Positions 1 to 47,713 of a stretch of 47,713 nt of DNA are shown here, piece after piece. A program made the translations under genes and the position numbers. This DNA comes from an uncultured Bacilli bacterium. Lineage in GTDB: Bacteria > Bacillota_I > Bacilli_A > RF39 > UBA660. The DNA lies in the NCBI GenBank assembly GCA_944358725.1, contig CALVRS010000059.1, positions 1-47,713 of the forward strand, written 5' to 3'. Below the pieces are notes generated by a model. It was not told the origin of the DNA, searched no databases, and saw only the letters and a list, made by a program, of their open reading frames with translations. The first letter of the stretch is position 1. Every line of letters begins with the position of its first letter.

Positions 1-17
1 TAAGAAAGGAGACTATT

Positions 18-965
18 ATGAATTTTGAAAAACCAGATTATAAAATAACAGATTATGTAGAAAATAATAATTATGGAAAATTTGAACTAGAACCTTTGGA
101 AAGAGGTTTTGGTATGACTATTGGTAATGCTCTTCGTAGAGTTATGCTTTCATCAATGCCAGGTTCAGCTATTGTGGCTGTTAAAATTGATGGAGTTATG
201 CATGAGTTTCAAACTATTGAAGGGGTTATCGAAGATGTTACAGCTATTATTTTAAATTTAAAAGGAATAGCTATTAGAAATCATTCTGATGAAGTTAAGA
301 CGGCTCATTTGTCTGTTCATGAGGAAAGAACTGTAACAGCAGCTGATATTGTTTGTGACAGTGATATAGAGATAATTAACAAAGATCAAGTTATTGCTAC
401 TTTGGCTAAAGGTGGTAAACTTGATATGGAGTTTATTATTGCTAATGGTCGTGGTGCAGATTTATCAACAGTTAATAAAAAGTATATTACAGATGCTACT
501 TTAGGATATATCCCAATTGATGCTTTATATTCTCCAATTGAGAGAGTTAATTATGAAATTGATAAAGCACGTGTTGGTCAAGATGCATCTTATGATAAAC
601 TTATTATGGAAGTTGAAACAAATGGTGCTCTTCGTCCAGAGGAAGCAATGGCTTTAGCTGCTAAAATATTAATTGAGCACTTAAATATTATTACTAATTT
701 AAGTGAAATCGCCGATATTACAGGTATTATGAATGCGAAGCAAGAAGATAGTAAGCAGAAGAAATTAGAAACATCAATTGATGATTTAGATTTCTCGGTT
801 AGAGCTTATAACTGTTTAAAGAGAGCTAATATTAATACATTAGGTGATTTAACTGAAAAATCAGAATTAGAAATGATGAAGATACGTAATTTAGGTAAGA
901 AATCTTTAAAAGAGGTTATGGATAAAATTAAAGATATGGGGCTTAAATTCCGTGATGAAGATTAG
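18..965 (+). CDS. rpoA: DNA-directed RNA polymerase subunit alpha
   Basis: 315-aa ORF with AAGGAG RBS at 6-11. N-terminal '[11 protein letters not shown]' and C-terminal aCTD '[19 protein letters not shown]' motifs. Followed by rplQ as in Firmicutes. Confidence 0.95.
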
Positions 966-979
966 TTAGGAGGGTATTA

Positions 980-1336
980 ATGGCTTATAGAAAATTAGGA
1001 CGCGACAACAAACATAGAAGAAGTATGCTAGCTAATTTAACCAAAGATGTTATTAATAATGAAAAAGTTGTAACGACTGAAACTAGAGCTAAAGAGGTTC
1101 GTAAATTTGTTGATAAAATGATTACTTATGGTAAAGATGGAACTTTAGTTGCTAGAAGAAAAGCTTTAGCATTCTTACATAATGATAAGGACACTGTTAA
1201 GAAGGTGTTTGATGATTTAGCTCACCGTTATGCGAAAAGGAATGGTGGATATACTAGAATTTCAAAAATTGATGAAAGAAGAGGCGACGATGCTTTAATG
1301 GTTGTCTTATCATTAGTTGAAGAGGACGCTAAATAA
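980..1336 (+). CDS. rplQ: 50S ribosomal protein L17
   Basis: 118 aa starting '[20 protein letters not shown]'. GGAGG RBS. Canonical position after rpoA. Confidence 0.95.
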
Positions 1337-1371
1337 GCGTTTTCTTTTTCTATTAGTTTTATGGTGATATT

Positions 1372-2508
1372 ATGTCAGATGAAGAAATAAGAGCATATGT
1401 ATTTAAAATAGAAAGTATGTCTTTTGAAGATATTGAAGCGTTTATGAAGGAACTTCCTAATAAGGAAACTTATAATTTTGAGGACGCAATGAAAAGAATT
1501 TGTGATGGTCTTCAAGAAGATATTAGAGCTTTAAGACGTTTAAATAATGAACAAAATAATGAAAATTTAGATGATGAAATTTTAGATAATTTAAAAAGAC
1601 TCTATTTATGTAATTTATATTTGGATAGACAAAATACTTTAGATTATAAAGTAAAAAAGACTAAACATCAGATTATATTTGCTAAAACATCAACTGGTAA
1701 GCCTTATTTTAATAATGATTTATCTAAAGTACCTACGGAAGCTTATGCTGAGGTTAAGAAAGTATTATTTAGTATTTTATATGGAGTTAATAAAGGAAAT
1801 GGTACGAAGGCTAAATATTTTACTGAAATAAAACTGCCTAAAAAGGTTTTTGAGTTTAAAGGATTTCAAGTTAGAATATATACAACTAAGTTAAAAGGAA
1901 ATATTTTATGTGTTTTTGGTCTTAAGATTAAGAAAGATAATAATCCAAAAAGTATTCATGTTTTTTTGGATGAAAGATTGAAGGCTGCTAATAAGCAGAT
2001 TGAAGATTTAAAGAAAAAAATCAAAGATGCAGATGTCAGAAAGAGATTGCTTTTAGATAGTCAAAATATTTTGGATGATATTATAAATGTTTTAAACAAA
2101 GCTGAGGAAAATACTGATTTTGTATTTCCATCAGACGAGGAGCTTCAAACTTTGGTATCGAATGATGATATAAATGATAATGAAATTTCAAATACAGTAG
2201 TTGCTAATGAAGTAAAAAGAGATGTTGATATTGTCCCGGTTTCTGCTAAAGTAGTTAAAAAAAGAACAAGAGGATTAGGCAAGAAAACTATTGCTAGAAA
2301 TAAGATTATGGATTCTTTAAAACCATTTAATTTAGAAGAACTTAAGCAAATTCAAAATTATATCAATATATTAAAAAAAGATAAAGAGTTAAATGATGTT
2401 ATTGGAAATATGTATGAAGGGTTTTTAAGTATGTCTGATGAGCAAGTTCAGCAGTTTGAGGAAGGTATTAAATATTTTAAAAATGATGATGTGGGTCGTC
2501 ACAAATAA
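1372..2508 (+). CDS. hypothetical protein; central segment weakly RelE/Gp49-like
   Basis: 378-aa ORF with a GGTGA RBS. No family recognised overall. The segment 'FEFKGFQVRIYTTKLKGNILCVFGLKIKKDNNP' resembles the Gp49/HigB toxin core pattern. It is inserted where Firmicutes normally have ecfA directly after rplQ. Confidence 0.5.
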   Translation: MSDEEIRAYVFKIESMSFEDIEAFMKELPNKETYNFEDAMKRICDGLQEDIRALRRLNNEQNNENLDDEILDNLKRLYLCNLYLDRQNTLDYKVKKTKHQIIFAKTSTGKPYFNNDLSKVPTEAYAEVKKVLFSILYGVNKGNGTKAKYFTEIKLPKKVFEFKGFQVRIYTTKLKGNILCVFGLKIKKDNNPKSIHVFLDERLKAANKQIEDLKKKIKDADVRKRLLLDSQNILDDIINVLNKAEENTDFVFPSDEELQTLVSNDDINDNEISNTVVANEVKRDVDIVPVSAKVVKKRTRGLGKKTIARNKIMDSLKPFNLEELKQIQNYINILKKDKELNDVIGNMYEGFLSMSDEQVQQFEEGIKYFKNDDVGRHK

Positions 2509-2510
2509 AA

Positions 2511-2545
2511 AAATTGTTATCTTATTTTGATAGCAATTTTATTTT
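2511..2545. terminator. bidirectional intrinsic terminator between convergent genes
   Basis: Stem aaattgttatc (2511-2521) pairs with gatagcaattt (2529-2539), with one G-U pair. Flanked by an A-run on the 5' side and a T-run on the 3' side. Confidence 0.55.
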
Positions 2546-2747
2546 TTGATGAACTTCATTGACCCAATTTTCTTGTTCTTGATTATGGTTTTGATGATAC
2601 TTTTTCATTAACTGTTCGTTTTTGATTTCTTCAAACATTTCATATGGGATGTAATTTTCAATTTCATCTCCATAAATAATATATATAAATTGGATTTTCA
2701 ATTATCATTTTGAATAGATTAATATTATTTTCGTAATTTTGGTTCAT
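2522..2747 (-). pseudogene. small minus-strand gene split by a frameshift in a (TA)4 tract
   Basis: Minus strand has TTGACA-17-TAATAT, an AAGGGA RBS and ATG at 2747. This gives a 27-codon ORF ending at TGA (2664-2666). An overlapping frame (TTG 2701 to TAA 2522) reads '...GDEIENYIPYEMFEEIKNEQLMKKYHQ...'. One extra TA unit in the TATATATAT tract would fuse both into one ~82-aa ORF. Confidence 0.25.
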
Positions 2748-2852
2748 GTTAATATCCCTTTCATTAAGATTATATTAGAATATTTTTAATAATATGTCAA
2801 ATAAAATTTACAAATTATTTTTCATATTATATAATGTTTTTAAGGTGATTTT

Positions 2853-3605
2853 ATGAAAGCATTAATTACGGGAGCTAGTTCTGGTATTGGAGCTGATATG
2901 GCAAGGGTACTTGTTTCAGAAGGTTATGAAGTTATTTTAGTTGCTCGAAGAAAAACAAGACTTGAAAAATTAGCTAAAGAATTAGGTGACAGAGCTAAGA
3001 TAATTGTTAAAGATATTTCAAGTACATATAATTGTATGGAACTTTATAATGAGGTTAAGGGAGAAAACATTGATATTTTGATAAATAATGCTGGGTTTGG
3101 TGTTTTTGGAGAATTTAGTGAAACTAATTTGGATAAAGAATTGGATATGATAGATTTAAATATTAAATCTCTGCATTTATTAACAAAGCTGTTTTTAAAG
3201 GATTTTAAAAAGAAAGATCAAGGATATATTTTAAATGTGGCATCTTCAGCTGGTTTTATGGCTGGACCTTTGATGGCATCTTATTATGCGACTAAAAATT
3301 ATGTATTAAATTTAAGTTTAGCAATTTATGAGGAGCTTCGAAGGGAAGGCAGTAATGTTTCAATAAGCGTTTTATGTCCTGGACCGGTTAATACAGAATT
3401 TAATAAGGTAGCTCGTGTGCATTTTTCTATTAAAGGCGAAGATAGTATGAAGGTAGCTAGTTTAGCTATTAAAAAGATGTTTGATGAGAAGCTTATTATT
3501 ATTCCTGGCTTAAAAATGAAACTTGGTGTATTTTTTATTAGGTTTTTACCTAGAAAATGGCTTTTGAAAATTAGTTATAAAATCCAAAATGGTAAGCGAA
3601 GTTAG
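2853..3605 (+). CDS. short-chain dehydrogenase/reductase (SDR) family oxidoreductase
   Basis: 'TGASSGIG' Rossmann motif and 'YYATK' (YxxxK) catalytic motif. 250 aa. Confidence 0.85.
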   Translation: MKALITGASSGIGADMARVLVSEGYEVILVARRKTRLEKLAKELGDRAKIIVKDISSTYNCMELYNEVKGENIDILINNAGFGVFGEFSETNLDKELDMIDLNIKSLHLLTKLFLKDFKKKDQGYILNVASSAGFMAGPLMASYYATKNYVLNLSLAIYEELRREGSNVSISVLCPGPVNTEFNKVARVHFSIKGEDSMKVASLAIKKMFDEKLIIIPGLKMKLGVFFIRFLPRKWLLKISYKIQNGKRS

Positions 3606-3608
3606 TTT

Positions 3609-4178
3609 GTGGATTATCTGATATTAGTAAATAAAGAAAACCCTTTATATACTAATTTAAAGCTTGATTTAATAAAGGTTGGTAAAAATCATGATAATGA
3701 ATATGTATATATGGAAAAGCTAGCTGGGCTTTCTCTTATGAGGATGCTTGATGATGTTAATAAGTTATTTCCTTTTGAAAAAGTGGTTGTAAATTCTGGA
3801 TATAGAAGTATATCTAAGCAAGAGGAAATTTTAAAATATTATTTAGAAAAAGAAGGTTCTAAGGCTTATGAGCGGGTAGCTTTGCCGAAAACGTCAGAAC
3901 ATCATACAGGGCTTGCGATAGATGTTAGTGTTATTAAAAATGGCATATATATAGAGGATCCAACAGGCATAGAAGAATCTTTAAAATGGCTTTATGAAAA
4001 TGCTTATAAATATGGTTTTATTTTAAGATATCCTTTAGGTAAAGAAAGTATTTGTGGTTATATGTATGAACCGTGGCATTTTAGATATATTGGTTTTAGT
4101 AAATTAGCTTTTGAAATGAAAAAAAATAATTTAACTTTAGAGGAGTATGTTTTAGAAAAAAACAAATCATTACAGTAA
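3609..4178 (+). CDS. VanY-type D-alanyl-D-alanine carboxypeptidase (peptidase M15B)
   Basis: GTG start. 'SEHHTGLAIDV' and 'EPWHFRY' zinc-ligand motifs typical of VanY/M15. Confidence 0.8.
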   Translation: MDYLILVNKENPLYTNLKLDLIKVGKNHDNEYVYMEKLAGLSLMRMLDDVNKLFPFEKVVVNSGYRSISKQEEILKYYLEKEGSKAYERVALPKTSEHHTGLAIDVSVIKNGIYIEDPTGIEESLKWLYENAYKYGFILRYPLGKESICGYMYEPWHFRYIGFSKLAFEMKKNNLTLEEYVLEKNKSLQ

Positions 4179-4203
4179 ATTCATTGTAAAATGAATGTTT
4201 TTA
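4179..4203 (+). terminator. intrinsic terminator after the vanY-like gene
   Basis: Stem attcatt/aatgaat with a gtaa loop, followed by gttttt. TATAAT at 4202-4207 follows for ecfA1. Confidence 0.55.
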
Positions 4204-4232
4204 TAATATAATAATTTTTGTGGTGAAGTTAT

Positions 4233-5012
4233 ATGCAGGCGATTGAAATAAAAAAATTAAATTTTAGTTATGAAAATATTAAAGTATTTGATAATTTAAA
4301 TTTAAATATTTTAGAGAGAAAATTTGTTACTATTTTAGGAAAAAATGGTAGTGGCAAATCATCGCTTGTAAATATTTTATCGGGTCTTTTGAATTATAAT
4401 GGAGATATTTTGATTTTTGGGAAACCTTTAAAAAAGGAAGTTATTAGAGAAAATATTGTTACTATTTTTGATGATTTTTGGGAATATGAAAGTGATGATA
4501 TTTTAATGGATTTTTTAATAAATAATTTGGGGAAACAGAAAGTTAAAGATGAAGCTTTAAATATAGTTTCTGAACTTGATTTAATGGATTATTTGAATAT
4601 ACCATTTGATTTTTTACCTTCAGATAAGAAAAAATTGGTTATTTTGAAGCTTGCATTATTAAAGAAACCTAAAATACTTATTTTAGATAATTTATTTGAT
4701 AAAATGGATGAAGTTTTAAGGTTAAAGGTATTTGATGAGTTAAAAAAGCTTGTTAAAGAAGGGCTTACAGTGATTAATTTTTCAAATGATGTTAAAGATG
4801 CACTTTATGCGGATACAGTTATAATTATAGGTAATGGTAATATACTTTTAAAAGGTTCTAAAAAACAGGTATTTGAACAGGAAGAATTTTTTGAAAAGTA
4901 TGATTTAGAATTACCTTTTATGGTAAGTTTATCAAATAAATTAAAGTTTTATGATTTAATAAATAAAGTTTATTTTGAAGAGAAAAAATTGGTGAAAGAT
5001 TTATGGAAATAG
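4233..5012 (+). CDS. ecfA1: ECF-transporter-type ABC ATPase, catalytically degenerate (EcfA1-like)
   Basis: Walker A 'GKNGSGKSS' is intact. The Q-loop is 'TIFDDF', the signature is 'LPSDKKK' instead of LSGGQ, Walker B is 'ILILDNLF' (no DE) and the H-loop position is 'FSN'. Syntenic position. Confidence 0.75.
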   Translation: MQAIEIKKLNFSYENIKVFDNLNLNILERKFVTILGKNGSGKSSLVNILSGLLNYNGDILIFGKPLKKEVIRENIVTIFDDFWEYESDDILMDFLINNLGKQKVKDEALNIVSELDLMDYLNIPFDFLPSDKKKLVILKLALLKKPKILILDNLFDKMDEVLRLKVFDELKKLVKEGLTVINFSNDVKDALYADTVIIIGNGNILLKGSKKQVFEQEEFFEKYDLELPFMVSLSNKLKFYDLINKVYFEEKKLVKDLWK

Positions 5013-5746
5013 AGTTTAAAAATATTAGTACTGATGATTTATCTTGTCATATAAAAGAGGGAAAGATTAATTTTATAGTTGGTGGGGTTAATAGTGGTAA
5101 GAGTTTATTTCTTTCTTTAGTTAATGATGAAATTTTAGATGGCAAAGAGATTTCTAAAGTTGGTTTTTTAAGACAAAATCCAGAGAAATATTTTTTTTGT
5201 AATACGATTTATGACGAGGTTTTATTTACTTTGAAAAAATATAAACTAAAAGTTAGTGATAAGAAAATTGTTGATTCTTTAAAGATAGTCGGGCTTGATG
5301 AAAGTTATTTGAGTCGTTCGCCTTTGAAAATTAGTACGGGGGAGCAGAAAAAATTAGCTTTAGCTCTTGTACTTGCGGTTAATCCTAAAGTGTTACTTTT
5401 AGATGAGCCTTTTAAAGGTCTTGATTTTACTAGTAAGAAGATGTTTATTAAACTGTTTAGAAAGATGAAGATGAGATATAATAGGACTATTTTGATTGCG
5501 AGTGTAGATGTGGATGATGCTTTACAGTTTGCTGATTATGTTATTTGTTTAAAAAATGGTAGTTTGATATTTCAAGGTGACAAATTTGATTTGTTTACGA
5601 ATAATAAGTTACTTAAAGAAAGTAATATTCCAAAACCACAGATTATAAAATTTACTGATAGTTTTAAAGAAGGTAGAAAAGTTAATATTGGTTATCGTGA
5701 TGATATAAATGATTTAATGAAGGATATATATAGAGTAGTTAGATAA
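5003..5746 (+). CDS. ecfA2: ECF-transporter-type ABC ATPase (EcfA2-like)
   Basis: Walker A 'GGVNSGKS', Q-loop 'LRQNPE', signature 'ISTGEQKK', Walker B 'LLLDEP'. Overlaps ecfA1 by 10 nt. Confidence 0.75.
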   Translation: MEIEFKNISTDDLSCHIKEGKINFIVGGVNSGKSLFLSLVNDEILDGKEISKVGFLRQNPEKYFFCNTIYDEVLFTLKKYKLKVSDKKIVDSLKIVGLDESYLSRSPLKISTGEQKKLALALVLAVNPKVLLLDEPFKGLDFTSKKMFIKLFRKMKMRYNRTILIASVDVDDALQFADYVICLKNGSLIFQGDKFDLFTNNKLLKESNIPKPQIIKFTDSFKEGRKVNIGYRDDINDLMKDIYRVVR

Positions 5747-5802
5747 ATGTGCTTTTATTTTGTATTTGTGTTACAATATATGGAGCAAGAGGAGGAAGTA
5801 TT

Positions 5803-6546
5803 ATGAGATATTTGATAACATTTGCTTATGATGGTTCAAAATATAAAGGTTATCAAAAGCAACCGGATGTTAGGACGGTTCAGGGGGAACTTGAGAGTGC
5901 GCTTAAGACAATTAATGGCCATAAGGATGTTAGTATATGCGCTTCAGGCCGAACTGATGCAGGGGTGCATGCTTATAATCAAAAGGCTCATTTTGATTTA
6001 GATATTAAACATATAACTCCTGAGAAGTTAAAAGACGGGCTTAATAGTTTGCTTCCTAATGATATTTATATTAGAAATGTTCAAATTGTAGCTGATGATT
6101 TTCATGCACGTTATAATGTGAAGGCTAAGGAATATGTTTATGTTATTAATATGGGAGAGTATAATCCAATTGAAAAAGATTATATATATCAATATAATAA
6201 GAAGCTTGATGTAGTAGAGATGGAGAGGGCTTTAAAATATTTAGAGGGTACACATAATTTTAAGTCATTTACTAAAAGTGATGATGAGAAGGAAGATTAT
6301 GTGCGTACTATTGTACAGACAAGGCTTTCAAGGGAACTTAAAAGTGTGAATAAGATTACTCTTAGTTTTTTAGGAACAGGTTTTATGCGTTATCAAGTTA
6401 GAAATATGATTGGAACTTTAATTGAAATTGGCGAAGGTAAGCGTCGGAGTGAAGATATAATTGATATTTTAAATGCTCAAGATAGACGAAAAGCGGGGAA
6501 GACAGCAAACCCAGAAGGCTTGTATTTAAAAGATGTACTTTATTAG
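5803..6546 (+). CDS. truA: tRNA pseudouridine(38-40) synthase TruA
   Basis: 'MRYLITFAYDGSKYKGYQKQ' and 'ASGRTDAGVHA' with the catalytic Asp. Start moved to ATG 5803 behind the GGAGGA RBS; the track ORF begins at 5749. Confidence 0.9.
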   Translation: MRYLITFAYDGSKYKGYQKQPDVRTVQGELESALKTINGHKDVSICASGRTDAGVHAYNQKAHFDLDIKHITPEKLKDGLNSLLPNDIYIRNVQIVADDFHARYNVKAKEYVYVINMGEYNPIEKDYIYQYNKKLDVVEMERALKYLEGTHNFKSFTKSDDEKEDYVRTIVQTRLSRELKSVNKITLSFLGTGFMRYQVRNMIGTLIEIGEGKRRSEDIIDILNAQDRRKAGKTANPEGLYLKDVLY

Positions 6547-6646
6547 TTTAAAGGTAATATTTTTAAGAATTTATCAATATTTTGTAAATTTATTATTTAT
6601 TAGTCAATAAAATGTATGATAAAGGTATGAAAATCATATAATTTTA

Positions 6647-6753
6647 TTGACTTTTATTTGATTTTTGATATAATTGAAACTGGTACATTTATTTATCCCA
6701 CATACGTAAGTCCTGGGAAAACTTACGAATGTAATGGAGAAAGGAAAAGTGTT
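6647..6753 (+). promoter_or_regulatory. rplM promoter plus structured 5' leader (possible L13-type autoregulatory leader)
   Basis: TTGACT (6647-6652), 16-nt spacer, TATAAT (6669-6674). A 7-bp hairpin cgtaagt/acttacg (6705-6727) with loop cctgggaaa lies just upstream of the RBS. Confidence 0.45.
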
Positions 6754-7185
6754 ATGAAAACATACATGCAAAGAAAAGAAGATGTCACTAGAAATTGGTA
6801 TGTTGTCGATGCGGAAGGTCAAACTTTAGGACGTTTAGCTACTAAGGTGGCGACTGTTTTAAGAGGAAAACATAAACCTACTTATACTCCACATATCGAT
6901 GGTGGCGATTATGTTATTGTAGTAAATGCTGATAAAGTAGTACTTACTGGTAACAAATTAAACGATAAGATGTATTATAATCACAGTAGATATACTGGAG
7001 GTCTTCGTGAGAGAACAGCTAAAGAAATGATTGAAAATTATCCAGTAGAAATGATTGAAAGAGCTGTTAAGGGTATGCTTCCAAAAGGTAGATTAGGAAG
7101 ACAAATGTATAAGAAATTATTTGTATATGCAGAAGGAAATCATCCACACAGTGCGCAAAAGCCAACTGAGCTTAAAGTGGATTAG
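6754..7185 (+). CDS. rplM: 50S ribosomal protein L13
   Basis: '[29 protein letters not shown]'. Start set at ATG 6754 behind the GGAGAAAGG RBS. Confidence 0.95.
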
Positions 7186-7196
7186 GAGGAATTTTA

Positions 7197-7610
7197 ATGA
7201 ATACAAGAAAATTTTTAGGAACTGGTCGTAGAAAAGCGTCTGTTGCTAGAGTAGTAATGGTACCTGGAAGTGGTAAAATTACAGTAAATGGAAGAGACGT
7301 TAGAGACTTTTTCCCTTATGAAACAAATATTATGGATTTAATGCAACCATTAGTTGCTACAAATAATGAAAATACATTTGATATTACTGTTAAAGTAGCT
7401 GGCGGTGGATTTACTGGTCAAACTGGTGCTATTCGTTTAGGTATTACAAGAGCTTTACTTTCTTATGATAAGGAAAACGAAGGTAAAGAAGATAGTTATA
7501 GAAAAACATTAAAAAGAGCTGGCTTTGTTAAAAGAGACCCTAGAGTTAAAGAAAGAAAGAAACCTGGATTAAAAGGTGCACGTAGAGCTCCACAATTTTC
7601 AAAGAGATAA
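7197..7610 (+). CDS. rpsI: 30S ribosomal protein S9
   Basis: '[12 protein letters not shown]' and C-terminal '[10 protein letters not shown]'. Confidence 0.95.
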
Positions 7611-7626
7611 TATATTTTGTCATCAA

Positions 7627-7656
7627 AACATCGAATTTGTTTTCGATGTTTTTTTT
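7627..7656 (+). terminator. intrinsic terminator of rplM-rpsI
   Basis: Perfect 9-bp stem aacatcgaa/ttcgatgtt, 6-nt loop, T6 run. Confidence 0.8.
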
Positions 7657-7733
7657 GTAAAATTTTATGTAAAGTTAAATTTGTTTTATATTTTTATATT
7701 GTTAAATTTTGGATATATACATATAATGTTATT

Positions 7734-7790
7734 GTAAGGTTGGAAAACATAGGGGGCTGGCATGAGCCAATTCAATTTCCAACTTTTTTT
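7734..7790 (+). ncRNA. candidate ~55-nt small RNA (orphan promoter plus terminator unit)
   Basis: TTGTTA (7699-7704), 17-nt spacer, TATAAT (7722-7727). About 10 nt later comes an 8-bp outer stem gttggaaa/tttccaac (7739-7746 / 7776-7783). It encloses a GC-rich inner hairpin (ggct..agcc, 7755-7768) and is followed by T7. The next gene has its own consensus promoter. Confidence 0.3.
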
Positions 7791-7851
7791 GTATTAAAAT
7801 ATTGATTGATTGTTTTTAATTTTAGTTTGATATGGATTTTTCTATATTTTA

Positions 7852-7880
7852 TTGACATATTAAATAGTTTACTTTATACT
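7852..7880 (+). promoter_or_regulatory. sigma-A-type promoter for the 7905 gene
   Basis: TTGACA (7852-7857), exactly 17 nt, then TATACT (7875-7880). Confidence 0.6.
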
Positions 7881-7904
7881 ATTTGTAAGTTTGGAGGAAT
7901 TTAT

Positions 7905-8315
7905 ATGAATGGTGCTGAAATTACAATGCTTTCTCTTAGTATTATTGCTATTGTCTCTTCTGTATCAGCAATTGGAAGTTTTAGTAGAAGTAGAATTAGA
8001 ATGTTAACAGAAAAAAATAAATATATTGATGAAAATATTATGCCTTATATTAATTCTTTAGATTATAATGAGCTTTTGGTTGTAGCAAATGCTATGATTA
8101 ATTCACTTAGTGATGATGAAGCAAATGTTTTTCAAAATGATATAGAAAATATTGATTTATTTTTATGTGATGATGAAAATTTTAATGAAGTTGTTTGTGA
8201 AAAGTTACGTGATTTAATAGAAGAAAAAATATTTTCATTTTCTAGTGAAGAATTAGAAGCGTTTAAAATAAATTATCGTAAATTAAAACCAAAGTCTAAA
8301 ATTTATAAAAAGTAG
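7905..8315 (+). CDS. hypothetical membrane-anchored acidic protein
   Basis: GGAGG RBS then ATG 7905. One N-terminal TM segment ('ITMLSLSIIAIVSSVSAIGSF') and an acidic C-terminal part. No family recognised. Confidence 0.5.
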   Translation: MNGAEITMLSLSIIAIVSSVSAIGSFSRSRIRMLTEKNKYIDENIMPYINSLDYNELLVVANAMINSLSDDEANVFQNDIENIDLFLCDDENFNEVVCEKLRDLIEEKIFSFSSEELEAFKINYRKLKPKSKIYKK

Positions 8316-8444
8316 AAGAATAAATATAATAGTTTATTCTTTTATTATTTGTTAGTAGATTTTGTGATTGTTTTTTTTTATCTACTACCATATTCAATTT
8401 TTACAATTTGTGAGAATATGGTATACTATTATTTGGTGATATAT

Positions 8445-9326
8445 ATGCTTAAAATTAGTGATAAATGGTCAGATTATGAGTGTTTAGATGCTGGAAATGG
8501 CGAAAAATTGGAAAGATGGGGGTCGTTTATTTTAAGAAGGCCAGAACCACAAGCAATGTGGGAGACCAATTTTGATGATAATTGGAATAATATTGATGGT
8601 GTTTATTATCGTTCTAACAAGGGTGGTGGACACTGGGAGTTTAAGAGAAATCTACCTGAATTTTGGACAGTAAAATATAATGATTTAACTTTTAAAGTTA
8701 CACCAACTAATTTTAAACATACTGGTTTGTTTCCAGAGCAAGCGACTAATTGGGAGTTTATGGCTAGTAAGATTAAAAAAGCTGTGGATAGTGGCCGAGA
8801 GGTTAAGATTTTAAATTTATTTGCTTATACTGGTGCGGCTAGTATGGCGGCTTTAAAGGCTGGAGCTTCTGTGGTTCAAGTTGATGCCTCTAAAGGTATG
8901 ACTCTATGGGCTAAAGAAAATAGAGATTTATGTGGTCTTTCCTCAAGTAATATTCGTTTTATTGTGGATGATTGTTTGAAATTTGTTGAAAGAGAGTATC
9001 GCCGGGGAAATAAATATGATGGGATTGTAATGGATCCACCAAGTTATGGTAGAGGACCTAATAAGGAAGTTTGGAAGTTTGAAAAGAATATGGCTGTTTT
9101 ATTAGAAGCTTGTTTAAAGATTCTTAGTGATAGACCAATTTTTTTACTGATTAATTCATATACGACAGGTATTAGTCATATTGTTTTAGCAAATATGCTT
9201 AAGACGATGATGCTTCCGCTTTATCCAGATGGTAAGGTAGAATCTGGAGAGGTGGGACTTCCTATAAAGAAGAATAATATGGTTTTACCTTGTGGTATAT
9301 ATGGGAGATGGGAGTGTAATGATTAA
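8445..9326 (+). CDS. class I SAM-dependent (rRNA-type) methyltransferase
   Basis: 'MLKISDKWSDYECLDAGNGEKLERWG' N-terminus. 'LNLFAYTGAAS' SAM motif I and 'DPPSYGRG' motif IV (RlmI/RlmK-like core). Start moved to ATG 8445. Confidence 0.75.
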   Translation: MLKISDKWSDYECLDAGNGEKLERWGSFILRRPEPQAMWETNFDDNWNNIDGVYYRSNKGGGHWEFKRNLPEFWTVKYNDLTFKVTPTNFKHTGLFPEQATNWEFMASKIKKAVDSGREVKILNLFAYTGAASMAALKAGASVVQVDASKGMTLWAKENRDLCGLSSSNIRFIVDDCLKFVEREYRRGNKYDGIVMDPPSYGRGPNKEVWKFEKNMAVLLEACLKILSDRPIFLLINSYTTGISHIVLANMLKTMMLPLYPDGKVESGEVGLPIKKNNMVLPCGIYGRWECND

Positions 9327-26618: not shown

Positions 26619-27117
26619 GATAAGAAATGAGGTAGAAAATGGTAGAATTGTAATAGAACCGTTTGATAGTAATATGCTGAATCCTAATAGTTATAATTAT
26701 GAACTGGGAGATTATTTAAAGGTATATGAAAGTGATATTCTTGATAGTAAGATTAAAAATAAAACGAGAATAATAAAAATACCGGATGAGGGTATTGTTT
26801 TAATGCCAAACAAATTATATTTGGGTTATACTAAAGAGGTAATTGGGAGTGATTATTTTGTACCTATTATAACTGGCCGAAGTTCTACAGGTCGTCTTGG
26901 GCTCTTTGTTCAAATTACTGCTGATTTGGTTGATATAGGATTTAAGGGAAATTTAACTATTCAATTTTGTGCGACTCAGCCAGTAAGGATATATAAGGGA
27001 ATGAAGATAGGACAGGTGTTTTTTCACAGAGTATATGGTGATGTTACTTTATATTCTGGTAAATATCAAAATTCTATTGGTCCAAGAGAATCGGAGAGTT
27101 GGAGAGATTTTTCATAA
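26599..27117 (+). CDS. dCTP deaminase/dUTPase-fold protein, paralogue 2 (catalytic Glu replaced by Gln)
   Basis: 'GRSSTGRLGLFVQITADLVDIGFKGNLTIQF'. The 'VDIGFKG' block is kept but position 122 is Q. The first 25 nt are identical to the start of paralogue 1. Confidence 0.8.
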   Translation: MILSGNKIRNEVENGRIVIEPFDSNMLNPNSYNYELGDYLKVYESDILDSKIKNKTRIIKIPDEGIVLMPNKLYLGYTKEVIGSDYFVPIITGRSSTGRLGLFVQITADLVDIGFKGNLTIQFCATQPVRIYKGMKIGQVFFHRVYGDVTLYSGKYQNSIGPRESESWRDFS

Positions 27118-27119
27118 TA

Positions 27120-27572
27120 TTATTTAAGGATAGTTTTATTTGATGTTTTACCAACAAAATAGTCAATTGAAACATTATAATATTTTGCTAGTAAGTAAAG
27201 CTTTGATATTGGGATTATTGAGTTTCCGCTCTCATAATTCCAATATGTTGATTGTTTGTCGCCGATGATGTTGGCGGCTTTTTCTTGAGATAATTTATTT
27301 TCTTTTCTAATTTGTTTAATTCTTTGTTTTAAAGTGTTTAAGTCAATATTTCCTGGATATGCTTTTTTTATATCTGAAAGTCCAGTAATATAGTCAAAAT
27401 TTACTTTAAAATAATTTGCTAGTAGATTTAATTTTTCTAAAGGGAAGTTACTTCTTCCATTGGCATAATCGAAATAATTATCAATGCTTATTTTTAATAT
27501 ATCAGCAATTTCTCTTATTTTTAAATCATTATCTGTTCTTAAGTCATCAATTCTTTTAAATTTTATTAACAT
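27120..27572 (-). CDS. XRE-family regulator with two tandem HTH domains
   Basis: Two HTH_3-like halves: 'LKIREIADILKIS...NGRSNFPLEKLNLLANYFKVNFDY' and 'LSQEKAANIIGDKQSTYWNYESGNSIIPISKLYLLAKYYNVSIDY'. Confidence 0.8.
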   Translation of the reverse strand: MLIKFKRIDDLRTDNDLKIREIADILKISIDNYFDYANGRSNFPLEKLNLLANYFKVNFDYITGLSDIKKAYPGNIDLNTLKQRIKQIRKENKLSQEKAANIIGDKQSTYWNYESGNSIIPISKLYLLAKYYNVSIDYFVGKTSNKTILK

Positions 27573-27679
27573 ATAAGCTCACCTAAAATAATTGTAAATT
27601 TAAATGAGCTTACTATTGACTTTTTCGGAGCTATTGGATAAAATAAAAATAGAAAATGTTAATATAGAGGATGATGGTA

Positions 27680-28240
27680 ATGAAAAAAATTATTAAAAGT
27701 AGAGTGTTTTGGTGTTTAATTACAGTTTTAGTTGTAGGAACTGTTAGTGTTGCAGCAGCGACATATTTTCCTTCTAATCAAGTAACTTATGATAATAGTA
27801 CAAGTGGACTTTCTTCAACTAATGTCCAAGGTGCGATAGATGAGCTATATGCGAAATGTGATGGCTCAATTGGTGGTGGAGATGTCGTATCAATTGCAAC
27901 TACGGATAGTATTCAGTTTGTTTTAACTAGTGATGGTACAGTATATTTTTGGAATAATAATTATCATGAATTTAGACAACTGGGTAATATAGGTGAACCA
28001 TGTGTATCAATAGCAGCTGCGGATACTTCGAATAGTTATTCGGTATATGTATTAAGTAGTGATGGTACGGTATATTTTTATAATTGGAATTATCATGAGT
28101 TTAGGCAACGAGGTAATTTAGGTGTACCTGCTGTATCAATAGCTGTTGTGAATGATACACCTTATTTAGTAACCAGTGATGGTACGGTATATTTTTGGAA
28201 TTGGAATTATAATCGTTTTTCGATAAGAGGCAAAATTTAG
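27680..28240 (+). CDS. membrane-anchored protein: conserved 'NVQGAIDELY' head plus three ~43-aa RCC1-like repeats
   Basis: TM anchor, then 'AATYFPSNQVTYDNSTSGLSSTNVQGAIDELY'. Three repeats of 'SDGTVYFWNxNYHEFRQxGNxG'. TTGACT-17-TAAAAT promoter at 27616-27644. Confidence 0.55.
   Translation: MKKIIKSRVFWCLITVLVVGTVSVAAATYFPSNQVTYDNSTSGLSSTNVQGAIDELYAKCDGSIGGGDVVSIATTDSIQFVLTSDGTVYFWNNNYHEFRQLGNIGEPCVSIAAADTSNSYSVYVLSSDGTVYFYNWNYHEFRQRGNLGVPAVSIAVVNDTPYLVTSDGTVYFWNWNYNRFSIRGKI
27755..27850 (+). repeat. 96-nt segment shared with 36170-36265 (about 90% identity)
   Basis: By hand alignment there are 10 mismatches in 96 nt. It encodes the conserved head of two otherwise unrelated proteins. Confidence 0.85.
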
Positions 28241-28270
28241 ATATAATGAAATACTAAAAATTCTAAGATT

Positions 28271-28909
28271 TTAAATCTTAGATTTTGTTATTATTTTTGA
28301 TAGTAATTCTTTAGTTTTTTTAGGGTTATTTTTATAATTATCTAAGAGATAATCACAGACTTTTGGATAATCCAGATAGTTATGAGCTAGATTTATGGCT
28401 GAATTTTTATCAATGGTTTTTTCTATGATATTTATAGCGAATACAATAAGATCTTCTATATGATGTGTTTTTAAAATGTTTTGTATTTTATTTGTTATAA
28501 GATTTGTTTGCCATTTTTCATTTATATTTTGATATAGAAAATTTAATATTTGTTTATTTTCTTCGATATATAAAGAGTTATCTTTTTCAAATACAGTTTG
28601 AATTAGATTTAAAAACCTTTTAAAGATATTTTTGTTTTTTAAATATGGTGCTATTTTATTTAAAATATTATTTAATAGAGTTTGTTTATCTTTGTCGGTT
28701 ATCCACAGTTTAAAATCATATATTTCAAAGATGATTAGTTCTAATAGCTGATAATTTTCTTCTTTAGTTTGATATTGATGTTTTGAAATAAAATTATTGA
28801 TAAAATTTTGATATTGCATTAGATTTTGTTTTTCTTTATTTTTAAAAGTATTTTGAAATTCATAATTATATAATATATCTAGTTTTTTTATATTCATTTT
28901 TTTCTCCAT
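28271..28909 (-). CDS. hypothetical protein (N/K/Q-rich, helical)
   Basis: 212-aa ORF with no motif recognised. A bidirectional hairpin tctaagat/atcttaga lies at its 3' end. Confidence 0.4.
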   Translation of the reverse strand: MEKKMNIKKLDILYNYEFQNTFKNKEKQNLMQYQNFINNFISKHQYQTKEENYQLLELIIFEIYDFKLWITDKDKQTLLNNILNKIAPYLKNKNIFKRFLNLIQTVFEKDNSLYIEENKQILNFLYQNINEKWQTNLITNKIQNILKTHHIEDLIVFAINIIEKTIDKNSAINLAHNYLDYPKVCDYLLDNYKNNPKKTKELLSKIITKSKI

Positions 28910-28936
28910 TATTTTGATTTAAAAAGAAAAGCAATG

Positions 28937-29560
28937 TTAGACATTGGCTTTTTTCTTTCTTCTTTTTGAATAGAATATTATGACAGCAATTATAAATAAT
29001 ATTGCAAGTGCAATAACAATTATATGAGAATATTTATCCATAATATCTAATATGTCTTCCCATTTATCGCCAACTATACTACCAGCAATAGTTAAAGCAG
29101 CATTCCATATAGCAGAACCGGCTACGGTATATATTAGAAATTTTTTCATTGGCATTTCACTCATACCGGCAGGAATAGAAATTAGACTTCTAATTAGTGG
29201 TATAAATCTACAAAAGAAGACTGTTTTATTTCCTTTGGTATCGAACCAATTATCGGCTTTATCGATGTCTTTTGGGGTTAATCTTAATAGTTTACCATAT
29301 TTACTTGTGATAATTTTTTTTAGTCTTTCTTTGTTTAATATTTTACCGATATAGTATAGGGCAATAGCGCCAACTAGTGAACCTAGGGTTGAAGCAATTA
29401 TTACTCCTATAATATTCATATCGGTAAATGTGGTCATAAAACCACCAAATAAAAGGATTACTTCTGATGGAATTGGTGGAAAAATATTTTCAATAGCTAT
29501 TAGGAGGAAAACACCAATATAGCCAAAATTATTCATAATTTCAATTACTAAGTCGTTCAT
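28937..29560 (-). CDS. DedA-family membrane protein
   Basis: 'IENIFPPIPSEVILLFGG' and 'FCRFIPLIRSLISIPAG' are typical DedA/SNARE-associated motifs. Confidence 0.85.
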   Translation of the reverse strand: MNDLVIEIMNNFGYIGVFLLIAIENIFPPIPSEVILLFGGFMTTFTDMNIIGVIIASTLGSLVGAIALYYIGKILNKERLKKIITSKYGKLLRLTPKDIDKADNWFDTKGNKTVFFCRFIPLIRSLISIPAGMSEMPMKKFLIYTVAGSAIWNAALTIAGSIVGDKWEDILDIMDKYSHIIVIALAILFIIAVIIFYSKRRKKKANV

Positions 29561-29695
29561 AACTACACCTCGCTTTTAAGTATATCATGAAATTTATTTA
29601 TCTTCAACATGTGACAAAAATGTAATGATTTGTTAGCATAAAAAATGGTATAATGATAGAGCTTAGAGTATAATGGGATTTAGAGGTGAATAGGT

Positions 29696-29782
29696 ATGTG
29701 GAAAGTTTTATTTGCATTTTTGTTTTTATTTTTATTTTTTTTAATTATTGCTATTATTAAATGGATTAGGGATAAAAAATGA
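29696..29782 (+). CDS. 28-aa hydrophobic micropeptide
   Basis: AGAGGTGA RBS then ATG. Product is MWKVLFAFLFLFLFFLIIAIIKWIRDKK. Its TGA overlaps the ATG of the VanZ-like gene (ATGA). Too short for the ORF track. Confidence 0.35.
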   Translation: MWKVLFAFLFLFLFFLIIAIIKWIRDKK

Positions 29783-30873
29783 GTTATTTAGAGGCTATAA
29801 AATTTGCATTTTTGTTTTTCCCTTTTTTATCTTTTCTATTTACTATTCCGTTTGTTTTAAAACAATATCACAAGTATGGCTCTATTAATAAACTTAGGGT
29901 TTTGATAGTGTATTCTTTTATTCTTTATATAATATGTGTATATTTTTTGGCTATTTTTCCACTTCCAGATAGAGATAGTATTGATATGAATAGTCCGGTT
30001 TGTCAGCTTATTCCTTTTACTTTTATTTTTGATATTATTTATAACTTAAATGAGGCGCATGATATTTGGCAAGTTTTAGCTAGTCCAAGTGTATATACGG
30101 TTTTATTTAATATTTTGATGTTTATACCTTTTGGTATGTATTTAAGATATTATTTTAAAAAGGATTTAAAGGATGTTATACTTTTGGGTTTTATGTTGAG
30201 TTTATTTTTAGAAGTGACACAGCTTACGGGTTTATATTTTATTTATCCTCATCCTTATAGGTTATTTGATGTGGACGATTTAATTATTAATACTTTAGGT
30301 ACTATATTTGGATATTTTATAATGGGTCTTTTTGTTAATGCTTTACCTTCAAGGGAAGAGATAGATATATCTAGCTTAGAAGAAGGAAAGCAAGTAAGTG
30401 GTTTTAGACGGTTTACAAGATTTTGTTTAGATGGTTTTTTATGGTTTATTTTTACTGGTATTTTATTTATTATATTTAGGGTTGATTATATTGTTATAAT
30501 TACGCTTTTGATTTATTATGTAATTATTCCATCTATTTTTAATGGACAGACTTTGGGAAGTAAGTATTTAAAAATGAGACTTGTTTTTCCAAATATGAAA
30601 TTTATTAGATTATTTTTTCGGTTAATTTTAGTTATTTTATATTATTTAGTTTTACCTTTTGGTTTTGGATATTTGATTATTCATGGCATTTTAAATGGTG
30701 AAATTTCAGATATTTTGGTGTTTGTAATTATTACAGTTTATGTTTTAGCTGTTGGAGTATTTTATTTGGCAAATATGGCTTTTATATTTAAAAAGAAAAG
30801 TCTTATTTATGATAGGTTTGTTAAGGGAGAATATATTAGTACAATTGGCGATATTTCAGAAGACGAAAATTAA
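29779..30873 (+). CDS. VanZ-family membrane protein with extra C-terminal TM (RDD-like) module
   Basis: 'FNILMFIPFGMYLRY' and 'FDVDDLIINTLGTIFGY' VanZ motifs, with additional TM helices after aa ~210. Confidence 0.7.
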   Translation: MSYLEAIKFAFLFFPFLSFLFTIPFVLKQYHKYGSINKLRVLIVYSFILYIICVYFLAIFPLPDRDSIDMNSPVCQLIPFTFIFDIIYNLNEAHDIWQVLASPSVYTVLFNILMFIPFGMYLRYYFKKDLKDVILLGFMLSLFLEVTQLTGLYFIYPHPYRLFDVDDLIINTLGTIFGYFIMGLFVNALPSREEIDISSLEEGKQVSGFRRFTRFCLDGFLWFIFTGILFIIFRVDYIVIITLLIYYVIIPSIFNGQTLGSKYLKMRLVFPNMKFIRLFFRLILVILYYLVLPFGFGYLIIHGILNGEISDILVFVIITVYVLAVGVFYLANMAFIFKKKSLIYDRFVKGEYISTIGDISEDEN

Positions 30874-30893
30874 AAACTACGTTTGGGTAGTTT

Positions 30894-32474
30894 TTAATTT
30901 GGAAAGAAGGTTTTAATTATTTGTTCAGCTACTTTGATACCATCAATAGCAGATGTCATGATTCCTCCGGCATATCCTGCTCCTTCGCCACATGGATATA
31001 TTCCTTTGATATTGGAAGTAAAGTTTTCATTTCTAATTATTTTTACTGGTGATGATGTTCTAGTTTCTGGAGCAGCTATGATGGCATCTTCTTTAGCAAA
31101 ACCTTTTATTTTTGTTTCAAAGTTTTGGATGCCTTCAATTAAGGCTTGGTTTATATATTCTGGAAAAATATCTCTTATGTTTGCGAATGTAAAATTTCCT
31201 TTAAATATTGGGCTTATTGTTTTAAAGTTTTCACTTTTTTGGTTTAAAGTGAAGTCTTTAAAAAGTTGAACAGGTATTTTTCCTTTGCCTATTTGATAGG
31301 CTTTAGTTTCTATTTCTTTTTGAAATTTTAGGCCATCTAGAGGATTTGGCCCAAAGTCATTTTGATTGATAGTAACTATGATGGCACTATTGGCATTTTT
31401 TGTATCTCTTTTATAATTACTCATTCCATTTATTGCGAGCATGTTTTGGTTAGAGGAGGCATTTACGACGAAGCCACCTGGACACATACAAAATGAGTAG
31501 ACTCCTCTTTTTTCTTTTGTTTGATAGGTTAGTTTATAGGCGGCGGGTGGTAAGTTTAGATTGGTGTTTCCATATTGGGTTTTATCAATCATTTTTTGGG
31601 TGTGCTGGATACGTATACCTATGGCGAAAGGTTTAGAGGTTATATTTAGCTTGTTTTTTAAAAGCATTTCGAATGTATCACGGCTACTATGGCCAATGGC
31701 TAGGATTAGGTTATTACAGTTTATGATTTTATTATGATTTATTTCGATGGAGATTAATTTATTATTTTCAATATTTACATTAGTAAGGCATGTTTGATAT
31801 TTTATTTGACCACCCATTTTGATGATTTCATTTATGAGATTTTGAATAACGTTTCTTAAAAGGTCAGTTCCAATATGTGGTTTATTTATATACATTATTT
31901 CTTTTGGTGCACCATTTTGAGTAAAAATTTTTAATACTTCTTTATTTCTATTCATTTTATCTTTAGCGGTGGTATTTAGTTTACCATCTGAAAATGTTCC
32001 GGCACCACCGGCGCCAAATTGAACGTTAGAGTTTGGATTTAAAATGCCAGTTTTCCAAAATTTTTCCACAGTTTTAATGCGGTTTTCAATATTTTCTCCT
32101 CTTTCGATGATTAGTGGTTTAAAGCCAGCTTTAGCTAGCATGTAAGCACTGAACAGTCCAGCCGGTCCAGCTCCGACAATAATGATTTGATTTTTTAGTT
32201 TTTCTTTTCCATGAGGTGGTAGTTGATAGTTTTCATTTGGCGTTTTTATGACGTTTTTAATTTTCTTTTGTAATATATGTTTTTCATTTTTGATGTTGGC
32301 ATCTATTTCAAAGACGTATGTGAGGTTTGTTTTGTCTCTAGCGTCTAGTGATAGTTTATTTATTTGAAAGTTTATTATTTCGTTTTCTTTTATTTTTAGT
32401 TTTTGGGCGATTTTTATTTTTAAGTCTTTTTGTGTGTAAGTGATTGGAAGTTTTATTTGTCTAATTCTAAGCAT
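30894..32474 (-). CDS. FAD-dependent dehydrogenase (COG2509-type)
   Basis: 'IIIVGAGPAGLFSAYMLAKAGFKPLIIERG' dinucleotide fold and 'CGEGAGYAGGI' near the C-terminus. Start set at ATG 32474, which shares one nt with the upstream stop (TAATG). Confidence 0.75.
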   Translation of the reverse strand: MLRIRQIKLPITYTQKDLKIKIAQKLKIKENEIINFQINKLSLDARDKTNLTYVFEIDANIKNEKHILQKKIKNVIKTPNENYQLPPHGKEKLKNQIIIVGAGPAGLFSAYMLAKAGFKPLIIERGENIENRIKTVEKFWKTGILNPNSNVQFGAGGAGTFSDGKLNTTAKDKMNRNKEVLKIFTQNGAPKEIMYINKPHIGTDLLRNVIQNLINEIIKMGGQIKYQTCLTNVNIENNKLISIEINHNKIINCNNLILAIGHSSRDTFEMLLKNKLNITSKPFAIGIRIQHTQKMIDKTQYGNTNLNLPPAAYKLTYQTKEKRGVYSFCMCPGGFVVNASSNQNMLAINGMSNYKRDTKNANSAIIVTINQNDFGPNPLDGLKFQKEIETKAYQIGKGKIPVQLFKDFTLNQKSENFKTISPIFKGNFTFANIRDIFPEYINQALIEGIQNFETKIKGFAKEDAIIAAPETRTSSPVKIIRNENFTSNIKGIYPCGEGAGYAGGIMTSAIDGIKVAEQIIKTFFPN

Positions 32475-33685
32475 TATTTCACACTCTTTCCAGCTATGAT
32501 ACCGCTTATCCAAGCCCAACTTAGGTTATAGCCTCCGCAGTCGCCATCGATATCAATTATTTCGCCTGTAAAATAGAGATTTTTGATTTTTAATGATTCT
32601 AGAGTTTCACTGTTTATTTCGGTTAATGGGATGCCTCCTGTACATACTTGGGCGTGATCCATATTATGGGTTTCAGTGATATTTAATTCAAAGTTTGTGA
32701 TGTTTTGAATTAATTTATTTATTTCATTTTCGGTTAAAGTGTTTAGAGGGATGTTTCTTTTTATTTTGGCTTTTTTTAATATGATGTCTATTAGTTTATA
32801 ATTTAAGAAGCCTTCTAATAATTCATTGGTGGTTTTTTTATAGGTATTTTTATTTAGGTTTTTGATAAATTCTTTTGGTTTTTCAGTAAATGGCATGAAA
32901 TTAATTGATATTTTTACTTTTTTATTTTTGTTTATAGCAATAGAGGCATATCTACTTAGGTTAAAGATACATATGCCGCTAACACCATAATCTGTGAGTT
33001 GAATTTCGCCAGTTTCTTTTTTTATAAATTTATTATCTATAAAGAGACTTACGGTGACTTCGCATCTTAGGCCACTCCAATTTTTGAAGTATGACTCTTT
33101 ACCTTTTAACTGAACTAATGATGGTAGTGGAGTGATGATGTTATGATTAAATTTTTTGGCAAGTTCATAGCCTTGTCCATCAGATCCAGTTTTTGGGGCG
33201 GCTTTAGAGCCGGTCGATATTATGATATTTTTAGTTTTTATATTTTCTTTGTTTGGGTTAATGATGAAGGTTTCTTTTTTTATTATATTTGTAACGTTTA
33301 AGTCTTTTATTATTTGAATATTTAATTTTTGACATTCTAAAAGTAAGGCATTATGCATAGATAGGGCTTGATTTGAAAATGGATAGTAATAGCCATTTTT
33401 TATTTTTGGCACGATGCCTAATGAATTTATGAATTTTAAGGCAAGGTTTTGCCTTTCTTTTGTTATGAATTTATTTAATAGTTCTTTGTTATTTGAGTGA
33501 TAGTGGATTAAGTTTTGGTCTTCGTTCCAAAAGTTACATTTGCCATTTCCGGTTATGAGTAATTTTTTAGCGCATTTGCTATTTTTTTCAATAATGGTTA
33601 CATTTTTACCATTTCTAGCAGCAGTTATGGCAGCTGTAAGTCCAGAGGCACCACCAATAATTACAAGGTCTTTCATTTGAATCAC
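32474..33685 (-). CDS. HI0933/BaiN-like NAD(FAD)-utilising flavoprotein
   Basis: 'VIIGGGASGLTAAI' and 'LLITGNGKCNFWN' match the GGGRCN-type motif. C-terminal 'DIDGDCGGYNLSWAW'. Confidence 0.8.
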   Translation of the reverse strand: MIQMKDLVIIGGASGLTAAITAARNGKNVTIIEKNSKCAKKLLITGNGKCNFWNEDQNLIHYHSNNKELLNKFITKERQNLALKFINSLGIVPKIKNGYYYPFSNQALSMHNALLLECQKLNIQIIKDLNVTNIIKKETFIINPNKENIKTKNIIISTGSKAAPKTGSDGQGYELAKKFNHNIITPLPSLVQLKGKESYFKNWSGLRCEVTVSLFIDNKFIKKETGEIQLTDYGVSGICIFNLSRYASIAINKNKKVKISINFMPFTEKPKEFIKNLNKNTYKKTTNELLEGFLNYKLIDIILKKAKIKRNIPLNTLTENEINKLIQNITNFELNITETHNMDHAQVCTGGIPLTEINSETLESLKIKNLYFTGEIIDIDGDCGGYNLSWAWISGIIAGKSVK

Positions 33686-33820
33686 CTTACATATTATATC
33701 ATTTTTATGTATATAAATGAAGGGTAACTGATTTTTGTTATTTTCATAATTTATAGTAAATGTGAATTTGATGTTGGGTATATCATGTGATATAATTTAG
33801 GAAAGCGAGGCGGTGATTTT

Positions 33821-34720
33821 ATGCGTTTTTTAAAAAGTTTTGGTGCGGGGTTATTTTCTTTTGTTTTTGGTGTTTTGGTTATATGTATGATTTTGGTTTT
33901 TAATGTTAGTGGGTTTGCGACTAAGGAAAATATAACTAAAAGTATGATTAATACGGATTTACTTACAAGCATTAAAAAAATTAGAAATAGTGGTAGTGGT
34001 GAAGGAAGCAATGGTGCTAGTCAAGTTATTGATGAGATGTATTCTTTGGCGGACCAGTTTTCGGTTTCTGAAGATGTTGTGGATAGTATTATTAATTCTA
34101 ATATTACTAAACAAATAATTGGCGATGCGATTGGTAATTTAACTGATTATGTAATAAATGGTAAAGAGACAAGGGTGTTTTCTGAAGATGATATTTATGA
34201 GCTTATTACGGATAATTTAGATGATATATTAAAAGCAGCAAATGTTTCATTGGATGATGGTCAGAAAGAAAAATTTTTAAGGGAGATAAAAAAGCAACTA
34301 CCGGATATTGTAGAGGTGGTACCAACTTCTGAGAGTTTAGTAAACAGTGAACATAATTTTGAAATTAATTTAATTCAGGAGCTTTTTAGTACAAAGGTAA
34401 AAGTTATTTTATGTGTTTTAGCGATAATTAGTGCTTTAGCTGTAATTATTTTGAAAAAAGAAGATTTTGAGTGGTGTGCGAATTTAGGAGTATCGCTTCT
34501 TATATCTGGTTTAGTTACGATGGGTATTTCTTTATTAATTCCTGGGCTTGTTATTGATATGATGGGTTCAGCAGATTTGTCATTATTTTCATCTTCAATT
34601 ACAGAAGTTTTATCTAAACCAATTTTATATAGTGGAGCGGGCATACTTGTTTTAGCTATTTTGTTATTTATATTTTATAAGGTTATGGAAAATAGGAATT
34701 ATAAAAAAAGTAAAAGTTAG
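33821..34720 (+). CDS. hypothetical membrane protein
   Basis: N-terminal TM, soluble middle and three C-terminal TM segments. No family recognised. Confidence 0.45.
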   Translation: MRFLKSFGAGLFSFVFGVLVICMILVFNVSGFATKENITKSMINTDLLTSIKKIRNSGSGEGSNGASQVIDEMYSLADQFSVSEDVVDSIINSNITKQIIGDAIGNLTDYVINGKETRVFSEDDIYELITDNLDDILKAANVSLDDGQKEKFLREIKKQLPDIVEVVPTSESLVNSEHNFEINLIQELFSTKVKVILCVLAIISALAVIILKKEDFEWCANLGVSLLISGLVTMGISLLIPGLVIDMMGSADLSLFSSSITEVLSKPILYSGAGILVLAILLFIFYKVMENRNYKKSKS

Positions 34721-34739
34721 ACATTTATTTGTTTAACTT

Positions 34740-34796
34740 TTTTTTGTTTAAAAAAGGAAATCCTTTATTTTTGTCGTATGTTTATATATAGAGGGT
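34740..34796 (+). repeat. ~55-bp intergenic element, copy 2
   Basis: See 13140-13196. Confidence 0.8.
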
Positions 34797-34820
34797 AACC
34801 TTTTAGAAAGGAGTGCGGCA

Positions 34821-35720
34821 ATGAATGCACTTTTAGAAAAAACTGATAAACCGATTAAAAGACCAAATGATAAAGAATATATGATTTCTATGGCTGACTG
34901 TGTTTTTAAGTCAATTATTCAAGATTTAAAATTTCGAAGATTACTTTCTTTAATTATTGAAGAAGTTACTAATTATTCTCACAAGTTTGTCTATGATAAT
35001 TTAAAATTTATTAATACAGAGCTTCCTGTTAGTAATGCCTTTGAAAGAAAAAAGGTTACTGATATTTTAGCTGAAATAAATGGGACTACTTTAAATATTG
35101 AAGCCAATAGATCTTTAAAAAAGAGTCAAATAATAAAAAATAATTTATATCACCATAAAATAGCTATTGAGCAATATAATTCGGGAGAAAAGTTAGATGA
35201 CTGTGAAGTATTACAGATTAATTTTAATACTATTAAAAGATTTGGTGATCAATTATTTACAAATTTTTCTATGAAAAGTGATGATGGATTATATACAGAT
35301 GAAGAAAATTTTAAAAGAGTTCATATAAATATGGCTAATCCTTTAAAAAAGTATTATAATTTTGGTAAGGAGTCTCTTTCAAAAGTTGAGAAGGCTTTAG
35401 TAATATTTCAACTTATCGATAAGGAAGAGATTAAGAGGTTAGCTAAAGGAGATGAAGATTTAGAAAATATGGTTAAAATAATTGATGATTTAAATCAAAA
35501 CCCTAAAATTATTGGGTTATATGATAAGGAAGAAATGGACGAACTTATGAGAAATACTGATATAGATGAAGCTATTAAAGAAGGTCATAAAGAAGGTCTT
35601 GAACAAGGAATTAATAAAATAGCTAAAAATATGCTTAAAGCTAAAATGGATGTATCAGAAATTGCACAGCTTACAGGTTTATCAGAAAATGATATTATAA
35701 AAATAAAGTCTGAAAATTAA
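34821..35720 (+). CDS. Rpn-family recombination-promoting nuclease / putative transposase (PD-(D/E)XK)
   Basis: 'DCVFKSII', 'DILAEINGTTLNIEAN' and C-terminal 'IAKNMLKAKMDVSEIAQLTGLSENDI' are typical of Rpn/YhgA-like proteins. Confidence 0.7.
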   Translation: MNALLEKTDKPIKRPNDKEYMISMADCVFKSIIQDLKFRRLLSLIIEEVTNYSHKFVYDNLKFINTELPVSNAFERKKVTDILAEINGTTLNIEANRSLKKSQIIKNNLYHHKIAIEQYNSGEKLDDCEVLQINFNTIKRFGDQLFTNFSMKSDDGLYTDEENFKRVHINMANPLKKYYNFGKESLSKVEKALVIFQLIDKEEIKRLAKGDEDLENMVKIIDDLNQNPKIIGLYDKEEMDELMRNTDIDEAIKEGHKEGLEQGINKIAKNMLKAKMDVSEIAQLTGLSENDIIKIKSEN

Positions 35721-35733
35721 AAGGTTTCAGACT

Positions 35734-35949
35734 TTATTTATTGATTTTTTTGTTTTTGGTTCTTTCTAACATATAATCAATACTGACACTATAAAAATCA
35801 GCTAATTTTATTAGTAAATCAACTGGTATATCTCTTTTGCCACTTTCATATAGACCATATTGTTGTCTTGTTATTTTAAGCAAGTTAGCTATTTGTTTTT
35901 GATATAAGTCATGATCTATTCTTAAATCTTTTATTCGTTTAAAATACAT
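35734..35949 (-). CDS. XRE-family HTH regulator
   Basis: 'MYFKRIKDLRIDHDLYQKQIANLLKITRQQYGLYESGKRDIPVDLLIKLADFYSVSIDY'. Start moved to ATG 35949. Confidence 0.8.
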   Translation of the reverse strand: MYFKRIKDLRIDHDLYQKQIANLLKITRQQYGLYESGKRDIPVDLLIKLADFYSVSIDYMLERTKNKKINK

Positions 35950-36076
35950 AAAGTAAGCCCCTTTAATAAATAATAACAATAATTTAATTTTTATCTTTGT
36001 TAAGCATTTATTTGAGTGCTCTATGAAAATATAAAAATAAAACCTATTATAATTTAATTATGGTAGGAGGAAAGTT

Positions 36077-36763
36077 ATGGAAAGAATTATAAATAAATTA
36101 AAAGTTTCAAAGAAAAATATTATTTGTTTTATATTGGGCGCCATTATATTTAGCGCTATTAGTGTGTATGCAGCGACATATTTTCCTTCTAATCAGGTAA
36201 CTTATAATAATAGTGCAAGTGGGCTTTCATCTACTAATGTTCAAGGCGCGATAGATGAACTTTATAATACTTGTTCTTCAGCTGTATCTTCAGGAGATTA
36301 TTTGTATTATGCTGTGAATAGTTATACTAGTGTTGCTATGACAATTGGTCCTAGTGGTGGAAAACTTTATAGATGTAATGTAGACGGAAATAGTTGTACT
36401 AGTGTATATTCTGTTAGTTCTATGAGTAGTATAGATGCAATTTATGTAAATAATAAATATTTATATTATGCAGTAAATAATTATATTCGTAATAGTGGTG
36501 GTACGGCTGTTGGGCCTAAAGGAGGAACTCTTTATAGATGTAATATTGATGGAAGTGGTTGTACAGGCGTAGGTAATTGTACTGATGCAAGTGGTATTGA
36601 CACAATTTATGGAAATAGTGATTATTTGTATTATGCTGTGAATAGTTATACTAGTAATTTTCAGTCAATTGGTCCTAGTGGTGGAAAACTTTATAGATGT
36701 AATGTAGATGGAAATAGTTGTACGAGTATTAAAAATATTGGTGGTACTAGTAGTTTTAGTTAA
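36077..36763 (+). CDS. membrane-anchored protein: same conserved head plus three 54-aa DUF5050-like repeats
   Basis: TM anchor, then 'AATYFPSNQVTYNNSASGLSSTNVQGAIDELY'. Repeats read 'YLYYAVNSYTS..GPSGGKLYRCNVDGNSCTS'. Units 1 and 3 are near-identical at nucleotide level (36296-36402 vs 36620-36726). Confidence 0.55.
   Translation: MERIINKLKVSKKNIICFILGAIIFSAISVYAATYFPSNQVTYNNSASGLSSTNVQGAIDELYNTCSSAVSSGDYLYYAVNSYTSVAMTIGPSGGKLYRCNVDGNSCTSVYSVSSMSSIDAIYVNNKYLYYAVNNYIRNSGGTAVGPKGGTLYRCNIDGSGCTGVGNCTDASGIDTIYGNSDYLYYAVNSYTSNFQSIGPSGGKLYRCNVDGNSCTSIKNIGGTSSFS
36170..36265 (+). repeat. 96-nt segment shared with 27755-27850
   Basis: See 27755-27850. Confidence 0.85.
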
Positions 36764-36773
36764 TAAAATTTAA

Positions 36774-36811
36774 AAACGATAAAATTGTGTTTTCTAATTT
36801 ATCGTTTTTTT
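36774..36811 (+). terminator. intrinsic terminator
   Basis: 10-bp stem aaacgataaa/tttatcgttt followed by a T-run. Confidence 0.75.
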
Positions 36812-36862
36812 AATTATGTATTTTATTAGTTTTAAGGTATAATATTATTGGAGGAAAGTTGT

Positions 36863-38137
36863 ATGGATATAGATAAAATAATTAAAGAAAATGATTTTGT
36901 TATAAGCAATAATGAAGAGTATAAAGGAAAAAATGTTGTTATTATTAAAGATAGTACAGAATTTTTAAAGTGGTTTATGGGTGATAAAAGTTTATTTTCA
37001 AAGAAAATAGGTTTTATTATGGATGATGAAGGAGAAGTAAAAAAAATAGAGGTTTTATATAATTTTTTAAAGTATTATTTATCTGTTAAAGACAAATTTA
37101 TTTTAAAAATGGAAGATTACAACAGTTTATTTGTTAAAGGATATAGTAATAGATTTTTAGAGGAAGCTTTAGAACAATTTGTTTCTAGTAATAAAGGTGG
37201 TAAGTTTTTAAGAGCTTCTTTAATTGCACTTGGTTATCAAAGCTGTGGAAATGATGATGATAAGTATTTACCTTTGGGAATTGCTTTAGAGTTATTTCAG
37301 ACATCTATTTTAATTCATGATGATATTATTGATAAGGCAGATAAAAGAAGAGGTATGGATACAATTCCTTTAAAGTATCAAAAATTATATAGTGATCCGA
37401 TTAAATGTGATAAGAGTTTTGAAGATAAACGCAAGGATATTGGCACATCTATGGCTTTATGTTTAGGAGATATGGGTTTTTATTTAGCTTTGCAAGTTAT
37501 TGCCCAAAATTATAAAGATAATGAGAATTTAGGCAGGGTATTAGAGTATTATAATTCAGTTGCAATTAAGACTTGTGAAGGAGAAATGGTAGATGTTATT
37601 TTACCTTTTTACGAGGAATTTTTTGACAGTTTTGATGATTTAGAGAGTCATGTTATGGAAATTTATAAGCTTAAGACAGCTTGGTATACGGTAGTTGGAC
37701 CTTATTGTTTAGGGGCTATATTAGGTGGACTTTCTTCTGATAAGGTACAAAGACTTGAAGAGGCTTTACTTGGTTTAGGAATTGCTTTTCAAATAAAGGA
37801 TGATTTACTTGGTATATATGGCGATGAGGCTCATATTGGAAAATCTGTGACTTCGGATGTTAAGGAGTTTAAACAGACTATTTTATATTCTTATGTAGTT
37901 AATACGGAGTATAAAGATGAACTTTTGAAGTATTATGGCAAGGATATTAAGGTATCTGATATGGATAAAATTAAGGATATTTTTGATAAATCAGGAGCTT
38001 ATGATTATGCTCATAAAATGATGGACAAGTTATTTAAAGATAGTTTTCAAGCTATTTTAGATTTAGAGTTTTTAGATTTAGATAAGAAAAAAATATTATT
38101 AGGATTTGCGGAGTATTTAAAGGTTAGATCTAAATGA
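36863..38137 (+). CDS. polyprenyl diphosphate synthase with ~100-aa N-terminal extension
   Basis: FARM 'LIHDDIID' and SARM 'FQIKDDLLG'. GGAGG RBS before ATG 36863. Confidence 0.85.
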   Translation: MDIDKIIKENDFVISNNEEYKGKNVVIIKDSTEFLKWFMGDKSLFSKKIGFIMDDEGEVKKIEVLYNFLKYYLSVKDKFILKMEDYNSLFVKGYSNRFLEEALEQFVSSNKGGKFLRASLIALGYQSCGNDDDKYLPLGIALELFQTSILIHDDIIDKADKRRGMDTIPLKYQKLYSDPIKCDKSFEDKRKDIGTSMALCLGDMGFYLALQVIAQNYKDNENLGRVLEYYNSVAIKTCEGEMVDVILPFYEEFFDSFDDLESHVMEIYKLKTAWYTVVGPYCLGAILGGLSSDKVQRLEEALLGLGIAFQIKDDLLGIYGDEAHIGKSVTSDVKEFKQTILYSYVVNTEYKDELLKYYGKDIKVSDMDKIKDIFDKSGAYDYAHKMMDKLFKDSFQAILDLEFLDLDKKKILLGFAEYLKVRSK

Positions 38138-38733
38138 TTAAGAAAATATTTTTAGTTTTTGTTATGTTATTTTTAGTTGGCTGTGGGATGGAAACTAAAG
38201 TTATTTCTTCAGCTGATGGAGATTCAAAGACTTATTTATTTTTTAAAGATTTTAATCCTAATAGTTATTATGTAGAGTTTTTTGACAGAAATACTCATAA
38301 AAATGATGGTACAAAGATAATTATGGCTCGTGATTTGGACAAGTATTATTATGAGATTAATGGCTCTAGTAAAATGATAAATATTTGGAAGGATGGATAT
38401 GTTTATACTTTAGATGTTCAAATGAAAAATTATAATGTGATGCAAGGCCCAGTTACAGATTATGCATATGGTGTTTTACCTAATGATATGAAATCTCTTA
38501 GGGTATCTGGTTATGAAACTGGCCAGGAGAAAATTTATGGTAAGCGATATGTTTATGAGAAGTATAAGCATGATAATGAGGAGACTATATATTATTTTGA
38601 TGGGGATAATTTAGTTTATATTAGATATAAAGGAATTGAACGAAGTGTATTTTTTAAGTTTAATTTGAAAAAGGATAAGGTTGATAGCTCTTTATTTGAG
38701 ATTCCTTCTGATTATATAGAAATTACATATTGA
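38134..38733 (+). CDS. lipoprotein, function unknown
   Basis: Lipobox 'LVGCG'. ATGA overlap with the upstream gene. Confidence 0.5.
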   Translation: MIKKIFLVFVMLFLVGCGMETKVISSADGDSKTYLFFKDFNPNSYYVEFFDRNTHKNDGTKIIMARDLDKYYYEINGSSKMINIWKDGYVYTLDVQMKNYNVMQGPVTDYAYGVLPNDMKSLRVSGYETGQEKIYGKRYVYEKYKHDNEETIYYFDGDNLVYIRYKGIERSVFFKFNLKKDKVDSSLFEIPSDYIEITY

Positions 38734-38784
38734 ATTGTTTACATGAAGATTATTTCATGATAAGATTTAGTTGGAGGCGAAGAT

Positions 38785-39873
38785 ATGAAAAAAGTTTTTA
38801 AATTATTTTTAGTAATTTCTCTTACTTTTATGTTTAATTTTAGTGTTTTTGCGAAAGAGATTGATCATTTTAAAGGGGAGGTTAATGAAAATGCGGAGAT
38901 AAAAGATGATATTAAGGGATCTACTATAGTGGCTGGTAATAATGCTTCAATGAAAGGAAAGGCTGATGGTGTTAGTTTTATAATAGGTAATGTTACATCT
39001 TTTACAGGGGAAAGTGAATATTTAGCTAGTGCAGGCAATTCTGTTTTAGTTAAAGGCATAATTAATAAAGATGCTTTTATTGCGGGTAATATAATTGATA
39101 TTGATAAGAAAGCTGATTTAAAAAGAGATGTAATTGTTGCTGGCGCTGATGTAACTATAAGTGGTAAAATCGGCCGAAATATTAGTATATACGCATCTAA
39201 TATTAAGTTTGATGGAGCTTTGATTACTGGTAATGTTAAGCTTTATGCTACAAGTATAGAAATAGATAAAGATACATCTATTGGTGGAAATTTATCTTAT
39301 CCGAAAGATGCTAATATAGATATGAATGATGATACTGTTTTAGGTAAGGTTATTAAAACGGACTCTATTAGTAATGAAGATGAAGGTTTTATGAATGTTT
39401 TGATGGGCAAGTTTTGGTCATTTATGTCACTTATTTTAGTTTTTGCAATTTTAAGTTTAGTGGCTTCTAAGTTATTTATAAGGGTTCAGAAGGAATATGA
39501 TAAGTTCGATTTGAACCGTGGGCTTGAGACATTTACAAAGGGACTTATGTTTTTAATTTTTGTACCTATTATTATTTTTGTTTTATTTATGATGTCGATT
39601 GGCATTCCACTTTCACTTATTTTACTTGCTTTATATTTTATTATTATGTATTTATCTACTATGTTTACTGGATATTTACTTGGTTATAAGTTATGGCAGA
39701 GATTTTTCAATAAGGATATAAATATGCTTGTGATTGGTATTTTTGGGCTTGCAATTTTATTTATTTGTAGTTTGATTCCAGGTATTAGTTTTATTGTTTC
39801 AGCACTTTCTACTGTTGTTGGTATTGGTATAATATATGATGTTATTTTAAAGAAAATTGGCTCTAATGATTAG
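38785..39873 (+). CDS. membrane protein with bactofilin-like beta-helical repeats and C-terminal TM bundle
   Basis: Signal peptide. Repeated 'G.....V.G.I..D..IAG' units as in polymer-forming cytoskeletal/bactofilin folds. About 4-5 C-terminal TM helices. Confidence 0.45.
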   Translation: MKKVFKLFLVISLTFMFNFSVFAKEIDHFKGEVNENAEIKDDIKGSTIVAGNNASMKGKADGVSFIIGNVTSFTGESEYLASAGNSVLVKGIINKDAFIAGNIIDIDKKADLKRDVIVAGADVTISGKIGRNISIYASNIKFDGALITGNVKLYATSIEIDKDTSIGGNLSYPKDANIDMNDDTVLGKVIKTDSISNEDEGFMNVLMGKFWSFMSLILVFAILSLVASKLFIRVQKEYDKFDLNRGLETFTKGLMFLIFVPIIIFVLFMMSIGIPLSLILLALYFIIMYLSTMFTGYLLGYKLWQRFFNKDINMLVIGIFGLAILFICSLIPGISFIVSALSTVVGIGIIYDVILKKIGSND

Positions 39874-39917
39874 GGGCCTTTTTTTTAATGTTTCATATAA
39901 TATGGTGGGGTGATAAT

Positions 39918-40373
39918 ATGTATACTATATACCAAGTTAAAAATGGAGATACTTTAGCTAGTGTGGCTAGTGAGTTTAATATTTCTCCAAATGAGCTTGC
40001 TAGTTTAAATGGAGTTATGGTTTCCAGTATTCTTTCGCCTGGCGATTTTATTGTGGTACCACAAAAGAGCAAGAGTAATCCATATTTTAGGGAGTATATA
40101 ATTAAAAAGGGTGACAATATTTATGAAATTGCTAGAGCAAATAATGTTAATTTTAGTCAACTTTTAAGATTAAATGGTTTAAATGATACGGATATGGTTT
40201 ATCCTGGTCAGAAGATTATGCTTCCGAAGGCTGATGTTTTATTTTATATTACTGGCGAGGATGATACTTTCGATGATTTAATGCGATTTTTTAATGCGAG
40301 TGCGAATGATATAACACGTCAAAATAAGATTATTTATTTGACTAATGATCAACTTATTGTTTATAAAAAATAA
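39918..40373 (+). CDS. LysM-domain peptidoglycan-binding protein (two LysM)
   Basis: 'YQVKNGDTLASVASEFNISPNELASLNG' and 'YIIKKGDNIYEIARANNVNFSQLLRLNGL'. Confidence 0.8.
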   Translation: MYTIYQVKNGDTLASVASEFNISPNELASLNGVMVSSILSPGDFIVVPQKSKSNPYFREYIIKKGDNIYEIARANNVNFSQLLRLNGLNDTDMVYPGQKIMLPKADVLFYITGEDDTFDDLMRFFNASANDITRQNKIIYLTNDQLIVYKK

Positions 40374-40442
40374 AGTTTTCGGGCTTTGTTTTTTATTTGT
40401 GTTTTGTTTTTTTTTGTTATATAATGTTAATGGTGGTAAAAT

Positions 40443-40847
40443 ATGAAAAAGATATTTATTTTAATTGTTATATTGTTTATGTTTACAGGCTGTGGTAGGT
40501 CTAGTTATGATGAGATAAGCTATAGTGAATTAGACAGTATGATAGATAAAAAAGAAGATTTTATTTTATTTATTGGTTCTAGTGGTTGTACAGCATGTGC
40601 GGCTTATAAAGTTACATTAGACGACATTATAAAAGAGTATAATATAGATGTTAAGTATATAGATTTATTAGAACTTTCTGATAAGGAAGAGGCTTCACTT
40701 ATGAGTGAGTTTCCTATAACTGGTACGCCGACTACTATATTTATTACCGATGGAGTTGAGGAAGATACACATAACAGAATTGATGGTAATTTAAAAAAGA
40801 GTAAAATTATTGAAAAATTAAAAGAAAATGGTTATATAAAGGATTGA
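40443..40847 (+). CDS. thioredoxin-fold lipoprotein (CxxC)
   Basis: Lipobox 'FTGCG'. 'GSSGCTACAAYK' CxxC. 'TGTPTTIF' cis-Pro-loop-like block. Confidence 0.65.
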   Translation: MKKIFILIVILFMFTGCGRSSYDEISYSELDSMIDKKEDFILFIGSSGCTACAAYKVTLDDIIKEYNIDVKYIDLLELSDKEEASLMSEFPITGTPTTIFITDGVEEDTHNRIDGNLKKSKIIEKLKENGYIKD

Positions 40848-40852
40848 TAATA

Positions 40853-41851
40853 ATGAATGAAAATAATTTAAATAATATTAATGGAATAACTCCACTTGAT
40901 CCTGAGAAGTATCCAATTATTACTAATTACTGTGATAATTTAACTGCTAAGGAGTATATTACTAATCCGGCTATTGCGCGTGAGGAGGAGATTAAAAAGA
41001 CGATGCTTGTTTTACTTACGCCAGATAAATCAGCTTTGCTTATTGGTAAGCCTGGTATTGGTAAAACAGCGATTGTTGAAGGTATTGCTTATAAAATTCA
41101 AAGAGGTGATGTACCTAATAGTTTAAAGGGTTTTAATATTGTAAAGGTCAACTCTTCTTCTATGCTTGGTACGATGGTGGTTAATGGTAAACCAGAGTCG
41201 GTTGTTAATTTGCTTGTATCAGAACTTAAAAGAGCACCTAAAACTATACTTTTTATTGATGAAGTACATACTTTAATTGGTGGTGCTTCTGATGGGCCGA
41301 TGGATTTGGCTAATATTTTAAAACCAGCTTTGGACCGTGGCGATATTAAAGCAATTGGAGCGACAACGACGATTGAGTATGAAACTTATATTGTTCGAGA
41401 TAGAGCATTTTTAAGACGTTTTGATAGAATTGATGTTTTGGAACCTGATAGAGAGGCTACTATTCAAATTTTACTTGGAACTATTCCTAAGATTGAATAT
41501 AAAACTGGTATTAAGATGATTCAAAATAATTTTATTAGACGTTTACTTATGGAGTCTATTGTCGATGCGACTAGTCAATATAAGAGGGTATATGGTTTAT
41601 CTGCAATGTATCCAGATGTTTCTCTTTCTGTACTTTCTGGTTCTTTTTCAAATGCTTTATTTGAAAATAAGGAAGAAGTTGGTATATTAGATGTTTATAT
41701 AGCGATACGTGACAGTAAACGTATTTATCCTGATAGTAGGGTTAAAGAATGCACGGCTTTTAGGGAAAAATTTTTACGTATTTGTGAGGAGAGAAAAATT
41801 ATTTTACCTGATGTTAAATTAGAAGATATTGATGTAGAAGATGAACTTTAA
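40853..41851 (+). CDS. stand-alone AAA+ ATPase homologous to the Clp/Hsp100 D1 module
   Basis: 'LIGKPGIGKTAIVEGIAYKI' (Walker A), 'ILFIDEVHTLIG' (Walker B), 'LKPALDRGDIKAIGATT' and 'RAFLRRFDRIDVLEP' follow ClpA/B/C D1 closely. No N-domain, M-domain or D2. Confidence 0.75.
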   Translation: MNENNLNNINGITPLDPEKYPIITNYCDNLTAKEYITNPAIAREEEIKKTMLVLLTPDKSALLIGKPGIGKTAIVEGIAYKIQRGDVPNSLKGFNIVKVNSSSMLGTMVVNGKPESVVNLLVSELKRAPKTILFIDEVHTLIGGASDGPMDLANILKPALDRGDIKAIGATTTIEYETYIVRDRAFLRRFDRIDVLEPDREATIQILLGTIPKIEYKTGIKMIQNNFIRRLLMESIVDATSQYKRVYGLSAMYPDVSLSVLSGSFSNALFENKEEVGILDVYIAIRDSKRIYPDSRVKECTAFREKFLRICEERKIILPDVKLEDIDVEDEL

Positions 41852-41867
41852 TATAAGGAGGGCTCAG

Positions 41868-42386
41868 ATGGAAAAGAAAATACCAATTAAAAATTATGTG
41901 ATTTTAGCTTTAGTATTTACGATAAGTATTTTAGCAGTTTTTTATGCACGGGTTTGGTATAATACGACTAAGGAATATTATGCTCAAAATTCGGTTATGA
42001 CAAAGTCTATTATGGAGATTAAATATAGTGAAGAGATTTCTAGTTATATTTTAGAAAATCAAAGGTTAATTTTATATGCGTCTTCTGGTAAAGATTTTCA
42101 GATTAAGGATTTTGAGGATGATTTTAGAGATTTAGTTATAAAGTTGGATGTGACCGATGAGATGCTTTATATGAATTTAGATGGTATTGATACTGATAGT
42201 TTTTACAATTTATTAAGAAATGATTTTGCAAGTAATTCTAAGATTAAAAATCAAATTGTTAATTCTAGTGCGAGCCTTTATTTATTTACAAATGGCAAAT
42301 TGACTAATGTTTTAAATAATGTTGATGATTATTCTATTAAAAGATTAGAAATTATTATGGAAAGTTGGGTGGCAGATAATGCTTAA
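41868..42386 (+). CDS. membrane-anchored thioredoxin-like protein lacking CxxC
   Basis: AGGAGG RBS and TM anchor. 'LILYASSGKD' occupies the position of the CxxC block seen in the 40443 product. Confidence 0.4.
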   Translation: MEKKIPIKNYVILALVFTISILAVFYARVWYNTTKEYYAQNSVMTKSIMEIKYSEEISSYILENQRLILYASSGKDFQIKDFEDDFRDLVIKLDVTDEMLYMNLDGIDTDSFYNLLRNDFASNSKIKNQIVNSSASLYLFTNGKLTNVLNNVDDYSIKRLEIIMESWVADNA

Positions 42387-42885
42387 TGTGGTTCTTTACG
42401 AGCCTGAGATTCCGCAAAATACAGGAAATATTATGCGAACATGTGCGGCGACTAATACTCATCTTCATTTAATTAAACCTTTAGGTTTTAGTTTAGATGA
42501 AAAAGTTGTTAAAAGAAGTGGCGCTAATTATATAAATGATTGCAATTATACTTTATATGAGAATTTTGATGATTTTTTAAGTAAAAATAATGGCGATTTT
42601 TATTTTTTGACGCGTTATGGTCGGAAGGCTCATTCATCTTTTGATTATAGTGATAAAAGCAAAAATATTTATTTAGTTTTTGGTAAGGAAAGCACGGGAA
42701 TTCCGAAGGAAATTTTAAAAGATCATTTAGATAGATGTTTACGTGTACCAATGACTAATAAGGTTAGGGCTTTAAATTTATCTAATACGGTGGCTATTAT
42801 GGTTTACGAGGTTTTAAGGCAGCAAAATTATCCTAATTTACTTTTCGAAGAACCTTTTAAAGGCCCCGATTATTTAGAAAAATAG
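42379..42885 (+). CDS. trmL: tRNA (cytidine/uridine-2'-O)-methyltransferase TrmL (SpoU family)
   Basis: 'VVLYEPEIPQNTGNIMRTCAA', 'VFGKESTGIP' and 'RALNLSNTVAI'. Confidence 0.9.
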   Translation: MLNVVLYEPEIPQNTGNIMRTCAATNTHLHLIKPLGFSLDEKVVKRSGANYINDCNYTLYENFDDFLSKNNGDFYFLTRYGRKAHSSFDYSDKSKNIYLVFGKESTGIPKEILKDHLDRCLRVPMTNKVRALNLSNTVAIMVYEVLRQQNYPNLLFEEPFKGPDYLEK

Positions 42886-42943
42886 TATTGAAATATGTTT
42901 AAAAAGATGTTATTATTTTTTTAAAGTAGGAAGGAGCGTTTAT

Positions 42944-43387
42944 ATGGATTTTTCAAATTGGATTATTTGGGCTATTATAGCTGTTATTTTGGTGGTTTTA
43001 GCTTTGATTGGCTATATATCAGAGAGTATGAAAAAGTCTAAAAATAAGGACAATAATTCTTCTTTAGAAGGTAACAATACTTCAAATGTTTCTGCAAAGC
43101 AGGAGACTACTGCTTCAGTAAATGTTACTCCTATACAGACAGTTACGCCAGCTGAAAGTGTTGTACCTACGCCATCTGTTAGTGCGGAGCCTATTAGTAC
43201 TTTGACAGAAAGTCAAACTGTAGCACCAGTAGAGACTTTGAATACAGATATGCCGGAAACTAATGTTAATGTTGTTTCAGAAACTTCATCTTCTCCAGTG
43301 TTACCTGAGGTTACACCTTTGCCTTCGGAGATTCAAAGTTCTGATATTTCAGCATCTAAGCCTGATGATAATGTATGGAATTCTTAA
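42944..43387 (+). CDS. membrane-anchored low-complexity (S/T/P/V-rich) protein
   Basis: One TM then a disordered S/T/P/V-rich tail. Terminator aaggcaaa/tttgcctt plus T-run at 43386-43409. Confidence 0.4.
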   Translation: MDFSNWIIWAIIAVILVVLALIGYISESMKKSKNKDNNSSLEGNNTSNVSAKQETTASVNVTPIQTVTPAESVVPTPSVSAEPISTLTESQTVAPVETLNTDMPETNVNVVSETSSSPVLPEVTPLPSEIQSSDISASKPDDNVWNS

Positions 43388-43496
43388 GGCAAATTTTGCC
43401 TTTTTTTATGCGGCTTTTTAGTGATGTGTAAAAATAAAGGGTTTTACCTTTGACTTAAGTGTGATATAATTAATTAAGTTAGATGGAGGTTATTTA

Positions 43497-44306
43497 ATGA
43501 CTATAGAGACTTTGACAGAATTAGCCCGAAAAATATTAGATATTTTACTTGTCTGGGCCTTATTTTATTTTATTTTAAAAAGTTTAAGAAAAAATGTTAA
43601 AATGATTATGCTTTTTAAAGGTATTTTGATTATTGTAATTACAAAGATTTTAGCTGATGTTTTAGATTTGGTAACTATTGGTTATTTAATTGATTATGTA
43701 ATTGAGTGGGCACCTTTAGCGCTTATTGTTATTTTTCAGCCAGAGATTAGAGATGCTTTGGAGCAACTTGGAAGGGCACAATTACTTGGAAGGCATAAGA
43801 CTCTTTCTTTGACCGAACTTGAGAAGTCGATTGCGGAAATTACCAGTGCGGCTGATTATATGCGTAAGATGCATATTGGAGCTTTGATTGTTATTGAAAG
43901 AGAGAATAGTTTAGCTAGTTATGCTCAAAAAGCACAGAAGGTTTATGCGGATATTTCTGGACCACTTTTATCTTCAATCTTTTTTACGAATAATCCACTT
44001 CATGATGGTGGAGTAATTATTCGTGGAGATAAGATTATTTGTGCGGGAGCAGTATTTCCTACTAGTGATAGTATGGCAATAAGTAAAAGATTGGGTACGC
44101 GTCATAGAGCGGCTTTAGGTATTGCGGAGCGTACTGATGCGATAGCTTTAGTTGTTTCTGAGGAAACTAGTAGAATATCTATTGCGATGAATGGCGAACT
44201 TATTTATAATTTATCTTTGGATGAGGTTAGAATTCGTCTATTAGAGGCACTAGCGCCTTCACATAAAATTTTAAGTGAAGCGAAAGAAGGTGGCATAAAT
44301 GAATAA
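43497..44306 (+). CDS. cdaA: diadenylate cyclase CdaA
   Basis: Three N-terminal TM segments. DAC-domain motifs 'HDGGVII' and 'GTRHRAALG'. Confidence 0.9.
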   Translation: MTIETLTELARKILDILLVWALFYFILKSLRKNVKMIMLFKGILIIVITKILADVLDLVTIGYLIDYVIEWAPLALIVIFQPEIRDALEQLGRAQLLGRHKTLSLTELEKSIAEITSAADYMRKMHIGALIVIERENSLASYAQKAQKVYADISGPLLSSIFFTNNPLHDGGVIIRGDKIICAGAVFPTSDSMAISKRLGTRHRAALGIAERTDAIALVVSEETSRISIAMNGELIYNLSLDEVRIRLLEALAPSHKILSEAKEGGINE

Positions 44307-45654
44307 GAAACCAGGAATTTTTAAGAGAATTGCACGTTTTATAGATAAAAAGATTATTGTGCCAGTGACTAAGTTTTTAATGAAGATTGTTAAACTTGGT
44401 GGCGCTAATCGTTCACTTGAGACTTGGCTTTCAAGGAGTAATACGTTACTTTTTGTATCATTATTTTTAGCACTTTTAGTTTTTGTTCTTTTTGATCAAA
44501 AGAAGATGCTTTTTAATGATACTAGTGCGGAAGTTTTAAAAGATCAGAAGGTTGAAGCTATTTACAATGAAGAGGCTTATGTTGTTGAAGGTCTTCCTGA
44601 CAAGGTGGATATTACACTTATGGGAAGTAGAAGTGATTTGTTTATTGCGAAGCAGTCGACGGCTTCTAAGGTTACGGTTGATTTGACTGGTTTAAAGCCT
44701 GGTACACATAAGGTTGATATTGAGTATATGAGACCTAATGATTCAGTTGAATATAGTGTTAATCCATCAGTGGCAACAGTAAATGTTTATCCAAAGGTTT
44801 CGGAATCTAAAACTTTGACGATGGATTTGCTTAATCAAGATAGTTTGGATGAGAAGCTTATTGTTGATAATGTTACTCCATCTACTGATAAGGTTGTTAT
44901 TAAGGGAACTGATGATGAGAGTGCGATTAATAGTTTAAAGAAAGTTGCAACAGTTAAGGCTTTAGTTGATGTATCAGCTTTAAATAACCAAGAAGTTGGA
45001 ACTGTTACTTTAAAGGATGTTCCTTTGAAAGCTTATGATTCTAATGGTAATAGTTTAGATATTGAGATTGTTCCTTCAAAAATTCAGGTAAATGTTGATT
45101 TATCTTCTCCAAGTAAGACGGTGCCAATTAGAGTTGTACCTAAGGGTGATGTAACTTTTGGACAGGCTATTAGTTCTATTTCACTTAGTGAGAGTAATGT
45201 AACAGTTTATGGTACGCAAAGTGTTCTTGATGAGCTTGAATATGTTCCTGTTGATGTTGATGTTGAAGGATTAAAACAAAACCGTGAGTATAAATTAGAT
45301 TTGGAAAAACCTAAAGGTATTAAATCAATGAGTGTAAATAATGTAACTGTTGGTATTACTTTAGGGGCAGCTACTGATAAAGATATATCTAATGTTAATA
45401 TTGATGTTCGAAATCTAAATGATAAATATAGTGTTCAAGGATTATCGCAAAATGATATTCAGGTTACGGTAAATGTTAAGGGTGTAGCTTCGGTTTTAAA
45501 TAATTTACAGGCTGAAGATATTACGGCTTACATTGATTTGAAAGATTATGGTCCTGGCGAATATGAAGTAGAGGTTAAGGTTACTGGTACGGATTCTAGA
45601 GTACAGTATTTATCTAAAACTAAGAAGGTTAAAATTAGAGTTGTTGAAAAGTAG
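44299..45654 (+). CDS. cdaR: CdaA regulatory protein CdaR (YbbR-domain repeats)
   Basis: Overlaps cdaA by 8 nt. TM anchor plus repeated YbbR-like beta domains. Confidence 0.8.
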   Translation: MNKKPGIFKRIARFIDKKIIVPVTKFLMKIVKLGGANRSLETWLSRSNTLLFVSLFLALLVFVLFDQKKMLFNDTSAEVLKDQKVEAIYNEEAYVVEGLPDKVDITLMGSRSDLFIAKQSTASKVTVDLTGLKPGTHKVDIEYMRPNDSVEYSVNPSVATVNVYPKVSESKTLTMDLLNQDSLDEKLIVDNVTPSTDKVVIKGTDDESAINSLKKVATVKALVDVSALNNQEVGTVTLKDVPLKAYDSNGNSLDIEIVPSKIQVNVDLSSPSKTVPIRVVPKGDVTFGQAISSISLSESNVTVYGTQSVLDELEYVPVDVDVEGLKQNREYKLDLEKPKGIKSMSVNNVTVGITLGAATDKDISNVNIDVRNLNDKYSVQGLSQNDIQVTVNVKGVASVLNNLQAEDITAYIDLKDYGPGEYEVEVKVTGTDSRVQYLSKTKKVKIRVVEK

Positions 45655-45725
45655 CTTTTAGGCTACTTTTTCGTTGACTTTATATTTAAAAAATATTATC
45701 ATTATTATAAAAGGAGCGAAGGCGT

Positions 45726-46253
45726 ATGTTTGAGAAAATTAGAAATACTTTAATAGCAACAGCTATACTTTATTTGATTTGTGGTATTATTATGTTATTT
45801 TTCCCTACGAATGTTATTAATTTTGCCTGTTATTTAATTGGTATTATATTTATTTTTGTGGCTTTATCAGGAATAATTATGTATTTGAAGACAGAAATTA
45901 AGACGGCTTTTAATAGTTTTACTTTGGTTATGTCAATTATTTTTGGAGCTTTTGGTGTTTATGTTCTTTTAAATCCAAAAATTTTTGCTTCATTTTTACC
46001 AATAGTTATGGGAATATTTTTGCTTGTTGATTCTGTTAGTAAGTTGTCTATGGCTTTTGATTTAAAAAATATGAGTTATAAGAATTGGTGGCAGATGCTT
46101 ATTGTAGCTTTTATGCTACTTGGTTTAAGTTTATTTTTACTATTTAGGCCATTTGAAGTTGTTGAAGTTAGTGTACGGATTATTGGAGTTATTCTTATTG
46201 TGGATACTCTTTCAAATATATTTACAATTTATAGTTATTCTAAAATTAAATAA
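45726..46253 (+). CDS. HdeD/DUF308-type membrane protein
   Basis: Six TM helices in paired repeats; 175 aa. Confidence 0.5.
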   Translation: MFEKIRNTLIATAILYLICGIIMLFFPTNVINFACYLIGIIFIFVALSGIIMYLKTEIKTAFNSFTLVMSIIFGAFGVYVLLNPKIFASFLPIVMGIFLLVDSVSKLSMAFDLKNMSYKNWWQMLIVAFMLLGLSLFLLFRPFEVVEVSVRIIGVILIVDTLSNIFTIYSYSKIK

Positions 46254-46272
46254 ATCTACCTTGTTTGGTAGA

Positions 46273-46473
46273 TTATTTTGTATCTAAATGAACAAATAGT
46301 AGTCCAATGTTAATTAGTCCAGTAATACCGACTAGTGAGTAGATAATTCTACTAAACATGCTACCAGAACCAAATATGGTGGCAACTAGGTTAAAATCAA
46401 ATAGACCGATTAGTCCCCAATTTATGGCTCCAATTATTGTTATAACTAAACATATTTTTTGTAAAGTTTCCAT
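46273..46473 (-). CDS. DUF378-family small membrane protein
   Basis: 'GAINWGLIGLFDFNLVATIFG' is the hallmark of DUF378. Confidence 0.7.
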   Translation of the reverse strand: METLQKICLVITIIGAINWGLIGLFDFNLVATIFGSGSMFSRIIYSLVGITGLINIGLLFVHLDTK

Positions 46474-46572
46474 TATTTCACCTTCCTTTTATATATATGA
46501 TGGCTATATATTTAAAAATTATTCATATTTGAAAATGATTTCCATATAATTAAGCAGAAAGATGGTGAGATT

Positions 46573-46890
46573 ATGAAAAAAATTTGTTTGATTTTGTTTG
46601 TTTGTTTTTTAATGGCAGGATGCGGAAAATATACGGTAAAGGATGCTCAAAGTGATTTAGATAAAAAAATAAATAAGACTGATAGTTATAATTTGACTGG
46701 CGAGATGGAGATAATAAATAATGATGATGTGTATAAATATGATGTTGATGTTTCTTATGCTAAAAATGACAAGTTTAGAGTGTCTTTAAAAAATAAAATT
46801 AATAATCATGAACAAATTATTTTGAAAAATAGTGATGGTGTTTATGTCCAGGCACACGAAAGTACGCAACAAAAAAATTTAATAGTTTAA
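46573..46890 (+). pseudogene. lipoprotein gene truncated after ~92 codons
   Basis: Lipobox 'MAGCG'. LolA-like/lipoprotein-sorting-type N-terminus up to 'LKNSDGVYV'. It then reads 13 unrelated codons and stops, directly followed by the mob gene region. Confidence 0.45.
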
Positions 46891-47713
46891 GGTTATATCC
46901 ACTAAAGGTATGAGAAATCATATCTTTTTATTTTGCTAGATAAGGAGATGATAATTATTAATTATGCAATATTTAGAAGTGAGCCAGTTTATACTTTGAA
47001 TGATTTAGCACAAATTGGATCACATAATAAAAGAGAAAAGAAAGCCTATAATTCTAATCCAAATATTAAATTAGAATTATCTAAAGATAATATTGAGATA
47101 GTACCATTACAAGAGAAATATGTGAAAGGTTTTAAAAATAAAGTTAAAGATTATGAAAAAGAACATAATGAGAGAATGAAAAATGAAAGGTCTGATAGAA
47201 GAAAAACTTTTAATCAAATGTTAAATAAGTCTAAAAATGTAGTTGCTGATGAATTACTTTTTACAGCAACTCACAAGTTTTTTGATAATATGAGTAAGGA
47301 AGATATAAGAAAATGGGCTGATACTTGTATGGAGTTTGTTTATGAAGATTTGGGTTATACTAAAGAGCAAGTGTTACACGCAACTGTTCATTTAGATGAA
47401 GAAACTCCTCATTTACATTGTGTAGTTATACCTTTGATTAAAAAGTTTGATAAAAGAACCAATACAGAAAGATATACTATTTCTAAAAAAGCCTATATTA
47501 AAGATAAAATACATTTATCAGAATTACAAGATAAATACCACCAAAGATTAACTAGTAAAGGTTATGATTTAGAGCGAGGTATTAAAGGAAGTACAGCTAA
47601 ACATCAAAAGGTTAGAGAACTAAAAAAGACTACTAGATATTATGAACAGAAAGTAGAGGTTTTAAACTCTAAAATAGATGAAGCTATGAAAGAATTTAAT
47701 GAGAAACAAAAAA
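46848..47713 (+). mobile_element. left end of a mobilizable element (continues beyond the window)
   Basis: The lipoprotein reading frame loses family-like sequence at about 46848. A MobV relaxase gene starts 100 nt later. Confidence 0.5.
46947..47713 (+). CDS. mob: MobV-family (Mob_Pre) relaxase, 3'-truncated by the window end
   Basis: Open frame to the window end, so it is absent from the ORF track. 'YAIFRSE...GSHNKRE' (motif I, HxxR) and 'HATVHLDEETPHLHCVVIP' (HxDExxPHxH motif III). AAGGAG lies directly before ATG 46947, so the true start may be a near-cognate codon a few codons in. Confidence 0.85.

Follow-up and report, generated by a model that had tools for sequence, protein, structure and literature searches.

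The module described here lies in a window of 47,713 nucleotides and consists of two divergently transcribed genes, one coding for a 150-aa XRE-family protein and the other for a protein of 186 aa (27680-28240), set among housekeeping genes. The 186-aa product can be divided into a putative signal peptide, a short head and a tail of three repeats, and a second module (copy 2) is found in the same window (Table 1). Both the XRE gene with its two HTH domains and the facing 186-aa gene had been described in an earlier, sequence-only reading of this DNA, and every feature noted there was found in place. The most likely start of the 186-aa reading frame is the ATG at 27680, since a Shine-Dalgarno (SD) sequence (AGAGGA, 27666-27671) precedes it and all seven full-length alleles begin with MKKIIK. 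The XRE protein matches the Pfam HTH_3 family (PF01381) over two stretches (6e-20; 71.4 bits against a cut-off of 23) and is 89-91% identical to its positional orthologues in two related genomes, G003 and G018; among four strains its gene shows 15 synonymous differences and no nonsynonymous ones. Beyond the module, a hairpin that falls under the GC threshold of the terminator scan might possibly serve as a two-way terminator. The convergent gene that follows has no Pfam, NCBIfam or PADLOC match and a pN/pS of 0.23; it is missing from G003 and G018, and homologues with about 78% identity adjoin a head gene in other assemblies.

Table 1. Features of the copy 1 module and of related elements in the window
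Feature	Position	Strand	Remarks
XRE-family regulator, 150 aa, two tandem HTH_3	27120..27572	-	private regulator of the slot
Divergent control region, 107 bp	27573..27679	.	inverted repeat, promoter-like site and SD
Predicted signal peptide, aa 1-26	27680..27757	+	basic n-region, 16-residue hydrophobic core, V24-A25-A26 before A27
Head, aa 27-60 (ATYFPSNQVTYDNSTSGLSSTNVQGAIDELYAKC)	27758..27859	+	single unit of a phage tail-fibre repeat
Tail, aa 61-186 and stop	27860..28240	+	three Kelch/RCC1-like propeller blades (predicted), half-propeller
Hypervariable loop, blade 1, codons 90-99	27947..27976	+	variable codons 90, 93, 94, 96, 97, 99
Hypervariable loop, blade 2, codons 133-142	28076..28105	+	variable codons 133, 134, 136, 137, 139, 140, 142
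Hypervariable loop, blade 3, codons 172-177	28193..28210	+	variable codons 172, 177
AT-rich hairpin (TCTAAGATT / AATCTTAGA), then T-run	28262..28282	.	by sequence inspection; between convergent genes
Convergent gene, 208-212 aa	28271..28909	-	singleton in the genome; beside the slot in some relatives only
Rpn-like gene (PD-(D/E)XK recombination-promoting nuclease / putative transposase)	34821..35720	+	abuts module copy 2
XRE regulator of module copy 2, 81 aa, one HTH	35734..35979	-	89-94% identical in G003, G018 and G009
Module copy 2	36077..36763	+	same signal and head, three DUF5050-like repeats

The control region between the two genes contains a promoter-like site for the 186-aa gene (TTGACT, 27616-27621, and TAAAAT, 27639-27644, 17 nt apart) that scores 10 of 12 in a promoter scan. 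The 8-bp inverted repeat previously pointed out in this region is exact (TAAGCTCA, 27574-27581, and TGAGCTTA, 27605-27612), occurs once in the window and finds zero matches in shuffles of it. As the best repeat of a 98-nt AT-rich spacer it is nonetheless borderline (p ~0.05, shuffles). Its left arm overlaps the SD of the XRE gene itself (GGTGAG, minus strand). The spacer is mostly conserved over four relatives; the repeat is kept in four of five strains and mutated in the fifth, and in three related species or assemblies the orthologous spacer retains only part of it. With conservation only partial in both comparisons, we reject the idea that it is a conserved operator, and as a sign of any operator it is at most weakly suggestive. 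In the wider family to which the module belongs, seven of 24 spacers hold an inverted repeat stronger than in shuffles (p<=0.05), and one of them has a palindrome with 19-bp arms directly after a near-consensus promoter. Small XRE proteins usually behave as repressors, and by analogy the two-HTH protein most likely binds the 107-bp spacer, where it would repress both the promoter of the 186-aa gene and its own gene. More generally, each member of the family would acquire its own on/off control through its XRE protein.

The N-terminus of the 186-aa protein had been interpreted as a membrane anchor, and this is probably wrong. By rule it has the features of a Sec-dependent type I signal peptide, with a basic n-region (MKKIIKSR), a 16-residue core and V-A-A before A27. 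A valine at -3 and an alanine at -1 before ATYF are found in all 43 heads examined from the same genome. Since this V-x-A site, a signature of signal peptidase I, is so uniformly conserved, the -3/-1 rule, by which cleavage was judged, suggests a cleaved signal peptide; an uncleaved N-terminal anchor is the less probable, if admissible, alternative. Export and cleavage of the copy 1 protein are thus putative. A signal peptide is present on all intact family copies. No lipobox ([LVI][ASTVI][GAS]C) was found in them, there being no cysteine in the cleavage region, and the cysteine of the hydrophobic core, a non-conserved residue, follows W, L or F; the family members are hence not lipoproteins. 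Neither is there a sortase motif of the LPXTG type with a hydrophobic tail, the C-termini reading ...RFSIRGKI or ...G.G...PY.I.., and the copy 1 protein carries no cell-wall anchoring signal.

A phage-type head shared by a large family

The head (AATYFPSNQVTYDNSTSGLSSTNVQGAIDELY) was reported to recur at about 90% DNA identity in the gene at 36077, and this holds: the two genes are 89-90% identical over some 93-96 nt, and the flanking DNA cannot be aligned. Between copy 1 and copy 2 the heads share 94% of their amino acids and 89% of their nucleotides. Recent gene conversion was considered as a cause of this identity and rejected, as the excess of codon identity is modest and much the same in the signal peptide: for identical residues, codon usage predicts a codon identity of 0.50 in the head and 0.45 in the signal peptide, and the observed values are 0.62 and 0.55. 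Constraint at the protein level, together with AT-biased codons, accounts for most of the identity seen in the DNA.

A connection of the head with phage tail fibres had also been proposed. The connection itself stands, but the motif is not specifically N-terminal in phages. The head finds tail-fibre genes of Clostridioides difficile phages (tblastn E 6e-4 to 1e-2), matches a target of a diversity-generating retroelement (DGR) in a Faecalibacterium phage and recurs as a tandem repeat unit in large fibre-like proteins. It thus carries the repeat motif shared by tail fibres. These multi-repeat proteins match PHROG 2137, 'tail fiber', at positions 214-254 (1e-9 to 1e-11), whereas a single head alone reaches an E value of just 0.11 against PHROG. 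The setting, on the other hand, is not that of a phage fibre, which would have tail or baseplate genes as neighbours and no export signal: the neighbours are housekeeping genes and the intact copies bear a signal peptide. Pfam has no family for the head repeat, giving spurious sub-threshold matches only, and no solved structure was found for it with either a profile or a five-repeat protein as the query. AlphaFold2 predicts, at low confidence, a helix over NVQGAIDELYAKC. The head may be a short neck, serving either to oligomerise the protein or to dock it. Given the low confidence of the head model and the lack of a solved match, oligomerisation of the copy 1 protein is put forward by analogy with fibre repeats and with the necks of collectins.

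The module had been viewed as one of two paralogous copies, a view that is superseded by the finding of 47 head-bearing genes in the 1.08-Mb draft genome. Of their tails, 38 fall in a DUF6273-type cluster and three are DUF5050-like, and that of copy 1 is unique. A divergent XRE gene lies upstream of at least 26 of the 47 copies, and of 48 of 68 copies in related metagenome-assembled genomes. Four sister species have 32-47 head copies each, and in one closed 1.5-Mb chromosome among them the copies are dispersed; some species thus have 32-48 copies, and sister species of the same genus have none. A subset of copies has a poly-T tract of 17-34 nt just upstream; as to the length of this tract within a species, the only second contig breaks at the tract. 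The genome also encodes 16 Rpn-like reading frames, ten of them within 1.5 kb of a head gene; the one that abuts module copy 2 scores 30 bits with TIGR01784, under the cut-off of 52.

A Pfam scan of the whole genome returned 27 DUF6273 matches above the cut-off; nearly all of them fall in head genes, and one is a broken frame. There is no such match in copy 1, which therefore has the head of the family joined to a tail that is not the usual one. Structure modelling makes DUF6273 a C-type-lectin-like domain, whose top PDB matches are the IgA peptidase of T. ramosa, the C-terminal domain of Legionella Lcl and, weakly, C-type lectins; the phage matches of the model are themselves DUF6273 proteins. 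The domain is described as C-lectin-like and as a DGR target in phage receptor-binding proteins (PMC10743442, PMC11792537), and beyond these phage DUF6273 papers no literature on the motif or on the bacterial family was found. In copy 2 the tail matches DUF5050 (PF16472; 30.4 bits against a cut-off of 27). The orthologues of copy 2 are 229 aa long in G009 but only 115 aa in both G003 and G018.

Fold, replacement and diversity of the tail

The three repeats noticed in the copy 1 tail are genuine at the protein level, SDGTVYF recurring at spacings of 43 and 39 aa in units that are 42-69% identical; Tandem Repeats Finder detected no tandem repeats in the DNA of the tail. AlphaFold2 models the tail as 12 strands (pLDDT ~90) that form three four-stranded antiparallel blades of 39-43 aa each, arranged radially as in a beta-propeller, and Foldseek aligns the model with half of six-bladed Kelch and SAKe propellers (E 1e-7, ~137 columns). 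Of the earlier description of these repeats as degenerate RCC1 or propeller blades, the propeller part is upheld by both analyses and the RCC1 part fails at Pfam thresholds. Taking RCC1 membership as a score above gathering for PF00415 or PF13540 in a seven-bladed propeller, the tail has three blades only and reaches 16.9 bits against 22 for RCC1_2 and 30 against 150 for WD40_RLD. Going by the model, its fold is best described as Kelch/RCC1-like blades. Neither DUF6273 (PF19789) nor DUF5050 is matched by the copy 1 tail in Pfam. The tail is a singleton in its own genome, 120 genera of the family yielded no other example of it, and propeller-type polypeptides in relatives have one, two or three blades. 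Because three blades cannot close a propeller alone, copy 1 chains would have to pair, for instance with two chains forming six blades. The tails of copy 1 and copy 2 had been called unrelated. This is true of their sequences but may not hold beyond them, for one models as a propeller fragment and the other matches DUF5050, which we take to be a blade-type repeat family.

Comparison with orthologous loci bears out the claim of a conserved head with a swapped C-terminal domain. The stretch 27119-27850 aligns at about 80% to G003 and G018, after which homology ends, the break falling at the end of the head (~27850-27856). The same XRE slot codes for DUF6273 proteins of 308 and 310 aa in G003 and G018 and for a DUF5050-like protein of 234 aa in another relative, so that three tail types are found at one slot. 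It would seem that the slot, comprising XRE gene, spacer, signal and head, persists while its tail is replaced over evolutionary time, possibly by recombination with the conserved head as homology arm. Spread of the modules as units of XRE gene plus cargo was examined as well and rejected, similarities of XRE proteins and of cargo being uncorrelated (Mantel r = -0.19, p = 0.96).

Diversity within the species is likewise concentrated in the tail, in which 8.9% of sites are variable as compared with 0.7-1.1% in dcd, the XRE gene and DedA. The pN/pS ratio is 2.2-2.4 in the tail, against 0.06 in dcd2, 0.00 in the XRE gene and 0.05 in DedA; the rise is confined to the tail, where pS equals that of the flanks. 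The seven alleles compared, from which the hypervariable loops of Table 1 were defined, place the variable codons at equivalent positions in loops A-B and C-D of every blade, on one face. This face is under diversifying selection and may bear the specificity. A tail-only pN/pS of about 2.3 and a set of 47 paralogues lend further support to the earlier reading of these products as receptor-binding or polymorphic surface proteins. In one DUF6273 paralogue the variation forms a patch that immediately precedes RPVVYLSS, close to the C-terminus of the domain, and it is near this end that the variable regions of phage DGRs map (PMC11792537). Hypermutation of the copy 1 tail by a DGR was rejected on the data in hand, because its alleles form two classes (F-NN-HE-R and V-QD-KK-N) and mosaics of these blade by blade, and because A is missing from every allele at several of the variable sites. 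In a genome that is 68% complete, the only reverse-transcriptase match, on another contig, is a fragment interrupted by two stops, and blastn gave no template-like match; absence of a DGR is, at this completeness, unproven.

Comparison with known systems and alternative explanations

A close parallel to the family is found among DGR targets and DUF6273 receptor-binding proteins of phages (gp68 of Faecalibacterium phage Taranis, the 'tentaclins', Mtd-like proteins), which have a motif of the YDN..SGL..NVQ.AIDEL type followed by a C-type-lectin-like DUF6273 domain and vary near the C-terminal end of that domain (PMC10743442, PMC11792537). The bacterial family differs from them in being chromosomal, in its signal peptide, in its ~47 copies, which are dispersed and individually furnished with an XRE gene or a poly-T tract, and in lacking a working reverse transcriptase or template repeat in the genome as available; in copy 1, moreover, the tail is a propeller.

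The Vlp, Vsp and Vsa variable surface families of Mycoplasma have homopolymer tracts in their promoters. Like these, the present family is large, paralogous and encoded in a small AT-rich genome, combines a conserved export signal and N-terminus with a variable C-terminal part, and has a poly-T tract upstream of a subset of its members, where phase switching is putative. Unlike Vlp and Vsp, however, it has no lipobox; its host has cell-wall genes (a MraY-like reading frame, identified by eye only), and most members are under private XRE regulators instead of invertases or tract length. The regulators themselves recall phage CI/Cro and the C-proteins of restriction-modification systems, in that a small HTH_3 protein is encoded some 100 bp from a divergent putative target and, as in CI/Cro systems, repeats surround the promoter in many slots. 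They depart from both in the two HTH domains that the copy 1 regulator has in one chain, and in that a single cargo family has about 26 or more unrelated XRE paralogues, each guarding one of its members.

As in the partial-propeller lectins RSL of Ralstonia and BambL of Burkholderia, the blades of copy 1 are too few for a ring and assembly would be needed, and as a model the tail half-aligns to six-bladed Kelch-type propellers and SAKe, which with Pizza is one of the symmetric designed propellers. None of these has sequence similarity to copy 1, which adds a head of the phage-fibre type and whose sugar binding is putative. Collectins (surfactant protein D, mannose-binding protein) similarly have a short helix directly before a C-type-lectin-like domain, and collectin neck-plus-CRD fragments are among the weak fold matches (probability below one in ten); the family, though, has no collagen region, and trimerisation is suggested by analogy only.

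On balance, we favour somewhat the view that copy 1 encodes an XRE-controlled, exported and oligomeric binding protein, one of a repertoire that is diversifying. The size and architecture of the family, the fold, the replacement of tails and the pattern of selection are matters of observation; export and cleavage, oligomerisation, binding of a glycan or surface ligand and repression by the XRE protein are inferences. Copy 1 would thus be one slot in a large, lineage-specific repertoire of exported ligand-binding proteins, in which each member joins a Sec-type signal, probably cut after V-x-A, to a fibre-repeat unit and an exchangeable binding domain.

The phage affinities of the family lend themselves to other explanations as well. 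These proteins might be anti-phage decoys or receptor masks that block adsorption by attaching to incoming phage or to surface receptors of the cell itself, their diversification being driven by an arms race with gut phages. A head that is a phage tail-fibre repeat, tails that are mostly DUF6273, a domain hypermutated by gut phages in their receptor-binding proteins, strong diversifying selection and paralogue numbers that are all-or-nothing between sister species would all fit such a role. The copy 1 tail is nevertheless a propeller and not a phage-type domain, no known defence genes are co-located at its slot, and the exported proteins have no PADLOC match, defence-system models giving generic HTH matches only. 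Besides, a tblastn search of 50,697 phage records with a complete DUF6273 paralogue gave no match, and hence there has been no recent exchange with known phages. We consider a protective role of this kind improbable. The same phage-fibre motif, and the broken reverse-transcriptase gene elsewhere in the genome, could also mean that the copies do nothing for the cell and are inert remains of a phage-tail-like particle or of prophage tail-fibre genes. This explanation is largely refuted, and we give it almost no credence: unlike phage fibres, every intact copy has a signal peptide, the dispersed copies have housekeeping genes and no phage structural genes around them, and the reading frames are intact, with XRE partners under strong purifying and the tail under positive selection.

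Lectin-like bacteriocins are known in Pseudomonas, and proteins that are apparently exported, small, lectin-like, polymorphic and linked to a repressor may bring to mind such toxins or other interbacterial effectors, which would dock to the surface of competitors and then harm them, each silenced by its XRE repressor until induced. Against this stand the lack of a toxic or enzymatic domain in any member examined and of a conserved immunity-type partner, the modules being two-gene units and the 212-aa neighbour a singleton missing from G003 and G018; 47 such loci in 1.5 Mb would also be without precedent. An effector function therefore appears very unlikely.

A bolder extension of the favoured view, of an XRE-controlled repertoire of exported binding proteins, is doubtful as matters stand but merits mention. 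It holds that the XRE slots are fixed and that phage-derived binding cassettes are exchanged between slots and strains. Some 26 or more ancient, mutually unrelated XRE regulators would each define a fixed expression slot, the conserved signal and head would serve as a recombination handle, the Rpn-like nucleases beside many copies may aid the exchange, and a second subfamily would be switched by hypermutable poly-T tracts. If true, each cell would have a changeable set of exported binding proteins, and bacteria a new route to programmed surface or adhesive variation.

Significance for the lineage

With this family, nature supplies about 26 orthogonal pairs of a small XRE regulator and a promoter, and cells are clearly seen to use both a fibre repeat and a receptor-binding domain of phage type. 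The gut Bacilli concerned are uncultured and have genomes of about 1-1.5 Mb; if about one gene per kb is assumed, the family would make up roughly one gene in 30. This investment of genes, together with the replacement of tails and a pN/pS above 2 on one face, makes the family the main candidates for recognition outside the cell, be it of host glycans, other microbes or phages.

Tail exchange at a conserved slot

The copy 1 protein is made up of a putative signal peptide (residues 1-26), a head (27-60) and a tail (61-186), and its slot, comprising XRE gene, spacer, signal and head, holds three tail types across positional orthologues, since propeller-blade, DUF6273 and DUF5050-like cargo are all found there. 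Two related genomes, G003 and G018, match the XRE protein at 89-91% identity and DedA at about 87-90%. Their DNA aligns with the window from the XRE stop codon onwards, across spacer, signal and head, and loses homology at about 27850-27856; the resident genes encode DUF6273 proteins of 308 and 310 aa. Another assembly presents the slot between ThrRS on one side and a homologue of the 212-aa gene, DedA and VanZ on the other; the cargo protein there, 234 aa long, contains three DUF5050-like repeats. The junction lies at the end of the head every time, bearing out the conserved head with swapped C-terminal domain proposed in the sequence-only reading. That reading had also noted head DNA common to copy 1 and the copy 2 gene; these heads do align, differing at about 10 of 96 nt, and the DNA on either side does not.

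Module 2 (copy 2 and its XRE gene) is also kept in place among relatives: the copy 2 orthologues of two species have a single repeat in the tail and are 115 aa long, and those of two others have three and are 228-229 aa long. A head-less sister species retains the module-2 XRE orthologue (77% identical) facing a 367-aa protein with an Ig-like domain, DUF6273, a different N-terminus and no head, which argues that the XRE slot is older than the head family. Paralogous XRE proteins are barely similar (median normalised score 0.13), and XRE similarity does not track cargo similarity (Mantel r = -0.19). The picture suggested by these sequences is one of ancient, distinct XRE regulators with exchangeable cargo.

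Rpn-like genes (PD-(D/E)XK recombination-promoting nuclease / putative transposase, by a match below the NCBIfam cut-off) are multi-copy, with one in the window and 15 other ORFs in its genome. For 10 of these 16 a head gene is found no more than 1.5 kb away, many of them are cut by contig ends, and a link with cassette exchange is possible. A pair of 368-aa and 332-aa genes occurs twice within ~9 kb of a closed relative genome; since the Rpn-like gene next to module 2 is interrupted by one of the two, the pair is probably an insertion element.

Diversifying selection on the copy 1 tail

Seven full-length copy 1 proteins are available in public assemblies, and the order dcd - XRE - copy 1 - 212-aa gene - DedA is common to four contigs. 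The copy 1 tail is under strong diversifying selection (see table). Its synonymous divergence (0.03) is the same as that of the flanks, so that an imported old haplotype is ruled out as the source of the excess. Variable codons (90-99, 133-142, 172-177, plus 76, 78, 115 and 157-158) map in the AlphaFold2 model to the A-B and C-D loops of all three blades, and in a four-stranded antiparallel blade these loops share one face. Many of the differences require two or three base changes per codon, and two allele classes can be told apart, F-NN-HE-R and A/V-QD-KK-N, with blade-wise mosaics. Unlike hypervariable copy 1, copy 2 shows no protein difference among five public contigs.

A DUF6273 paralogue (P0123) varies mainly in an eight-residue patch immediately before RPVVYLSS (PTNINLST, QVSLYFDI or DVSLYFNI), near the C-terminal end of the domain. 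The variable regions of phage diversity-generating retroelements (DGRs) map near that same end (PMC11792537). DGR action on the head family is not supported by reverse-transcriptase and template searches of the 68% complete genome or by the allele pattern. The genome does contain part of a reverse-transcriptase gene, broken by two TAG codons in frame and adjoining a gene pair that we take, by eye, to be RelE/DinJ-like; no link between this fragment and the head family was found there.

The 212-aa gene, convergent with copy 1 and a singleton in its genome, varies more than the other neighbours and is present beside the copy 1 slot in some relatives only.

Features of the copy 1 locus, module 2 and related loci (coordinates without prefix refer to the window; C, contigs of its genome; L, related loci)
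Feature	Location	Strand	Variable sites	pN/pS	Remarks
dcd region			0.7%	0.06 (dcd2)	
XRE gene, copy 1	27120-27572	-	1.1%	0.00 (0 nonsynonymous, 15 synonymous)	150 aa, two HTH_3 domains
Promoter-like site	27616-27644				TTGACT-17-TAAAAT
Copy 1 gene	27680-28240	+	8.9% (tail)	2.2-2.4 (tail)	186 aa
212-aa gene	28271-28909		2.5%	0.23	
DedA			1.0%	0.05	
Rpn-like gene	34821-35720				
XRE gene, module 2	35734-35979	-			
Copy 2 gene	36077-36763	+			
Head-less module-2 orthologue	L015:14088-15840				Sister species
368-aa + 332-aa gene pairs	G009:C1:~1507300-1516300				L014, L019; G009, closed relative genome
DUF6273 paralogue	C21:2797-3744				P0123; alleles P0156-P0158
Reverse-transcriptase fragment	C10:3024-3596				
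XRE-less poly-T subfamily	G000:C102:250-352, C43, C44, C39, C85, C12; L025, L044, L046, L052, L097				G000, genome of the window
~26-codon ORFs	C19:~17640-17790, C38, C58, C106:~11690-11770				

Protein parts and family size

The gene arrangement read from the sequence holds: the XRE gene encodes two HTH domains, and the facing protein is 186 aa long, because a Shine-Dalgarno motif (AGAGGA) lies 8 nt before ATG 27680 and all seven full-length alleles begin with MKKIIK there, the stop being at 28240. The three repeats of the tail are likewise evident (SDGTVYF at 43- and 39-aa spacing, units 42-69% identical), and Tandem Repeats Finder detects none at the DNA level. AlphaFold2 predicts 12 strands for the tail (pLDDT about 90), and in Foldseek alignments they correspond to roughly half of a six-bladed propeller, of the Kelch or the designed SAKe type (E about 1e-7); the suggested resemblance to RCC1 is not sustained at the Pfam level, where RCC1 and WD40-type models score below or at thresholds. 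The same head precedes one, two or three blade-like repeats in relatives, and since so few blades cannot close a ring alone, such proteins would reasonably be expected to assemble from several chains.

The head had been likened to the N-termini of phage tail-fibre proteins. The motif does occur in such proteins, with ~50% identity in C. difficile phage tail-fibre genes (tblastn, E down to 6e-4) and a match to residues 22-43 of gp68 of Faecalibacterium phage Taranis, a DUF6273 protein that carries a DGR-target annotation, but in phages it is not confined to the N-terminus. Searched exhaustively, 1.84 billion representative proteins yielded 1,826 head-motif matches, headed by large proteins in which a head-like 35-aa repeat is found in tandem, with up to 44 copies in a 5,298-aa protein (P0159; also P0160, P0161 and others) and five, of the form '..V.YDNT.SGL.AT.VQ.AIDE.', in a 317-aa example. 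These tandem-repeat proteins match PHROG 2137 'tail fiber', all at one profile segment. Pfam lacks a family for the head-like repeat and no solved structure was found for it, so that it is an undescribed, widespread fibre repeat.

Upstream of the head, a basic stretch is followed by a hydrophobic core, with V at -3 and A at -1 in all 43 heads of the genome that were examined. This fits a signal-peptidase I site, and thus a cleaved signal, better than the permanent membrane anchor originally proposed; neither a lipobox nor an LPXTG motif occurs.

A query with signal and head produces 48 matches in the draft genome (1.08 Mb, 112 contigs, 68% complete, 29% GC), and an ORF-based search 47 head ORFs, many at contig ends, as would be expected of assembly-breaking repeats. 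Thirty-eight tails form one cluster (median pairwise identity 49%), assigned by Pfam to DUF6273 (27 genome-wide matches above cut-off), three, copy 2 among them, are DUF5050-like, and the copy 1 tail is a singleton. Heads are much more alike (median identity 77%) than tails. Among 18 species genomes of the genus, four others carry 32-47 copies, dispersed in the one that is a closed 1.5-Mb chromosome, one carries a single copy and twelve carry none. More distant copies (1-10) appear in 8 of 150 sampled other genera of the family, and none at E <= 1e-5 in 266 genomes from 28 other families of the class. The public records in which close relatives are found are all 'uncultured Bacilli bacterium' MAGs, and our literature search found no paper on this bacterial family.

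Control regions and possible roles

The 8-bp inverted repeat TAAGCTCA / TGAGCTTA reported in the copy 1 spacer is exact, occurs once in the window and precedes the promoter-like site. It is borderline statistically (p about 0.05). Four of five strains have it intact; a related locus (L101) keeps part of it, namely the AGCTC...GAGCT core, and in G003 and G018 it is degraded. The spacer, promoter included, is mostly conserved in these relatives, and we therefore take the whole as a probable control region, the 8-mer pair itself being only a candidate operator. A divergent XRE-type ORF lies ~100 bp upstream in 26 of 47 copies of the genome, several XRE-less copies sitting at contig ends, and among 80 loci of related MAGs in 48 of the 68 copies with sufficient upstream DNA. 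Spacer sequence varies between slots, many having repeats of their own; in 7 of 24 an inverted repeat beats dinucleotide shuffles (p <= 0.05), and one carries a palindrome with 19-bp arms directly after a TTGACA-18-TATAAT promoter.

A second control type is found in XRE-less copies, in which a conserved hairpin AAACAAGTAATGATTTATCAAAAAAATTACTTGTTT is followed by 17-34 T, GTGATATCTTG and the RBS. Poly-T length varies from locus to locus, and the tract looks like a candidate contingency (slippage) tract adjoining an extended -10-like TGATATCTT. Directly upstream of some head genes, ~26-codon ORFs specify a hydrophobic peptide resembling a signal peptide (e.g. MKNKAVEFIKSYLLGLVLALLFVYFM), perhaps a small membrane peptide or what is left of an older N-terminus.

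In the mechanism we propose, the XRE protein would silence the promoter within the 107-bp spacer, and probably its own gene too. Once the gene is on, its product would be exported, with cleavage after A26. The head, which amounts to one fibre-repeat unit and includes a short predicted helix, would join chains or dock them; the three blades would pair to close a ring, and the variable face of this ring might bind an external ligand. The phage ancestry of the parts and the arms-race signature would also fit an anti-phage decoy or receptor mask, a role that we nonetheless consider unlikely. A bacteriocin-like function seems quite improbable, the members examined having no toxic domain and no immunity partner, and prophage debris, which should not combine signal peptides, a housekeeping gene context and this selection pattern, is a very remote prospect.

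Among the nearest known things to the proposed exported binding proteins are phage DUF6273 receptor-binding proteins, mycoplasma variable surface protein families, oligomeric propeller lectins and divergent XRE repressor-target pairs, but in none of the four does a phage-fibre-repeat head occur together with exchangeable lectin-like tails and an XRE regulator private to each copy. We place the head family with the polymorphic exported binding-protein families; as a whole, it would provide many specificities, renewed as tails are swapped at the junction with the head and as selection acts on the binding loops.
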